From assembly GCA_965541585.1 (NCBI GenBank), contig CBEUCH010000017.1, forward strand, positions 5,922-69,921: a DNA stretch of 64,000 nt. Direction: 5' to 3'. How positions within the stretch are numbered: position 1 is the stretch's first letter; each line of letters starts with the position of its first letter. Below the pieces are notes generated by a model. The model was given only the letters and a program-made list of their open reading frames with translations. It was not told where the DNA came from and made no database searches. Below, piece by piece: positions 1 to 64,000 of this stretch. The DNA comes from an uncultured bacterium (lineage in GTDB: Bacteria; Zixibacteria; MSB-5A5; UBA10806). A program made the translations under genes and the position numbers.

Positions 1-16
1 AATTTGTAAAAAACAG

Positions 17-559
17 TTGCTTTTAATGAGTTATGAGCATATAATTTGTGATTCGGGGAGTGGGTTGTGGCCCACTCTTTTGAGTATTGCTCATACCGGG
101 GGTGGAGCGCTTTTGAGAGTGGATGTCGAGGATTTGAAAAGCAGACTGGAACCTCTAATCGAGGATTCAGGTTTTGAGTTGGCGGAGTTAACGGCGCCGC
201 TCGTCGGTGGGCGGCAGATAATCCGGATCTATATCCACTCACCGGACGGAGTCACACTGGATGACTGCGCACGTATCAGCCGTCAGGTATCCGACAGGCT
301 GGAAACCGATGATCCCGTAGCCGGCCGCTACAATCTCGAGGTTTCGTCGCTCGGGCTCAACAGGCCTTTGACCTCAGCCGGTGATTTCCAGAGAAGGATC
401 GGGGAGAAAATTGCCGTTACTTATGACGATGGAAATGGTAAAACAACAGTTCAGGGTCTTTTGAAAGAATGCAATGGTTTATCCATCAAAATTGCGATGG
501 GAGAGAAGATAGTGGATATTCCCGTGGACGCGAAACCGCGCGGAAAGATTCTGTTGTAA
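17..559 (+). CDS. rimP: ribosome maturation factor RimP
   Basis: ORF directly upstream of nusA. 'LEPLIEDSGFELAELT..IRIYIHSPDGVTLDDCARISRQVSDRLE..YNLEVSSLGLNRPL' is RimP-like. The first ~34 codons look non-native; GTG at 119, preceded by GGTGGAG, is a likelier start. Confidence 0.8.
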   Translation: MLLMSYEHIICDSGSGLWPTLLSIAHTGGGALLRVDVEDLKSRLEPLIEDSGFELAELTAPLVGGRQIIRIYIHSPDGVTLDDCARISRQVSDRLETDDPVAGRYNLEVSSLGLNRPLTSAGDFQRRIGEKIAVTYDDGNGKTTVQGLLKECNGLSIKIAMGEKIVDIPVDAKPRGKILL

Positions 560-586
560 GCGTGGTTTTCGTGGGAGGATTTCTCA

Positions 587-1939
587 ATGAATTATGATAT
601 TATTGAAGCATTCGGGCAGATAGCACAAGAGAAAAACCTCGATATTGATTACGTGCTCCAGACGGTGGAAGCGGCTCTGGCTTCCGCCATTAAAAAGAAA
701 TACAATATCGAGGAACAAGATAATATCCGTGTCGAAATCAACAGGAAAGAGGGCGAGATTATCGTCTATCTGACCAAAAAGGTAGTCGAGGAGGTCACCA
801 ATGCGGGCCTCGAGATGACTGTCGAGGAAGCATCCGAGCACTATGAAGATGTTGAGCTAGGGCAGGAGCTCGATGTCCCGATGCCATTCGAGACTTTCGG
901 GCGAAACGCCATAACTACTGTCAAACAGGTTCTGATTCAGAAAGTTCGCGAAGCAGAAAGAGAGAAGATCTTTGGCGAATACGAAGATAGAGTCGGCCAG
1001 ATTGCTTCTGGAAATGTGCAGCAGATTGAAAAAGGCAATATTCTGGTTAATCTCGGCAGGGCAGAGGCGATAGTCCCGATTCGCGAGCAGATCAAAAAAG
1101 AGAAATTCCGCCAGGGCGACCGGATCAAGGCTATCATTACTGACGTTCAGAATTCAACCCGGGGCCCGCAGATTTCTCTTTCGCGTTCATCTACCGATTT
1201 TCTGAAAAAGCTATTCGAGATGGAAGTGCCTGAGATTGCCGAGCGAATTATCGAAATCAGAGCTGTGGCACGCGAAGCGGGCGAAAGATCCAAGGTTGCC
1301 GTTTTGTCCAACGATGATAGGATTGATGCGGTGGGTGCCTGTGTGGGCGTCAAGGGAGTGCGGGTTCAGAATATCGTAAGAGAGTTGAACAACGAGAGGA
1401 TTGATATTGTTCCCTGGTCGGTTGAGCCGATGATATTCGTCACCAAATCGCTGGCGCCCGCCAAGATAGTCAATATCGATGTGTTCATCGAGGATCAGAA
1501 GATGCTGGTTGCCGTCGCCGACGATAAACTCTCGCTGGCGATCGGAAAGGCAGGACAGAACGCACGGCTGGCCGCGAAGCTGACCGGCTGGAAAATAAAT
1601 ATCATGTCGGAGACCGAGTACGATGCTCTTAAGAAATCCGAGGAAGAGGAAAAGGTCGATATCGAAAACGTCAGCACCATCGGCCCGAAGATGATTCAAA
1701 AGCTGTTTCGGGCCGGATTCGAGACGGCCCAGGATGTGGTCAACGCTGAACTGGACAGGCTTACCAAAATAGATGGAATAGGAGCGAAAACGGCAGAGAA
1801 GATTGTCTCCGCCTGCAGGAATGCCATTGCAGAGGCGGAGGAAAAACTCAAGGCCGAAGGTGACGAGGAGGCTGAAACTCCTGCTGAGATGGAATTTACG
1901 CCCGAGGATGAAGCTCTGCCCAGAATGGAGGACTATTAA
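587..1939 (+). CDS. nusA: transcription termination/antitermination factor NusA
   Basis: 450 aa with S1 and KH-like regions ('GRNAITTVKQVLIQKVREAEREKIF', 'AIGKAGQNARLAAKLTGWKINI') and an acidic C-terminus. GGGAGGA SD before the ATG; rimP-nusA-infB synteny. Confidence 0.95.
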   Translation: MNYDIIEAFGQIAQEKNLDIDYVLQTVEAALASAIKKKYNIEEQDNIRVEINRKEGEIIVYLTKKVVEEVTNAGLEMTVEEASEHYEDVELGQELDVPMPFETFGRNAITTVKQVLIQKVREAEREKIFGEYEDRVGQIASGNVQQIEKGNILVNLGRAEAIVPIREQIKKEKFRQGDRIKAIITDVQNSTRGPQISLSRSSTDFLKKLFEMEVPEIAERIIEIRAVAREAGERSKVAVLSNDDRIDAVGACVGVKGVRVQNIVRELNNERIDIVPWSVEPMIFVTKSLAPAKIVNIDVFIEDQKMLVAVADDKLSLAIGKAGQNARLAAKLTGWKINIMSETEYDALKKSEEEEKVDIENVSTIGPKMIQKLFRAGFETAQDVVNAELDRLTKIDGIGAKTAEKIVSACRNAIAEAEEKLKAEGDEEAETPAEMEFTPEDEALPRMEDY

Positions 1940-2118
1940 TTGGGGAAGATTGACGGTTCTCTATATATCGCAAATGAGGCCGATGGAATTTCGCCGGGCT
2001 ATTCGATAGTCCGTCGTATATCGACAATGGGCGCAACCACAATAAGGCAGGTCAACCAGAAAAGGTCGGCGATTAAAATCAGAATTGTGGAGATTTGCTG
2101 AATTTGTGCAGGTGAGAT

Positions 2119-4371
2119 ATGGTAAAAAAACGAATCTATGATCTGGCCAAAGAATACCATGTGTCTTCAAAAGCTATGGTTGATATTATCAAGGGATTGG
2201 GTTTTCCCGTGAAATCTCATTCCTCGTCGATAGATGATCAGATTCTTGAAGGGGTGCAGAAAAAATTCGAAGCGGAAAAAGAAGAAGTCAAAAAAGAGAT
2301 AGCTGCGAAAAAGAAAAAATCCGAAGATCGCCATAAAATAGAACATGAGGCGCTTCGCAAGAAACAGGAGGCTGAACGCAGGATCTTAACGGAACTTCGG
2401 AAAACCAAGAAAAAAGAAATAAGGAAAATAGAAAAAAAGACGCTTTTCAGAAGAAAAAAAGACAAACGCAGGAAGAAAAAAGAACGCGTAGTCGATATAA
2501 AAGCCGTTCGCGCCAGTTTCAAGAAAACAATGTCAAACCTCGATATTGTCAAGCGCAAAAGATATAGAAGAGCAGATGGGAAAACAGGGGAGATTAACGG
2601 CGAGGACGCCGATGCGAAAATCCTGAAGGTCACTGAGTTTATGACTCTCTCGGAGCTGGCAGGTTTAATTGAAGTAAAACCTGCTGTTCTCGTTGCCAAG
2701 TGCATGGAACTGGGTATGATGGCGACCATCAATCAGCGTCTCGATATGGATACGATAGGAACCCTGGCCCTGGAGTTCGGCTACGGTGTGGAGGAATCCA
2801 GGCTGGTGGGAGATGAAGAAAAAGATGTAGATGACGATGCCGACATGGAAGGTCGACCTTCCGTAGTGACAATTATGGGCCACGTAGATCACGGAAAGAC
2901 CTCCCTTCTGGATTATATACGAGAGTCAAATATCATAGCCGGCGAGTCGGGCGGCATTACCCAGCATATCGGCGCTTACGAAGTTGAGCTTCCAGGCGGC
3001 AAGATAACGTTTCTCGATACCCCCGGGCACCAGGCTTTCTCGTCCATGAGGGCGCGCGGCGCTCAAATCACCGATATAGTCGTATTGGTGGTGGCCGCTG
3101 ACGACGCGGTGATGCCTCAGACTGTTGAGGCTATCGATCATGCCAGGGCGGCGGGTGTTCCGATCATTGTTGCTGCAAATAAAATAGATCTCCCGACAGC
3201 CAACGTGGACAAGATAAAAGAGCAGCTCTCCAAACATAATCTCATTCCGGAAGAATGGGGAGGCAAAACCGCAATGATTGAAATCTCCGCAAAGAATGGT
3301 CAGGGAATCGATAAGCTGCTGGAAATAATTCTGCTTCAGGCCGGTGTAATGAATCTTTGCGCCAATCCCAATAAAAAAGCACGTGGTGTTATTGTAGAGG
3401 CTAATCTCGATCGTGGCAAAGGTCCGGTTTGCACTGTCCTCATACAGAAAGGTACGCTCAGGGTCGGAGATTCATTCGTGACGGGCACTCATTTCGGCAG
3501 AGTGCGCGCCCTGCTCAATGAAAGAGAGAATGCCGTAAGCGAAGCGGTTCCGTCGACTCCTGTGAGAATTCTCGGTTCGGGTGGAGTGCCCCAGGCCGGA
3601 GATTCTTTCACGGTGGTTGACGGCGAAAGCGAGGCAAGAGAGGTTGCCCGGAAAAGGCTCAGGCTGAAGCGAGAACGGGATCTTCGTCATATCAAGAGAT
3701 TTACTTTGACCGAAGTATACGACCGAATAAAGGAAGGCCGGATAAGAGATCTGAATCTTATCATCAAGGGCGACGTGGACGGTTCGGTCGAAGCGCTTTC
3801 CGATTCGCTGGCCGCAATTCAGCATCCCGAGGTAAAAGTGAACGTGATCCATAGAAGCGTCGGTGCCATATCGGAATCAGATATTCTGCTGGCCGCTGCC
3901 TCGCAGGCTATTGTTGTCGGCTTTCATGTCCGCCCGGAATCGAGAGCCGCTGAACTTGCGGTAAAGGAAAAAGTAGACATCAGGTTATATAAAATCATTT
4001 ACGAGGTTGTCTCAGATATCAAGGCAGCACTCGAAGGCCTGCTGACGCCGGAAATTGTCAGGGTAGATATTGCCGAGGCCGAAGTAAGGCAATTGTTCAA
4101 AATACCTGTTCTCGGATTCATCGCGGGAAGTTTTGTGAAGACCGGCAACGTCAAGAGAGGTGCGCTGGCGGAAGTCTACCGCAACGATGTTCAGGTAGGG
4201 GAAGGAAAGATATCTTCGCTCAGGCGTTTCAAGGATGACGTAAAGGAGGTATCCGCAGGATATGAATGCGGGATCGGGATCGAACCGCATCCCGATTTGC
4301 AGGAGGGTGATCTCATAAAAGTCTTTGAAGAGGTAGAGCACGCTCGGCGGCTCGAACCGGGCGATGAGTAA
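2119..4371 (+). CDS. infB: translation initiation factor IF-2
   Basis: 750 aa with a Lys/Glu-rich N-terminal region and a GTPase core ('IMGHVDHGKTSLLD', 'DTPGH', 'NKID'). Confidence 0.95.
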   Translation: MVKKRIYDLAKEYHVSSKAMVDIIKGLGFPVKSHSSSIDDQILEGVQKKFEAEKEEVKKEIAAKKKKSEDRHKIEHEALRKKQEAERRILTELRKTKKKEIRKIEKKTLFRRKKDKRRKKKERVVDIKAVRASFKKTMSNLDIVKRKRYRRADGKTGEINGEDADAKILKVTEFMTLSELAGLIEVKPAVLVAKCMELGMMATINQRLDMDTIGTLALEFGYGVEESRLVGDEEKDVDDDADMEGRPSVVTIMGHVDHGKTSLLDYIRESNIIAGESGGITQHIGAYEVELPGGKITFLDTPGHQAFSSMRARGAQITDIVVLVVAADDAVMPQTVEAIDHARAAGVPIIVAANKIDLPTANVDKIKEQLSKHNLIPEEWGGKTAMIEISAKNGQGIDKLLEIILLQAGVMNLCANPNKKARGVIVEANLDRGKGPVCTVLIQKGTLRVGDSFVTGTHFGRVRALLNERENAVSEAVPSTPVRILGSGGVPQAGDSFTVVDGESEAREVARKRLRLKRERDLRHIKRFTLTEVYDRIKEGRIRDLNLIIKGDVDGSVEALSDSLAAIQHPEVKVNVIHRSVGAISESDILLAAASQAIVVGFHVRPESRAAELAVKEKVDIRLYKIIYEVVSDIKAALEGLLTPEIVRVDIAEAEVRQLFKIPVLGFIAGSFVKTGNVKRGALAEVYRNDVQVGEGKISSLRRFKDDVKEVSAGYECGIGIEPHPDLQEGDLIKVFEEVEHARRLEPGDE

Positions 4372-4653
4372 GTGGTAGTGGCCGTCTTGAAAATAGTCCT
4401 TTCCATACCTCATGCCAATTCCCTCAAGGATAAAAGGCGAGTTATCAAAAGCGTAAAGGATAGACTTCGGAACGGATTTAATATCTCCGTTGCCGAGATA
4501 GGAGATCAGGATGTCTGGCGATCCGCCAAACTGGGAATTGCTGTTGTTTCCGAGGATTCGTCGTACGCGAACGGTGTTTTATCGAGAGTACAGGATAATG
4601 TCGGCAAGCTCAAGAATGCCATCCTGACTCATTGCGAACTGGAGTGGCGTTAA
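4372..4653 (+). CDS. DUF503 family protein (YlxP-like)
   Basis: 93 aa; 'LKIVLSIPHANSLKDKRRVIKSVKDRLRNGFNISVAEIGDQD' is typical of DUF503. The GTG start follows the infB TAA directly, at the usual position between infB and rbfA. Confidence 0.8.
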   Translation: MVVAVLKIVLSIPHANSLKDKRRVIKSVKDRLRNGFNISVAEIGDQDVWRSAKLGIAVVSEDSSYANGVLSRVQDNVGKLKNAILTHCELEWR

Positions 4654-4654
4654 A

Positions 4655-5011
4655 ATGGATTTTTCCAGAGTTGACAGGCTCCAGAGCCAGATTCTAAAGG
4701 ATCTGGCCGCCGTCATTGTAGAGGATCTCAAGGACAGTTTACCTTATATGCTGACATTTACCAGGATCGAAATAACGAGAGATTTAAGATATGCTAAAGT
4801 ATTCTATTCGGTATTGGGCAAGGAGGGGGCCGTCGAGGATAGCCTCGAATTCCTGAAGCGTCATAACGGTGTAATAAGAAGAATGCTGGGAAAAAGGATA
4901 AGGATGCGGCGCATCCCCGAACTTTTGTTTAAATATGACGACTCTATCGAGCATGTGCTGCGGGTGAACGAACTTCTGAAGGAATCGAAAAAACGTGAAA
5001 ATGAAAGTTGA
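4655..5011 (+). CDS. rbfA: ribosome-binding factor A
   Basis: 118 aa; 'RVDRLQSQILKDLAAVI...LTFTRIEITRDLRYAKVFYSVLG' is RbfA-like; conserved synteny. Confidence 0.9.
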   Translation: MDFSRVDRLQSQILKDLAAVIVEDLKDSLPYMLTFTRIEITRDLRYAKVFYSVLGKEGAVEDSLEFLKRHNGVIRRMLGKRIRMRRIPELLFKYDDSIEHVLRVNELLKESKKRENES

Positions 5012-5975
5012 AATAGATCGAATACTCTCGATTATAAATGAAAATGATAAGTTCCTGATAACCTCGCACATGGATCCCGACGGAGATTCGATTGGCTCAC
5101 AGCTGGGATTGTATCGTGCGTTAACAGATGCGGGTAAGGAAGCCGTGATTGTCAACCAGGGAGCCATATCGGATAAATACGATTTTCTGGATCCCGAAGG
5201 CGTTGTCAAGTGTCGGCCTGAGGACATTGGATTTAAGCCCCGGGTGGTATTCATAATTGAGTGCCCGTCGCTCGAGAGAATAGGTTTCGTCCGGGATCTT
5301 ATCCCCGAATCGGCAACTACAATTAATATAGATCATCACCCCGATAATTCTCAGTATGGCGATATCAACCTGGTTGAGCCCGAAAGTTCGGCCGCCGGCG
5401 AGATCATCTATTCTACGCTGGAAGCGGGTGGATATGAGATTACCCCGGAAATTGCCGGGCAATTGTATGCCGCCATAGCTGCCGATACCGGCGGATTTCG
5501 TTTTGGATCGACGACTGCCAGAGGGATGAAGATCGCCTCCGAACTGATCCGGCGGGGCGCTGATCCCAAATTCATATCCGACCGCCTCTTCAACAACTTC
5601 TCCCCGGAAACGATTCGGCTGATGGGTCGTACTCTCGCCAGCCTGAGCCTCGAGGCAGACGGCAGAATAGGCTATGTGATGATCACCCTGGATGATCTTA
5701 AAGGATCGGGCGCCGATCTGAAAAACTCGGAGGGATTTGTAGATTTTACCCTGGCGATCTCCGGAATCCTGCTGGGCCTGTTATTCAAAGAGGTCTCTGA
5801 TGATGAGGTCAAGGTTTCGGTTCGTTCGCAGAACGGTATGGATGCGGCCGCGTTCGCAAGGATGTTTAATGGGGGAGGTCACGCTAACGCCGCCGGGTTC
5901 AGACTGCACGGGCGACTGGACAGTATCGTCAAGCGCGTTATCTCCAGTGCAAAGGAGTTTGTCGTTGGCAGTTAA
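4995..5975 (+). CDS. DHH/DHHA1 family phosphoesterase (NrnA-like)
   Basis: 326 aa with 'ITSHMDPDGDSIGS', 'NIDHH', 'DTGGFRF' and C-terminal 'GGGHANAAG' motifs. Start could be GTG 4995 or ATG 5001. Confidence 0.85.
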   Translation: MKMKVEIDRILSIINENDKFLITSHMDPDGDSIGSQLGLYRALTDAGKEAVIVNQGAISDKYDFLDPEGVVKCRPEDIGFKPRVVFIIECPSLERIGFVRDLIPESATTINIDHHPDNSQYGDINLVEPESSAAGEIIYSTLEAGGYEITPEIAGQLYAAIAADTGGFRFGSTTARGMKIASELIRRGADPKFISDRLFNNFSPETIRLMGRTLASLSLEADGRIGYVMITLDDLKGSGADLKNSEGFVDFTLAISGILLGLLFKEVSDDEVKVSVRSQNGMDAAAFARMFNGGGHANAAGFRLHGRLDSIVKRVISSAKEFVVGS

Positions 5976-5985
5976 GGATGGCATC

Positions 5986-6912
5986 ATGCTCATAGATAAG
6001 CCGGCTGGCATGACATCGCATGATGTGGTCGATTTTCTTCGCGGGCAGTTGAAAATCAGACGCGTGGGACATACGGGCATTCTCGATCCTAATGCCACGG
6101 GATTGATGCTGATGCTTGTGGGTAAAGGAACCAAATTTTCCAGCTTCCTTACGGATTTGCCCAAGAGATACGTCGCCAGGTTTGTATTCGGAGCTGCGAC
6201 CGATACGTTTGACGCAGAAGGAAAGATAGCATTCAGGGCCGAACCGGGAGACATGAAGAGAGCCGATTTTGAAAAGATATTGCAGGAATTTTCCGGCGAG
6301 ATTGAGCAAATTGTCCCGCCATTTTCGGCCGCCAAGAGAAATGGGGTGCCGCTATATAAACTGGCGAGAAAAGGCAAGACGGTAACTCCCAGCCATAAGA
6401 TGGTAAGAATCAACAATATTGAAATCGTAGATTTCGATTGGCCGGAGGTAGCCTTGGATATCTCATGCTCTCCGGGAACATATGTTAGGAGTATGGCGCA
6501 CCAGATGGGGGAGATGTTGGGATGCGGCAGCCACCTCAAGAACCTTCGTCGTCTCGAGGTCGGCCAATTTCACGTGTCGGCGGCGTTGACGCCGGAAGAA
6601 GTCTCCAGAACCGACGTTATATCCCGTTTAATAAAACCTCTCAAAGATGCGCTACCGACGCATCCGGCCATCCATATCAAACCTCAATATTATGGCGCAG
6701 TGCTGAGCGGCCGACCGCTTGTGAAAAAATATATAGCGGAAAGCAATTACTCCGGCGACGGAGATATTCTTTCGATGCTTCTGGGACCTGACGATAAGGT
6801 CTTGGCGCTGGCAAGGCTGAATATGCTCTGGAGGGCAGTTGACAGACTCGGCCCATCCGAAATTATGGGAACTTATGTGAGGGTGATCGATGAAGGTCAT
6901 CTCAGGGCTTAG
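5986..6912 (+). CDS. truB: tRNA pseudouridine(55) synthase TruB
   Basis: 'MLIDKPAGMTSHDVVDFLR...VGHTGILDPNATGLM' is a TruB motif. The listed ORF from 5800 overlaps the DHH gene, so I trimmed it to ATG 5986, 11 nt after the DHH stop. Confidence 0.9.
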   Translation: MLIDKPAGMTSHDVVDFLRGQLKIRRVGHTGILDPNATGLMLMLVGKGTKFSSFLTDLPKRYVARFVFGAATDTFDAEGKIAFRAEPGDMKRADFEKILQEFSGEIEQIVPPFSAAKRNGVPLYKLARKGKTVTPSHKMVRINNIEIVDFDWPEVALDISCSPGTYVRSMAHQMGEMLGCGSHLKNLRRLEVGQFHVSAALTPEEVSRTDVISRLIKPLKDALPTHPAIHIKPQYYGAVLSGRPLVKKYIAESNYSGDGDILSMLLGPDDKVLALARLNMLWRAVDRLGPSEIMGTYVRVIDEGHLRA

Positions 6913-7816
6913 CCAACTGGAATTAACGAACATCTCCGATGTAGCCGCCACCATAGGCACTTTCGATGGCGTGCATCTGGGACATAAGAGGATTATCGAG
7001 GTGTTGCTGGAGAAGGGCAGGCATATGAATCTCCAATCGGCTCTGGTGACTTTTAACCCCCATCCTCAAATGGTGCTTGGCAAGAGAGGGCCGACGGAGA
7101 TATTGACAACACTGGATGAGAAACTCGAGCTTCTACGCGCCACCGGAATTGAGATCGTTATTGTCCTGGATTTCAATCGCCAACTCGCCTCTTATCCGCC
7201 GGAGGATTTCGTTCGGGAAATCTTGATCAAGAGACTCGGTATGAAGGCTCTGGTTATAGGATACGATCACGGATTCGGAAAGGACCGCGCCGGCGATAGC
7301 GCGCTTCTGGAGAAAATGTCAAAAACCGATGGTTTTCATTTCACCGTGGTGCCTGAATTTCGGGCCGACAGTCGGACCGTGAAATCTACCGTTATCAGAA
7401 GAGAGTTGAAATCGGGCGATTACCGGGAGGTCAGGGATATCCTGGGATATGATTATTTGATATCCGGAAAGATAATAAGAGGTCACGGGGTCGGCAAGAC
7501 ACTCGGCTATCCCACGATCAATCTCGCCGTACCGCCCGTGAAACTCTTGCCGAAAGAAGGAGTTTATGCTGCCCGGGCGCGGTTCAACGGCAACGAATTC
7601 GACGGCATGGCCTATATCGGCGGGCGATTGACTTTTGGCGATCCGGCGCTCTCCGTGGAGATCAATCTTTTCGATTTTTCCGGTCGAGTCGAATCCGATA
7701 AGATCCTTCTGGAGCTAAAAGAGTTTATCAGGCCGCCGGTGAAATTCGAATCGTCCGCAAAACTGGCTGAAAAAATGAAAAGTGACGAAATGGAAATAAA
7801 AAAGAGGTTCGCATAA
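6890..7816 (+). CDS. ribF: bifunctional riboflavin kinase / FMN adenylyltransferase
   Basis: 308 aa with 'TIGTFDGVHLGHKRII', 'VTFNPHP' and a C-terminal kinase region ('GHGVGKTLGYPTINL'). Overlaps the truB end by 23 nt. Confidence 0.9.
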   Translation: MKVISGLSQLELTNISDVAATIGTFDGVHLGHKRIIEVLLEKGRHMNLQSALVTFNPHPQMVLGKRGPTEILTTLDEKLELLRATGIEIVIVLDFNRQLASYPPEDFVREILIKRLGMKALVIGYDHGFGKDRAGDSALLEKMSKTDGFHFTVVPEFRADSRTVKSTVIRRELKSGDYREVRDILGYDYLISGKIIRGHGVGKTLGYPTINLAVPPVKLLPKEGVYAARARFNGNEFDGMAYIGGRLTFGDPALSVEINLFDFSGRVESDKILLELKEFIRPPVKFESSAKLAEKMKSDEMEIKKRFA

Positions 7817-7828
7817 GGAGGCAGTCAA

Positions 7829-8098
7829 TTGACTATATCGAAGGACAAGAAGCGAGAATTGATCGATCAATATCGGCTGCATGATACCGATACTGGTTCT
7901 GTCGAGGTACAGGTGGCCCTTCTGACGACAAGGATCGCGGAGTTAACCGGGCACCTGAAATCTCGAGAGAAAGATCTTCACTCCCGGTACGGGCTTTTGA
8001 AGATGGTTGGAAAACGGCGCCGGCTTCTGGAATATCTAAAGAAGAATGATCTGGAGGCCTACAGAGCTTTGATTGAAAACCTCGACCTGAGGAAATAA
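7829..8098 (+). CDS. rpsO: 30S ribosomal protein uS15
   Basis: 89 aa; '[52 protein letters not shown]'. TTG start 7 nt after AGGAGG. Confidence 0.95.
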
Positions 8099-8124
8099 CA
8101 AATCGCATTAGCGGAGGCTATACT

Positions 8125-10251
8125 TTGGAAGTTTTTGAGTTTAAATTAGATGATGGTCGCGTATTGACAATCGAAACAGGCCGCATGGCAAAACAGGCCG
8201 GTGCCTCGACGGTTGTTCGCCTCGGAGACACAATGGTTCTTGCCACGGCTACCAGCGCGCCCTCACAGCAGGAACGCGATTTTTTCCCGTTATCGGTTGA
8301 TTACCGGGAGAGATCATACGCCGCGGGGAAAATCCCGGGCGGATTTTTCAAACGTGAGGGTAGACCCAGCGAAAAAGAGATCCTGTCCGCTCGCCTCTGC
8401 GATAGACCGTTGAGACCCCTATTTCCTGACGGTTATACCGATGAGGTGCAGATCATGATACAGGTCCTTTCCTCCGACCAGGAAAACGACGGTGATATCC
8501 TGGGAATAATCGGGGCCTCGGCAGCTTTATCGCTCTCTTCAATTCCTTTCTTCTTTCCAATAGGGGCCGTCAGAGTGGGCAGGATCGACGGCAAGTTTGT
8601 GGCTTTCCCACAGTTTTCGGATCTGGAACGATCGGATATGAATATCATCATGGCCGGTACCTCCGAATTTATCAACATGGTGGAAGGCGGGACCAGGGAA
8701 ATCAGTGAAAAGGAATTGCTCGATGCTCTGGCTTTCGGGACTGAAAAGATAAAGAAGATCACCGGCGTCATCGAAGAAATGAAAACCAGATTGGGTAAGT
8801 CCAAAGAAGAAGTTCAAAAAGTGGAATATGATCCGGAACTGATCGCCGCTGCAACTGAAATGTCCGAGGAGAGAATCAAACAGGCTAATAGGATAAAAGA
8901 TAAGGGAGATCGCTCTGAAGCTGTGAGCAATACAAAAACTGAAACGTGCGAGGCTCTATCCGAGAAATTCCCGGAATCTGATAAGGCGATAAAGGCCATC
9001 ATTGAAAAAATCGAAAAAGAAGATCTCCGGAATATGATCTTAAACGAGAAGATACGTTCCGATGGCCGCGGTTATGAGGACGTTCGGAATATTTCGGCAG
9101 AGATCGGAATACTCCCCAGGACTCATGGTTCCTCCCTGTTTACCAGGGGGCAGACACAGGCGCTGGTGGTACTTACACTGGGGACGAAGATGGATGAGCA
9201 GAAGATCGATGATCTTCTCGGTGAATCGTATAAGAGTTTCATGTTGCACTATAACTTCCCGCCGTATTCCGTCGGTGAGGTAAGGCCGAACCGGGGGCCG
9301 GGAAGACGCGAGGTCGGCCACGGAGTGCTGGCAGAGCGGGCTTTAGAACCGATCATACCGGCTGAGGAGAATTTCCCCTATACAATAAGAATCGTCTCTG
9401 ATATTCTGGAATCAAACGGCTCATCGTCTATGGCAACCGTATGCGGAGGCTCCCTCGGCCTGATGGACGCCGGTGTGCCCATCAAGGCTCCGGTGGCGGG
9501 AATTGCCATGGGGCTGATCAAGGAGGGTGACCAGGTCGCCGTCCTGACCGATATACTGGGATTGGAGGATCATCTGGGGGATATGGATTTCAAAGTAGCA
9601 GGCACGGCTGATGGAATAACCGCCTTCCAGATGGATGTAAAGATTTCCGGTCTCACTCTCGATATAATGGCGAAAGCGTTGGAGCAGGCGCATAAAGCAC
9701 GCCTTTTAGTAATCGGTAAGATGAATGAAGCGATCTCACAACCTCGTAGCGAGCTCTCGCAATATGCTCCCAGGATTATCACTCTCAAGGTGCCCGTTGA
9801 TAAGATCGGGGACATAATCGGCCCGGGCGGCAAGATCATCAGGGGCATTATCGAAGCCACCGGTGCTAAGATCGATATCGATGATGACGGCACCGTGATT
9901 ATCGCTTCCGTGGATCAGGTCGCGGGGGAGGCCGCTCGCGATAAGGTTCTTGAACTTACAGAGGAACCCGAGGTCGGTAAAATCTATACAGGTAAGGTAA
10001 AACGGGTTACTGCCTTCGGGGCATTTATAGGGATTCTACCAAACGTCGACGGCCTTGTGCACATCTCGGAAATCGACAATTATCGAATCGCCAGAGTAGA
10101 GGATGTCCTTAACGTCGGCGACGAAGTCAAAGTCAAGGTAATCAGTATCGATGAGGAAGGAAAGGTGCGTCTTTCGAGAAAGGTCCTCCTGCCGAAAACG
10201 GGTTATGCAGGAGACCCTAAGTCGGAAAGACAGGACCGTTCACGGAGATAG
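8125..10251 (+). CDS. pnp: polyribonucleotide nucleotidyltransferase (PNPase)
   Basis: 708 aa with two RNase PH-like cores, a KH region ('GKIIRGIIEATGAKIDI') and an S1 region ('GKVKRVTAFGAFIGILPNVDGLVHISE'). Downstream of rpsO. Confidence 0.95.
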   Translation: MEVFEFKLDDGRVLTIETGRMAKQAGASTVVRLGDTMVLATATSAPSQQERDFFPLSVDYRERSYAAGKIPGGFFKREGRPSEKEILSARLCDRPLRPLFPDGYTDEVQIMIQVLSSDQENDGDILGIIGASAALSLSSIPFFFPIGAVRVGRIDGKFVAFPQFSDLERSDMNIIMAGTSEFINMVEGGTREISEKELLDALAFGTEKIKKITGVIEEMKTRLGKSKEEVQKVEYDPELIAAATEMSEERIKQANRIKDKGDRSEAVSNTKTETCEALSEKFPESDKAIKAIIEKIEKEDLRNMILNEKIRSDGRGYEDVRNISAEIGILPRTHGSSLFTRGQTQALVVLTLGTKMDEQKIDDLLGESYKSFMLHYNFPPYSVGEVRPNRGPGRREVGHGVLAERALEPIIPAEENFPYTIRIVSDILESNGSSSMATVCGGSLGLMDAGVPIKAPVAGIAMGLIKEGDQVAVLTDILGLEDHLGDMDFKVAGTADGITAFQMDVKISGLTLDIMAKALEQAHKARLLVIGKMNEAISQPRSELSQYAPRIITLKVPVDKIGDIIGPGGKIIRGIIEATGAKIDIDDDGTVIIASVDQVAGEAARDKVLELTEEPEVGKIYTGKVKRVTAFGAFIGILPNVDGLVHISEIDNYRIARVEDVLNVGDEVKVKVISIDEEGKVRLSRKVLLPKTGYAGDPKSERQDRSRR

Positions 10252-10254
10252 TCT

Positions 10255-11523
10255 GTGGTAACTGGGGAATCGGCAATCTATAGAAAGACAGTTTTGCCTA
10301 ATGGTGTCAAGGTTGTAACTGAGACAATACCGTATGTCCGCTCGGTATCGCTCGGTTTATGGGTCGATGTCGGTTCCAGAGACGAATCGAATCAATCGTC
10401 CGGGATCTCCCATTTCATCGAGCACATGGTTTTCAAAGGAACGCGAACGAGAAGCGCATCCGAGATCGCTTCCTATCTCGAGTCTGTCGGCGGTATGCTT
10501 AACGCTTTCACAGGCAGGGAGCAAACCTGTTACTACGCCAAATTTCTCGATGAGCATCTTGGAAAGGCGATGGAGATCTTATTCGATCTTTTGAATAATC
10601 CTCTCTTCAATACTTCCGATATCGTAAAAGAAAAAAAGGTGGTCCTGGAGGAAATCCGCGACATCGAGGATTCCCCCGGTGATCTGATTCATGATCTGTT
10701 TGCCGGCGCCATATTCGGCGATCACCCTCTCGGTCGATCTATATTGGGCAGCAGAGGCACCGTCAAGGACATGAATCGCTCGAAGGTTCTTCGGTATAGG
10801 GGTAAATTCTATCGTCCGGATAGAATAGTGGTCGCAGCCTGCGGGAATCTGCAACATAAACGTCTGGTGCAGCTAACCAAAAAATATGTCGACCCGAGAA
10901 TTTTGCCCGGATCTCCCGATGGTCGAAAGAAACCGACATTCAAACCAAATCGAAAAACTTACAGGAGGAAAACCAACCAGACGCATGTCTGCCTTGGTCT
11001 ACCGGCCAGGGAGTTCACCCATCGATCGCGAACGTCTTTATTGCTGCTAAACTCGATCCTGGGCGGCGGGATGTCATCGAGGCTCTTTCAGCGTTTAAGG
11101 GAGGACCTTGGCCTGGTTTACAGCGTCTTCTCGTACCTCGATTTCTTTGCAGACAACGGCATTTTTGGCATCTATCTCGGTACAGATAAAAAAAGTGTCA
11201 AGAAGGCGTTGGCGGCCGTAAAAAAGGAAATAGACAATATCACCGGCAGCAAATTTTCCAGGGCGGAAATCGAAAAAGCTAAAGAACAGCTGAAGGGAAA
11301 TCTCATGCTGGGATTGGAGAACACCTCCAACAGGATGAACCGTCTGGCCAGGCACGAGCTTCTGGCCAACAGATATATCAGCCTGGATGAAACGGTTGCG
11401 ACTATAGACGCGGTCAAGCCTGAAGAGGTGAGCGAAATCGCATCTGAAGTTTTTGGGAATAGTGAATTTTCAGCAGTCACTCTTGGCCCGGTAGAAGGCG
11501 ATATATATTCCGCTCTAGAGTAA
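10255..11523 (+). CDS. M16 family (insulinase-like) metallopeptidase
   Basis: 422 aa with the inverted zincin motif 'HFIEHMVFKG'; common position after pnp. Confidence 0.85.
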   Translation: MVTGESAIYRKTVLPNGVKVVTETIPYVRSVSLGLWVDVGSRDESNQSSGISHFIEHMVFKGTRTRSASEIASYLESVGGMLNAFTGREQTCYYAKFLDEHLGKAMEILFDLLNNPLFNTSDIVKEKKVVLEEIRDIEDSPGDLIHDLFAGAIFGDHPLGRSILGSRGTVKDMNRSKVLRYRGKFYRPDRIVVAACGNLQHKRLVQLTKKYVDPRILPGSPDGRKKPTFKPNRKTYRRKTNQTHVCLGLPAREFTHRSRTSLLLLNSILGGGMSSRLFQRLREDLGLVYSVFSYLDFFADNGIFGIYLGTDKKSVKKALAAVKKEIDNITGSKFSRAEIEKAKEQLKGNLMLGLENTSNRMNRLARHELLANRYISLDETVATIDAVKPEEVSEIASEVFGNSEFSAVTLGPVEGDIYSALE

Positions 11524-11550
11524 ATCAAGTATCCCATAAGGCCATCGAGG

Positions 11551-11916
11551 ATGAACCATCTTTCTTTTAAACGATTCTTAATCAGAGTGCTGATTACCAG
11601 CGCGGCCGTTCTTATAGTGGTCAGGATACTGCCCTGGGCGGAGGTCAGCGGTCCGGGCGCACTGATAGTCACGGCACTGCTTCTTGGTATATTCAATTCC
11701 ATTCTCAGGCCACTTCTCATAATTCTCACTCTGCCGATAAATATACTGAGCTTCGGCCTGTTCATATTTATTATCAACGGGCTGATTCTTTACCTGATCT
11801 CAGTCCTGGTGCCGGGATTCGAAATAAGCAGCTTCGGCGCCGCAGTCCTGACATCCATACTTATTTCGATCACCGCCGGGACGATCAACTGGCTGATACG
11901 GGATAAGCGACATTGA
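11551..11916 (+). CDS. DUF360 / phage-holin-4_2 family membrane protein
   Basis: 121 aa with about 4 TM segments; 'LLLGIFNSILRPLLIILTLPINILSFGLFIFIINGLILYL' is typical of the YvlD/DUF360 family. Confidence 0.75.
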   Translation: MNHLSFKRFLIRVLITSAAVLIVVRILPWAEVSGPGALIVTALLLGIFNSILRPLLIILTLPINILSFGLFIFIINGLILYLISVLVPGFEISSFGAAVLTSILISITAGTINWLIRDKRH

Positions 11917-11928
11917 AGCGCGAGTTGA

Positions 11929-14430
11929 ATGATGTCTGAAAATAATAAAGGGCCTGTGGTTTCCGGATCTTATCCGTTCAAGAAAATCGAGGCCAGGTGG
12001 CGAGAATACTGGGAACAAAATGGTCTGCATAAAACAGACCTCTCGAATTCCGCTAAAAAACTCTATTCGCTTGTGATGTTCTCATACCCGTCGGGTGAAA
12101 GGCTTCATATCGGCCACTGGTATAATTTCGGCCCGGCGGACACGTGGAGCCGTAAGAAAAAAATGGAAGGTTATAATATATTCGAACCAATGGGATTCGA
12201 TTCTTTCGGTTTGCCCGCTGAGAACTATGCGGTCAAGACCGGGATAAATCCGGTTGTCTCCACCGCGGAGAATATAGATATCATACGAAAACAGCTCCGG
12301 GAAATCGGAGCCATGTATGATTGGTCCAGACAACTGGCAACCAGCGATCCCGCTTATTATAAGTGGACTCAATGGCTTTTCTTGAAATTCTTCGAACGCG
12401 GTATGGCAGTCCGCAAAGAAGCCCCGGTTAACTGGTGCCCTTCCTGCAAGACTGTTCTGGCCAATGAACAGGTCATCGACGGTAGATGCGAGCGATGCGA
12501 GACCAGTGTAACCAGGCGAAATCTCAAGCAGTGGTTTCTAAGAATAACAGAATATGCCGACCGGCTGCTGGCCGGACTCGATAAAATCGACTGGCCCGAG
12601 AAGACGATCAGCATGCAGAGAAATTGGATCGGCCGATCCGAGGGAAGTGAAATTATCTTCAAAGAGGAAAAAACAGGGGAGAAGATCCCGGTATTTACAA
12701 CTCGCACCGATACCCTGTTCGGTGTGACCTACCTTGTTCTGGCCCCGGAACATCCATTAGTTACGAATTTCACCAAGCCCGAACAAAAAAAGAGCATCAA
12801 CGATTACATCGAACAGAGCCGCAGCCTCTCGGAAATCGAGCGGCTTTCAACCGCTAAAGAGAAGACCGGTGTCTTTACGGGGAGCTACTGCATAAATCCG
12901 ATTAACGGCGACCGTGTCCCCATATGGATCGCGGACTATGTTCTGTTTTCATACGGTACGGGTGCCGTGATGGCGGTTCCGGGACATGATCAGCGTGATT
13001 GGGAATTCGCCACAAGATTCGGATTGGAAATCAAGCAGGTGATAAAACCCTCCAGCGAAACCGGGGCCGATCTCGATTCCGGCGCCTTTGTCGATTATGG
13101 AGTTATGGTCAACTCGGGTGAATTCGATGATCTGAGCTCCGAGGAAGGCGCCAGACGTGTAACCGAAAAACTCAAAAGCAGTAAATCAGGGGACTTTAAG
13201 ATCACTTTCAAGCTGAGAGACTGGCTTATTTCACGTCAGAGGTACTGGGGCACGCCGATCCCTGTTATCAGGTGTCCAGAATGCGGCGACGTTGCGGTCC
13301 CTGAAGAAAGCCTGCCGGTGTTGTTGCCGGAGATCGACGATTTCAGACCCACGGGCGACGGTAAATCCCCGCTGGCAAAAGATTCAGGATTCTCAAATGC
13401 CAGATGCCCAAAATGCGGGGGAGAGGCCGAACGAGAAACAGATACCATGGATACTTTCGTTGATTCCTCATGGTATTTCCTGCGATATGTCGACCCTGAA
13501 TACAAAGACGGCCCCTGGAACTCGAAGCTCGTAGAGGAATGGCTTCCCGTAGATATGTATATAGGCGGGGCAGAACATGCCGTGATGCATCTAATGTATG
13601 CGCGCTATTTCTGTATGTGCTTGCACGACATAGGGTTAATTTCATTCGACGAGCCTTTTTTGAAACTGCGCCACCAGGGGATCATAACCAACAGAGGAGC
13701 CAAGATCTCGAAATCCAGGGGCAACGTGGTCAATCCTGATCATTTCCTCGACCGATATGGCTCCGATACCCTTCGCATGTTTTTGATGTTCATGGGCTCT
13801 TATAAGCACGGCGGCGACTGGGATGATACTGGAATTAACGGCGTCGCCAGGTTCCTGGCCCGAGTATATCGATTGGTCATACAGAACGCTGATGGAATCA
13901 AGGATCGTATCTCCTTATCGTATTCAGACCTGACCGATAAAGCCCCGACCTTAAACCATCGCTTGAACCTGACGATCAAATGTGTTACCCACGATATTGG
14001 CTCGCTGGAGTTCAATACGGCTATCTCAGCCTTAATGGAGCTTGTAAACGAGCTATACCGATCTTACGAAAATGATAAGGCGGCCGGCGATCTATTCTAT
14101 TTCAGCATGAAGCAACTTATCCTGACTCTCGCACCCATGGCGCCGCACCTGGCCGAGGAGTTATGGCAGGCAGTCGGTGGTAAACCGAGCATATTCGATC
14201 AGAAATGGCCTGTTCACGATGAATCCGCCTTGCTTTTAGATACAATTACGATGGTGGTCCAGATAAACGGCAAGCTTCGTGGGAGTTTCAGCGTGCCCAT
14301 CGATATCAGTCAGGATGATTTCTATAATCTGGCCATGGAAGACACTACGTTATCACGGCACCTGAAAGGAAAACAGGTGCAAAAGACGATATTCATACCC
14401 GGCAAAATATTGAATATAGTGGCTAAATAG
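11929..14430 (+). CDS. leuS: leucine--tRNA ligase
   Basis: 833 aa with HIGH-type 'PSGERLHIGHWYNF', KMSKS-type 'KISKSRGN' and a CP1 editing region. Confidence 0.95.
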   Translation: MMSENNKGPVVSGSYPFKKIEARWREYWEQNGLHKTDLSNSAKKLYSLVMFSYPSGERLHIGHWYNFGPADTWSRKKKMEGYNIFEPMGFDSFGLPAENYAVKTGINPVVSTAENIDIIRKQLREIGAMYDWSRQLATSDPAYYKWTQWLFLKFFERGMAVRKEAPVNWCPSCKTVLANEQVIDGRCERCETSVTRRNLKQWFLRITEYADRLLAGLDKIDWPEKTISMQRNWIGRSEGSEIIFKEEKTGEKIPVFTTRTDTLFGVTYLVLAPEHPLVTNFTKPEQKKSINDYIEQSRSLSEIERLSTAKEKTGVFTGSYCINPINGDRVPIWIADYVLFSYGTGAVMAVPGHDQRDWEFATRFGLEIKQVIKPSSETGADLDSGAFVDYGVMVNSGEFDDLSSEEGARRVTEKLKSSKSGDFKITFKLRDWLISRQRYWGTPIPVIRCPECGDVAVPEESLPVLLPEIDDFRPTGDGKSPLAKDSGFSNARCPKCGGEAERETDTMDTFVDSSWYFLRYVDPEYKDGPWNSKLVEEWLPVDMYIGGAEHAVMHLMYARYFCMCLHDIGLISFDEPFLKLRHQGIITNRGAKISKSRGNVVNPDHFLDRYGSDTLRMFLMFMGSYKHGGDWDDTGINGVARFLARVYRLVIQNADGIKDRISLSYSDLTDKAPTLNHRLNLTIKCVTHDIGSLEFNTAISALMELVNELYRSYENDKAAGDLFYFSMKQLILTLAPMAPHLAEELWQAVGGKPSIFDQKWPVHDESALLLDTITMVVQINGKLRGSFSVPIDISQDDFYNLAMEDTTLSRHLKGKQVQKTIFIPGKILNIVAK

Positions 14431-14574
14431 GGGGTCAAATGAGTGACAGGGTTAATTTACAGAAATGAAGTTTACATAATATATCTTATAGGACTCTAAA
14501 GGCCGGTTCAAGCGCAAAAGCCGAGGCCGAAAAAAACGGCGGAAGCGGTAGGCTGGCGGAACAGCTAATTTTGA

Positions 14575-14611
14575 GGCCGCCTGGTCTCCTACAAAGGAAT
14601 ACCAGGCGGCC
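14575..14611. terminator. GC-rich hairpin between convergent leuS and the collagen-like gene
   Basis: ggccgcctggt (14575-14585) pairs with accaggcggcc (14601-14611) around a 15-nt loop. There is no clear U-tract on either strand, so terminator function is only inferred from position. Confidence 0.4.
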
Positions 14612-14654
14612 CTCTAGGTAAGTCTATCTAATCTTAAACGTCCTTCATCCCCCT

Positions 14655-15062
14655 TTAACCTGAATCCTTGATTATCATGAGCACATATTCCCAGCCCAGA
14701 TAATCCTGCAATGGGTCGTAGACATAAACTCTGCCATTCGTTAACTGCACATCCTCAATAAACTGATAAGCCCACAGGGCTGGGTCCGAGCTCATCCAAA
14801 GTTGAACTACGTCAGTATCGCTTATGTATGAACTCAGGATGTTAATCAAATTCCCCTGGTAATCAGAAATTGAAATTGTCCCGTATACGTGGATGATAAC
14901 AGCTCCATCTTCCCCTGGTGGCCCTGTCGGCCCTGTTGGTCCTGTCGGTCCTTGAGGTCCGTCTGCCCCTGTCTCTCCCGCCGGTCCCGCCGGTCCTGTA
15001 TCCCCCTCGCAGCCCAACGATACCAGCGCCAACAATAAAGCTAAAATAATAGATCTTTTCAT
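14655..15062 (-). CDS. small lipoprotein with collagen-like Gly-X-Y repeats
   Basis: Trimmed to ATG 15062, preceded by AAGGGGGTGAT. Signal/lipobox 'MKRSIILALLLALVSLGC', then 11-12 uninterrupted GXY triplets ('GDTGPAGPAGETGADGPQGPTGPTGPTGPPGEDG') and a ~90-aa C-terminal domain. Confidence 0.7.
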   Translation of the reverse strand: MKRSIILALLLALVSLGCEGDTGPAGPAGETGADGPQGPTGPTGPTGPPGEDGAVIIHVYGTISISDYQGNLINILSSYISDTDVVQLWMSSDPALWAYQFIEDVQLTNGRVYVYDPLQDYLGWEYVLMIIKDSG

Positions 15063-15098
15063 GAAATCACCCCCTTTCGCGTGATCTGATATATCAAT

Positions 15099-15127
15099 AA
15101 GATACAGAATTGATTTTTTTCGGTCAA
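15099..15127 (-). promoter_or_regulatory. sigma-70-type promoter for the collagen-like lipoprotein gene
   Basis: On the minus strand: TTGACC (15127-15122), 17-nt spacer, TATCTT (15104-15099), about 35 nt upstream of the start codon. Confidence 0.45.
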
Positions 15128-15139
15128 GCAAAAAAACGC

Positions 15140-15168
15140 TTGACAGATCGAGATCTCCTGTGTATAAT
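15140..15168 (+). promoter_or_regulatory. consensus sigma-70 promoter with no obvious downstream CDS
   Basis: TTGACA (15140-15145), exactly 17 nt, TATAAT (15163-15168). Its -35 box is the 3' arm of the inverted repeat GGTCAAGC-N8-GCTTGACA, shared with the divergent minus-strand promoter. Confidence 0.55.
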
Positions 15169-15391
15169 CTCGGCCGACTGATTTTTGATAGCCCTTTTAT
15201 TGAATTGCTGAAGGCCCTGGAACCTTCTCTCTCGAAGGAATTCCGCGGCCCGAGGCATCTAAAGAGAGAAGAGGTTGTCCTGCCAAAAAGACAGTGTTAC
15301 ATGTTACCGTTGCAGGGTTTAAGACGTATATATTATAGGACTACAAGGACTACAGGTTTTCTCTTGCGTCTCCATGCCAGTGGGCTATTAG

Positions 15392-17554
15392 TCAGACCAT
15401 CCACGGAATCCTATCTGAGCCGGGTCTTGGCAGTTCAATACGCAAGGCCTCGGACGGAGGCCAAACCTCCAATAGCTTGTTATCCTCCTTAACCTCAACC
15501 CTGAAGGAAATTATTTCCTCCGGTTTCAGCTTGAATTCCATAAGCGGCAGCGAAATCTCCAATATGTCCTCGATCTGATGTCTAAAGCCTTGAATCTCTC
15601 TGTCGTCAAGCTTCATTTTCGCGTCAGGGCCGGTTATAGAAAGCCTCCCTGCTCTTGGCTTCAAGAATTCAATTACAAAAGTGAGCCGGCGGAATCTTAT
15701 AATATCTACACCAGTAGCTTTGTCGACACGAATATACAGGTTCCTCTGATCAAAGCCGAACCATATCCCGGACACTAGCATTTCTGATTTATGCATGGTT
15801 GAGCCGGCTTTAAGACAATTGAGGAATCCGGCCTGCTGCCATTCAAAATAATGGGTCAGCATACCGTCTATGGTCGGGGTTATATACTCGATCGGGACCG
15901 TCAGGTGCTCGGGCGTAAAGCTCGACCGTATAGGCTCTAAAAGGCCGGGCGGCGGATCCCGGTCAGTAAGTTTATAAACATTAGCCAGATGTGATCTAAA
16001 CAGGCGGTCGAAATCGTCGTTATTCGGCCCGACGTGATCATCGCCGAACCACCAGCACCAATCAGAACCCTCCGCTATATAGATTTCCCTCCAGGCTTTC
16101 CGGAGCCCTTCCTTATCGAACTCCGGGTTGGATTTCTGGAAATTTAGAAGATCATTCCTTGCTTTCGATAGCAGATCCCAGGCTTTATTATCTTCGCGGT
16201 GCCCGATCCAGATGGCGAAATTGTGATTGATCCAGCTACCCGGATAGAGTTTTTTGAGTTGCAATGATTCCGGTTTACCGGATAGATACTGGCTGAAAGT
16301 CGTTGTCTCCAGCCAATCCGCCTCGGAAATTTTGGTATATAATATGCTCAGAAAATCATGACCATCGTTAGGATAATACTCCCAGGCGTTTTCGCCGTCG
16401 AGAATGACCGATACAATGGGGTCTTTTATATTTTTTGAAATCAGGTTTCTGTGAATCGCATCTAACCTGGTGAGAAAATCGTCGGCGCCCTTTTCCGGAT
16501 CCCATTGTGAATAAACAAAACCGATATTATCAGAAAGCGTACGATCGCGGAAAAAGATCTTGAGCGCTGCCCCTCCCTTGCTGAGGGAATAACTCCTGTA
16601 CAGATCTCCGGATTTAGCCGGTTTATCGACGCTTCCCTGCTCGCCCGGGCCGGTCAGGCTGCGGGCCAGAATCTCTTCATCGGTGGCGATCCACTGGATT
16701 CCCTGTTCGGAGATTATAGGTATAATATCCTCGGAAACCGAGCCTTCCGACGGCCACATGCCGCTCGGCGGTTTGCCGAAAAGCTCGACGTACAGATCAA
16801 CGGCCATGGCCACCTGCTTGTGGACGTCCTCCGGATGCTGAAATCTTTCCTGCGGTAACTCTGCGTCCGGTGTGGCAACCTTTGCGACGGCAGAGTCATA
16901 TAATAGGGGCATTATGGGATGAAAATAAGGACTGGTGGAGACCTCGATTTGCCCCATTTCCATCATCTCTTTCAACTCCGGGACTATCCTCCCGATAATT
17001 CTCTGATGCGCGGATAGAATTTCCCGCTTATCCTCCTCCGTGTACCTCTCCCCTTTTTCAGTTAATTCAGAAAGCCTGCCGTTCTTCTTGAATGTCGGAT
17101 CGATCCATGCCAGGTTAGATAAACATTGCAGGTCGCGCCAATCGTTTTCCTCCCAGCTGTCCATGGCCCTTTTGCGATCGTCGAACAGCTGTCTATATCT
17201 GCGGTTCGGGTAGATCATGTTATCGTAATTAGCCTGAAAATGCAGATCCAGGATTCTCTGTTTATCTTCGTCTGTCAGACCTGATGCTTTTTTCAAGCTT
17301 AATTCGAGATGCGGATCAAAAGCGACGCCTCTGGCATAGTCGTCCAGCTGCTCCAGCAGCGATGGAACCATATTGAACGTTTGTCTTATGCGGGGAAAGC
17401 TTCTGAGGATCTCCACCATGTCGAGGTAATCCTTGACGCCGTGAAGCCTGACCCACGGTAAGTGATAATAACCTGTTGAGAGGTCTTTATAAAAGGGTTG
17501 ATGTTGATGCCATAGAAACGCTAATTTCAGCACAGGTTCAAGTGCCTGTATCAA
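15392..17554 (-). CDS. glycoside hydrolase family 57 protein (alpha-glucan active)
   Basis: 720 aa; the N-terminal 'LWHQHQPFYKD...LPWVRLHGVKDYLDM' and 'GENAWEYY' are GH57 signatures. Confidence 0.9.
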   Translation of the reverse strand: MIQALEPVLKLAFLWHQHQPFYKDLSTGYYHLPWVRLHGVKDYLDMVEILRSFPRIRQTFNMVPSLLEQLDDYARGVAFDPHLELSLKKASGLTDEDKQRILDLHFQANYDNMIYPNRRYRQLFDDRKRAMDSWEENDWRDLQCLSNLAWIDPTFKKNGRLSELTEKGERYTEEDKREILSAHQRIIGRIVPELKEMMEMGQIEVSTSPYFHPIMPLLYDSAVAKVATPDAELPQERFQHPEDVHKQVAMAVDLYVELFGKPPSGMWPSEGSVSEDIIPIISEQGIQWIATDEEILARSLTGPGEQGSVDKPAKSGDLYRSYSLSKGGAALKIFFRDRTLSDNIGFVYSQWDPEKGADDFLTRLDAIHRNLISKNIKDPIVSVILDGENAWEYYPNDGHDFLSILYTKISEADWLETTTFSQYLSGKPESLQLKKLYPGSWINHNFAIWIGHREDNKAWDLLSKARNDLLNFQKSNPEFDKEGLRKAWREIYIAEGSDWCWWFGDDHVGPNNDDFDRLFRSHLANVYKLTDRDPPPGLLEPIRSSFTPEHLTVPIEYITPTIDGMLTHYFEWQQAGFLNCLKAGSTMHKSEMLVSGIWFGFDQRNLYIRVDKATGVDIIRFRRLTFVIEFLKPRAGRLSITGPDAKMKLDDREIQGFRHQIEDILEISLPLMEFKLKPEEIISFRVEVKEDNKLLEVWPPSEALRIELPRPGSDRIPWMV

Positions 17555-17572
17555 TGGTTAGTATGGCTCTCG

Positions 17573-18244
17573 TCAATACTTGATCTCCGCCAGAGATCGC
17601 CGCGCTGTATTGGCCTGCACCGAGTTCCCGTAGGAACTATCGATTTCGCTATAGGCTATTCTCGCCGATGCCGTATCCCCTGCCGCAACGAAATTTATGC
17701 CGGCCCGAAGGAGGTAACGGGGTGCCCATAGTTCATCGGGAAATATCATGGCTGCCTCCAGGTAGAGCCTTGCGGCCTCAAGCCTGTCGCCATCAATCTC
17801 CGTGCAGGAAGCGGCCCCGGCGACGGCGCTCGATAACATCATCTTATCTTTATCATATGCCGCAATGAGCCTTTCATAATGGTCTCGGGCTTCTGTGTAA
17901 TTCTTCTCCTGAAAACTGCGGTTGGCTAAGATAAAAGTCGCCCGCGCAGCCTGGTTTGTTCCGGAGTAGTTTTCGGCCAGGGATTTTAGATCGCCGAATG
18001 CTTCTTCCACCAGGCCCGCGTCGAAAGCCAGGTGGGCCCTGGCAAGAAGAGTAGCGGCCTCGTTTTTCTTCCGATCCGCGCTCCACAGCAAAAGCACCAC
18101 GGCTATAAAAACAACCGCCACCGCTACCCCGCTAATCACAAAACGAGTTGGGTTTTTTTGAATATACTCACTGGCCTTGAAGACCGTGGTGACAAGCTTG
18201 TCTTCCTTGATCTGTCTTTTTGAAATCCTCTTGGCTGGACTCAT
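17573..18244 (-). CDS. membrane-anchored TPR-like protein
   Basis: 223 aa with one N-terminal TM ('FVISGVAVAVVFIAVVLLLW') followed by Ala/Leu-rich TPR-like helices; 18 nt upstream of GH57. Confidence 0.6.
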   Translation of the reverse strand: MSPAKRISKRQIKEDKLVTTVFKASEYIQKNPTRFVISGVAVAVVFIAVVLLLWSADRKKNEAATLLARAHLAFDAGLVEEAFGDLKSLAENYSGTNQAARATFILANRSFQEKNYTEARDHYERLIAAYDKDKMMLSSAVAGAASCTEIDGDRLEAARLYLEAAMIFPDELWAPRYLLRAGINFVAAGDTASARIAYSEIDSSYGNSVQANTARRSLAEIKY

Positions 18245-18352
18245 TCCAACAACTCCTTCGCACCCGGATTCTGCTTCAAATCCGGCTGTGCAATCTACAA
18301 TTATATCGACGGATCGGCAAGCAATATTTAATTTGGGATACCGCTGTTATCT

Positions 18353-18400
18353 AATAAAAAAGGCGAGCTCGGTATTCATCACAAAATCCAGGGCTCGCCT
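18353..18400 (-). terminator. rho-independent terminator after the OMP gene
   Basis: On the minus strand, GGCGAGC...GCTCGCC stem (18399-18393 / 18368-18362) followed by TTTTTTATT, starting 20 nt after the stop codon. The ~24-nt loop is unusually long. Confidence 0.55.
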
Positions 18401-18420
18401 CGGAGTCAAGATCAAAATTA

Positions 18421-19767
18421 TCAGAAATACATTCCCGCCGAAATGAACAGCCGGCTGTAATCCCGCTTAATCTCAAAATCCACCGGCGCTGTAAAAGTGA
18501 CAGTGCCATTGTAGGAACTACTTCCAAACTGGTATGCCAGATCGAACCAGATCTTTTCAAAATATAAACCCGTTCCGAACGTAATGATATTTGTCGAAAT
18601 CTGATCGCCTCTTTCATCGGCCCAGGTGCTGTCTGTCGCATTAAAGGTATAAGAGGTACGCTCCTTTATCGCAGACGGTTCATTCCTGAAACCGGCTCTC
18701 ACAGGGATATCTGCGAATCCGGCGTCCAGAATGTACTCGGCGCCTATCCTGAACTGGTTAACATCTTCCCATCCAAGATTAAAGGTGGTATCGGAAATAA
18801 TAATCCGCTCCCAATTAGTTTTAACGTCGACTTTTGACAGCGGACGGCTATCGAAATCAAACGCCAGGGTAAAATTCTCCACAGGCGCGATACCGATCCC
18901 CAGAGAATAGCTGAGCGGCATGTTATAGGTATAGCTCACGCGCTCAACGACACCTATCGGCGCCGGCGGAATAATGATTTGGTATGTCCATTTGGCGTCC
19001 TGTGTCAGGTCATAAGGCGTATGGACAACCGCCCCGCCTTTTATTATGCCAAAATCAGCGGAAAGACCCAAATCGAGATTAAATCCGGAAAAGTGAGAAT
19101 TGAAGTTGGTCCAGAAGTCTACCGTGTCTACGTTTTGTCCGGCTGAAATAAACTCAAAGGATGCGCCCTCAAATTCGTTTTGCTCGCTGTTGCGGATATA
19201 GAGATTGGCCGTCAGCCCTATACCAATCCCTTCTGTTATCTTGTTGGCGATCCCCATGCTTACAGCGTCGATCCCGCGATCCTGTGAGAATGAATTTTCG
19301 GTACCGGCGAACCCCGGAGTATTGTATTCGAAAACCATATCATAGACGTTTCTATAACCACCGCCGACAGCCCATTCCCTCTCCATAAATTCGAAAGGCG
19401 CGGTAAATCCACCGAAGTTCAAGCTGAAATGCTCTCGGTTAATTTCTACAGGCTGGATGTTTGCCTCCGCGTATAATGGAGAGTATCGAGTGAATGTGCC
19501 ATTGAACTTATCTCCGACGGAAACAAGCTGGACTCCGATCTTAGTCTTGTCGGTGTAAATCATGGCGGCGGGATTCCATGAATAAGCCATCTCGCCTTCG
19601 GCGATTCCGAGGAAGGCCCCGCCCATACCTGCGGCCCTCGCTCCACCACCGGTTACGTTGAATTCCAGCCGGCTGGGATTAATACCGACATCTTGAGCAT
19701 TGGATATGGCTGACAGAAAAATCACAATTGCGATAGCCAGAAATATGCTATACCGCTTTCTCATCAT
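18421..19767 (-). CDS. outer-membrane beta-barrel protein, PorV/PorQ-like
   Basis: 448 aa with a signal peptide, 'GGGARAAGMGGAFLGIAEGEMAYSWNPAAM' (a motif I associate with PorV-type/FadL-like OMPs), alternating beta-strand pattern and a C-terminal Phe ('SAGMYF'). Confidence 0.65.
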   Translation of the reverse strand: MMRKRYSIFLAIAIVIFLSAISNAQDVGINPSRLEFNVTGGGARAAGMGGAFLGIAEGEMAYSWNPAAMIYTDKTKIGVQLVSVGDKFNGTFTRYSPLYAEANIQPVEINREHFSLNFGGFTAPFEFMEREWAVGGGYRNVYDMVFEYNTPGFAGTENSFSQDRGIDAVSMGIANKITEGIGIGLTANLYIRNSEQNEFEGASFEFISAGQNVDTVDFWTNFNSHFSGFNLDLGLSADFGIIKGGAVVHTPYDLTQDAKWTYQIIIPPAPIGVVERVSYTYNMPLSYSLGIGIAPVENFTLAFDFDSRPLSKVDVKTNWERIIISDTTFNLGWEDVNQFRIGAEYILDAGFADIPVRAGFRNEPSAIKERTSYTFNATDSTWADERGDQISTNIITFGTGLYFEKIWFDLAYQFGSSSYNGTVTFTAPVDFEIKRDYSRLFISAGMYF

Positions 19768-20014
19768 TCCTCCAGAATTCGGGAAAACAATCCGTAATTA
19801 TTCTCATCACAGTTCCGGGGCTTAGATAACTCCCCGTTTCGGGGATCTTCAGCTATCAAGCCCGCTTGATATACATCTCAAGCCTGCTGTTTATTCCCCA
19901 AAGCGCCCCAAATTTAATGTCTTGAGCAATCGTTTGCAAGCCTTTTTTGGCACGTGCCCGATATAAAATGCGGACCGTGGAAGATGGGGATAGTACGGTC
20001 ATGCGCCATACAAA

Positions 20015-20088
20015 TACCCCCGGCCCGGCTCGAACGGGCGACCTGCGGTTTAGGAAACCGACGCTCTATCCAACTGAGCTACGGGGGC
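20015..20088 (-). tRNA. tRNA-Arg (anticodon CCT)
   Basis: 74-nt cloverleaf folded by hand: acceptor GCCCCCG/CGGGGGT, D-arm GCTC-AGTTGGATA-GAGC, anticodon loop TTCCTAA, T-arm GCCCG-TTCGAGC-CGGGC, discriminator A. One mismatch closes the anticodon stem; CCA is not encoded. Confidence 0.85.
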
Positions 20089-20097
20089 GCATGCGGA

Positions 20098-20126
20098 AAT
20101 ATAAGCCTACTCTGAGATTTAGTCAA
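20098..20126 (-). promoter_or_regulatory. sigma-70-type promoter for tRNA-Arg
   Basis: Minus strand: TTGACT (20126-20121), 17 nt, TATATT (20103-20098), ending about 10 nt before the tRNA 5' end. Confidence 0.5.
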
Positions 20127-20191
20127 TCACAGTTATGTCCATGAATCTGTAATGATGCCACGAACTTATACCCTGGATACCCCGGGGGATT

Positions 20192-20674
20192 TCAGATCTT
20201 GAATGTCTCGCCCCATACGTCGGTTCCCTGATGGCACAACAGCCCGTAGCCTCTGCCCTGCCCTCGATCCTCAACGAGACTGCCGGGATTAAAGAAAACA
20301 GTCCCTCCAAACCTGCCGTGGAAAGGATCATGCGTGTGACCGAAAAGAGCAATATCAACCCTGCCCTCGAATTCCTTTCTCACCATGTTAAGGGTCGCCC
20401 CCGGCCCTCGCCTCCCATGGATCAGGCCAATCTTCAGACCATCAAGGTCTATTATCTTCTTGGACGGGAATATTTCTCTTATCTCATGAGAATCACAGTT
20501 GCCGGAAACTGCCTCGAGCCTGGCGAGGATTTCAAGATAATGCACGACATCAAGAGAGATAAAATCACCCAGATGTATAATAACATCCTCCCGGTTCACC
20601 TGATTGGTGAAAGAAACCGGGAGGTTTTTGCCAGACTTTAGATGTGTATCGGAGATCACCCAGATTTTGGACAA
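20192..20674 (-). CDS. YfcE/MJ0936-family metallophosphoesterase
   Basis: 160 aa with 'VISDTHL', 'HLGDF', 'GNCD' and 'GHTH' motifs; TTG start. Confidence 0.85.
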   Translation of the reverse strand: MSKIWVISDTHLKSGKNLPVSFTNQVNREDVIIHLGDFISLDVVHYLEILARLEAVSGNCDSHEIREIFPSKKIIDLDGLKIGLIHGRRGPGATLNMVRKEFEGRVDIALFGHTHDPFHGRFGGTVFFNPGSLVEDRGQGRGYGLLCHQGTDVWGETFKI

Positions 20675-20697
20675 AGGATTATCCCCGCAAGGAATCG

Positions 20698-20793
20698 TTA
20701 TTTATTCTTCTTCTTATGCCGATTCTTACGCAACCTTTTTTTCCGCTTATGCGTTTTTATCTTGTGTCTTTTGCGCTTTTTACCACTAGGCAT
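20698..20793 (-). CDS. 31-aa Lys/Arg-rich protein, candidate bS22 (AURKAIP1/COX24-like) ribosomal protein
   Basis: Below the ORF-track size cut-off. The reverse complement of 20701-20793 reads ATG..: MPSGKKRKRHKIKTHKRKKRLRKNRHKKKNK, with TAA at 20700-20698. It sits 6 nt after the HU stop and 23 nt before the phosphoesterase start, on the same strand. Confidence 0.5.
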   Translation of the reverse strand: MPSGKKRKRHKIKTHKRKKRLRKNRHKKKNK

Positions 20794-20799
20794 TCAATC

Positions 20800-21093
20800 C
20801 TACATCTTATTGTGTTCAGAGTTCATAACCAGATTTTTGAATTCATTCGACGGCTTAAATACCGGAATTTTCCTGTCGGGAACCGGCACCACCTCCCCGG
20901 TCCTGGGGTTGCGGGCTTTGCGGGCCTTCCGGGGTTTGATCTTAAAAGTTCCAAAACCCCTAATCTCGATGTTTTTTCCGTTTTCCAGACTGTGCCTCAC
21001 TGCATCCAAGAAAGTATCAACCGTGGCTGCAACATCCGTTCGCGTAAGCCCAGTTTTCTCCGCGACCTGCTCGACCAAATCGGCTTTGGTCAT
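20800..21093 (-). CDS. HU/IHF family DNA-binding protein
   Basis: 'MTKADLVEQVAEKTGLTRTDVAATVDTFLDAV...IEIRGFGTFKIKPRKARKARNPRTGEVVPVPDRKIPVFKPS'. ATG 21093 lies 6 nt after AAGGAGGTG; the listed GTG 21102 lies inside the SD. Confidence 0.9.
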   Translation of the reverse strand: MTKADLVEQVAEKTGLTRTDVAATVDTFLDAVRHSLENGKNIEIRGFGTFKIKPRKARKARNPRTGEVVPVPDRKIPVFKPSNEFKNLVMNSEHNKM

Positions 21094-21131
21094 CGTGCAC
21101 ACCTCCTTAAGATTTGGATTACCTCTATCGT

Positions 21132-21350
21132 TTAATGACTACAACCGCTACAATTGTGGCTGGCGCACCCGCCGCAGGATGAGCCTGCCGATGGTACAAA
21201 ACGTTCGCCCGATCTCATTCCGAAGACTGAAAACTTCCTGCGAAGCTCAGCCGTACCACACCCAGGGCAACTTGGATCTTTTGAATTTGCGTAGATCAAG
21301 AGCTCAAAATCATTTCTGCAAATCAGACAGTGATACTCAAATATCGGCAT
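21132..21350 (-). CDS. FmdB-family zinc-ribbon protein
   Basis: 72 aa; 'MPIFEYHCLICRNDFE...CPGCG' is the FmdB CxxC..CxxC signature, with a Cys-rich tail. Confidence 0.8.
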   Translation of the reverse strand: MPIFEYHCLICRNDFELLIYANSKDPSCPGCGTAELRRKFSVFGMRSGERFVPSAGSSCGGCASHNCSGCSH

Positions 21351-21356
21351 CTTTCT

Positions 21357-22256
21357 TCAATAGCCGTACCGGTATTCCAAATATGGCCATGTTCTCTCGA
21401 GACCCAGAAATTCGGGGCCGAAACCAGCCAGTTTCATCAGCATATCCCACCACGGTCGCTTGAAGGGTCTTTCCTTTACAGTCCGGGGATCGTCTCCCAG
21501 GTCAGCCAGTTCTCCGGCAACCGCAATAGCATCCTGCAACGTGCCGAGCCGGTCTATCAGTCGGAGTTCCATACCCTGACGCCCCGTAAAAACAGAACCA
21601 TCAGCGAATTCTCTAACGGATTCGATTTCCAGATCGCGTGATTCGGCGATGACGTTAACAAACTGATCGTAGGAATCGTCGACAAGCAACTGAAGCATTT
21701 TTCTCTCGGCAGGCGTTATCTGACGGGCATAATTGCCCACGTCCTTGATATCTCCCGATTTGATGACCTCCATGCTGACGCCCACCTTATCCATTAACCC
21801 CTGGAGTACCGGGAAAGAGATCATAACACCGATAGATCCGCACACCGTGCCCGGATTGGCCACAATCGAATCTGCGGCGCATGCTATGTAATATCCGCCG
21901 GAGGCGGCTACTGAGCCCATAGAGACGACTACGAACCTTCCGCTATCCTTGAATTTCAACAATTGGTCATAAATCTCCTGAGAAGCGGCCACGCCGCCGC
22001 CAGGGGTGTCTATTCTCAATACCAGAGCCTTTACGGAGCCGTCGTCCTCGTATTTCCTGAGCTGGCGCACAATGTTTTCAGAACTCACGATTACGCCCTT
22101 AACATCTACCAGAGCAACCCGGCCTCCGAGAGAAGCGATATCGAGTCCGGCGGCGCCTCTGGAGAATCCGAACAGGATGGCGGAGATAACGAAAAACATG
22201 AAAACCACAGAAATAATTATCACGGCGACTATTATTTTGTCTCTATTTTTGCCCAT
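21357..22256 (-). CDS. sppA: signal peptide peptidase SppA (36K type)
   Basis: 299 aa with an N-terminal TM, 'RIDTPGGGVAAS' and 'MGSVAASGGYYIA' (S49 family). Confidence 0.9.
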   Translation of the reverse strand: MGKNRDKIIVAVIIISVVFMFFVISAILFGFSRGAAGLDIASLGGRVALVDVKGVIVSSENIVRQLRKYEDDGSVKALVLRIDTPGGGVAASQEIYDQLLKFKDSGRFVVVSMGSVAASGGYYIACAADSIVANPGTVCGSIGVMISFPVLQGLMDKVGVSMEVIKSGDIKDVGNYARQITPAERKMLQLLVDDSYDQFVNVIAESRDLEIESVREFADGSVFTGRQGMELRLIDRLGTLQDAIAVAGELADLGDDPRTVKERPFKRPWWDMLMKLAGFGPEFLGLERTWPYLEYRYGY

Positions 22257-22311
22257 AATAGCGACTCACAATCTATTCAGGGACTGCTCTAATGTCAATT
22301 GTTTTTTGAGG

Positions 22312-24348
22312 TTACTTTAAATAAATCTTCAACTTATCGCCAGGATATAATCTCGATTTGGAGCTAATGTTGTTCCATCTGGCCAAATCCCTAATTTCCA
22401 CACTGTTCTCTTTCGCTATCTTCCATAGTGTATCTCCGCGGCGAATAGTATAGATAAAAGAGTCCTTGTAGGCCGCACCCGATCCGGAGCTTGTATATTG
22501 TGTATCACTTGAACTGTTCGTCGGAACCATAAGAGACATACCAGGATAGATTTCATTAGATGCCAGGCCGTTGGCCCTCTTGATGCTCCCAACCGTGGTT
22601 TGGTAAGCCCTGGCGATCCGCCAGAGATTATCACCCCGGCGGACTTTGTATTTGATGAATGCTGCATCCGTATTCGCCGGACCTCCTTTGCCATCCGGGA
22701 TGATTAGCTCCCGTCCGGCGTATATCCTGTTCGCTGAGAGTCTGTTTGTCCGTTTCAATGCGGCCACCGTAACGCCATGGGCAACAGCAATATCCCAAAG
22801 GGTATCGCCATACCTGACCATATATTTGCCATTGGAGCTTTTCTTGATTTTGATCTTCGCACTGCTTTTACCCTTCGATCCGGCGGGCGTTGTCCTTCCC
22901 GGCGGAACCGGGATCACCAGGCTCTTGCCTGCGTAGATACGCTTTTTTCTGCCGAGGCTGTTGGCCTGGACGACTGATGCAATCGAAACACCGTATCTCC
23001 TCGCTATTGTAGATACGGTCTCGCCTCTTCTTATTCTGTGCTTCACCCAGTTGGTGTTCTTCTCCGACGGTATATCGTCATAGGCAGCAAGGAACCGTTC
23101 TGAATCGCCTGCGGGGATCCTCAGCGAGTAATTCTTTATATCGGGAGGCGTTACTCCTCTCCGTAACTCGGGATTCAAAAGCTCCAGGTCCGAGACAGTT
23201 ATGCCTGTTCTGGATGAAATATTCTTAAAGGATATACACTTGGAAACTTCAACCCGATCGAACTCAATTGCGGATTCGTAGTTCGGATGAAACCCATATT
23301 TCTCAGGTTGTTTGGCGATTATGGTGGCAGCCATAAAAAGCGGAACATAATTCATAGTCTGCTTGTGCGGCCGAAGCTTCCAGAAATCCTTTGTCTTCCT
23401 TTTACGTATTTCGCGGCGGATACGGCCGGCTCCTCCGTTATAGGCCGCCAGGGCCAGATTCCATGATCCGAATTCTTTGTAGAGATCTTCGAGATGCCGG
23501 GCAGCGGCCCTGGTTGATTTCTCAAAATCCCGACGTTGGTCATACCACCAGTTATGTCTAAGCCCATATGACCTTCCGGTAGCTGAGATAAACTGCCACA
23601 TGCCTACCGCCCTGGCATACGAATATGCATGGGGATTAAAACCGGATTCAATCAACGGCAGATATGCAAGATCATGCGGGATCTCGTACTCCGCTAATAT
23701 CTTCTCCACTAAGGGCATATATCTGCCTGAATTCTCAAGATATGTCGCAAACGCGTCCCGGGCGACGGTCTGCAGATATACCAGCGAGTTTTCTACCCTA
23801 TCGTTCCATTCTATCGGAATATCGTAAATGACCGTGTCGGCCCTATCGAAATCCCGGAAAGCGTCGGATTCTTTCAGCTTTTTAAAATTCTTGACATCCT
23901 CGAAAAGCTCCCTGAAAGCCGCTACCGATGATTGCGAATAAAGCACACCGGTGCTCATCAAAGTCAGGCGAAAATCCTGTTCAATCTCGCTTAAAAGCCT
24001 GTCAATCCTGACAGCCTGATCAGGATACTCTTCGACATCGAGATCTACTTCGGAAAGAACCTCCAGAGCCTGTTCGTATGTTTGCTGAGCCGAATCGAGG
24101 ATACCCTGGTGAAAGTAGGCGACCGCCCTGGCATAATAGTATTCTGCCCTGTCGATCTCACGATCTATCTCCAGGGCATCAGCCGGGATTTCATCGGATT
24201 CGATTGCCGGATCTTGAATGGTCTCTTGATCTCCCCCTTTAACCGGTCTATCACTGTCGGCCCTCATCAGCCGTGTGGGATCAGGGTGAGAACAAGCTAG
24301 TAAAACCATGGTTAGGAACGGGACGATCGCAAGGTGCTCTTTTTTCAT
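22312..24348 (-). CDS. LysM-domain lytic transglycosylase (MltD-like)
   Basis: 678 aa with a lipoprotein-type signal ('MVLLACS'), an SLT core ('PLIESGFNPHAYSYARAVGMWQF') and four C-terminal LysM repeats ('H/Y.V..GDTLW.IA...'). Confidence 0.85.
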   Translation of the reverse strand: MKKEHLAIVPFLTMVLLACSHPDPTRLMRADSDRPVKGGDQETIQDPAIESDEIPADALEIDREIDRAEYYYARAVAYFHQGILDSAQQTYEQALEVLSEVDLDVEEYPDQAVRIDRLLSEIEQDFRLTLMSTGVLYSQSSVAAFRELFEDVKNFKKLKESDAFRDFDRADTVIYDIPIEWNDRVENSLVYLQTVARDAFATYLENSGRYMPLVEKILAEYEIPHDLAYLPLIESGFNPHAYSYARAVGMWQFISATGRSYGLRHNWWYDQRRDFEKSTRAAARHLEDLYKEFGSWNLALAAYNGGAGRIRREIRKRKTKDFWKLRPHKQTMNYVPLFMAATIIAKQPEKYGFHPNYESAIEFDRVEVSKCISFKNISSRTGITVSDLELLNPELRRGVTPPDIKNYSLRIPAGDSERFLAAYDDIPSEKNTNWVKHRIRRGETVSTIARRYGVSIASVVQANSLGRKKRIYAGKSLVIPVPPGRTTPAGSKGKSSAKIKIKKSSNGKYMVRYGDTLWDIAVAHGVTVAALKRTNRLSANRIYAGRELIIPDGKGGPANTDAAFIKYKVRRGDNLWRIARAYQTTVGSIKRANGLASNEIYPGMSLMVPTNSSSDTQYTSSGSGAAYKDSFIYTIRRGDTLWKIAKENSVEIRDLARWNNISSKSRLYPGDKLKIYLK

Positions 24349-24361
24349 AACTTCATCTCAT

Positions 24362-25306
24362 TTAACAAGATTCGCCTTCACTGTCAAGCCCTTTAAGATA
24401 TTCGTCTAAACTGCCAAAAACTTTATCGTAGAACCGGTTCTCATCAGGATTCATCCAGTTAGGGGAGGTCCGATTCTTAAACCAGGTCATCTGACGCTTG
24501 GCGTAATTGCGGCTATGTTGTTTTACAAGTTCAACTGCCTCATCGATTGATGTGTTCCCCTCCATGGCGTCGATAATCTCGTAATATCCGACTATTTTCC
24601 TTTTTTTTATCTGCTCCCCAAGGCCATCGGCCACCAATTCCTCGATTTCTGCAATCAGGCCGCTATCGACCATCTTTTCGACCCGACGGTTGATCCGATC
24701 ATAAAGCTGGTTCCGGGGCGGATTCAATCCTATCCAATAATACTCAGCGTCGGGGATCGAATGTCGACCTGCGTTTTTCAACCGGCTTGGTATTTCACCC
24801 GAGAGCTTGAATATCTCCAGCGCCCTGATAATCCTGACAATATCATTTGGGGAAAATCTCCCGGCAGTTTCAGGATCGATCTCCACCAACTCTCGATACA
24901 GGGTCTCCGATCCCTCACGATCCGCTCTTGCTTCCAATTCACTCCTGAGTCGATCGTCCCTTTCGGGACCCTCAAATAATCCCCTGGTCAGCGCTTCTAT
25001 ATAGAGGCCTGCGCCACCGACTATCATTGGTATACGGTCGGCCTGATAGATAAGTTCGATAGCCTCCCCCGCCAGGTCCGCATAGCGCCTGGCGGTAAAA
25101 TTCTCCTTTATATCGGCGACGTCGATCAAATAATGGGGAATCTTCAGTCTTTCGGCTTTAGAAGGCTTGGCGGTGCCTATGTCGAGGCGGCGGTATATCT
25201 GACGGGAGTCGGCGCTGATTATCGATCCGCCGTAACGGGTTGCCAGTTCCAATGCCAGCGATGATTTGCCGGATCCGGTTGGGCCGCAGATAACGACCGC
25301 TCTCAT
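24362..25306 (-). CDS. miaA: tRNA dimethylallyltransferase
   Basis: 'MRAVVICGPTGSGKSSLALELA...ISADSRQIYRRLDIGTAKP'. Trimmed to ATG 25306, 4 nt after the mutL stop. Confidence 0.9.
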   Translation of the reverse strand: MRAVVICGPTGSGKSSLALELATRYGGSIISADSRQIYRRLDIGTAKPSKAERLKIPHYLIDVADIKENFTARRYADLAGEAIELIYQADRIPMIVGGAGLYIEALTRGLFEGPERDDRLRSELEARADREGSETLYRELVEIDPETAGRFSPNDIVRIIRALEIFKLSGEIPSRLKNAGRHSIPDAEYYWIGLNPPRNQLYDRINRRVEKMVDSGLIAEIEELVADGLGEQIKKRKIVGYYEIIDAMEGNTSIDEAVELVKQHSRNYAKRQMTWFKNRTSPNWMNPDENRFYDKVFGSLDEYLKGLDSEGESC

Positions 25307-25310
25307 GGAT

Positions 25311-27041
25311 TTATTTTCTCTGGAAGATCCGTTCGAGATCATCACGGTTTAGAGAGGCCATGGTCGGCCTGCCATGAGGGCATCTATACGGTTCCTTGCA
25401 TTTCATGAGTTCGACGTACAGACCTGTCATCTGCGGCTCTGAAAGCCGATGGCCGGCTTTGACAGCAGCCTTGCAGGCTACACCTGCCGCCAGAGCCTTC
25501 TTCGTTTCCTCGCCTGCTTTTCGATTGGCAGAAAAACTCGCCAGTAGATCCTTAAATGCGATCTCAGGTGAGATACGGGATAATTCTTGAGGCAATCCCG
25601 ACAGAATCACCTCATCATCGCCAAACGCTCTTATCTCGAATCCAGCTTTCGCCAGCAGATCGGATAGCTCCTCTACCAGAGCAGCCTCTCCCGGAGTGAT
25701 CTTGACTCTTGTCTCGAAGAGAAGCTTCTGCGACGGCATCGGATGCCGGCCGAAAGAATCCATGGTTTTTTCAAAGAGGATTCGCTCATGAGCGGTATGT
25801 TGATCCAGGATTATTATCTCGCCGCCTTTGCGCTTGATAATGTAAGTATCGAATAACTGAAAGGCCGGATCGACCTCTGTTTCCGGGGATGTTGGCTCGC
25901 TCGCCTTGGCAGCTTGTTGTCCCGGCGGCTGCTGGATAATCGGTTCAACGGGTAGCGTATCTTTCTGCCTATCACCGAATAATTCCCGCCTGACCTGTTT
26001 AAAGGGAATTGTGTCTCCTGCCGGCGAGGGAGTCTTTGTCGAGATACTCACAGGCAACTGCAAGGCTTTTCTCATGGCATTTTTCAAGGTGGAGAATATG
26101 AAACCCCCATCCGCGAAGCGAACCTCGATTTTGGCCGGATGAACGTTGATGTCGACGAAACCGGTGTCTATTTCGAGAAAGAGAGCAACATAAGGGTATT
26201 GCCCCTTTGGAATAGAACCCTCGTATGCGGCGGCAACAGCTCCGAACATAGCCCGTTCCAGCACCGGTCTCTTATTCACGAAAAAATACATTTCACTGCT
26301 ATTGCCGCGCATTAACGGCGGGGCCGATACGCATCCATGGATTTTGACGGGACCAATCTGCTCTGCTTCAATGGGGATAAGGACTCTGGCTACATCCGAG
26401 CCCCAAACCGCCTGCAGACGTTTCAAAATATCATCGGTCGCCGGGAATGAGCTTTTGCTCTTGCCGTCGTATGTGAGCTTAAATCCCACGTCCGGGCGGG
26501 CAATAACGTATCTCCGGATTGTCTCGGCTATTCTCCTCTTTTCCGCCGATTCCGATTTCAGGAATTTGCGTCGAGCGGGAACATTATAGAACAAGTTTCT
26601 GACGGAGATGGAGCAGCCCTTTTTGGGCGGGGCCGGACCGAAAAAGACCTGTTTTCCACCCTCGAAACTTATCCGGATGCCTGTGTGCTCGTCCCCGGCG
26701 CATGTGATAAGTTCCATTATGGAAACCGAGCTGATTGAGGGTAGGGCCTCTCCCCTGAAACCCATGGACCCGGTTCTTAAGAGGTCTTCCCAGCTCTGGA
26801 TCTTGGAAGTGGCATGCCTCATAAAGGCGAGTTCCACCTGGTCTTTCGGAATCCCCTTGCCGTCATCGACGATCAGTATTTCATCCTTACCTCCACCGGC
26901 GATCGAGATTTCGATATTCCCGGCAGAGGCGTCGATAGAATTCTCCACCAGTTCTTTGACCACCGATGCGGGATTTTCGATTACCTCACCGGCGGCGATC
27001 CTGTCTATCAGCCCCTCGGGCAGAACCTTGATAAATTTCAT
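25311..27041 (-). CDS. mutL: DNA mismatch repair protein MutL
   Basis: 'MKFIKVLPEGLIDRIAAGEVIENPASVVKELVENSIDA' (GHKL ATPase) and C-terminal 'CPHGRP'. Trimmed to ATG 27041. Confidence 0.9.
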   Translation of the reverse strand: MKFIKVLPEGLIDRIAAGEVIENPASVVKELVENSIDASAGNIEISIAGGGKDEILIVDDGKGIPKDQVELAFMRHATSKIQSWEDLLRTGSMGFRGEALPSISSVSIMELITCAGDEHTGIRISFEGGKQVFFGPAPPKKGCSISVRNLFYNVPARRKFLKSESAEKRRIAETIRRYVIARPDVGFKLTYDGKSKSSFPATDDILKRLQAVWGSDVARVLIPIEAEQIGPVKIHGCVSAPPLMRGNSSEMYFFVNKRPVLERAMFGAVAAAYEGSIPKGQYPYVALFLEIDTGFVDINVHPAKIEVRFADGGFIFSTLKNAMRKALQLPVSISTKTPSPAGDTIPFKQVRRELFGDRQKDTLPVEPIIQQPPGQQAAKASEPTSPETEVDPAFQLFDTYIIKRKGGEIIILDQHTAHERILFEKTMDSFGRHPMPSQKLLFETRVKITPGEAALVEELSDLLAKAGFEIRAFGDDEVILSGLPQELSRISPEIAFKDLLASFSANRKAGEETKKALAAGVACKAAVKAGHRLSEPQMTGLYVELMKCKEPYRCPHGRPTMASLNRDDLERIFQRK

Positions 27042-27165
27042 GGTACTCTCAGGAGGCTGGCTTGCCTGAAAGCTCAAAATCCACCAACATTCCTCCATTC
27101 AGTATGGCAGAACGAAAATCTACTTTTGTCATAGCCGCATATATAACTGATATTTAAGGCTATAA

Positions 27166-28566
27166 TCAAGGTTTTTTGGGAAGGGAATAGCGATCGATCT
27201 TCCTGTATAGGGTGGATAGGTCGATCCCCAGGATCTTTGCCGCTTTGCTTTTGTTCCATCCGGTGTGATGAAGTGTATAGTAGATGTAAGCCTTTTCCAT
27301 TGTCTCGAGATTCGGATTTAGCTCCAGAGATTCAGATAGAACTGCGCCGCTCTTCTTCGTGGTCTGCCTTATCTCCTCCGGCAAATCCTCGATAGAAATT
27401 ACGTCATTCTTGGCAAGCATAACCGTTCTCTCCAGCACGTTCTCCAGCTGCCTGACGTTCCCCGGCCAGCTATACGATTTCAGCATCTGCATGGCCTCCC
27501 GCTCCATGGTCCTTTCGGCTATATCGAGCTTGGCCGAATGCCGTCGCAGGAAATGTGCAGCCAACAGTTCGATATCATCGGGCCTCTGGCGAAGCGGAGG
27601 AATATCTATGGTAAAAACGTCCAGACGGTAATAAAGGTCGGTCCTGAAGGCTCCATGATCCACCATTTCCCGAAGACTGGCATTCGTGGCTGCTATAACA
27701 CGAACGTCGACGGAAATCGGCTTTGTCGCGCCCACAGGAGTGATCTCTTTCTCCTCGAGTACCCGCAAGAGCTTAGCCTGGATAGTTGGACTGGTCTCCC
27801 CTACCTCGTCGAGGAAAAAAGTGCCATCGACCGCGGCGGCGAAGAGGCCGGTTTTATCCTTTATGGCGCCGGTAAACGAGCCTTTCATATGTCCGAACAG
27901 CTCCGATTCGAGCAGGCTCTCGGGTAAGGCGGCGCAATTGATCGTCAAAAACGGTCCTGATTTTCGCCGGCTTTCGGCATGAATAGCTCTCGATAATACC
28001 TCTTTGCCGGTCCCGGATTCGCCGGTGATCAGGACATTTGCATCCATAGATGCGGCCTTGGCGGCAAGCATTTTCACTTCAAGTATAGATTCCGAGTCGC
28101 CCATGAAAGATTCAAATCCCGTTGTCAGCGTTTCTTTAAGGGCCGTGTTCTGTCTTTTGATTTGCTTCTGCTCGATGGCTTTCTTGATTGAAATCTTGAT
28201 CTCTTCCACTTTGAACGGTTTGGTGACATAATCGTTGGCGCCCTTCTTCAAGGCCTCTATAGCCGTATCTATTGAACCGAATGCAGTCATTACTATGACC
28301 TCCAGCTCGGGATCGATTTTTTTTGCTTCCGTTAAGATTTCCAGGCCTGATATCTCGGGCATCATTAGATCGGTGATAAGAAGATCGTAACGGTTCTCGG
28401 GATTTCTCTGTGATCGCATGAGATTTTGCAGGGCGCGGCCGCCGGATGTTTCCGCGGTGACTTCATATCCCTCCCTGCCCAGCATTATCCGCATGAACTC
28501 GCGCATGCTGGATTCATCGTCTATAACCAGTATCCTGGCTTTTGAAACAGCAGTTGTATTGACCAT
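27166..28566 (-). CDS. sigma-54-dependent response regulator (NtrC family)
   Basis: 466 aa: REC ('ILVIDDE..DLLITDLMMP'), AAA+ ('GESGTGKE', 'GAFTGA'-like 'GSFTGA', 'ESELFGH') and a Fis-type HTH. No histidine kinase adjacent. Confidence 0.9.
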   Translation of the reverse strand: MVNTTAVSKARILVIDDESSMREFMRIMLGREGYEVTAETSGGRALQNLMRSQRNPENRYDLLITDLMMPEISGLEILTEAKKIDPELEVIVMTAFGSIDTAIEALKKGANDYVTKPFKVEEIKISIKKAIEQKQIKRQNTALKETLTTGFESFMGDSESILEVKMLAAKAASMDANVLITGESGTGKEVLSRAIHAESRRKSGPFLTINCAALPESLLESELFGHMKGSFTGAIKDKTGLFAAAVDGTFFLDEVGETSPTIQAKLLRVLEEKEITPVGATKPISVDVRVIAATNASLREMVDHGAFRTDLYYRLDVFTIDIPPLRQRPDDIELLAAHFLRRHSAKLDIAERTMEREAMQMLKSYSWPGNVRQLENVLERTVMLAKNDVISIEDLPEEIRQTTKKSGAVLSESLELNPNLETMEKAYIYYTLHHTGWNKSKAAKILGIDLSTLYRKIDRYSLPKKP

Positions 28567-28662
28567 ATTTTAACCCGTTATGAGAATCGGTATGAATGGC
28601 AAGCGTCTTTAGATAAAGTATATCGGGAATCGTAGTTCCCGAAATGCGATTTTGAGGATGTC

Positions 28663-28678
28663 GGCAAACCTTAAGCCG
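28663..28678 (-). promoter_or_regulatory. possible sigma-54 (-24/-12) promoter upstream of the NtrC-type gene
   Basis: Minus strand cGGCttaaggtTTGCc has GG and GC at canonical spacing, but the remaining positions match weakly. About 95 nt upstream of the ATG. Confidence 0.3.
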
Positions 28679-28812
28679 ATGTCAGGTCTGAAAAATGCTG
28701 GCCGGGAAAGTCCGCTCTCAGACGCCAATTAATTGGAAATCGAGGAAGCTCCGCCTCTCAGCATAGTGGCGGGGCGACATCCTGAGGAAAGGAAACAGGT
28801 TCAGCTTCCGAA

Positions 28813-30180
28813 TTACCGGAATTTATGAAAGATATTTATCGGATATTTGCCGGAAAAACAGGCGGAGCAGAACTCATCCGGAGGGAGCGCCGGGAGGTTT
28901 ATCATTCCCTCTATCGAGAGATAACCCACTGAGTCGGCCCCCAGGAAGCGCCTTATTGACTCCACCGATTTTCTCGAGGCCAGAAGCTCTTTTTTAGTCG
29001 GCATGTCGATACCGTAAAAACAGGGACTCACTATAGGCGGCGATGATAATCTCAAGTGGACTTCTTTAGCGCCTGCATCCCGCAACATGACGACGAGCTT
29101 TTTCGATGTGGTCCCCCGGACGAGCGAATCATCTACAATCACAACGCGCTTTTTATTGATTACTCCGCGGACAACGTTGAATTTCTTCTTGACATCGAGA
29201 TCGCGAATTTTCTGTTCGGGTCGAATGAACGTCCTGCCGACGTAGTGATTGCGGATGAATCCGATATCATACCTGATTTTGGACTCCTCCGAAAATCCCA
29301 GTGCGGCCGTATTGGAACTGTCCGGTACCGATATTACGATATCGGCCTCAACGGGATGTTCTCTGGCCAGAAGCCGTCCCAGCCGCCTCCTGACTTTATC
29401 CACGTTCATGCCGTAGATCATCGAATCGGGACGCGAAAAATAGATGAACTCGAAAATGCAAAAAGCATGTCTGCTTCTCTTCAGAATATCATAACTTCGA
29501 ATTCCATGGCCGTTGATGACGATTATCTCGCCGGGATTGATATCGCGAATATATCTGGCACCGATTATATCGAAAGCGCAGGTTTCCGAGGCTATGATCC
29601 AGGCCGACCTCTTTTTCCCCAGAGCCAGCGGCCTGACGCCGGCGGGATCCCGTGCCGCCACAAGATGTTTCGGAGTCAAAAGCACCATGCTGTATGCCCC
29701 GATAACCTTGCCAAGCGCCTCCGCCAGGGCTAGTTCGATCCGACGTTTCTTCGATCTGGCCAGAAAATGTAGAATTATCTCCGTATCCGACGAGGTGCGG
29801 AAAATGGAACCGCGCTTTTCCAATTCCTTCTTTATGCGGCGATAATTGGTCAGATTGCCGTTATGGGCCAGCGCCAGGTGGCCGCGGCTGTAGTTGATTA
29901 CAAGCGGCTGTACGTTTTCGGTGGATGACGAGCCGGTAGTTGAATACCTGTTATGCCCTATAGCCGAATACCCTTTGAGTTCCTTGAGATCGTGATGCGA
30001 GGAGAAGACCTCGTTGACCAGCCCCATTCCCAGGCGAGAATGAAAACCGGTTTTATCGGCGGTTATGATGCCGCATGATTCCTGCCCGCGGTGCTGAAGA
30101 GCGTAGAGCCCGAGATAAGTAAGATCCGCGGCATTCCGGGCACCATAGACAGCGAAAACGCCGCATTTGTCTCTAATCAC
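28813..30180 (-). CDS. purF: amidophosphoribosyltransferase
   Basis: 455 aa; 'CGVFAVYG...LYALQHRGQESCGI' Ntn-glutaminase N-terminus plus a PRTase domain. GTG start. Confidence 0.95.
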   Translation of the reverse strand: MIRDKCGVFAVYGARNAADLTYLGLYALQHRGQESCGIITADKTGFHSRLGMGLVNEVFSSHHDLKELKGYSAIGHNRYSTTGSSSTENVQPLVINYSRGHLALAHNGNLTNYRRIKKELEKRGSIFRTSSDTEIILHFLARSKKRRIELALAEALGKVIGAYSMVLLTPKHLVAARDPAGVRPLALGKKRSAWIIASETCAFDIIGARYIRDINPGEIIVINGHGIRSYDILKRSRHAFCIFEFIYFSRPDSMIYGMNVDKVRRRLGRLLAREHPVEADIVISVPDSSNTAALGFSEESKIRYDIGFIRNHYVGRTFIRPEQKIRDLDVKKKFNVVRGVINKKRVVIVDDSLVRGTTSKKLVVMLRDAGAKEVHLRLSSPPIVSPCFYGIDMPTKKELLASRKSVESIRRFLGADSVGYLSIEGMINLPALPPDEFCSACFSGKYPINIFHKFR

Positions 30181-30283
30181 GCAATTACCGCCCCGTCAGA
30201 ATCAGTATCTACAGACAAAGTAAAATCACTCACAGAACCAGCCGATAACCCAATCAGGGGCCGACTGCCGGCGCGAATTGTGA

Positions 30284-30312
30284 ATCATATTGACCGCCTG
30301 CTGTTCTGTCAA
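30284..30312 (-). promoter_or_regulatory. sigma-70-type promoter for purF
   Basis: Minus strand: TTGACA (30312-30307), 17 nt, TATGAT (30289-30284), about 100 nt upstream of the GTG. Confidence 0.5.
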
Positions 30313-30380
30313 GTATATTGTTTTGTACGTATAATTATGAGGTTTTCTTGAAATTGCCCGACCCCGAAATCCAATATGCC

Positions 30381-31511
30381 ATGTCTCTTCTCAGAGGCAT
30401 TGGCCGTAGTCGTATAGGTGATCTGGCGGAGTCCTGCGGGAAGACGCTGATATCTATCGCCCGGCCTTCGGCAGTGAGAATTTCGATCCAGCTGGAGGGA
30501 TTGTCGGCGGAGATTTTCGAGAATGGCAGCCAAAGGCACCTGATGAGATTAACCCGGGCCCTGAAAGATTATGGATTAGCAGATCTTGATAGTGAACAAC
30601 GGCTCCCGGATTATGTAAATATTTCAACCGATAATGGCAAGATCATCTGCCTTGCCGTAATCAAGCATCTCGGGCTCCCTATCGGTGTGGCCGCCGCCTT
30701 TTCAGGACCATCAGACACCGCTACTCTGCCACTCGATGAGGGCCTGTACTTATGTGTCTCCCAGCTCAATGCCCGTATTCATGCCATATTATCACCCGGT
30801 ACTCAGAGTGCTGTGGAGGTTTTGTGCAGGCGTCTCCTGAGAGGTCTCCATGATACCTCGGCAAAAGCGGTCGGCGGGCAACTGGCCGATGACGGTGATT
30901 TCTGGATTTCCGTTTCTCATGCGAAAGAAATCACCTCCTGCCGGGAAACCGATCCACTCATTGCCGACGATATTGAATCGCTGAAAAACGGCGAGGAGAT
31001 GGATGAGAAGATCTTAAGCCAGATCTGGCTGGAGCCGGAAATCGATGCCGGAGTCTGGATCACGGATTTGCCTGGCTACTTCGTTGCCGTCGGATTCCCC
31101 GACAAGCAGGATATCACCAAACAGGTTATAGGCATTATTAAAAAACAGATTGAAAGCCTTGCCGTAGCAGATACGGATTATATTATCAAATCGTTCGAAA
31201 AGCTCAAAGCGGATTTCAAAAAACTCGTCAAATCCGAACGAGTGGCCGCCATCAATGAAACGGCGGTTACCGTCAACCATGAAATCAACAATCCTCTCAC
31301 CGCTATTCTCGGCAATACCCAGCTTCTGTTGATGGCCAAAGATAAGTTGCCCGAAGATGCGATTGCCAAACTTCAGACGATCGAAAAATCGGCTATCCAG
31401 ATACGCGAAGCCACCAGCAAGCTCATGTCCATTGTAGAACCTGTCAAAACCTCCTATGCTTCGGGGCTGGACATGATCGATATTGAAAAGAGTAAGAAGA
31501 AAAAGTCCTGA
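30381..31511 (+). CDS. protein with a C-terminal HisKA (DHp) domain and no HATPase domain
   Basis: The C-terminus 'AINETAVTVNHEINNPLTAILGNTQLLL' is a histidine-kinase H-box, and the ORF ends ~70 aa later without N/G1/G2 boxes. The N-terminal ~290 aa is unrecognised. The start is uncertain: ATG 30381 was chosen because TATAAT at 30330-30335 lies downstream of the listed TTG 30318. Confidence 0.6.
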   Translation: MSLLRGIGRSRIGDLAESCGKTLISIARPSAVRISIQLEGLSAEIFENGSQRHLMRLTRALKDYGLADLDSEQRLPDYVNISTDNGKIICLAVIKHLGLPIGVAAAFSGPSDTATLPLDEGLYLCVSQLNARIHAILSPGTQSAVEVLCRRLLRGLHDTSAKAVGGQLADDGDFWISVSHAKEITSCRETDPLIADDIESLKNGEEMDEKILSQIWLEPEIDAGVWITDLPGYFVAVGFPDKQDITKQVIGIIKKQIESLAVADTDYIIKSFEKLKADFKKLVKSERVAAINETAVTVNHEINNPLTAILGNTQLLLMAKDKLPEDAIAKLQTIEKSAIQIREATSKLMSIVEPVKTSYASGLDMIDIEKSKKKKS

Positions 31512-31613
31512 TAGCACCAACGCATCACAAAATCATTACAAGATTTCATAGAGAATTATTTCACTTGCCGAGAGATGCCTTTCCTTATAAATTGATCGGA
31601 CGATTTTTGCGGA

Positions 31614-32483
31614 TTGGCTTCAGGAGAGGATCACTTGGGAATTTTCACAGCTCTGACAAAACGATTTATAGCAGGCGAAACGAAACAGGATGCCGTGAAC
31701 GCCGTCCGCAGGCTCAACGAAATGGGTATGAGGACCACCCTGGATATCCTGGGCGAAAATGTCACATCAAAAGAAATGGCCCGGGATCTTGCTGATTTTT
31801 ATATCGATGTTCTCGACACCATATCATCCGAGAAGATCAGCGCCAACGTCTCATTAAAACTGACGCAGATGGGGCTGGACATCTCGGATGAGTTTTGTTT
31901 TGAAAACGTCGGCCGAATCATAAAGGCCGCCAAAGAGCGCGATAATTTCGTGCGAATCGATATGGAAGGCTCCGACTATACTGAGAGGACCCTGAAACTG
32001 GTTTACCGCTGGGCCGAGGAATTCGACAACGTGGGGACTGTTATTCAATCCATGCTATACCGCTCGGAAAATGATATTAAAGAACTCAACCAGCGCGGTA
32101 TAAGGATTCGCTTATGCAAAGGGGCATACAAAGAGCCGGCCAGCGTCGCCTACCCGAAAAAGGAGCAGGTTAACTCGAATTTCATCGTCCTGATGAAACT
32201 TCTTCTCGACAGCGGTTACTTTCATGCAATCGCCACCCACGATAACGCTATGATTTCGGCCACAAAGAAGTATGCCGATGAGCAAAATATCGGCAAAGAC
32301 AAATTCGAATTCCAGATGCTTTACGGCATAAATCGCACCGTCCAGACCGAGCTGGTATCAGAGGGTTACGGCATGCTGGTCTATGTCCCCTTCGGGACTC
32401 ACTGGTTTCCCTACTATTTCCGCCGGCTCCGCGAGCGAAAAGAGAATATCCTGTTCATATTAAAGCATCTGTTTAAGAGGTAA
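31614..32483 (+). CDS. proline dehydrogenase (monofunctional PutA-like)
   Basis: 289 aa; 'RFIAGETKQDAV', 'LDILGE', 'VRIDMEGS', 'RLCKGAYKEP' and 'ATHD' fit the PRODH barrel. TTG start; the N-terminus may be slightly short. Confidence 0.8.
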   Translation: MASGEDHLGIFTALTKRFIAGETKQDAVNAVRRLNEMGMRTTLDILGENVTSKEMARDLADFYIDVLDTISSEKISANVSLKLTQMGLDISDEFCFENVGRIIKAAKERDNFVRIDMEGSDYTERTLKLVYRWAEEFDNVGTVIQSMLYRSENDIKELNQRGIRIRLCKGAYKEPASVAYPKKEQVNSNFIVLMKLLLDSGYFHAIATHDNAMISATKKYADEQNIGKDKFEFQMLYGINRTVQTELVSEGYGMLVYVPFGTHWFPYYFRRLRERKENILFILKHLFKR

Positions 32484-32523
32484 GCCAGGAAGCAATTTTA
32501 TTTGTTACTCCAGGAGCAGTAAA

Positions 32524-32710
32524 CCTAAAACATCTCCCCCAGCCTGGCGGCGATGGACTCCAGGAGCTTCTCATCGCCGTCGCTGAAGGCGTTCAACTTA
32601 TCAGAATCAATATCGATCTCTCCCTTGACCTGATCTCCAATCATAATCGGGACTACTATTTCGGATTTAGTTTCAATGGAGCATGCCAGATACCTGGGAT
32701 CGGTGCTGAC
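32524..32710 (-). repeat. direct repeat copy A: orphan 3' fragment of a GAF gene (pseudogene fragment)
   Basis: Gap-free hand alignment to 37148-37334 gives 180/187 identical. It encodes 'STDPRYLACSIETKSEIVVPIMIGDQVKGEIDIDSDKLNAFSDGDEKLLESIAARLGEMF' plus a stop, with no upstream GAF sequence. Confidence 0.9.
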
Positions 32711-32810
32711 GGTGATCACTCCCTGACGGCCACTTTGACTTTTATGGAGGCTGCTTTGTAACCAGGGTTGATTCCGGGGCTAATCCGAAGAAGTTCAAAA
32801 CCGTCGCAGG

Positions 32811-33281
32811 TCAGTCGTCTGCACCCGGCCGTAAGATTCTTTTCTTGACTCTCTCGGGCAGTAATTGCCCGATAAGTTCCTTGATATCCGCGCCTCCCCG
32901 GATATTCAGCCAGACCATTCTCTCATGGGATTCAAAGACAAGTTCATAGGTCAGGAAGACGCAGCATTTACGTTCAAAAATGACGAATTCAACGAGGGCC
33001 TCGATCTTTTCGTCCGTGCCCTCAAATCCGAGACCGTATCCGTCCGATAGTTCCGCGAGAGCCCGTATATCGGCCAGCGCCCTGATGTCGGCTGCTCGTT
33101 TATCCGGGTTTCGCGCAATCTCGAGAAAGCAGGTATTCCGAGGCGACCTCTTTCCACTATCCCGCTCTTCCGCCGCGGCCGTCGGGACTACAAAATCGAT
33201 CCGGTAAAACGTCGGCACCAGCATCATAATTACTATCAATCCTCCGAGCCGTCCGGCTCCAGGGCGGCATAATATATTCAT
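32811..33281 (-). CDS. hypothetical protein
   Basis: 156 aa; ATG 33281 is preceded by AAGGAGAGG. The amino-acid tandem 'ADIRALADIRAL' is encoded by different codons (gac atc agg gcg ctg / gat ata cgg gct ctc), which argues for real coding. It has a 'ERKCCVFLTYEL' motif; the family is not recognised. Confidence 0.55.
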   Translation of the reverse strand: MNILCRPGAGRLGGLIVIMMLVPTFYRIDFVVPTAAAEERDSGKRSPRNTCFLEIARNPDKRAADIRALADIRALAELSDGYGLGFEGTDEKIEALVEFVIFERKCCVFLTYELVFESHERMVWLNIRGGADIKELIGQLLPERVKKRILRPGADD

Positions 33282-33532
33282 GTTCCTCTCCTTTCGTGAT
33301 GCCCGATTTGCAGGCCGCAGTATGCTACACCAAACTGCAGATCATTATAATCCGCAAAAACTTAATATTCCTCGAACATCTGCTATGTTGAATTAACCGA
33401 CTCGGCTCCCATTTGTCAAGTCTGTTGTCCGATGCGGGCGTCAGGGCGGGGAGTACCGTCAGGTTGTCATTAACTCGATAATATAGGATTGGATTGCAAC
33501 ATTTTCTTGAAACCGGTTTGACGGTTATTAAA

Positions 33533-33811
33533 TTAGGCTGATACTGCATCACGCATGACAATATCACATTGGGTCAGACTATACTTCTGCCGGGCCTCGC
33601 CAAAAGAGATGTTATAATGTATCCGGGTCGCAAAAAAGTTTAATAAATATCTTGACACGGTTGCCGCATACTGCTTAAGTTGACCTTTGTATAACAGCAA
33701 ATCTTTACCCTCCCCCCGGGTATGGCTATGCACCAGGATTTTCCGGCTGTTTGCGTTAAGCTCATTGGCGATACGCAGGTGCCTTCGATGAAGGATTCGG
33801 TTGATTTGCAC
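33533..33811 (-). pseudogene. possible tyrosine-recombinase (integrase) remnant
   Basis: The 92-aa ORF shows 'HLRIANEL' (cf. GLRISEL box I), 'TRGEGKDLLLYKGQLKQY' (cf. GKGxKxRxVPL) and 'FFATRIHYNISFGEARQKYSLTQCDIV' (cf. HxLRHxFAT...GHxxxxTTxxYxHV). The HxLRH and catalytic regions are lost or shortened and the N-terminal half is missing. By-eye similarity only. Confidence 0.3.
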
Positions 33812-33860
33812 ATTGTAATACTTTTGACCCGGGATATAAATTCTTTGGAGATTTCACAGC

Positions 33861-34706
33861 GTGCGTCCGAGAATCGTTGAATATCTAAATAATATAACCG
33901 GGATCGATATTTTCGGCTGGCTTGTTCCCGATCCGTCGGTAATTTATGCTTTTTCATTCGTGCTGGTGGTGATAGTCTTCGTGCGGCGATGCAAAACCGC
34001 CGGATTAGAGATCCGCGTCGCCCTGGATATCGCTTTCTGGGGATCTATTTGTGCATTCATATTCGCCCGCCTTTTTTATCTTTTCATTTATCAGGAGGGT
34101 GGTTCCCTGAGGCCGGCCGATTTGCTGTCATCCGGCGGAACTGCTTCCTGGGGAGTGTATACGGGCGTTTTCACCGGAGCCGTTCTTTATCTGCTAATCA
34201 GGAAACGGCGGATACTTCCTTATCTCGACATTATCGCCGCCAGTTTGCCTTTAAGCACCTTCGTCGGCAGATGGAGTTGTTTTATGTATGGCTGTGATTA
34301 CGGAACCCGCACAGATGTCGCCTGGGGGGTTCGTTACCCTTTCGCAAGTAAAGCCTTCGCCGCACATTTAGGCGACGGCCTGGTAATGCCGGATTCTCAA
34401 CTATCTGCGGCGGTTCATCCAAACCAGATTTATCTTTCGATTAACGCATTGATCTTGTTTATTATAATATCCCGTTTCTGGAGCAACAACAGATCAAAGC
34501 CCGGATTGACTTTTGCCTTTTACTTGACAGCCTACGGAATATCTCGTTTTTTCCTCGAATTCTTCCGGGACGACGCCGGCTCCGGACCGATTTCGGCATT
34601 AAACCTGCCCCAGACAATATGCCTGATTTCAATCTTCTTCGGAATAGGATGGATTGTTTATCTGCATTATGGCGCTAGAGAATTCGCTCACGCCAGAGGA
34701 ATTTAA
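33861..34706 (+). CDS. lgt: prolipoprotein diacylglyceryl transferase
   Basis: 281 aa, polytopic; 'GGTASWGVYTG', 'FVGRWSCFMYGCDYG', 'HPNQIY' and 'AYGISRFFLEFFRDD' match Lgt motifs. GTG start. Confidence 0.85.
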   Translation: MRPRIVEYLNNITGIDIFGWLVPDPSVIYAFSFVLVVIVFVRRCKTAGLEIRVALDIAFWGSICAFIFARLFYLFIYQEGGSLRPADLLSSGGTASWGVYTGVFTGAVLYLLIRKRRILPYLDIIAASLPLSTFVGRWSCFMYGCDYGTRTDVAWGVRYPFASKAFAAHLGDGLVMPDSQLSAAVHPNQIYLSINALILFIIISRFWSNNRSKPGLTFAFYLTAYGISRFFLEFFRDDAGSGPISALNLPQTICLISIFFGIGWIVYLHYGAREFAHARGI

Positions 34707-34738
34707 CCATTAAAAGAAGGAAGGAGGGAATTATCCGG

Positions 34739-35989
34739 ATGTTTAAAGCGTATACTAGACAGATACTGATGCTTGGAATCCTCGTCGCCGCGATTCTACA
34801 GTTCGGCGCCAATTGCGATTGCGAGCAACCTGTTATCGACTCCATGACCCCTGGTTCAGGGCCCGGAGGAACGATTGTCGAGGTCGTTTACTCGAAAGGC
34901 GGCTTGAGTGGGACGATCGAATACGATGGTGCTTTAGTGGAAACACGTAACGCAGGAAATCTGGGAATCGGCAAGACGCTTTTCTTCACCATTCCGTATG
35001 GTGCGACAGCCGGAGGAAAGAACGTCAGGGTGTATTCCGGAGGGAAGTACTCGGCCGCCCAGACGTTCAACGTAACAGGCTCCGCGGCCGTGCCAACCCC
35101 GGCCATCGACGGTTATGCATTCGGCAACGCCCAGGGTACCGAACTCACTATTTTCGGCAGCAATTTCAGCACTTTAACCGAGGTATTCATCGGCGGGGTG
35201 GAGGTCGCCGGCTATTCGGGGTCATCGCTTCCGTTACGGCAGATACCGCACGGTTTTGTCGACAATCTGATCATCTGCAAGCCGGCTTCCAATTTCGTTG
35301 CGGGAACATCTTACGGTGTACAGGCGCGGAATCCCGGCGGCATTAATTCCAGCACGGTTAATTTCACGTTCCCCGGCAGGGTTTGCGACATGGAATTCGA
35401 CGCCATAACCGGCACGCCGGTTCCGGACTATTACGTCTGGCAGAACAACACGGTAAACACGATCAGACGAAGCTACAGCGAGTGCGGCTGGGTGATTGAG
35501 TTGGCCTATGACGACACTTCGCTGGTGGACCCGCTTCCCGGTACGCCTTTCTCCTTTGCCGATCTGTACAGTTTCTGGCAGGCCAACGCCGCACCGACGG
35601 CAGGATGCTATATGCATGGGGCGTTTATTCCGGACGGTCCCGGGCCTCGCGGAGTCATGTATATGAACATCTTTAGCACCCCCAGTCTGCCCGCGGCCAA
35701 TCGCCGGCAGGGCTTTGGCGTCTTCTGGGACGATTTCGCAGGCTACGCCGATAGAATGCAGAAATACTTCAGAACTACTCTTCACGAATCGGGGCATGGA
35801 TTTAATTGCTTGCACGGCGATGCCAGCGCAAGCCAGACCCTGATGACCACAACGCCGTCGCTGGCCGCGGGGTGGCATTGCTTCTTCTCCACCACGAGCT
35901 GTCCTCATCTGAGCGGTCACACTCTCAACGCAGTCTGTCCCGGTGGAGAAGCCTTTGGCTCGTCACGTTCTTGCAACTCTTTGCATTGA
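34739..35989 (+). CDS. secreted IPT/TIG-repeat protein with a C-terminal HExxH (zincin-like) motif
   Basis: 416 aa with a signal peptide ending 'FGANC'. The IPT-like start 'PVIDSMTPGSGPGGTIVEV' is followed by a second IPT-like segment ('PAIDGY..GTELTIFGSNF') and a C-terminal 'TLHESGHGFNCLHGD'. Confidence 0.7.
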   Translation: MFKAYTRQILMLGILVAAILQFGANCDCEQPVIDSMTPGSGPGGTIVEVVYSKGGLSGTIEYDGALVETRNAGNLGIGKTLFFTIPYGATAGGKNVRVYSGGKYSAAQTFNVTGSAAVPTPAIDGYAFGNAQGTELTIFGSNFSTLTEVFIGGVEVAGYSGSSLPLRQIPHGFVDNLIICKPASNFVAGTSYGVQARNPGGINSSTVNFTFPGRVCDMEFDAITGTPVPDYYVWQNNTVNTIRRSYSECGWVIELAYDDTSLVDPLPGTPFSFADLYSFWQANAAPTAGCYMHGAFIPDGPGPRGVMYMNIFSTPSLPAANRRQGFGVFWDDFAGYADRMQKYFRTTLHESGHGFNCLHGDASASQTLMTTTPSLAAGWHCFFSTTSCPHLSGHTLNAVCPGGEAFGSSRSCNSLH

Positions 35990-36026
35990 GCCTTGTAAAA
36001 TGAAAACCAAAGTAAGGAGTAAGCCG

Positions 36027-36917
36027 ATGCGAAAAACGTCACTTCTGGTTCTGGCGGCCGTCATCTGTTTGATTTCTTCGGCGACCGCGCAGGACAGTAT
36101 TAGAGTTGCGGTGGAAGCGGAGAAAACGGACTTTTTATTGGGCGAGCCGGTTGCCGTCTATGTCACGATCACGAATACCGGGACCCAGGATATCCGGGTT
36201 TATTCGGAGGTTGGGCCGGAGTTCGATGGAAGCTATTATTTCATCACCGATCCCGATGGCAACACACGGGCGTTTTCTCCGATATTCGTCGCCGAACCGG
36301 ATGATCTCAGGACGCTCAGGCAAAACCAGAGCGTAAAAGGAGGCGGTCAAATATCCTACGGCGGCGAAGGATATTACTTTCCGAAACCGGGGAATTATGA
36401 AGTCGTCGTCCATTACAAAGGAGTTCAATCGGATCCTCTGCAGCTCACCGTTCTTTCTCCTCAAAACCAGGCGGAGCAAGAACAGGCCGATCTGATACTC
36501 GATCATCCCGAGGTCGGGCTATTCCTGGCCCTTGAGGGCGGCGATTTTCTCGAAGACGCCCTGGCACAAATCGAAACGCTTTCCGGCAAATATCCTAATT
36601 CGTTGATCACCTCCCACATGCTTTATGCCAAGGCGAAAAATCTATCCGTACCGGCCCGTAATTTTACTACCGGGAAACCCCGGGACGCAGACTTTCCCGG
36701 AGCCATAGGTATCCTGAATACCCTTAAGGATAGAAATCTGCCGTTATTCTATCAGAGTCGCGTATTCGGGACTCTCTCCCTCTGCCTCGAGAAAACGGGA
36801 AGAAAAAACGAGGCGGTAGAGACTTACCGCGAGTTCCAGAGAAAACTGGAATTGAACGAACGGCTGAAACCTTTTCACATTGAAAAGATCCAGAAGGAGC
36901 TGAGAAGGCTTCAGTAG
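36027..36917 (+). CDS. secreted hypothetical protein
   Basis: ATG 36027 lies 7 nt after AAGGAG. Signal peptide 'MRKTSLLVLAAVICLISSATAQD', then a beta-rich N-terminal half and a helical C-terminal half; family not recognised. Confidence 0.65.
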   Translation: MRKTSLLVLAAVICLISSATAQDSIRVAVEAEKTDFLLGEPVAVYVTITNTGTQDIRVYSEVGPEFDGSYYFITDPDGNTRAFSPIFVAEPDDLRTLRQNQSVKGGGQISYGGEGYYFPKPGNYEVVVHYKGVQSDPLQLTVLSPQNQAEQEQADLILDHPEVGLFLALEGGDFLEDALAQIETLSGKYPNSLITSHMLYAKAKNLSVPARNFTTGKPRDADFPGAIGILNTLKDRNLPLFYQSRVFGTLSLCLEKTGRKNEAVETYREFQRKLELNERLKPFHIEKIQKELRRLQ

Positions 36918-36922
36918 GCGAA

Positions 36923-36950
36923 GGGGCCGCCTTCGGGCGGCCCTCCCTTT
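36923..36950 (+). terminator. stem-loop terminator after the secreted-protein gene
   Basis: GGGGCCGCC-TTCG-GGCGGCCCT (8 GC pairs, UUCG tetraloop) begins 6 nt after the stop. The following U-tract is weak (CCCTTTAAAA). Confidence 0.5.
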
Positions 36951-37147
36951 AAAATCCTGAGATCGGGACTGTCAGGCTTTGCCTTTGATCGCCCGATCTA
37001 TAGAATTCTATATAAGCTTTTTGCTGCTTTTCCCTCAGGATGGAAGCCTTCGACATCCTGAGGGCAATTGTCTCATCAAGCAGGCGTCAGGTCCTACGGA
37101 TCCGTAGGAATGTCATTTCATTTCCATCCTCACGCAAAAGAGTCAGC

Positions 37148-37334
37148 CCTAAAACATCTCCCCTAACCTGGCGGCTATAGTCTCCAGGAGCTTCTCATCG
37201 CCGTCGCTGAAGGCGTTCAACTTATCAGAATCAATATCGATCTCTCCCTTGACCTGATCTCCAATCATAATCGGGACTACTATCTCAGATTTAGTTTCAA
37301 TGGAGCATGCCAGATACCTGGGATCGGTGCTGAC
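37148..37334 (-). repeat. direct repeat copy B (3' end of the intact GAF gene)
   Basis: Partner of 32524-32710. There are 7 substitutions: 5 are synonymous in the GAF frame and 2 fall in one codon (Ser/Thr). Confidence 0.9.
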
Positions 37335-37631
37335 ATCCGGGATAACAATAGTTCTTTTGGCGCGGGCGGCGGCCCCGCAAATGCCCTCATTAACCGGAAT
37401 TTCGCCATGCTGAGACGGTTTTCCCCTGTAAGGCCCTAATCTTAAAACATCGTCGTCATCCAGTATATAAATCCCCACCCAGTTATAATGGGGGACGCTG
37501 GCGTATAAGAGCCCGACAACCGCCTCCATTGCCGATTGGCTATTCGATGCCGTCTTGATAAAATCATCGGCGACCATTGCTATCCTGGATTTGGAGATAT
37601 CTTCTAAAAACTCATCGGTCATCGTTTCCAT
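37149..37631 (-). CDS. GAF-domain protein of the free-methionine-(R)-sulfoxide reductase (YebR/fRMsr) family
   Basis: 160 aa; 'YNWVGIYIL...LRLGPYRGKP...GICGAAARAKRTIVIPDVSTDPRYLACSIETKSEIVVPI..GEIDIDS' matches the small stand-alone GAF family. Two of the three Cys positions I recall for fRMsr are present. Confidence 0.8.
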   Translation of the reverse strand: METMTDEFLEDISKSRIAMVADDFIKTASNSQSAMEAVVGLLYASVPHYNWVGIYILDDDDVLRLGPYRGKPSQHGEIPVNEGICGAAARAKRTIVIPDVSTDPRYLACSIETKSEIVVPIMIGDQVKGEIDIDSDKLNAFSDGDEKLLETIAARLGEMF

Positions 37632-38626
37632 TCCTTGACAGCGTTGCTGAGTGCAAACAGGTTCTCATCCGGGGTATTTACCTTTACCGCGCACCCCGGG
37701 CCAATCATCAACCTCCCCGGCGGGGAGTCGCGAAAAGAATTCTCGATCTGACTTCTTATCTGGTCTTCCGAACCGTTTATCAGTACGCCGTTCTGATCGA
37801 TTCCTGTGAGAAATATCTTATCGGTGATCTGGGCCGCCTGGTGGATCGATAAATTTCCGGCCTCGAAGGGATTCCAGCTTAGAACCGGGACGGGATAATC
37901 CCTGAAAAGCGGTAACATATTGTTGGCTTTACAGACGTGGACAACATTGAATATGCCACTGCCGGCCGCCTGAAGTACCCGCAGGTCATAGGGACGTCCG
38001 AATTCGAGATATTGCTCCTCTGTTATACGATCGCGGCTGGCCCATTCGGTAGTCGCAAAGAAAATCCCCGCCATACCTATCTGCATGAATTCCCCGACAT
38101 AACCGCTGAAAGTAGCAGTAATCGATTCCAGGGTCTTATGAAGATCGTCAGGCGCCTCGTGCATCATCTCTATGAAACGTCCCTCATCCTTTATCAAGTC
38201 CCCGGCAATTGATAACGGTGAAAAGATTGTGGGAAGACAGAACACCTCCGATCCTGTTTGAGCCAGTATCTCTTTCCCGGCGTTCAGGGTCTCGCCCAGG
38301 GCTCCTGATCTCCAATCAAGCGGTTTTATTTTCTCCCAATCCGATTTTTCAGCAACCGGATAGATTTCGGGCGATGGTTTCACCATAGAATCATTCGAAT
38401 ATCGGAACCTCATCCCCCAGTCTTCGACATGGTATGATGCCCGCGAATTGATCTTGATAAAATCCCAATCATACTTCCTCTGAAAACCGATCATCGATTT
38501 AACCAGATCCGGTTTTGTATTCTCCTTATCGAAGAAATGTCTCCATGCGGAAACAACGGGGCGGTCTACCTCCCGCCCCTCAAGGACTCTCTTGACACGT
38601 TCCTTATGTGTTAATTGCTCTCTCAT
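37619..38626 (-). CDS. uroporphyrinogen-decarboxylase-family (MtaA/CmuA-like) methyltransferase
   Basis: 335 aa; the N-terminal 'THKERVKRVLEGREVDRPVVSAW' is typical of the UROD/MtaA fold. Candidate Zn ligands are 'VHVC' and 'GPGC'. The stop overlaps the GAF start by 13 nt. Confidence 0.8.
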   Translation of the reverse strand: MREQLTHKERVKRVLEGREVDRPVVSAWRHFFDKENTKPDLVKSMIGFQRKYDWDFIKINSRASYHVEDWGMRFRYSNDSMVKPSPEIYPVAEKSDWEKIKPLDWRSGALGETLNAGKEILAQTGSEVFCLPTIFSPLSIAGDLIKDEGRFIEMMHEAPDDLHKTLESITATFSGYVGEFMQIGMAGIFFATTEWASRDRITEEQYLEFGRPYDLRVLQAAGSGIFNVVHVCKANNMLPLFRDYPVPVLSWNPFEAGNLSIHQAAQITDKIFLTGIDQNGVLINGSEDQIRSQIENSFRDSPPGRLMIGPGCAVKVNTPDENLFALSNAVKEWKR

Positions 38627-38696
38627 GTTTTATCCGATTGCCTGCCCGATCTTAAACTGACCCGATATTCCCTATCATTACATTCAACCGACGGTC

Positions 38697-38725
38697 ATAT
38701 AATGCAATCAGACTTTTCCTGTCAA
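38697..38725 (-). promoter_or_regulatory. sigma-70-type promoter for the UROD-like/GAF pair
   Basis: Minus strand: TTGACA (38725-38720), 17 nt, TTATAT (38702-38697), about 70 nt upstream of the ATG. Confidence 0.5.
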
Positions 38726-38781
38726 TAGCGACCTGCAAGTTAGATATTCCACGTTTCAGGGGAGTCGGCAGAATTTCATGC

Positions 38782-40620
38782 TTATCCACTCTTCAGACTC
38801 TCGACTATCCTGACGCTGGTTTCATAACGACCAAATGAAGGCATCAGATATATGCCGGCGACCAGGTCTCTGACTTCATCTATGAACATTACTGCAATCT
38901 CCTCCCCCACATTTGCTGACTTCTCGCCGGCCTTTTCCATAGTTTGTCTTATATCCTCCGGTATGTCGATTCCGGGAACCTCGTTGTGTAAGAACTGCGC
39001 ATGCTTGAAACTTACCAGAGGCAACACTCCCAGCATAATGGGAACACCCGATATATTCAGTTTATCCAGAAACCGACGGAGTAAGTCGCTTTCATATAGC
39101 GGTTGGGTCATGATATACTGGCCACCCGCATCAAGTTTTTCTCGCAGGCGCGATACCTCTGCATCGAGATCCGGGTTTGCCGGATTGGCGGCCACGCCGA
39201 TCGAAAACTCCGTCGGTTTTCCAATAGAATTGCCGGCAAAATCATTACCAGAATTCAGCCTGGCAATGATTTTCACAAGACCGATAGAATCAACGTCATA
39301 AACGGCGGTGGCCTGAGGATAATCGCCTATGGATGGCGGGTCGCCGGTAAGAGCCAATATATTCCGAATGCCTATGGCGTTGGCCCCGATCAAATCGGAT
39401 TGCAGACCCATCAGATTCCTGTCTCGCGTGGTGAAATGAAGGATAATATCGATATCCACCGACGATGAGATCAGGTACGCGAGAGCCAGACAGCTCATTC
39501 TAACCCTGGCCATGGGAGAATCGGCTATATTGACGGCGTCGGCGCCGGCGTCCTTTAGTTTTAGAGCCGCTTCGAGCATCTTGGCGGGATTGGTGCCCTT
39601 GGGAGGGTCTATTTCCACCGATATAGCAAATTGTCTTTTCAATGTTTCGAAAAACCTGGTGGAAGAACCGCGGCCAGGCTTGACCGCAGGTAATCGATCG
39701 AGCTCTTTTACTTTCACCGTGGGCGTCCGCTTTTCCACGGTCGAATCCTTCACGGCCTTGGATAATGCGGCTATATGTTCCGGCGTTGTGCCGCAGCAGC
39801 CACCGACTATACAGGCACCGGCTTTCACGAAGGCTCTGGCAAAATCGCCAAAATAATCCGGGGATGATAGATAAACGAATCTTCCGCCAAAATACCTCGG
39901 CAGACCGGCATTGGGCTGGGCTGAAATATAGGGCACCCCGAGTTCTGAAAGCTGCTCAACGGCCTCCAGCATTTTCTGTGGCCCGACAGAGCAATTGGTG
40001 CCCATCACGTCTACATCGAGCGGCAAAAGACGAGCGGCCATCTCCGCCGGAGTAGTGCCAAAATAGGTGGTACCCTCGGTGGTAAAAGTCATCTGGGCGA
40101 CAATAGGCAGGTCTGCAACGGACCTGACGGCGGAAACTGCAGCCACTATTTCGTCGATGCTGGAAATTGTCTCGATCATGAAGAGGTCGACACCACCTTC
40201 GAGTAAGGCCTCCGCCTGTTCTACGAACGCTTCTCTGGCTTCCTCGACCTTGATTTTACCCAGCGGCTCGATCGGTTTTCCCAACGGACCTATTGAACCG
40301 GCGACCAGCACATCGATGCCGCTAATTTCTCTTGCTTCGCGAGCGATCTTAGCTCCCTTTAAGCTTATCTCTCTGACAAGATGCTCCAATCCATGGCTGG
40401 CAAGTCTGAAACGATTGCCACCGAATGTGTTCGTCTCTATAATCTCTGCACCGGCACTTATATATTCGCGATGAACTTCCTCCACCAAGTCCGGCCGTGA
40501 AACGCAGAGCTCATCAAGACAGCGATCGTATGAGATCCCTCTTTGATTGAGATAGGTTCCCATGGCGCCGTCGCAAACCAATACTCCCGCGTCCAGCCGC
40601 TTTTTGAGATCGATTCTCAT
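38782..40620 (-). CDS. bifunctional homocysteine S-methyltransferase / methylenetetrahydrofolate reductase (YitJ-like)
   Basis: 612 aa. The N-terminal Hcy-binding domain has 'LVCDGAMGTYL' and 'GGCCGTTPEHI'; the C-terminal MTHFR barrel has 'FAISVEIDPPKG' and 'TTRDRN'. Same architecture and length as I recall for B. subtilis YitJ. Confidence 0.9.
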   Translation of the reverse strand: MRIDLKKRLDAGVLVCDGAMGTYLNQRGISYDRCLDELCVSRPDLVEEVHREYISAGAEIIETNTFGGNRFRLASHGLEHLVREISLKGAKIAREAREISGIDVLVAGSIGPLGKPIEPLGKIKVEEAREAFVEQAEALLEGGVDLFMIETISSIDEIVAAVSAVRSVADLPIVAQMTFTTEGTTYFGTTPAEMAARLLPLDVDVMGTNCSVGPQKMLEAVEQLSELGVPYISAQPNAGLPRYFGGRFVYLSSPDYFGDFARAFVKAGACIVGGCCGTTPEHIAALSKAVKDSTVEKRTPTVKVKELDRLPAVKPGRGSSTRFFETLKRQFAISVEIDPPKGTNPAKMLEAALKLKDAGADAVNIADSPMARVRMSCLALAYLISSSVDIDIILHFTTRDRNLMGLQSDLIGANAIGIRNILALTGDPPSIGDYPQATAVYDVDSIGLVKIIARLNSGNDFAGNSIGKPTEFSIGVAANPANPDLDAEVSRLREKLDAGGQYIMTQPLYESDLLRRFLDKLNISGVPIMLGVLPLVSFKHAQFLHNEVPGIDIPEDIRQTMEKAGEKSANVGEEIAVMFIDEVRDLVAGIYLMPSFGRYETSVRIVESLKSG

Positions 40621-40629
40621 CTGCAGTGG

Positions 40630-40658
40630 ATTTTAGCTGAAAATCAATATTCTGTCAA
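40630..40658 (-). promoter_or_regulatory. consensus sigma-70 promoter abutting the yitJ-like start codon
   Basis: Minus strand: TTGACA (40658-40653), 17 nt, TAAAAT (40635-40630), then only 9 nt (CCACTGCAG) before ATG 40620. There is no SD. Confidence 0.55.
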
Positions 40659-40859
40659 CAATGGTCAGGTTCCCGGGTAGCTTTTGTCTGAGGATCTGGC
40701 TCTTTGGTCGTACAGGGCCCGAACACCCGTTCTGTAACGGTGATCCATCGTGAGGGCCCTATGGCAGCTCCCATTGCCGCCCTGGGGTCCCGACGCATAT
40801 CCGGAACAGGACTTGGATTGATGATGTATGAGAATTAATTAATAAAAGAAGAGTTCTGA

Positions 40860-41333
40860 TCAATTGCCCAGGGTTTCAAGGATACCGAGAATGCTATTAT
40901 TTTCCCCGGTCGAGCCGGGGAAATAGCTTTCCCTGGTAGGAACGCGCCAGTTGACAGGCGATTTGGTGTTGTTGCAGAGGAAGTATTTGACGGTTCTCTT
41001 AAGTCTCTCGGAGAAAGCCAGGGCGCCTTCTCTGGGAGTTTCAATAAGTAGAATTGCCATCTTCCCTGAACCGTCATTTGAAAGAAGGTCCGTTTCCCTG
41101 ATTGATTTTTTCACCAGATCACCGAGACCGAAATGAAATTGATCGAGATCGGAGAAATTCTCGATCTCGCCGTAAGAATTGATATGGGAAATGTCCAGAA
41201 GGACTAACGAAATAAACGTGGGGTATCTTTTCGCCCGCCTTATCTCTTCGGTCGCCCGGGCTTTGAAAATCTCCAGATTATTGTACATCGATTCGAGATC
41301 CGGTGAATTTGCATTTGTTGTCATTTTATCCAT
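40860..41333 (-). CDS. degenerate GGDEF-domain protein
   Basis: 157 aa; 'RRAKRYPTFISLVLLDISHINSYGEI...GDLVKKSIRETDLLSNDGSGKMAILLIETP..A' follows the GGDEF fold pattern, but the active-site GG[DE]EF is replaced by GSGKM. Confidence 0.7.
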   Translation of the reverse strand: MDKMTTNANSPDLESMYNNLEIFKARATEEIRRAKRYPTFISLVLLDISHINSYGEIENFSDLDQFHFGLGDLVKKSIRETDLLSNDGSGKMAILLIETPREGALAFSERLKRTVKYFLCNNTKSPVNWRVPTRESYFPGSTGENNSILGILETLGN

Positions 41334-41513
41334 CCGACAGGCTTCGGCACCTCATCTATTTCGAGGCTGTCGAACCGGCTAATTTAATTCACTTATCGAA
41401 TAGCAAAATGAATGCCGCTATCGGAAGAGGAGCAGGAGGCGATCATTGACGTGGAGAGCCAGCCCTATTTTATTATATACGAATAAGTTACACTCAAATT
41501 CATTCTCGTCTGC

Positions 41514-41549
41514 ATAGAAGAAACCGGGCCAGTCAAGCCAGCCCGGCTT
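41514..41549 (-). terminator. terminator after the two-component operon
   Basis: Minus strand AGCCGGGC-N11-GCCCGGTT followed by TTTCTTCT, about 40 nt after the regulator stop. Confidence 0.5.
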
Positions 41550-41586
41550 TTGCATTTTGCAAAAACTTTCACATATAGTGCATGGT

Positions 41587-42978
41587 CTAATCTATGATTT
41601 TATAGTCTTTTATTTTATAAAGGAGCGACCGATAACTAATATCGAGCAATTTGGACGCCTTCCGCCTATTCCAGTTCGTTTTGTGTAAGACTTTGGTAAT
41701 CAATAGCTTCTCAACTTCGCCCACTACATCATGAACCTTCTTCTTTAGCGAGAAATCACCATCAGATATATCTACGATGGCATTTTTCATTCCGGCGCCA
41801 GGGATCGGGCCTTTCAGGGTATCATAAATTATATTTTCGTCGGATCTGACGACTATCTGCTTCATCAAATTCTCAAGTTGGCGAACGTTTCCGGGCCAAT
41901 CGTAATTCTGCAGTTGCCTGATTGTCTCGGATTTCAGTTCCCGCCGCTTCTTGCCGTACAATATCGAGTATTTTTCGAGGAAATGGTCAACGAGAAGAGG
42001 AATGTCGATACGCCTGCTGCTGAGTGGAGGCAAATTAACTGTGATTTCATTCAGCCTGTAGAACAGATCGTCCCTCATATTCCCATCAGCAATAGCCTGT
42101 TCGAGGTCTCTGTTTGTGGCACAGACAATCCTGACATCGACGTGAATATTATTAATGCCGCCGACCCTTACGAATTCCTGCTGTTCCAAGACCTGCAGCA
42201 GTTTCGACTGTAGCTCCAGAGGCATATCACCGATCTCATCCAGGAACATGGTTCCCTTATCCGCAATTTCGAATCTCCCCGGCTTCGTCTTGTGAGCTCC
42301 GGTAAAGGCGCCTTTTTCATACCCGAACAATTCGGCCTCGAGGAGATCCCGAGGAATAGCGGCGCAGTTTACTTTCACAAAAGGCTCTTTGCAGCGGCTG
42401 GATTTGGCATGAATCATTCTGGCGACTATCTCCTTGCCGGTACCGGAAACACCCCTTATCAATACGGTCAACTCAGAATCGGCAATTTCTTCGACCATGT
42501 TTTTAACATCGACCATGGAGGCTGAGTCTCCGATGAGAGTTCCCTGTTCGCTTTTTCTGAGCTTTTCCTGAAGTGCGACAAGCTCCTCTTTCAGCTTTCT
42601 TTTTTCGAGCACGGAGCGTATATGTATCTCGACCTCTCTAACGTCAAAGGGCTTATTTATGAACTCGGCAGCTCCTTTTTTCACCGAATCTACGATGTTT
42701 TTTGTGTCGCCATGGCCCGAAAGCATGATGACATCAACGCTGTCATCGATAGTCCTGATTTTTTCCAGAACCTCGATCCCGTTCATCCCCGGCATCTGTA
42801 TATCGAGAAGCACCAACTTGGGCCTCTGTCGTGGTGGTGTCTGGGAGATTTTGCTTATGCCCTCTTTCCCGTCGCGCGCGGAATCCACGGAGTATCCATT
42901 CCCGAGCCCCTCGGACAAGATCCAGGGAACCTTCGGATCATCGTCAATCACCAGAATATGTACAGCTTTTTCGCCCAT
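41587..42978 (-). CDS. sigma-54-dependent response regulator (NtrC family)
   Basis: 463 aa: REC ('ILVIDDDP..LVLLDIQMPGMNG'), AAA+ ('GVSGTGKE', 'GAFTGA', 'EAELFGYEKG') and a Fis-type HTH. Confidence 0.9.
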   Translation of the reverse strand: MGEKAVHILVIDDDPKVPWILSEGLGNGYSVDSARDGKEGISKISQTPPRQRPKLVLLDIQMPGMNGIEVLEKIRTIDDSVDVIMLSGHGDTKNIVDSVKKGAAEFINKPFDVREVEIHIRSVLEKRKLKEELVALQEKLRKSEQGTLIGDSASMVDVKNMVEEIADSELTVLIRGVSGTGKEIVARMIHAKSSRCKEPFVKVNCAAIPRDLLEAELFGYEKGAFTGAHKTKPGRFEIADKGTMFLDEIGDMPLELQSKLLQVLEQQEFVRVGGINNIHVDVRIVCATNRDLEQAIADGNMRDDLFYRLNEITVNLPPLSSRRIDIPLLVDHFLEKYSILYGKKRRELKSETIRQLQNYDWPGNVRQLENLMKQIVVRSDENIIYDTLKGPIPGAGMKNAIVDISDGDFSLKKKVHDVVGEVEKLLITKVLHKTNWNRRKASKLLDISYRSLLYKIKDYKIID

Positions 42979-42983
42979 AAAAT

Positions 42984-45080
42984 CTAAGCTCTCAAATCAA
43001 CCATGAAGGTCGTCCCTTCCCCGACTTTACTATTTACGGAAATCCGGCCGTTATGAACCAGTATAATCCTTTCGGCAATCGCCAGCCCGAGCCCGGTGCC
43101 GGTTTGTTTCGTCGTATAGTATCTGGCGAAGATCCTTCCCAAATCCTCCTCTGAGATGCCGACGCCAGTATCCTCAATCTTGATCCTCAGCCAATTTTGC
43201 CCATCTTCGGCAATTTCTTGCACATTTATAGTTAGGATTCCGCCTCTGTCCATGCTATCGACCGCGTTTTGGAGAATATTAATGAAAACCTGAAACATCT
43301 CCGGCTCATTTACCATAACGTCAAGCTCGCCGGGACCATAGTCTTTGATCAGGCGGATTCCTTTGCTCAGCAAATCGGCGCTCAGGAGTTTCAAGCTTTT
43401 ATCAAGCAATTTGCTTATGTGGAGTTTCCTGGTCTCGTATTTATTGGGATCGGAGAATTCCACCATCTCCTTCACCAGCTCGGAGAGCCGCTGGATTTCT
43501 ATTTCTGCCTCCGGAAAAAACTCACGGGCTTTCTCGCCTTTGATTTTCTCTTTGTATATCTGTGTGATGCCTTTGATATTCGTAAGCGGCTTTTTTAAAT
43601 CGTGGCCGATCTCGGCGATAAGGCGCCCCATGGTCACAAGCTGAGTGGCGTTCAATACGGCTTTCTGTCGCTGGTAGATGGCTGCTGTCTGAGTCAACGC
43701 CAGAACCGCCAACTCCCTTAGTGAATCGGTGAACCTGTAGTCCTGTGGAAAAACAAGCATCGCAACTCCGGCGAGAGCGCGCCTGATATAGATCGGCAGC
43801 GGTACTACCTTGACGTCGCGTCCGATGACCTTCCCGAAACTGTTAGACAGCTTCATCAAGATCTCCTGCATTAATTCCGGATCGGCCGCCTTGCCGATCG
43901 ATATTGTCTCGCTTTCGAGTTTCACCGCCGTTAAATGCCCGGGGATTGCGGTCTCAGGAAGCTCACCATGATAAAATTCCAGCAGTAGTTCTCCGCTCCT
44001 CTCGAGATAGTCATACCAGAAAATGGACTCCAGCCTGACGAGCTTTCGCATGCCCTCGAACGTAACCTCGCCAATCTTTTTAGGGTCGTCGAGCATGGAG
44101 ACCTTTTCCGCCAGGCCGTGAAGTACAGTCAAGTAGTCTATGGTCTCGGTCTTTTCCGCAATAAGATTGGCTCTATCTATGGCCACTGCAGCGGGCACCG
44201 CAAGGGCGTGCAGCAATCGGAGGTCATCCTCCGAGAATGGTTTTCCGCTTGTCTTATTATTCAAATTTATGACACCATAGAGTTCATCTTTATAAGTCAG
44301 GGGAACTGAAATGAGAGATTTCGATTCATATTTCTGCCGGTTTATCCGCGCAAACCTCGGGTCTTTTTCGATATCCTCGACTATTAGGGGACGACCGGTC
44401 TTGGCAACGTAACCTGAGATCGACGAGCCGAGCTTCATGCGGGTGGTTTGAACGACGCTGTCTTCGAGACCACATGATGCGCCGATATAGAGCTCGTTCT
44501 GGCCGGGGTCGAGGATCATTACCGACCCGAGCTTAGCTCCAATAACATCTATGGCCAGCGATAATATGGCTGTCAGGGCCTCCTTCAGATCCACGGTGGT
44601 GGCAAGGAGGTTGCCTGCGCTTGAAAGAGCGTCAAGCTGGACAAGTTTCATCTGCAATGTTTCATTGGCAACCTTTAACTCCGTCAGCAGACGCAGTCTT
44701 TCGAGTTCTGCCTCTCTTTTCTCAATACCCCTGGTCACAGCCAGCTTAAGTTCATCGAGTTCCAGAGGCTTGGTTAGGTATCCGAATGCTCCTTCACCGA
44801 CGGCATTCTTGGCCGTTTCCAACGAGGCGTATCCGGTTATAAGAATCACGCCCATATAGGGGTCTTTTTCCCGGGCCCGTCTCAATAGTTCAATACCATC
44901 ATATTGGGGCATTCTGATATCCGCAATTACAAGATCGAATTCCGATTTTTCCATAAGGTCTAAGGCTGCAGCGGAATCGTTCTCACCCACAACCTCGTAA
45001 CCTTCCATGGTCAGAAGCGTTTTCAGACTGTCCACCATGCGAGGTTCATTATCTACGATCAGTATCCTGCTTCTCGCCAT
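42984..45080 (-). CDS. hybrid sensor: REC-GAF-HisKA-HATPase histidine kinase
   Basis: 698 aa with an N-terminal receiver ('ILIVDNEP..LVIADIRMP'), a GAF region, the H-box 'IAEIGHDLKKPLTNI' and the G-box 'DTGVGISEED...TGTGLGLAI'. Confidence 0.9.
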   Translation of the reverse strand: MARSRILIVDNEPRMVDSLKTLLTMEGYEVVGENDSAAALDLMEKSEFDLVIADIRMPQYDGIELLRRAREKDPYMGVILITGYASLETAKNAVGEGAFGYLTKPLELDELKLAVTRGIEKREAELERLRLLTELKVANETLQMKLVQLDALSSAGNLLATTVDLKEALTAILSLAIDVIGAKLGSVMILDPGQNELYIGASCGLEDSVVQTTRMKLGSSISGYVAKTGRPLIVEDIEKDPRFARINRQKYESKSLISVPLTYKDELYGVINLNNKTSGKPFSEDDLRLLHALAVPAAVAIDRANLIAEKTETIDYLTVLHGLAEKVSMLDDPKKIGEVTFEGMRKLVRLESIFWYDYLERSGELLLEFYHGELPETAIPGHLTAVKLESETISIGKAADPELMQEILMKLSNSFGKVIGRDVKVVPLPIYIRRALAGVAMLVFPQDYRFTDSLRELAVLALTQTAAIYQRQKAVLNATQLVTMGRLIAEIGHDLKKPLTNIKGITQIYKEKIKGEKAREFFPEAEIEIQRLSELVKEMVEFSDPNKYETRKLHISKLLDKSLKLLSADLLSKGIRLIKDYGPGELDVMVNEPEMFQVFINILQNAVDSMDRGGILTINVQEIAEDGQNWLRIKIEDTGVGISEEDLGRIFARYYTTKQTGTGLGLAIAERIILVHNGRISVNSKVGEGTTFMVDLRA

Positions 45081-45081
45081 G

Positions 45082-46416
45082 TTATGCTTTCAAAGGTATT
45101 CTTATTGTGAATGTCGCTCCACCGCCGGGATTGTTCGATGCCCATATCGTGCCATAATGGGACCTTATTATACCATAGCAGACGGCCAGGCCGAGGCCGG
45201 TACCGTCATCCCTCTTGGTCGTATAAAACGGTTCGAATATTCTTCGCAGGTCAGCCTCGGGAATCCCCGTTCCGTTATCGATGAATTTCATCTCCACAGT
45301 CTTATTCAACTTCCTGGCGGAGATTGTTATCTTGCCGCCTTTAGGCATGGCATCGCGCGAATTCAACAGCAGATTCAAGAAAACCTGTCTCAGCTTCTCC
45401 GGAGAGCCATCCAGCCATAAGGGTTTATTGTCAAAGGATCTCACGATTCTGATTCGAGAATTTTCAAGTTCATTTTTCACCAGATCGAGAACGGCCGTCA
45501 GAGTTTCGCAGGCATCGAACTCCATCGGTTGCTCGACTGTTGGCCGGTAAAAATCGAGGAGTTGCTTCACTATCAGCGCTATTCTACCGACCTCCTCCTG
45601 AACAATTGCCAGGTTCTTCTTCACATCGGGATCATCGGTTGGCAATCTTGAGGTGATGGCGAGGTAGTTTTTGATTATCCCCAGCGGGTTGTTCACCTCG
45701 TGAGCGATGGAAGCGGAGAGTTTCCCCAGGGCAGCTAATCTTTCGGTTTCGACAAGCCGCTGCTGAGCCGAACGCAGTTCCTGCAGGGCCTTCTTTTCAC
45801 GCTCGTAAAGACCGGCGTTTTCAAGACCCACGCTGAGTTGATTTACGAGAATCGAGACGAATTCCAGATCATTGTCCTGATACGCCATGCCGCTAAGCTT
45901 CCGGGGAAGAAAAAGAATGCCCAGCAGATTATCTTTGGTTATCAAGGGTACGATCAGTTCGGCCTCCAGCATCTTGAGACGCGCGAAATCCTCCGAATTC
46001 TCTGGAATATGTTTTCGCAGGATATCAAACAACTGAGGACCGGGGGTTCGCTGGAGATACCGGGCCAGGGGGCCGACGCGCGAAAATCTCCAGGATTCGA
46101 TTTCCGGCAAATTGATTCCCTTTATGCTGATCTTGGATAAATCGCCTGTCGATTGATCCTGAACGACGATGGCGGCGCCGGATATACCCATCTGCCCTAT
46201 GCAGGTGAATAATATGGCATCCAGGAGTGAATCGATATCAAGCATGGAACTCAGATGCCGGGATATTTCAAAAACGGTATATAAGTCGAATATTTTCCTG
46301 CGAAGGTTTTTATTGGTGGCTGAAATGATACCTATGTTATCGGTCGGGGAAGGCTCCACCGTTTCCAGCTTATCCGTCGCATCTTTGGACGGATTCTTAT
46401 CCTTAGAATTCTTCAT
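45082..46416 (-). CDS. GAF-domain sensor histidine kinase
   Basis: 444 aa with a GAF region, the H-box 'SASIAHEVNNPLGII' and the ATPase region 'DNGTGIPEADL..GTGLGLAV'. The stop lies 1 nt from the next start. Confidence 0.9.
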   Translation of the reverse strand: MKNSKDKNPSKDATDKLETVEPSPTDNIGIISATNKNLRRKIFDLYTVFEISRHLSSMLDIDSLLDAILFTCIGQMGISGAAIVVQDQSTGDLSKISIKGINLPEIESWRFSRVGPLARYLQRTPGPQLFDILRKHIPENSEDFARLKMLEAELIVPLITKDNLLGILFLPRKLSGMAYQDNDLEFVSILVNQLSVGLENAGLYEREKKALQELRSAQQRLVETERLAALGKLSASIAHEVNNPLGIIKNYLAITSRLPTDDPDVKKNLAIVQEEVGRIALIVKQLLDFYRPTVEQPMEFDACETLTAVLDLVKNELENSRIRIVRSFDNKPLWLDGSPEKLRQVFLNLLLNSRDAMPKGGKITISARKLNKTVEMKFIDNGTGIPEADLRRIFEPFYTTKRDDGTGLGLAVCYGIIRSHYGTIWASNNPGGGATFTIRIPLKA

Positions 46417-46692
46417 TCCATCTATTAGTCGGCAGGATTCCCGGGTCGTTTGACCCCGTCATTTAATATCCTCGCGGCAGCGAAATTCCACACGATTAGA
46501 AAATGATCCTGATAGGAAAATAATCAAGCATTAATTAATGTCAATGCATTTCTGGGAAGGATGGATCCGAGAGGAAGGTCGTGTTCAGCTATGCAACCTG
46601 TTTTCCTAAGACTATATCCTTCAAATCTGCGCATCGAATCCAGCGCTTGAAACTCAGGCAACATGCATGGCCCCTGAAATATAGGTCTGTTG

Positions 46693-46721
46693 TTGAAATA
46701 TCCGGGTACGCATAATATAAT
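46693..46721 (+). promoter_or_regulatory. sigma-70-type promoter for the M50 protease gene
   Basis: TTGAAA (46693-46698), 17 nt, TATAAT (46716-46721), leaving a leader of about 155 nt. Confidence 0.5.
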
Positions 46722-46883
46722 AATAGCCTTTTTGTTTCAGGAGACAATATAATTCCTGGTTAAGTTATGAGATTGATTTTGAAAATATTAAGACCGGTGG
46801 ATCCGATTTCTGGTCACTGGAGTTATTCATGACGGAAGAGTATAGCCCCCGGTATTCAATTCGGGAACGAACTGTTTGGGTGG

Positions 46884-47993
46884 ATGAATATGAAGAGTCT
46901 CCCAGCTAATATTGCACAAGAAATAGGCGAATCACTGGCTGAGATTATCGAAGTTTCGGCAGTGTATACTTCCAGGCAAGAAATCCTGGTAAAGGGCAAG
47001 TTGCTATTTGAATCATCGTGGATACGGACTGAGATCGAATCGAGGCTGGCTGAGTTTGGCCTTAAAGTGGAAATTATATCCACTCAGCCATCTCTGGTGA
47101 TTCGCCTTAGATTGCTTGAAACGGCTAAATCCAGGGCATTCCCCTGGCTGAATGTTATCCTGTTCGGCGTCACCGTTCTGACAACGTTAGCCACAGGGGC
47201 CTTAATGGAGGGTGCGGACTGGATAGCAGATCCGCTCCTGATATTCAATGAGCCGTTACGAATAATATTAGCAGGATTGCCTTTTTCGGCATCGCTTTTG
47301 TCCATATTGCTGTTTCACGAGTTTGGCCATTACATAGCCGCGCGCATCCATGGGGTGAATGTATCGCTACCATATTTCATACCGGCGCCTCCTCCCTTCT
47401 CGCTGTTAGGCACCTTGGGAGCCCTTATCAAATCCAGATCCGCCTTCTTGAATAAAAGACAGCTTCTGGACGTGGCCGCGGCAGGACCGCTGGCAGGGCT
47501 GGCTGTCGCCATAATCGTTACCATAATAGGTGTCAAGACTTCCTCGGTGCAGCAAATACCGTCCGATTCCGGCGGTGTATTTTACGGCGACTCGATACTT
47601 TTCCAACTGATTACCTATGCCATCAAGGGCCCCATTCCGGACGGCAGCGCCCTTTTCATATCCTCTGTGGCTTTTGCCGGATGGGTCGGAATTCTGGTGA
47701 CAATGTTCAATCTCCTGCCGCTCGGCCAGCTCGACGGGGGCCATATAGGCTACGCCCTCCTTGGGAAATGGCAGAAGAATCTGGCATATTTGGTCATAGC
47801 CGGCCTGGTCGTCCTCTCATTATACTGGTTTGGCTGGACGATATGGATCTTGATCGGCATTTTACTCAAGCCCGGTCATCCGCCGACGGTGATGGACGAA
47901 CTGCCGCTCGGAAAGTGGCGGAAACTGATAGGCATACTAAGCATCATTGCCTTCGTCATCTGCTTCATACCGGTGCCAATCGAGATAGCGTAG
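46884..47993 (+). CDS. site-2 protease family (M50) membrane metalloprotease
   Basis: 369 aa, polytopic, with 'LLFHEFGHYIAARIHG' (HExxH) and 'NLLPLGQLDGGH'. Confidence 0.85.
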   Translation: MNMKSLPANIAQEIGESLAEIIEVSAVYTSRQEILVKGKLLFESSWIRTEIESRLAEFGLKVEIISTQPSLVIRLRLLETAKSRAFPWLNVILFGVTVLTTLATGALMEGADWIADPLLIFNEPLRIILAGLPFSASLLSILLFHEFGHYIAARIHGVNVSLPYFIPAPPPFSLLGTLGALIKSRSAFLNKRQLLDVAAAGPLAGLAVAIIVTIIGVKTSSVQQIPSDSGGVFYGDSILFQLITYAIKGPIPDGSALFISSVAFAGWVGILVTMFNLLPLGQLDGGHIGYALLGKWQKNLAYLVIAGLVVLSLYWFGWTIWILIGILLKPGHPPTVMDELPLGKWRKLIGILSIIAFVICFIPVPIEIA

Positions 47994-48023
47994 CCCTTTA
48001 AAGATTCTGTGATAATTAGAAAG

Positions 48024-48060
48024 CGCCCGGCGGATCTCCCATTCAATGGTCCACCGGGCG
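48024..48060. terminator. hairpin between convergent M50 and M36-like genes
   Basis: CGCCCGGCGG (48024-48033) pairs with CCACCGGGCG (48051-48060), 9/10 bp, around a 17-nt loop. No strong U-tract. Confidence 0.45.
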
Positions 48061-48089
48061 GATCTTGTGTCAGCTTTCGAGAAATAATT

Positions 48090-50993
48090 CTATTTTAGAT
48101 ATAGCATCTTTCTGGCGTTGGTAAAATCCCCTGCCTGCAACTTATACAGATAGATGCCACTGGCAACGTCGCCGCCGGAACTTTCGCGGCCATCCCATAC
48201 AACCGAATGAGCGCCTGCGGGAAGACCGGCAATCTCATAACCACGCACCAGGCGGCCGGCGATATCGTATATCTGGATTTCGACATCCGATTGCTCCGGT
48301 AAATCGAACGAGATTTCTGTTCGCCCATTGAATGGATTCGGATAGTTCTGATGCAAGGCAAATATGGTCGGGGTCTGAGTATTCGAATTCGGCTCCGTGC
48401 CGGTGGGGACGAATGAGTATATGGCGAAATCATCTACTCCGGCTTCCACCAGCGATCCCGGCGAACGGTCCATGGCGACGAATCGTAATTGAATCTCCGA
48501 AGTTGGCTCCACGAATTGTTCCAGCAAAAACCTGGATCTCTGCCAGTAGTTCTCGGTGGAGGTAACCATTTCGAGGTTCGTCCACCTGGCGCCGCCATCA
48601 TTGGAGATATCCACGAAGAAGGTGTCATCCATACTGGTGCGGATGGTATACCAGCGATAATATTCCATCAGGGCGCTTTCCTGCCCTTCCAGATCGTAAA
48701 CCGGGGTATAGAGAGTCGTTTTGCCGTCGTCGACATCGTTGGCACCATTGTTCGGATCTCCCAGCGGATGCTGGCCGGTTACGAAACAGTAAATGCCCGG
48801 CGCAGACGTATGATCATCCTCCGGCTGATATGGGAAATTCGGGTCGCTATCGGAGTATGTTCCATTGGGATCGACCCGTTCCCAGATGCCGGAGGTGGCG
48901 TCATCGTCGAAAGCCCCGACTTGCCAGCCGGTTTCCGACTCAAGATCGTCAAATTCAATCAATATGGGCTCCCCGATCACAAAAATATGTGTCCGATCGG
49001 GTGCTCCTGCCGGATGAAAGAATTCTCTACCGACAACGTCGGTGGCCGAGATATAGTATTCGACAAGTGTTCCCAGGGGCTGTGCCGGTATGGAACCGCT
49101 ATATTCATCCTGATTACCCGTAGGCCCCATCTGAACCACATCGAATTCATCGTCTCCCACTGCCCGGTGAAACACGAAAACGAGGTCATTATCAATCGGG
49201 AAAACAGGGGCGGTGATAGTTGCGATCACCGGATAAGGATTGGAGTCATCATCGGTATCGCCCAGAGGTTCATGTATAAATGAGGCTCCGGCCGGTTCTA
49301 TTCCATGAAGCGCAAAGGCGCTAAGGATCAAATCGGAATTCGGCGTGCCGTTATAAAGATCATCGTCATCATCATCGACTAAGAGTATGTCGATAAGGTA
49401 GTCCCAGTAGTCGGTGGAATAGTAGTAGCGGGCGAAGTGGAAAAGGGTGTCGCAGTAGGTTACTCTCGGGTCAAGCGCCTCCCTCAAATCCCAGAGGGCG
49501 CCGGCGACGATCAGACCATCATTATGCGATTCCCCGCTCCAATCGTCGGGCCAGCGGTTGGTATTATCCACCGTGCGGAGGTATGTTCCTTCTCCCTGGA
49601 ATCCCCTGCCGATGAGCGGCTGATCGGTGATGGTAGCAGCTATGTAATCCGACCACCCCTCGTGCTGGGCGCCCGATGGCGATTGCGGCCGGTACTGAAA
49701 ATCTGTGATTCCATGTCCGTATTCATGGTAGATGACATCGGCTATTTCGCCGGTGTTCTCACAACCTCCTCCCCTGCGGAAGAAATTGATGGAGCTGCCG
49801 TCCCAGTAAGCGTTGCAGGTTTGATTCAGATTGACGTTGCAGGGCAGGGCGAAATCGAGAAGCGTGAATCCCGGATCGATGGCCTTGATGTAATCATGGA
49901 TAACATTGGTATGGAAAAAGCAGGTTCGCTCATCCGCGCGGGCGGTAATGAGATCCCATTCGAAATAGAGCGTATCTCCGGGGGTGATCTCACCATCATA
50001 GAGGGCATCGGCGCCCCCGGTGTTGTTGACGTTCACAAAATATCCATTTAGCTCCGTGCTAAAATTGCGCGTCTCCGGGCCGTCGACCTCTGAAGTGAAA
50101 AAACCCTCCTGGTCAGTATATACCCGACCTACCTGGTCGATATTGACCGACTCGAACTCGAAGGGCATGGTGGTGAGTGGATCAAAGGGCGTCGACTCGT
50201 AAATCTGGCCGCTTATATAACCGTCTACCGTTTCATAATAGATCAGGCTTTTACGGTAAAGAACCTCGCCACTGTTGGCATCCACCACCGACAGCCAGCG
50301 CGACGGCTGATCAGACTCAATCTCCAGTCTGTATGCCAGTCTGTAATCGAACCCGCTCTCGGCGGGCAGCGGCATTATGATCAACTCCGGTTCGGTGAAT
50401 ACGTATTCCGCTAATGACAAACCGGTCTGCGCCGCCAGGCTGGCAGCCTCCTTCGAGAGGGCTGGCGCCGGCGCAATATCTATCCCGGGGAGATAGCCGC
50501 ATCTGAACAGGACCACATTGCCTCTGTCTGAAATAACGACGGTGACAAGGCTCCGGAAAACATTCAGATTATCATATTGCTGGCCGAAATGCACTACCCA
50601 GCGGTCCAGGATATGCCTTGCTGAAAGCAATATCATATCCTCGATAGGCACCCGGAGCAGATCGAACTCCGATCTCAAAAACGTTTTCGCCAGCTCGCCG
50701 GCGCTGACATCGTCGATAGGGATTCCGATATAGGCGGAGCCTCCCACCCCCTGCCGAATCAGTCCCGTTCTTTCATTTACCTGCATAGCCCAATTCCCAT
50801 GCCGGCCGATGAAATCGCTTATTGTGGGATCAAACGATGATAGTTCGCTGAGACTCGACAAAAATACCGGCTGGTCATCATAGTAAGGAATCGAAATCGA
50901 CTCCGTCTCGAATCCTCCGTCGGTCGTAAAAGCGTAAGCGCTCGAGGATACTCCAAAAGAGACAATTAAGATCGTCGCAAATAAGGTTTTCAT
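48090..50993 (-). CDS. secreted M36/fungalysin-like zinc metalloprotease with a T9SS C-terminal sorting domain
   Basis: 967 aa with a signal peptide, 'VIYHEYGHGITD' and 'HEGWSDYIA' (zincin plus fungalysin-type EGWSD). The C-terminal ~80 aa, 'LHQNYPNPFNGRTEISFDL...IYDIAGRLV...WDGRESSGGDVASGIYLYKLQAG..KMLYLK', is typical of Por-secretion tails. Confidence 0.85.
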   Translation of the reverse strand: MKTLFATILIVSFGVSSSAYAFTTDGGFETESISIPYYDDQPVFLSSLSELSSFDPTISDFIGRHGNWAMQVNERTGLIRQGVGGSAYIGIPIDDVSAGELAKTFLRSEFDLLRVPIEDMILLSARHILDRWVVHFGQQYDNLNVFRSLVTVVISDRGNVVLFRCGYLPGIDIAPAPALSKEAASLAAQTGLSLAEYVFTEPELIIMPLPAESGFDYRLAYRLEIESDQPSRWLSVVDANSGEVLYRKSLIYYETVDGYISGQIYESTPFDPLTTMPFEFESVNIDQVGRVYTDQEGFFTSEVDGPETRNFSTELNGYFVNVNNTGGADALYDGEITPGDTLYFEWDLITARADERTCFFHTNVIHDYIKAIDPGFTLLDFALPCNVNLNQTCNAYWDGSSINFFRRGGGCENTGEIADVIYHEYGHGITDFQYRPQSPSGAQHEGWSDYIAATITDQPLIGRGFQGEGTYLRTVDNTNRWPDDWSGESHNDGLIVAGALWDLREALDPRVTYCDTLFHFARYYYSTDYWDYLIDILLVDDDDDDLYNGTPNSDLILSAFALHGIEPAGASFIHEPLGDTDDDSNPYPVIATITAPVFPIDNDLVFVFHRAVGDDEFDVVQMGPTGNQDEYSGSIPAQPLGTLVEYYISATDVVGREFFHPAGAPDRTHIFVIGEPILIEFDDLESETGWQVGAFDDDATSGIWERVDPNGTYSDSDPNFPYQPEDDHTSAPGIYCFVTGQHPLGDPNNGANDVDDGKTTLYTPVYDLEGQESALMEYYRWYTIRTSMDDTFFVDISNDGGARWTNLEMVTSTENYWQRSRFLLEQFVEPTSEIQLRFVAMDRSPGSLVEAGVDDFAIYSFVPTGTEPNSNTQTPTIFALHQNYPNPFNGRTEISFDLPEQSDVEIQIYDIAGRLVRGYEIAGLPAGAHSVVWDGRESSGGDVASGIYLYKLQAGDFTNARKMLYLK

Positions 50994-51130
50994 TCTTCCT
51001 CCCGGGAATCAGGTTTTTCTACAATCTTAAAACAGATAAGGTGGTTATTAAATTCCACACTTTCCAATATAATAGATAATCAGGCATTTAAAACTTGATT
51101 TTTCCACCCCTCGCCGATAGCTTGGCGTCC

Positions 51131-52123
51131 ATGGTAATGATTCCTGCTACACACTCGAGCTTTCCCCGGGTCGGGGATAAGCCCGAGCAGCAGAAACTCA
51201 GGCGGGCATATGCCGGCTATGAAAAGGGCAAAATCCCGGAGGCCGAGTTCAGGGAAGCTCAGGATTCGCTGGTTAAGGAGGTTATCTCCATCCAGGAGCA
51301 AGCCGGATGCGAGATTGTTACCGACGGTATGATCCGCTGGTATGATCACGTATCCCACATAGCCAGACAACTGATGGGGTTCGAAATAAACGGCCTCTTG
51401 CGGTTTTTCGATACCAACTATTATTATCGCCAACCTGTGGCTGGAGACAGCATCTCCGCCGGAGACGGCACCTTTTCTGATGAATTCACTTTTGCCGCAA
51501 ATAGCTCGAAGAGCCCGGTCAAGGCGACACTCCTGGGGCCTTACAGCATGGCGAGGATGTCGCAGAATAATTCATCGATGAAATTCGAGCGATTCTGCCT
51601 GCGCCTGAGCGAGATCTTAAGCGACGAGGTTCACCATCTGGCGGATGCGGGTGCCGGATTCATACAGATCGAGGAGCCGGCCTTCGTCAGGGAACCGCAG
51701 CATTACGATCTATTCATAAGCTGTCTTGAGAATATTGCGCGATCGAAAGGCAAAGCGAAAATTATCCTGGCCTTCTATTTCGGAGACTGCGTTCCATTAT
51801 GGAATCACTTACCTGATTTTCCCGCGGATTTCCTCGGCCTGGATTTCACCTACTCCCCCGGTTTAATGGATAGGATTTCGGCAGATGGCTTCCCCGGGTC
51901 GGTTTCGTTCGGTCTATTGGATGGCAGAAATACCAGAATGGAATCTGCGGATGAATTAGCGGGTTTACTGGAGAAAGCCCTGGCGAAGGTTGATTCCGAC
52001 TGCTGCCATATTACAACATCATGTGGACTGGAGTTTCTCCCCCGCGATTACGCCATCAGGAAGCTCGAGTTGACATCACGGGTGGCTGAACTGTTAAATG
52101 GGTCCTACGGATCTGCAGGATAA
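51131..52123 (+). CDS. MetE-like (beta-alpha)8 protein lacking the His-x-Cys zinc motif (N-terminal-barrel-like)
   Basis: About 330 aa; 'PATHSSFPRVGDK', 'DGMIRWYD' and 'IQIEEPAF' resemble cobalamin-independent methionine synthase. The H-x-C position reads 'FYFGDC'; a late 'SCGLEFLPR' is retained. Confidence 0.7.
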   Translation: MVMIPATHSSFPRVGDKPEQQKLRRAYAGYEKGKIPEAEFREAQDSLVKEVISIQEQAGCEIVTDGMIRWYDHVSHIARQLMGFEINGLLRFFDTNYYYRQPVAGDSISAGDGTFSDEFTFAANSSKSPVKATLLGPYSMARMSQNNSSMKFERFCLRLSEILSDEVHHLADAGAGFIQIEEPAFVREPQHYDLFISCLENIARSKGKAKIILAFYFGDCVPLWNHLPDFPADFLGLDFTYSPGLMDRISADGFPGSVSFGLLDGRNTRMESADELAGLLEKALAKVDSDCCHITTSCGLEFLPRDYAIRKLELTSRVAELLNGSYGSAG

Positions 52124-52129
52124 AATGCA

Positions 52130-53128
52130 ATGAGCCGTGAAGTTTTGAATAAACTGGGAATAGACCTTCCGATTTTGCCGACGACATCGGTTGGCAGTTT
52201 CCCCAAGCCTCGTTATTTGATCAAAGGCCGATCGGATCGCAAGAAAGGCAAAATCAGCGATTCAGAATTGGCAGATCTCGAGGATCGCGCCACCCGGGAA
52301 TGGATTGAATTCCAGGAGAATATTGATATCAGCGTCATCGTCGACGGCGAGATGTATCGCGGCGATATGGTCGCCTATTTCGCCGAGAATATCCCCGGAT
52401 TCGATCCCGGCGGACTGGTGCGCTCCTACGGCAACCGCTACTATTACAAGCCCATCATCAAGGGAAAACTCGAATACCCGGGGCCGATAACGGTTGACTG
52501 GTGGAAGAAGACGCAATCACTGACTGACCAGCCGGTCAAGGGGATGCTGACCGGACCTTATACTATCATGGATTGGTCATTCAATGAGTTTTATGCCGAT
52601 CGAGCCGCCGCCAGTTGCGCTCTGGCGCAACTAATTCGCCAGGAGGTGGCCGAATTGATAAAGGCGGGTTGTAAGATCGTCCAGGTCGACGAACCGGCCA
52701 TCAGCGTCAGGCCGGAGGAACTCGAGATAGCGAAAAAGGCGCTGAATATAGTCACCGAGGGGCAGGAGGCCTATTTCATCACCCATATCTGCTATGGCTC
52801 GTTCGAGAAGATATATCCCGGCATGCTGGAGCTGCCGGTGCACAATATCGACCTGGAGATGTCGAATTCGGACCTCGACATGCTTAAATATTTCAAGCGT
52901 TACCCCTTCACCAAGGATATCACCTTCGGCGTTGTGGACGTTCACTCGCACGTGATCGAGGATGTCGATCTGATCAAGTCCCGGATCGAGCAGGCCTTAA
53001 AATACCTCCCGAAAGAAGCAGTCTGGATCGATCCCGATTGCGGCCTGAAAACCCGCACGGTGGACGAGGCCAAAGCGAAGCTGGAGAATATACAGGCGGC
53101 GGTGGCGGCGGTGCGCGAAGCGTTATAG
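52130..53128 (+). CDS. cobalamin-independent methionine synthase catalytic-domain protein (core MetE)
   Basis: 332 aa; 'LPTTSVGSFPKP', 'VDGEMYRGDMV' and 'VQVDEPAIS', with Zn ligand candidates 'HICYG', 'DLEMS' and 'DPDCGLKTR'. Confidence 0.85.
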   Translation: MSREVLNKLGIDLPILPTTSVGSFPKPRYLIKGRSDRKKGKISDSELADLEDRATREWIEFQENIDISVIVDGEMYRGDMVAYFAENIPGFDPGGLVRSYGNRYYYKPIIKGKLEYPGPITVDWWKKTQSLTDQPVKGMLTGPYTIMDWSFNEFYADRAAASCALAQLIRQEVAELIKAGCKIVQVDEPAISVRPEELEIAKKALNIVTEGQEAYFITHICYGSFEKIYPGMLELPVHNIDLEMSNSDLDMLKYFKRYPFTKDITFGVVDVHSHVIEDVDLIKSRIEQALKYLPKEAVWIDPDCGLKTRTVDEAKAKLENIQAAVAAVREAL

Positions 53129-53151
53129 GATTCTAAAAAAAAAGATATATA

Positions 53152-53180
53152 TTGCGTTTTAATAATTGATGAACTAATAT
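53152..53180 (+). promoter_or_regulatory. sigma-70-type promoter for the lipoprotein pair
   Basis: TTGCGT (53152-53157), 17 nt, TAATAT (53175-53180). Confidence 0.45.
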
Positions 53181-53244
53181 ATCTATGTTTCCTTCCCCCG
53201 GGAATCAATGGATAAGTATAACTTTTGAGCCGGGAGGTAAAAGA

Positions 53245-53721
53245 ATGCTAAGGCTAATTAGCGTCATGGTTTTATTGACCTTCATTCTTTCATGTGCAAC
53301 GACAGGAATGCAGAAGAAAGAAGAAGAAGCTCCGCTAAGAACCAAGGTTGAAGCATCAAAAGAAAAAATCTATCAAATCACCGCAACAAAACTAATGGAG
53401 TATGGCTTTGAAATCGAATCATCAGATCCGGTTCTTGGCAGAATAAGCACGAAATATGTAAATCTAAAGCCCGGTTTTGCTGGAGGACTTGCCTTGGCAG
53501 CACTGGGGGCAAAGGATTTTAAAGTCAGTATCACAACACAAATTATTGAATCCGATTCCGGATATTGTGAATTGATAATGAGAGGTGTTGGCCAATACGC
53601 AATGGATCAAGGTTTATTCCAAGAAGATGAAATCAAATATCAGCCCGTTCGGAAGGATACCTATACCTATAACCAAATGAAGGAGATTTCTCTGGCCATC
53701 AAGACGGAGGTTGAACAATGA
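53245..53721 (+). CDS. hypothetical lipoprotein
   Basis: ATG 53245 lies 6 nt after GGGAGGT. Lipobox 'LLTFILSC'; 158 aa; family not recognised. Confidence 0.65.
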   Translation: MLRLISVMVLLTFILSCATTGMQKKEEEAPLRTKVEASKEKIYQITATKLMEYGFEIESSDPVLGRISTKYVNLKPGFAGGLALAALGAKDFKVSITTQIIESDSGYCELIMRGVGQYAMDQGLFQEDEIKYQPVRKDTYTYNQMKEISLAIKTEVEQ

Positions 53722-54071
53722 GAAAATATATATTATTCGTTTTCATAACCGTCACATTATTATTCGGCTGTGAAAAAGACGAAGCAACCGGGCCTGTTAT
53801 CTATTCTGTTAAATATGAGGCTACCGGGACTACTGCATCCGTCAATATTACGATTGAAAATGAACAAGGCGGAACATCTCAGTATGCTGATATAAATCCA
53901 ACATGGGATTATAGTTTCACGCGGTCTGCGGGGGAATTCGTATATATCTCGGCTCAAAATCAAACTGAATATGGCTCAGTTACAGTCACTATTTACGTCG
54001 ATGGCGATGTATGGAAAACATCATCGAGTAACGGCGCTTATGTCATAGCATCCGCAAGTGGCATACTATAA
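53718..54071 (+). CDS. hypothetical lipoprotein
   Basis: 117 aa with lipobox 'VTLLFGC'. ATGA overlap with the preceding gene; beta-rich. Confidence 0.65.
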   Translation: MRKYILFVFITVTLLFGCEKDEATGPVIYSVKYEATGTTASVNITIENEQGGTSQYADINPTWDYSFTRSAGEFVYISAQNQTEYGSVTVTIYVDGDVWKTSSSNGAYVIASASGIL

Positions 54072-54145
54072 GCCAATCCCGCTGGAAGCACTGGGTCGAG
54101 GATGGAGTCGCGTATATAAGCGAAGGGGGTATGCTCTCATCATAA

Positions 54146-54230
54146 CTGTGGTTGGCGTACCTCCCGGTGCGCCAGCGGGATCGTCGTCGGACGGGGACCC
54201 CGCCAAAGGCGGGGCCGAGCACAATCACCT
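54146..54230 (+). repeat. 85-nt structured repeat, copy 1
   Basis: Gap-free alignment to 55410-55494 gives 73/85 identical. It contains hairpin GTTGGCG-N12-CGCCAGC and hairpin CCCCGCC-AAA-GGCGGGG. Confidence 0.85.
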
Positions 54231-54280
54231 TTAGTTACGACTCCCCTCCCCTTCAGATTTTCTATATTGACATAAGCAAT

Positions 54281-55327
54281 CTAAGCGCGGGAGCCGCGCT
54301 CATTCACTTCAGGCATCAGCCCGAATATTCGGACTATGGTCGGTAGTGAAAGAAGAAATACAAATGGCAACGCCTCGTAGTAGACCCGCAATTCATCGAT
54401 AAAGCCGAATACAAAGGCCAGCGACAAAAGCGGTACTAAAGTCACAATCATGCCGCGCCGAAGGAAAACGGGCTTATGTTTCCACCCATAGATAAGCAGC
54501 GGCAGATGGAATGCAACAACCGCAATAAAATAGAAGAATGCCAGGGGATGCAGAAAGAGGATCAGATTGTGATCGAATAGATGAAATTCGAACGGCATGC
54601 CCGGATTGTCTGCGTACAGGATCATAACCAGTGCCTTGATCGCTATCCAGATCAAACCCTGAAATACCAGATGCAGTGCAAGTCTTGATCTTGGCATTTC
54701 ACTGCCTTCTCGGAGATAAAATAAGGCAACCAGCAATATGGAGGTTTCTTTGTTCAGGGTGGCCAGGATAAAAACCAGATAGTATAAAAGATATCTCCTT
54801 TTCATTATAAGCGCTATCCCCAGGGTGAAAAGAAAGAAAGCGCCGGGATCATATATATAGCTGCAATACCTGAAATATATGGGAAGGGCCATTATTGCAC
54901 CGACCGGTGCAAAATCTGCGACAAAGTCGGGGAAATCGTAGAAGATTTTGATCAGATGGCGCAACATCAATGCAGAACCGATAAAACATACAAATATCAG
55001 AATCAGCATGAGCGCATACTCATAGATATATTCGTTCTCCCATCCCAGCATTTTGATGAACCTCTGCGCAGAAAGGCTTCCAGTGAAGGCGGATTCGACT
55101 TTTTCCTCGACGATTGCAGGAGTTATCTCTGTCGCCACTCTTACTATGGTCGGCAGGAGAATTCTGTAAACATACGGTTTATGTGCCTTGCCGTAGACCA
55201 TATCGGGGAACAAGGCTGCGCCGTATAGGTCTATCCCCGGATATATTACGAAGGCCACGGTTATCAATGCGGATATCAGGATATAGAGCGCTATAAGAAA
55301 TAATCTTCTCTGGAAGGGCAGGCCCAT
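54281..55327 (-). CDS. polytopic membrane protein, family not recognised
   Basis: 348 aa with at least 8 hydrophobic segments and a 'LATLNKETS' loop; possibly glycosyltransferase-C or polymerase-like, but I cannot place it. Confidence 0.65.
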   Translation of the reverse strand: MGLPFQRRLFLIALYILISALITVAFVIYPGIDLYGAALFPDMVYGKAHKPYVYRILLPTIVRVATEITPAIVEEKVESAFTGSLSAQRFIKMLGWENEYIYEYALMLILIFVCFIGSALMLRHLIKIFYDFPDFVADFAPVGAIMALPIYFRYCSYIYDPGAFFLFTLGIALIMKRRYLLYYLVFILATLNKETSILLVALFYLREGSEMPRSRLALHLVFQGLIWIAIKALVMILYADNPGMPFEFHLFDHNLILFLHPLAFFYFIAVVAFHLPLLIYGWKHKPVFLRRGMIVTLVPLLSLAFVFGFIDELRVYYEALPFVFLLSLPTIVRIFGLMPEVNERGSRA

Positions 55328-55409
55328 GTTAGTTTAACAATCCAATGCTCTCCTGGTGCTCAACGAGTCAAATATCAATGTCACATAAAAGCCCGTCAAG
55401 GATTTTATT

Positions 55410-55494
55410 CTGTAGTTGGCGTATCTCCCGATGCCCCAACAGGGTCGTCGTCGGCCGGGGACCCCGCCAAAGGCGGGGCGGATCGCAATAACCT
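55410..55494 (+). repeat. 85-nt structured repeat, copy 2
   Basis: Partner of 54146-54230. The first stem is kept by a U:G to U:A change (CGCCAGC vs CCCCAAC), and the second hairpin is identical. Confidence 0.85.
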
Positions 55495-55508
55495 AAAATA
55501 ATATCATC

Positions 55509-55536
55509 TTGACACCGGGCAGAATAAAACCATAAT
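55509..55536 (+). promoter_or_regulatory. sigma-70-type promoter for tRNA-Leu
   Basis: TTGACA (55509-55514), 16 nt, CATAAT (55531-55536), 12 nt before the tRNA 5' end. Confidence 0.5.
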
Positions 55537-55548
55537 TTCTTCTCGCAC

Positions 55549-55634
55549 GCCGGAGTGGTGAAACTGGTAGACGCGCTGGACTCAAAATCCAGTGGGGTTA
55601 ACGCTCCGTGTCGGTTCGATTCCGACCTCCGGCA
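55549..55634 (+). tRNA. tRNA-Leu (anticodon CAA)
   Basis: 86 nt: acceptor GCCGGAG/CTCCGGC, anticodon arm CTGGA-CTCAAAA-TCCAG, long variable arm, T-arm GTCGG-TTCGATT-CCGAC, discriminator A. Followed directly by T8 (55635-55642). Confidence 0.9.
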
Positions 55635-55675
55635 TTTTTTTTATAGATAATTCGGCTGACTTATCAAGTATGTCT

Positions 55676-57892
55676 TTATTGAGTCCCGGGGAGCGTCTGG
55701 CTGGCCTCAGGCATCTTTTTATCGACATCCTCAGGTCTGGCCGACGGCAAGAATACCCATATATAATGAGTCAGATTATCGCATTCATCGTAGTATGGCA
55801 GCACTGATACGGTAATTGTGATTTGATTATTCTGGCCGGGATTGAAGACCAGGTCTCTGGTGAGGCTGCTTTTGCCTTTGAGGCTACTCCAGACCGAATG
55901 GAGGATTGTGAGGTTGGGACTGCGAAGAGCTAAGCTCTTTATACTCATACCCTCCGCTGCACTATCTTCCAGGGAGAAAAACTCCTTAAAAGAGGTGTTG
56001 AAAAAGGAAGCTATTCCTGCGGTATCGGTAATGAGCATAGGCTGCGCCAGTCCCGACAGGATCTTGTGGGAAAATCCGATTTTATCTATGGTGTTTTTAT
56101 ATTCGCTGACGTCCCTCACGATCCACTGGATAAAATTGATATCGCCGGTGGCGATTTTTGAGGCGTTGATAGAGACCGGTATGAAAGTGCCATTTTTAGT
56201 TTCGTACTCTATTTCGCCGAGCGTTCCCCGGCCATCGGTGACCGCCGATTGCCATAACTGCCTGGCAATCGGCATTTGAGGTTGGGGATGGAGCTCCCAG
56301 ATATATTTAGCAACCAGCTCCGATCTTAAATATTTGAAAGTTCTTATGCCGGTCTCGTTAGCATCGGTGATTTTCCCGGTTTCGGAATCAACAAAGAAGA
56401 TGCTGTCGCCTGCCATGTCGACCGAACTTCGGTAAACCTTCTCAGACTCCTTAAGTCTCATATACAGCCGGCTTGTCTCTATTGCAGACGATGCCTGAGA
56501 AGCAAATACGGTTAGAGTCGAAATCTGTTCCTCGTAGAATTTTTTCTTGTTGATCTTATACAGGGTCAGAGCGCCAATCACCACGTTTTTGGCCAACAAT
56601 GGCACGGACAGCAGCGATTCGTCCACATCGGTAGTCCCGGGAACAAGAACTGCAATCTCCGTATCATCGTCACAGTTTTGAATGTGTGGTTTGCCATCCC
56701 GTACGACTGCGCCTGTTAGCCCCTGACCAACAGGGAACTCAAAATTCATCACCTCATCGCTGAAGACTTCTTCGGTCGAGTAAATAGGCTTTATAACCTG
56801 TCGCGCGTGATCCAGAGAGAAGATGGTGCAGGTATCAGAATCCGTGAGGGTCTCAGCCGCCGTGGCAATGGCCTCCAGAACATCCTTCATCTCCAGCGAC
56901 GCCGAAAGAGCCACGCTGGTATCATATAGCCCGGAGAAACGACGGGCCTCCGCCTTTATCCTGGCCCCCATTCTCTCATATTCCTGTTCGTCGTTTATCG
57001 TGCACATGAGGTTTTTCACAGCCCTGCCTTTTCGATAGATCTCGCTTATCGCCATAAATACTGGATGTTTTTCTCCATCCTGTCGGATTAAATGACATCT
57101 AATCCTCCTGGAATTTCTGGATGGACCCAGTCTCAGTCTCCAGTTACTCGGCATCTCAAAAATATCTATTGCCTCTTTATTTATGAGTTCTCTTTTATCA
57201 TAACCGGAGATTATCTGAAATTCATCGTTGCCGAAAACGACTCTGCCCGAGAGATTGAGTATTAGAAATGGATTCTTAAAGGCGTCTATTAGATCCTTCG
57301 ACTCGAAGTCGAAATCCATAAATCTCTGGGCTCTGCTTAGAAAGCCCGCCCTGAAGAATACCAAACTGCCCATAACCAGACTGCATCCTGATATATAGAC
57401 CTGCGACGCCTGTGCATGATGCAGGACCCAGATAAGGGCTCCCAAGGACAATAGGAGCCTGCGAAAACCATGAAACCGTATCAGGCCTGCCACCAGAAAA
57501 ATGCTCCCGATAAATTCTATTGCCATACCCTGTATGTTTGCGAAGTTGGGCTTGTGGTTGTACAAAAGATGAAGAGCCACTAAGATTATTGCAGCTAAAA
57601 GCCAGGAGTTCAATAATAATTCGCGCTTTCTTACTCCACCGACATTATTCTCCAGGCAGCAGGCATACGGAAGAAATAGGAGTATCAATATTCCGGGGTG
57701 GGATCGGATGGCAGAATCGAGATGCAGATATTGGAAATTTGTGGTTATTGCCTGGAGAATTAGAAATAGACCAATCAGAATATCCAGCGTACATCTGCTG
57801 AAATCCGAGATACGGCGGTTTCTTCCGTTAGCGAACACTCCCAGGAAAACCGCAACCCCCAGGAATATTTCAAGTACTCCGTTAGGCGACAT
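55676..57892 (-). CDS. membrane-anchored PAS/GAF/PAS sensor protein without a recognisable output domain
   Basis: 738 aa: about 190 aa of TM segments, PAS ('LILNLSGRVVFGNDEFQIISGYDKREL'), GAF ('LEAIATAAETLTDSDTCTIF...GQGLTGAVV...LSVPLLAKNVVIGALTLY') and two further PAS-like segments. No H-box, GGDEF, EAL or HD-GYP seen. Confidence 0.8.
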   Translation of the reverse strand: MSPNGVLEIFLGVAVFLGVFANGRNRRISDFSRCTLDILIGLFLILQAITTNFQYLHLDSAIRSHPGILILLFLPYACCLENNVGGVRKRELLLNSWLLAAIILVALHLLYNHKPNFANIQGMAIEFIGSIFLVAGLIRFHGFRRLLLSLGALIWVLHHAQASQVYISGCSLVMGSLVFFRAGFLSRAQRFMDFDFESKDLIDAFKNPFLILNLSGRVVFGNDEFQIISGYDKRELINKEAIDIFEMPSNWRLRLGPSRNSRRIRCHLIRQDGEKHPVFMAISEIYRKGRAVKNLMCTINDEQEYERMGARIKAEARRFSGLYDTSVALSASLEMKDVLEAIATAAETLTDSDTCTIFSLDHARQVIKPIYSTEEVFSDEVMNFEFPVGQGLTGAVVRDGKPHIQNCDDDTEIAVLVPGTTDVDESLLSVPLLAKNVVIGALTLYKINKKKFYEEQISTLTVFASQASSAIETSRLYMRLKESEKVYRSSVDMAGDSIFFVDSETGKITDANETGIRTFKYLRSELVAKYIWELHPQPQMPIARQLWQSAVTDGRGTLGEIEYETKNGTFIPVSINASKIATGDINFIQWIVRDVSEYKNTIDKIGFSHKILSGLAQPMLITDTAGIASFFNTSFKEFFSLEDSAAEGMSIKSLALRSPNLTILHSVWSSLKGKSSLTRDLVFNPGQNNQITITVSVLPYYDECDNLTHYIWVFLPSARPEDVDKKMPEASQTLPGTQ

Positions 57893-58001
57893 AAGAAATA
57901 TCCTGCCCTTAATGAGTTTTATCGGGAATATGGATACCCTCTCATATGTTATCGATCATTCGGCGAGGATCTTGAATTTCGGGCATATGATCAAGTATTG
58001 C

Positions 58002-58033
58002 GATTCTGCCAAAAAGAGAGCCGGCCCCCGGAT
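58002..58033 (-). terminator. rho-independent terminator after the porin gene
   Basis: Minus strand GCCGGCC-N9-GGCCGGC followed by TCTCTTTTT, 33 nt after the stop. Confidence 0.65.
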
Positions 58034-58066
58034 GAGGCCGGCATTCGATCGCAGATTGTGGAAATT

Positions 58067-59230
58067 TCAGAAAGCAAGAAGCATATTCAGATACAGGTAC
58101 GAATTGGAGATATCGTCAGCCATGAAGGGGATATCTTTTATCTTCTCGGCCCGGTAATTCAATGCCGCTGCCAGCCCCTTTACCGGTTCGCATTCAACGC
58201 CGAATATGAACTCATTGGCAGAGGTCTCGAAATTAATGCCGCCGGGAGGTATGATTTCATGGTCATCGGCATCCGGATCGACCATCATGTAGCGGAAAAA
58301 TAGACTGGTGGTCCGCAAAAGGGGAGTATTTTCCGCTAGATCGGTTAACCAGAGAGTCCCGAATAGGGCGATGGCTGTAACCTTATTATCAGACAAATCG
58401 GGCCAGGCACCACCAAATCCCATATCTGCCACGTCGAGGATTTGAGGCGACTTATACGAGTCGTATTCAATCCCGAGGGCGAATAATTCACGGTAATGCA
58501 GATTTCCCATGATCGAGATCATGGTTTTCTTATAGTCGTCCTTTACCTGCGCAGAATCGACGTAAGAATTCAGTGTCCCGGAATAAACCTGGAACCCTAT
58601 CTTCGATTTGCCGAAATCCGGGTTGGTGTTCAGAGGAGTGAGAAATACCGCCAGGTTGATATCTTTTGTGGGATTGTTGTCGCCGGGATCTTCATAAGAT
58701 GTCCCATTGAAGATTGCCAGTTTCGCATATCCCCATTTTCCTTCTTCGCCGAAGTTGCTTTTAAAAGACAGGCCGAAATCAGCGGAGGTCTCCATGCTCA
58801 GCTGTTCGGTCGGGGTCATCTCCAGGTAGCGGCGGCCCCAGACAGCGTCCATTTCGGAGATCCAGGGAGTTGCTTGAAGACCGAAACGTGTTGAGAGATC
58901 GAAATTTTCCCGCGAGAGTAGCTTCCAGTTGATATAAGCATATTTGAGCCTGATGTTGGCGATGCCTGGATTGACATCAACCGTGACCTTACCCCAGGTT
59001 TTATCCGAGAGTTTAGCCTTGGCGTAGATATACGCTCTCTGGATGCTGAAGGCGCTGTAACTATCGAAATCGACATCCGAGCGGCTGTAATCCAGTGTAT
59101 CGGACATATCGTAATACCACTGTCCGAAAATCTCCCCGCCGACTTTTACTTCTTTATCTGCACTGGCAACAGAAAAAGCAAAAAACACCATCAAAACAAT
59201 AATAATTGATCCTACAGTACGCGTCATCAC
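58067..59230 (-). CDS. outer-membrane porin-like beta-barrel protein
   Basis: 387 aa with a signal peptide ('VFFAFSVASA'), alternating amphipathic strands, many Tyr/Gly/Asp turns and a C-terminal 'LLAF'. Confidence 0.65.
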   Translation of the reverse strand: MMTRTVGSIIIVLMVFFAFSVASADKEVKVGGEIFGQWYYDMSDTLDYSRSDVDFDSYSAFSIQRAYIYAKAKLSDKTWGKVTVDVNPGIANIRLKYAYINWKLLSRENFDLSTRFGLQATPWISEMDAVWGRRYLEMTPTEQLSMETSADFGLSFKSNFGEEGKWGYAKLAIFNGTSYEDPGDNNPTKDINLAVFLTPLNTNPDFGKSKIGFQVYSGTLNSYVDSAQVKDDYKKTMISIMGNLHYRELFALGIEYDSYKSPQILDVADMGFGGAWPDLSDNKVTAIALFGTLWLTDLAENTPLLRTTSLFFRYMMVDPDADDHEIIPPGGINFETSANEFIFGVECEPVKGLAAALNYRAEKIKDIPFMADDISNSYLYLNMLLAF

Positions 59231-59413
59231 TCCTCCTTTAATATGTAAATTACTTTGATAATCATCCTATGATTATTTTTAATACCGAAACTCCCCTCCT
59301 TTCGACAGGATTCGCTGTTCAGGTTTGAAAATCGCTCCGGGCACTTCGCACCCAATGATCGATTATTCTCTTAATATCTTTTCATCAGAAAATCAAGCCT
59401 GATCCAGTTTAAA

Positions 59414-59442
59414 TTGTAGAATGGTTTTCAAATACCTATATT
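59414..59442 (+). promoter_or_regulatory. sigma-70-type promoter abutting the FAD-oxidoreductase start codon
   Basis: TTGTAG (59414-59419), 17 nt, TATATT (59437-59442), then 6 nt before ATG 59449. No SD. Confidence 0.5.
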
Positions 59443-59448
59443 ATTCTT

Positions 59449-60642
59449 ATGACGTTATCTTACTGGCATAAGCTGGCACAGGTCAGGGAAGGCACGCCTG
59501 AAGGCAAATCATCGCGTTATAAGTCATACGATGTCGTTGTCATAGGTGCGGGATTGGTTGGAATCGCCACGGCCTATTATTTGAATCAACTGGGGTGTGA
59601 TCGTGTGCTGGTACTTGAAAAAGAGTTTATCGGATACGGCGCCTCCGGTAGAAACGCCGGGTTCCTGCTATCCGGCTTGGCGGAGCCATATTCGCGCCTC
59701 ATTGTCGGTATGGGCCATGATGCCGCCCGCGGAATCTACTCATCCACTATCGAAAACCATGACCTTATTGCGCGCGCCGTATCGGACAACGACATAGACT
59801 GCGGATATGAGAGATCGGGATCTTATCATCTTGCGGCTACCGAGGTCGAACGGGGCGAACTGGAGGAATCGGTCAATCTTCTCAGGCGCGATGGCTTCGA
59901 TGCCGAGTATCTTCCCGTAATCCCTGGTGCGGCAGGATCGAGATTGAAAGGTCATCAAGGTGCTTTTTTTAGCCCGGTCGACGGCAGAATAAATCCGTTC
60001 GCTTTTGTCAGAGGTCTTGCTCGTGACATCGACGTAATAGAGGGATTCGAGATAAAGCGGATCGCAAAGACCGATGCCGCGATAGAACTGATCGGTGAAA
60101 AAAGCAAGATCAGATCGGTTATGGTGGTTCTGGCAATCAATGGGTATGCTCCCCTCCTGGATAGCTATTTCGAGGGTTTGATTTTTCCTGTTCGGGGCCA
60201 GATGCTGGCGACCTCTCCCTTGGCTGAGAATCTCCTCGGTGAGTCGATATATTATGCTAATTTCGGGTACGATTATTTCAACCAGACTCCCGACAATACG
60301 ATATTAATGGGCGGTTTGAGAAATAGGTTTATTGCTGAAGAAATGGGCTATGACGATAGCCCGAATCCCGGATTACAGGACGGACTGGAGGACTATATCA
60401 AAGACAACTTGGGAATCAGGACCTTTAGAGTCGAGACACGCTGGAGCGGCGTAATGGGCAACACTATCGACGGCCTGCCGCTCGTGGGCGCTCTGCCTCA
60501 CAATAGCGCCGTTCTGGCGGCAGTAGGATTCAACACCCATGGATTCGGGCTGGGAATGGTAATCGCCCGGGATCTGGCTATGGCTATTATGAAGAATGAA
60601 ACATCAGACATCCTGAGGAGATTCTCTCTGAAAAGATTCTAA
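59449..60642 (+). CDS. FAD-dependent oxidoreductase (DAO family)
   Basis: 397 aa with the dinucleotide fold 'YDVVVIGAGLVGIATAYYL'; sarcosine/glycine/D-amino-acid-oxidase-like length. Confidence 0.85.
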   Translation: MTLSYWHKLAQVREGTPEGKSSRYKSYDVVVIGAGLVGIATAYYLNQLGCDRVLVLEKEFIGYGASGRNAGFLLSGLAEPYSRLIVGMGHDAARGIYSSTIENHDLIARAVSDNDIDCGYERSGSYHLAATEVERGELEESVNLLRRDGFDAEYLPVIPGAAGSRLKGHQGAFFSPVDGRINPFAFVRGLARDIDVIEGFEIKRIAKTDAAIELIGEKSKIRSVMVVLAINGYAPLLDSYFEGLIFPVRGQMLATSPLAENLLGESIYYANFGYDYFNQTPDNTILMGGLRNRFIAEEMGYDDSPNPGLQDGLEDYIKDNLGIRTFRVETRWSGVMGNTIDGLPLVGALPHNSAVLAAVGFNTHGFGLGMVIARDLAMAIMKNETSDILRRFSLKRF

Positions 60643-60726
60643 TGATATTAGATGGATTCATTCGATAGAGGCCGCTAAAAATCATATAAAGCGATACGCA
60701 AATAAAATGACATAACTTGCTTACTA

Positions 60727-61626
60727 TTAAGGGATTAAGATCTTCGCCGATGAGACATCTCGCAGAGGGTGTTCTCTTGACACAAAGTCCGATTTTCCTC
60801 CGGGAGGGTAGCCAGATTGCCCTTCTTCAGACGCTCGATATTCGGCCTTATCGTAGTCGGGATCGAGACACGAACGATCGATTAGGAAATCCAGTGCCCA
60901 TTTGCCAACGTTTATCATAATGTTCTCTTTGTTCGAGCGTATGGATTGTGGCGGCAAGCCTCTAATTAATGAGTCTATATCAAAAATGGCATTCCCGAAC
61001 TGCAACTTCACCTGTTCAGGCAATTTTTTGAATTTAGGTTTGTCCATATTCTCGTATATATTATTCAGAAAATTCTGAGATTCGATATACGGTTCCGCCT
61101 CCGATTCCTCGACCCATCCCCGGATCGTCAAAGATCTGCCGTTTTCAACATCCCCGCATTGGCAATTATTGACCAGGCAGAAATATAAGACGCCGCCATT
61201 CGAAATTTTCCCCAGCGGATAGAGTCTGCATCGCAAAGGACGATCCTTATACACAGAGCAGCCATAGGATCTTAAGAAATTGCATTTATTGCGATCTCCC
61301 TCGCCTTGATACCTCAATAGAGCAGTGGGGATATGTGTCTCATGATCGAGTCTAAGATCAGCATAGAGTTTTAGAAATCTACCGGTCGACATTTCCCTGT
61401 TTCGGCTCAGCCGGTAAACGTCGTAGGGGTCGAGTATGATCCTCTCCTGTTGCGTGAAATTCTTGCAGCAGGCATTCGTCCTCTGACATGTGAAACTGAA
61501 TCTATCGCCATCGCGTAAAAATCTAATATGATTTATATTATTATCTATGCATCTTTTCTTATATGCTCTGGTGAAGCCCTTCGTCTTCTCCAGTTCTTTC
61601 GGGTCGCCGATTACCATGTACACCAT
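60727..61626 (-). CDS. YkgJ-family Cys-cluster (CxxCxxCC) protein
   Basis: 299 aa; 'FTCQRTNACCKNF' plus later Cys pairs ('CNFLRSYGCSVY', 'CRLYP') fit the UPF0153/YkgJ pattern. Confidence 0.65.
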   Translation of the reverse strand: MVYMVIGDPKELEKTKGFTRAYKKRCIDNNINHIRFLRDGDRFSFTCQRTNACCKNFTQQERIILDPYDVYRLSRNREMSTGRFLKLYADLRLDHETHIPTALLRYQGEGDRNKCNFLRSYGCSVYKDRPLRCRLYPLGKISNGGVLYFCLVNNCQCGDVENGRSLTIRGWVEESEAEPYIESQNFLNNIYENMDKPKFKKLPEQVKLQFGNAIFDIDSLIRGLPPQSIRSNKENIMINVGKWALDFLIDRSCLDPDYDKAEYRASEEGQSGYPPGGKSDFVSREHPLRDVSSAKILIP

Positions 61627-61849
61627 ATTCCTGATCGTTTTAAATTAGTTTCGGGACTAAATGCCAGAGGCATGGGTATTGAAAATTCTATTGTCGAATA
61701 TTCCCCCCAGGTAGGTTCAAAATGAAACGGCGATCCAAGAGTCCCTGTTAGCCTGGGATACTGTTACCAGCCATTAGAACATCTGATGGATAAGCAGCAT
61801 ATATAGATTATTCCTCGAAAGATAAATTTGGTGTCTATGAAAACTCGGT

Positions 61850-62521
61850 TTAGGTCCTCAGCGAAAACGGGTTGAAATTGGTGTCCCGGTCATAGGCGTC
61901 CACCCCTTCCTTGCTTTTCAAGAACCGGACTACTGCATAGGTCAAGGGAGTGCAGAGCGCTTCGAATCCGACCTTGAAGAGATAATTGGAAACCAGGATG
62001 GTCAGGAGGAGATCGCCAGGGAAAACACCGTAGAATGCGATCATGACGAACAACATCGTATCGACTCCCTCCCCTATGATAGTCGAACCGATGGTCCGGC
62101 TCCAGAGCCATTTGCCTTTTGTGAAGATCTTCATCTTGGCCAGAGTATAGGCGTTGGAAAATTCTCCTGAGAAATAGGCAATTAGCGACGCCAGAACAAT
62201 CCGCGGTGTCAATCCTAGAATCTTATCATAAGCCTCCTGATTTTCCCAACCGGCAGCCGGGGGCAGCTTTCCGACGATCATGAAAACAACAGACATGAGC
62301 AAAGCAGCAAGAAAGCCGGTCCAGATCACACGGCGGGATCTTTTGTAGCCGTAGACCTCGGTCAGGATATCACCGAAGATATAGCTTATGGGGAAGAGAA
62401 TGGTGCCGCCATCGAACGTGAACGGCCCGAGATCGAGCACCTTCGACGAGGCAACGTTGGATATCAGCAGCACGGCCACGAAAAGACCAAGTATTATATC
62501 GTAGTATTTGAATTGCTTCAT
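61850..62521 (-). CDS. yhhQ: queuosine-precursor transporter (YhhQ/DUF165 family)
   Basis: 223 aa; 'LISNVASSKVLDLGPFTFDGGTILFPISYIFGDILTEVYGY' is characteristic. Confidence 0.85.
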   Translation of the reverse strand: MKQFKYYDIILGLFVAVLLISNVASSKVLDLGPFTFDGGTILFPISYIFGDILTEVYGYKRSRRVIWTGFLAALLMSVVFMIVGKLPPAAGWENQEAYDKILGLTPRIVLASLIAYFSGEFSNAYTLAKMKIFTKGKWLWSRTIGSTIIGEGVDTMLFVMIAFYGVFPGDLLLTILVSNYLFKVGFEALCTPLTYAVVRFLKSKEGVDAYDRDTNFNPFSLRT

Positions 62522-62560
62522 CGGATAGTTTACTCTTGAATTGTCTTTATCGAGAAACCC

Positions 62561-63331
62561 TTACGCCAGCGAATAGCCGCCGTCGACCACTATCACCTGG
62601 CCGGTGAGCCATGTGGCCTTCTCAGAACATAGAAAGGCCACCACGTCGGCGATCTCCTCCGGCTTGCCGACACGATCAAACGGCGTCCGCCGAACGACCT
62701 CGTCCACCATCTCCTGGTAGTTGGGGAATCCCTTGAGAGCGTCGGTATCGATGAAGCCGCCGGAAACCGTGTTAACGTTTATTCTTTTCGATGCCAACTC
62801 GAATGCCAGATATCTCGTCAGCGTTTCAATGGCGGCTTTGGACGCCCCGATGGCGGCGTAACCGGGTATATATCTGAACGAGCCGAGCGATGATAGGGCC
62901 ACCACCTTGGAACCCTCCGGCATCATATCGCTGGCCAGTTGGACGCCTTTTAGATACGCCCAGGCGTTGGTGTCCATGGATAATTGCCAGGCCTTGTCGC
63001 TAAGCTCCATGGCCGATGTGAACAGACCCAGTGCGGCGTTGGATATCAGGATATCGAGGCGGCCGTATTTTTCGCGGACTTCATCGTAAACCTTCGGCAT
63101 CTTCTCGTGGTTACCGATATTGGCCCTTATGGCCAGATGGTCGCCGCCGAATTCATTCATCTGTGCGATCGTCTCATCGGCAGCGTTGCGGCTGCGCAGG
63201 TAGTTGACCGCAACATTGGCGCCTCCCCCGGCCAGCTTCATGGCGATAGCCTTGCCTATCCCCTTAGTGCCGCCGGTTACAAGGGCGACTTTGCCCTCAA
63301 ACTCCCTGCTGTTATCTGGTGAATTTTCCAT
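62561..63331 (-). CDS. fabL: SDR-family enoyl-ACP reductase, FabL-like
   Basis: 256 aa; 'ALVTGGTKGIGKAIA', 'VNYLRSRNAA', 'SSLGSFRYIPGYAAIGASKAA' and 'VSGGFIDTDALKGFPN' closely parallel my recollection of B. subtilis FabL. Confidence 0.75.
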   Translation of the reverse strand: MENSPDNSREFEGKVALVTGGTKGIGKAIAMKLAGGGANVAVNYLRSRNAADETIAQMNEFGGDHLAIRANIGNHEKMPKVYDEVREKYGRLDILISNAALGLFTSAMELSDKAWQLSMDTNAWAYLKGVQLASDMMPEGSKVVALSSLGSFRYIPGYAAIGASKAAIETLTRYLAFELASKRINVNTVSGGFIDTDALKGFPNYQEMVDEVVRRTPFDRVGKPEEIADVVAFLCSEKATWLTGQVIVVDGGYSLA

Positions 63332-63583
63332 GTCCCTCCCCGATGTCCTATCAGATCGTTTAAATTCAGGTTCGGAAATTAATATAGTAGGTCAATTTTG
63401 TCAACGTTTGATGTTCTCGCTGCTCTGAAATCCTGCACCTAACCTGGCGTGAAGTTTTTTGATCATCTTTCACAAACAGCGCATTATCATGCACACTACG
63501 AATAGATTTAGGACGCGGATTGAGCGACTAAAATATAACCCATTATATAACAATTGGTTAGATGCTCCCCAAAACAGCCTTTC

Positions 63584-63599
63584 AGGCACGCCTCTTGCT
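63584..63599 (+). promoter_or_regulatory. sigma-54 (-24/-12) promoter
   Basis: aGGCACGcctcTTGCt matches TGGCACG-N4-TTGCW at every position except the first T. It ends 36 nt before ATG 63636, and GGAGG lies 7 nt before the ATG. Confidence 0.6.
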
Positions 63600-63635
63600 T
63601 TATAGTAAAACCGGTTTTACTATGGAGGTTTTAAA

Positions 63636-64000
63636 ATGAACAGAATTATTTTGGCAATCTTGATGATTTTCACCGTTTCTTCGGTCGCAAGCGCTTTACC
63701 GAATTTGCAGTTGTATATCGATGGCGCCGGCTATGACCACGATACCGAGACGTGGGTGATCGAGGGTGAATCGCAATTCGATCTATACGTTGTAGGGGCT
63801 ATCCCAACGGGTGAGGAGATGCTGGAGAACGTGAAACTGGTAATCTCCACCGACAGCGAAACCGAACCGGTCGGTACGGTTATGATAAACGGCAATTCCC
63901 TGCCTGACGACGGCTGGGAATTCGGCAGCCCTCCCTTCCCGCCGGTATTCCCGCCTCATGGCGTGTTTCCGGCTTGGTATTTCGTTCTTGATATCGATGG
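63636..64000 (+). CDS. secreted protein, 5' part only (runs off the window)
   Basis: My own translation: 'MNRIILAILMIFTVSSVASALPNLQLYIDGAGYDHDTETWVIEGESQFDLYVVG...', with a signal peptide and no stop before 64000. Absent from the ORF track because it is open-ended. Confidence 0.6.
   Translation, partial: MNRIILAILMIFTVSSVASALPNLQLYIDGAGYDHDTETWVIEGESQFDLYVVGAIPTGEEMLENVKLVISTDSETEPVGTVMINGNSLPDDGWEFGSPPFPPVFPPHGVFPAWYFVLDID

Follow-up and report, generated by a model that had tools for sequence, protein, structure and literature searches.

Cis-mobilizable, integrase-less islets (CIMEs) lie at the 3' ends of genes and are flanked by att sites, as at fda in Streptococcus thermophilus; they are defined by att sites common to a cognate ICE that supplies the integrase. 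Homology-facilitated illegitimate recombination (HFIR) usually yields deletions. It is described in PMC3240628 and in PMC5361080, and for the orphan 3' modules of Rhs, CDI and T6SS effectors an origin by one-sided homology has been proposed (PMC5361080). At icd of Escherichia coli, where the cryptic prophage e14 and phage 21 integrate, the locus comprises icd plus an icdC pseudogene (PMC13626634; Hill et al. 1989 cited therein). Both elements bring a replacement 3' end for the gene.

We analyzed a window of 64,000 nucleotides from an uncultured Zixibacteria-like bacterium, in which a 4.4-kb accessory cassette of four genes, none an integrase, lies between a GAF-domain gene and a proline dehydrogenase (ProDH) gene. 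The features of the locus are given below, with L-numbers denoting related sequences.

31614-32483, plus strand: ProDH, the native left flank (Pfam Pro_dh, E = 1e-33)
32484-32523, no strand: native spacer from ProDH to the original GAF stop, of the same length as, and homologous to, the L006 spacer
32524-32710, minus strand: copy A, an orphan GAF 3' tail (codons V100-F160, stop and 1 nt) with a partial Pfam GAF match
32711-32759, no strand: window-specific distal junction segment, with no counterpart in L009/L020
32811-33281, minus strand: cassette gene 1, 156 aa, N-terminus hydrophobic, KCC motif conserved
33282-33860, no strand: divergent intergenic (putative promoter) region, conserved with L009/L020 apart from indels
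33861-34706, plus strand: cassette gene 2, a probable Lgt-family paralog (Pfam LGT, E = 1e-41)
34739-35989, plus strand: cassette gene 3, a putative lipoprotein of 416 aa with IPT/TIG-like repeats and an HExxHxxNxxH zinc-protease-like motif
36027-36917, plus strand: cassette gene 4, a predicted secreted protein of 296 aa, whose ATG at 36027 agrees with the L009 gene call
36918-37147, no strand: structured non-coding insert end (fold z-score -4.9)
37148-37334, minus strand: copy B, the 3' end of the intact GAF gene, placed by the repeat alignment and by site matches to L006
37149-37622, minus strand: intact GAF-domain (fRMsr-like) gene, 157 aa, the insertion target (Pfam GAF, E = 1e-13)
37619-38626, minus strand: URO-D-family gene, the native right flank (Pfam URO-D)

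The two tail copies form a direct repeat of 187 bp that aligned without gaps at 180/187 identical positions, the same figures as in the initial annotation, and identity dropped at once outside either end, as had been noted there for one of the ends. Because the next-best direct repeat within 14 kb was no longer than 28 nt, at ~70% identity, the 187-bp repeat is far beyond chance. One of its boundaries falls 1 nt beyond the TAG stop and the other at ...GGTGCTGAC (GAF codon V100). The copies differ at plus-strand offsets 16, 18, 28, 31, 33, 136 and 139, corresponding in gene orientation to sites 171, 169, 159, 156, 154, 51 and 48. A recount agreed with the earlier tally of five synonymous substitutions and two that share one Ser/Thr codon, and the alignment likewise bore out the description of copy A as an orphan of 61 codons plus stop, its product differing from that of copy B by this one Ser/Thr change. 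Copy B had been taken as the end of an intact gene of 160 aa. The gene is indeed intact, but its true start is probably M4 of the open reading frame as first called (37149-37631, minus strand), giving 157 aa as in all homologues. Its product is a single-domain protein with matches to Pfam GAF and GAF_2 and with full-length homologues, which several sources, including JGI names at 60-66% identity, call L-methionine (R)-S-oxide reductase. By domain and homologue names, the gene thus appears fRMsr-like, that is, of the free methionine-R-sulfoxide reductase type.

Empty sites show that the cassette is a true insertion between the GAF and ProDH genes. In L006, the relative at 95% nucleotide identity, the two genes are direct convergent neighbors, as the initial annotation had predicted for the locus without its insert, and GAF also lies directly beside ProDH, in the same convergent orientation, in two more distant lineages, L007/L008 and L019. 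The flanks are native: ProDH is 93% identical at the amino acid level to its L006 orthologue, which directly adjoins GAF, and the URO-D gene is 96% identical to that of L006 and syntenic in all relatives. Counting the shared base 32524, the spacer between ProDH and the original GAF stop measures 41 nt, as does the GAF-ProDH spacer of L006. The in-silico join proposed at the outset as an empty-site check gave the same answer, in that the excised window was collinear with L006 and joined without a gap.

The GAF-ProDH site also holds the cassette in L009 and L020, which belong to another clade, and in L018, whereas L010/L011 and L040 carry it in surroundings unrelated to this locus. Compared with L020, the window showed a dS of 0.10-0.42 for the cassette genes and 0.48-0.97 for the flanking genes, and identity to L020 fell from 100% to 82% right at the stop codon of GAF. 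Since cassette dS falls below flank dS and identity changes at this point, these sequence comparisons indicate that the cassette moved horizontally and was acquired in this way by the Zixibacteria-like host. Composition, which the initial annotation had proposed to profile, was mildly deviant across the insert, with a tetranucleotide distance at the 99th percentile of the window. The acquisition event is real and well supported, yet fairly ordinary in kind.

Gene 1 of the cassette is predicted to encode a small membrane protein; it had no Pfam, PHROG or NCBIfam match, its AlphaFold model was unusable (pLDDT 39.6), and its orthologues are 87-90% identical in L009/L020 and 42% identical in L010/L011. 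The adjoining segment 33282-33860 had been read as an integrase-like remnant, and we reject this assignment. No Pfam, PHROG or NCBIfam match was obtained in any frame of 33290-33870, and no Rfam match for the segment itself. Despite 88-99% conservation with relatives it carries a 22-nt and a 1-nt indel as well as a C-run at 33712-33717 that varies between 6, 7 and 8 in the comparison of the window with L009/L020, and it therefore behaves as conserved non-coding promoter DNA. Gene 2, initially annotated as lgt, does belong to the LGT family. The housekeeping assignment (prolipoprotein diacylglyceryl transferase) was rejected, the protein scoring below both NCBIfam equivalog cut-offs (85 bits on TIGR00544, cut-off 118.9; 99.5 on NF000778, cut-off 334), and it is probably a divergent paralog, with only 38 relatives at E <= 1e-30 among 5.8 billion proteins. 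Gene 3 gave a weak Pfam TIG match. Across five orthologues, the Cys that follows the h-region of the signal (G-A-[N/S]-C) is conserved, as is the HE..H.....H motif, suggesting a putative metzincin-like lipoprotein. The Lgt paralog lies directly upstream of this putative lipoprotein, whose lipobox is unusual, and the pairing hints that the two could form a dedicated lipidation module. For gene 4, whose mechanical open reading frame starts at 35943, no Pfam or NCBIfam family match was found.

The highly structured segment 36918-37147 holds the gene 4 terminator and a two-hairpin REP-like element (about 37032-37135), the first hairpin of which is split by the palindrome TCCTACGGATCCGTAGGA, and a 12-nt foreign spacer separates the region of this element from the GAF stop. 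Positions 37043-37142 are 100% identical to L020. A 20-nt motif of this end, present once in the window, occurred in 19 JGI metagenome contigs, mostly in similar hairpin repeats. At the distal end, similarity of L009/L020 to the window begins only at 32760. The junction at 32711-32733 (...GGCCGTCAGGGAGTGATCACC joined to GTCAGCACC...) contains two copies of CCGTCAG, 10 nt apart, around a filler of 11 nt that L009 and L020 lack, a structure only suggestive of an illegitimate or closure joint.

We polarized the seven sites that distinguish the tail copies against the empty-site relative L006. L006 has the copy B base at 48, 51 and 154 and the copy A base at 156, 159, 169 and 171, a single switch. 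Copy B is thus native in its upstream part, while its last ~32 nt carry four synonymous changes clustered within 16 nt, one of which (T169) is common to copy B and L018, and run into the foreign spacer, which is of the L018/L020 type. Copy A is the reverse, with a native stop-proximal part and downstream flank, so that the intact gene ends in foreign sequence and the orphan keeps the native end together with the 41-nt native spacer. Both tails are of the window's own clade type (11-12 differences from L006, 27-35 from other clades). Such a reciprocal mosaic is the mark that a single reciprocal crossover inside the shared tail leaves, although it comprises seven sites only, and ~6 of the 128 possible patterns fit the predicted direction (p about 0.05). 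The repeat boundary 1 nt past the stop also matches the limit of donor-recipient homology, since clade-specific spacers diverge completely at that point.

In our best reading, to which we give an even chance, the insertion was a homology-driven, Campbell-type insertion-duplication. The incoming cassette would already have been linked to a copy of the final 187 bp of a GAF gene, to a foreign spacer from beyond the stop and to the REP-like element, on a molecule that had probably been circularized, and one reciprocal crossover within the shared 187 bp would have placed it in the resident chromosome. Such an exchange would fuse the resident gene to a donor-derived end, giving copy B, and a donor-derived upstream part to the resident end and native spacer, giving copy A. 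Homology between incoming and recipient DNA runs out 1 nt after the stop, which would set one end of the repeat, and closure of the incoming molecule at codon 100, by way of the odd joint 32711-32733, would set the other. The circular intermediate is inferred, and host RecA-type homologous recombination most likely catalyzed the exchange, with a recombinase acting in trans as a possible substitute. Several observations fit this account less well. The switch pattern leans on L006 as a good proxy for the recipient, and the carried tail is of the recipient clade's type whereas the spacer next to it is of the other clade's type, a combination that calls for an intermediate donor from the window's own clade or for previous rounds of exchange. 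An exact junction search of JGI metagenome contigs recovered neither a circular form nor a second, independent assembly of the orphan junction, and the other genomes that bear the cassette, L009 and L020 at this site among them, have no orphan tail. Moreover, the distal junction has filler rather than clean microhomology, and the model gives no account of the event that first linked the 187-bp tail with the cassette's far end.

With its filler and repeated CCGTCAG 7-mer, the distal junction looks like an illegitimate joint, and HFIR would use one. Here, a linear donor would have been anchored by short homology in the last ~30 nt of GAF and its far end joined illegitimately at GAF codon 100, for example on a sister chromosome or in gap repair, thereby duplicating 187 bp of resident sequence; the three upstream differences of copy A would be later, neutral pseudogene mutations. 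The foreign tract of copy B, with its clustered changes beginning only ~32 nt before the stop, agrees with such an anchor, both recipient-type tails are explained without an intermediate donor, and for T6SS and Rhs loci an HFIR process that retains orphan 3' pieces has been put forward (PMC5361080). We nevertheless consider this course of events possible but unlikely. As far as is known, HFIR normally deletes, rather than duplicates, the recipient DNA between its two joints, and two of the three copy A-specific changes are synonymous and the third conservative (Ser/Thr), a distribution that slightly favors allelic divergence under selection over pseudogene decay (by our estimate, a likelihood ratio of ~2). 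That the whole insertion, or the orphan tail, is instead a chimeric path through metagenome strain variants is very improbable. The window evidently comes from a metagenome assembly, its closest relatives all being MAG or metagenome contigs, occupied (L018) and empty (L006) strains co-occur in at least one sample (ERZ26800074), and several assemblies break close to the locus. However, L020 presents an independently assembled occupied site in a single contig, the seven differences between the copies form a biologically coherent pattern, and the inner junction unites unique cassette sequence with GAF codon 100, which a mis-join in a shared-k-mer graph cannot create.

The initial annotation had favored site-specific integration by an element carrying a replacement 3' end. 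The gene-end duplication layout that motivated this proposal holds, and it matches that of e14 at icd/icdC, where the intact gene reaches into the element, at whose opposite end a C-terminal pseudogene is found (PMC13626634); the reciprocal mosaic and the presence of the cassette at the same gene end in two clades would also suit a decayed integrative element (a prophage, island or CIME-like element) that entered the GAF 3' end by means of a tyrosine or serine integrase since lost or supplied in trans. Against this, no recombinase, integrase or remnant was detected among all insert ORFs with Pfam, PHROGs and NCBIfam, nor was a recombinase found in the scanned parts of the window (22.5-47.5 kb by synteny with L006, and ten ORFs beside two tRNA genes directly). 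Site-specific integration is therefore unproven. No integrase adjoins the cassette in L009, L020, L010, L011 or L040, no viral or plasmid relatives were found, and the other contexts of the cassette lack flanking repeats of at least 16 nt. In L009 and L020 the cassette comes without an orphan tail, so a replacement 3' end does not always accompany the element. We thus regard an integrase-mediated origin as quite unlikely. A related and decidedly doubtful idea is that the four-gene module is a non-autonomous mobile cassette that circulates among Zixibacteria-like lineages without its own integrase, using either the tail copy as a homology 'landing pad' or a trans-acting enzyme linked to the REP-like end hairpins. 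Either route would make the gap between GAF and ProDH a hotspot to which integration is targeted repeatedly, not the scene of a one-off accident, and with a landing pad insertion would never inactivate the target gene.

These findings do not overturn current understanding. They provide a base-resolved natural case in which an uncultured lineage gained an accessory operon beside a conserved gene and left that gene undamaged, with the empty, occupied and duplicated states of the site all sampled. They also show that 'gene-tail duplication', a signature commonly attributed to integrase-mediated integration, can arise where no integrase is to be seen, a useful caution for automated island and prophage callers.

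Among known systems, CIMEs resemble the cassette in being small islets without recombination genes, with direct repeats from a gene's 3' end on both sides; a partner element of the kind that supplies the integrase of CIMEs was not found for the cassette, none bearing an integrase being present at the GAF-ProDH site in L006-L009 and L013-L020, a thin sampling. The likeness to e14 at icd is closer in layout. In both cases the target is a housekeeping protein gene, entered at its 3' end, whose intact form runs into the element while an orphan C-terminal fragment marks the element's far end; the differences between copies are mostly synonymous, and excision would restore a chimeric yet functional gene. 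However, e14, a prophage of 15 kb, has an integrase of its own and is excised on SOS induction, whereas the present insert is 4.4 kb of non-phage cargo with no detectable recombinase, and its cassette occurs elsewhere without a duplicated tail. With Campbell-type insertion and HFIR the locus shares direct repeats that represent homology between incoming DNA and chromosome, a fragment reaching to the gene's 3' end, so that the gene stays intact, and, in the case of HFIR, one homologous and one putatively illegitimate end. These are mechanisms rather than element families, and we know of no described class of which a 187-bp duplicated gene tail around a four-gene cassette would be a natural example. 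As at Rhs, CDI and T6SS effector loci, a new 3' end with cargo has displaced the old 3' end, which is kept downstream as an orphan. In those systems the displaced ends encode different toxins together with immunity genes and function diversifies, whereas here the peptides encoded by the two tails are identical but for one Ser/Thr difference, and target gene and cargo are unrelated.

The sequences at 32524-32710 and 37148-37334, both on the minus strand, aligned without gaps and were identical at 180 of 187 bases, while the two loci were unrelated in sequence beyond the limits of this repeat. No other direct repeat longer than 28 nt at ~70% identity was found within 14 kb. The second sequence (copy B) forms the 3' end of a GAF-domain gene that is intact (ORF 37149-37631, minus strand); the first (copy A) is an orphan consisting of 61 codons and a stop. 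Five of the 7 substitutions separating the copies are synonymous, and the other 2 fall in one Ser/Thr codon. The initial annotation's account of the repeat, the intact gene, the orphan and these substitutions was accurate. In all homologues, which several sources name L-methionine (R)-S-oxide reductase, the GAF protein starts at the fourth codon of the ORF, giving 157 aa. Exact look-up of the window's 160-aa ORF returned no record; gene calling at a length of 157 aa is the probable reason.

The closest relatives of the GAF protein belong to uncultured Zixibacteria-like organisms. A scan of genome contigs with the GAF protein as query returned only ~50%-identity relatives in Terracidiphilus and Robiginitalea, and was uninformative. 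L006 (ENA ERZ26800074 NODE_35), an empty-site relative with ~95% nucleotide identity to the window across 20 kb, carries URO-D and GAF facing proline dehydrogenase (ProDH) and HisKA, with only 41 bp separating the GAF and ProDH stop codons. GAF likewise adjoins ProDH in the more distant L007/L008 and L019 (82-86% nucleotide identity), across a different spacer of 130-144 bp. Removal of 32711-37334 in silico left the window collinear with L006 at 89-95% identity over the join, with no gap. Exactly 41 nt separate copy A from the ProDH stop codon, and the spacer that follows copy A is of the L006 type; copy A therefore marks the original position. Taken together with the GAF-ProDH adjacency of these relatives, the claim of an insertion with an empty site holds. 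The joints and genes of the insert are as follows.

32711-32733: far (distal) joint, ...GGCCGTCAGGGAGTGATCACC abutting GTCAGCACC...; joint sequence GGGAGTGATCACCGTCAGCACCGATCC
32811-33281: 156-aa gene product with a hydrophobic N-terminus and a KCC motif; no family matches
From 33861: Lgt-family protein with a Pfam LGT domain, scoring under the NCBIfam equivalog cut-offs
Third gene: 416-aa putative lipoprotein in which a Cys after the signal sequence (G-A-[N/S]-C) and an HExxHxxNxxH motif are conserved
36027 (ATG) to 36917: secreted protein of ~296 aa
Proximal joint (cassette-GAF): sequence GAGATGTTTTAGGGCTGACTCTTTTGCGTGAGG

The Lgt-family protein had only 38 relatives at E <= 1e-30, and the 416-aa protein had no significant match when its sequence was searched against PDB. 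Pairing of an Lgt paralog with a protein bearing an atypical G-A-[N/S]-C lipobox suggests a putative dedicated lipidation module. An AlphaFold model of the 156-aa protein, built on a three-sequence alignment, reached a pLDDT of 39.6. A mechanical ORF call started the fourth gene at GTG 35943, overlapping the end of the third; gene calls for orthologues (296 aa in L009) indicate ATG 36027 as its real start.

A second clade (L009, L020 and L018) carries the four genes in identical order between GAF and ProDH. L020 is a single 45.9-kb JGI contig covering the entire site and is 95-97% identical to L009; L018 covers the GAF-side junction only. The module has stayed together in three genomic contexts that are unrelated to one another (33861-36917 here; 5169-9105 in L010 and 6381-10317 in L011; 1-3756 in L040), two of which hold distant versions (54-58% Lgt identity). 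In L010/L011 it lies between AraC/hydrolase genes on one side and a two-component system with an RND pump on the other, and no flanking direct repeats of at least 16 nt were found around it; the L040 version sits upstream of an M23 peptidase. Two scans of viral contigs, and PLSDB plasmids, yielded no cassette relatives.

The cassette was absent from the closest relative, L006, and present in 3/3 sampled members of the other clade, and therefore lateral arrival in the window's lineage is most likely. Between the window and L020, dS was 0.10, 0.34, 0.36 and 0.42 for the cassette genes, compared to 0.48-0.77 for flanking genes of the ProDH side and 0.85-0.97 for those of the GAF side. Over its final 100 nt the insert was 100% identical to L020, with identity dropping to 82% at the GAF stop codon. 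The tetranucleotide distance of the insert from the remaining window was exceeded by only 1% of equal-sized segments, and its GC content was 0.512 versus 0.492 for the window. Within the cassette, 34347-34700 and 35447-35950 were 65-77% identical to L009/L020 versus 90-100% over the remainder; these patches, which cover C-terminal sequence of the Lgt paralog and, in the 416-aa protein, the C-terminal part with the metal motif, mean that the cassette is itself a recombination mosaic. For the 156-aa gene compared with L020, dS (0.10) was unusually low and dN/dS (~0.65) high relative to neighbouring genes, so this part of the cassette may reflect very recent exchange or nucleotide-level constraint.

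In a third lineage (L013-L017) another gene lies downstream of GAF, so the GAF-ProDH gap is variable. That gene (L013 10475-10845, alike in L014-L016; GAF 80% identical) is neither ProDH nor cassette, and by eye its end, ...KEVKKAILLK, resembles a T9SS-type C-terminal domain. In several independent samples, contigs end at most a few tens of nt away from one point; together with the different gene downstream of GAF, this suggests that the GAF-ProDH gap is a recurrent variable hotspot.

Both GAF tails belong to the type of the clade that includes the window, with 11-12 differences from L006 and 27-35 from other lineages. In gene orientation, L006 matches copy B at sites 48, 51 and 154 and copy A at sites 156, 159, 169 and 171, a single switch. 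The four non-L006 states of copy B, of which T169 is shared with L018, lie within 16 nt, beside a foreign post-stop spacer (GCTGACTCTTTT, then a REP-like element) with 1-2 mismatches to the L018/L020 versions. The stop-proximal states of copy A and its downstream spacer are native. A single reciprocal exchange would be expected to leave such a pattern; its partners would have been the resident gene and an incoming molecule carrying a GAF tail 3.7% diverged, the foreign spacer and the cassette. This model would also account for the end of the repeat one base past the stop codon, since the clades have non-homologous intergenic spacers and homology stops there. The crossover would lie between sites 51 and 156 or, polarised by L006, between 154 and 156; it could fall anywhere in a 102-nt identical block if the recipient had the Ser codon found in L020.

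A 26-nt direct repeat, GCGTCAGGATGGAAATGAAATGACAT, was considered as an att site in the L009/L020 clade and rejected, its core forming part of a dispersed REP-like element (window 37032-37135; L009 8840-8875; L020 near 6130-6230 and 10530-10565; L021-L039). The element comprises hairpin 1, CCTCAGGATG-gaaatgaaatga-CATCCTGAGG, and, ~15 nt later, hairpin 2, TTTCAGGATG-tcgcaa..cttc-CATCCTGAAA. Its 20-nt core was present in 19 contigs of JGI metagenomes, individual samples having several copies, and the element is present once only in the 64-kb window, inside the insert at its GAF-proximal end. Hairpin 1 of the window copy is interrupted by a perfect palindrome, TCCTACGGATCCGTAGGA, and this copy matched no Rfam family. 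The 7-mer GGATGTC, found in the GAF sequence at the repeat boundary (CCGGAT/GTCAGC, 37329-37341), also occurs at the edge of a REP-like stem-loop, CAGGATGTCG (37035-37046); we estimate this coincidence to be at chance level (p ~0.03), and it would be of interest only should REP-linked recombination have taken part.

The supposed integrase-like remnant corresponds to the 580-bp gap between the first two cassette genes. Inspection of six frames of 33290-33870, with three long minus-strand frame segments and the insert ORFs scanned, gave no Pfam (E up to 10) or PHROGs match. The gap is 88-99% conserved with L009 and L020, yet contains frame-breaking indels of 22 nt and 1 nt, and behaves as non-coding, promoter-type DNA. 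The remnant was accordingly dismissed. An Rfam search of 31.5-38 kb gave no match. In this divergent promoter region, a C-run at 33712-33717 (6 C in the window, 7 in L020, 8 in L009) may be prone to slippage.

The examined parts of the window (22.5-47.5 kb by synteny with the L006 annotation, and ten scanned ORFs near two tRNA genes) yielded no recombinase. tRNA-linked integration was rejected, the only tRNAs being at 20.0 kb and 55.5 kb with neighbours that are not integrases. The orphan tail was absent from L009, L020 and the GAF-side junction covered by L018. Of the earlier interpretation, the insertion, empty site and hybrid gene end stand and the integrase remnant falls; site-specific integration is unproven.

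In the far joint, two occurrences of one 7-mer flank an 11-nt filler. Neither L009 nor L020 has a counterpart of this joint, which looks like an illegitimate or closure joint. A circle may have formed and then integrated, as in the Campbell model; alternatively, linear DNA anchored within the final 30 nt of GAF may have undergone illegitimate joining that duplicated 187 bp, in a manner resembling homology-facilitated illegitimate recombination (HFIR). The seven sites that distinguish the copies are compatible with either reading, and the agent of recombination may have been RecA or a trans-acting recombinase. An exact search of JGI metagenome contigs for the orphan junction gave no match. An assembly artefact is unlikely.

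In layout the locus corresponds to e14 at icd: there, too, an intact gene continues into the element, and icdC remains as a C-terminal pseudogene (PMC13626634). Unlike e14, the locus is without the defining integrase, and so we do not file it as an e14-type element. Another resemblance is to orphan 3' ends that remain at T6SS and Rhs loci and whose proposed origin is HFIR (PMC5361080). Formally, the locus matches Campbell-type insertion-duplication. Taken together, the locus is best described as a fresh instance of an already known type of event.
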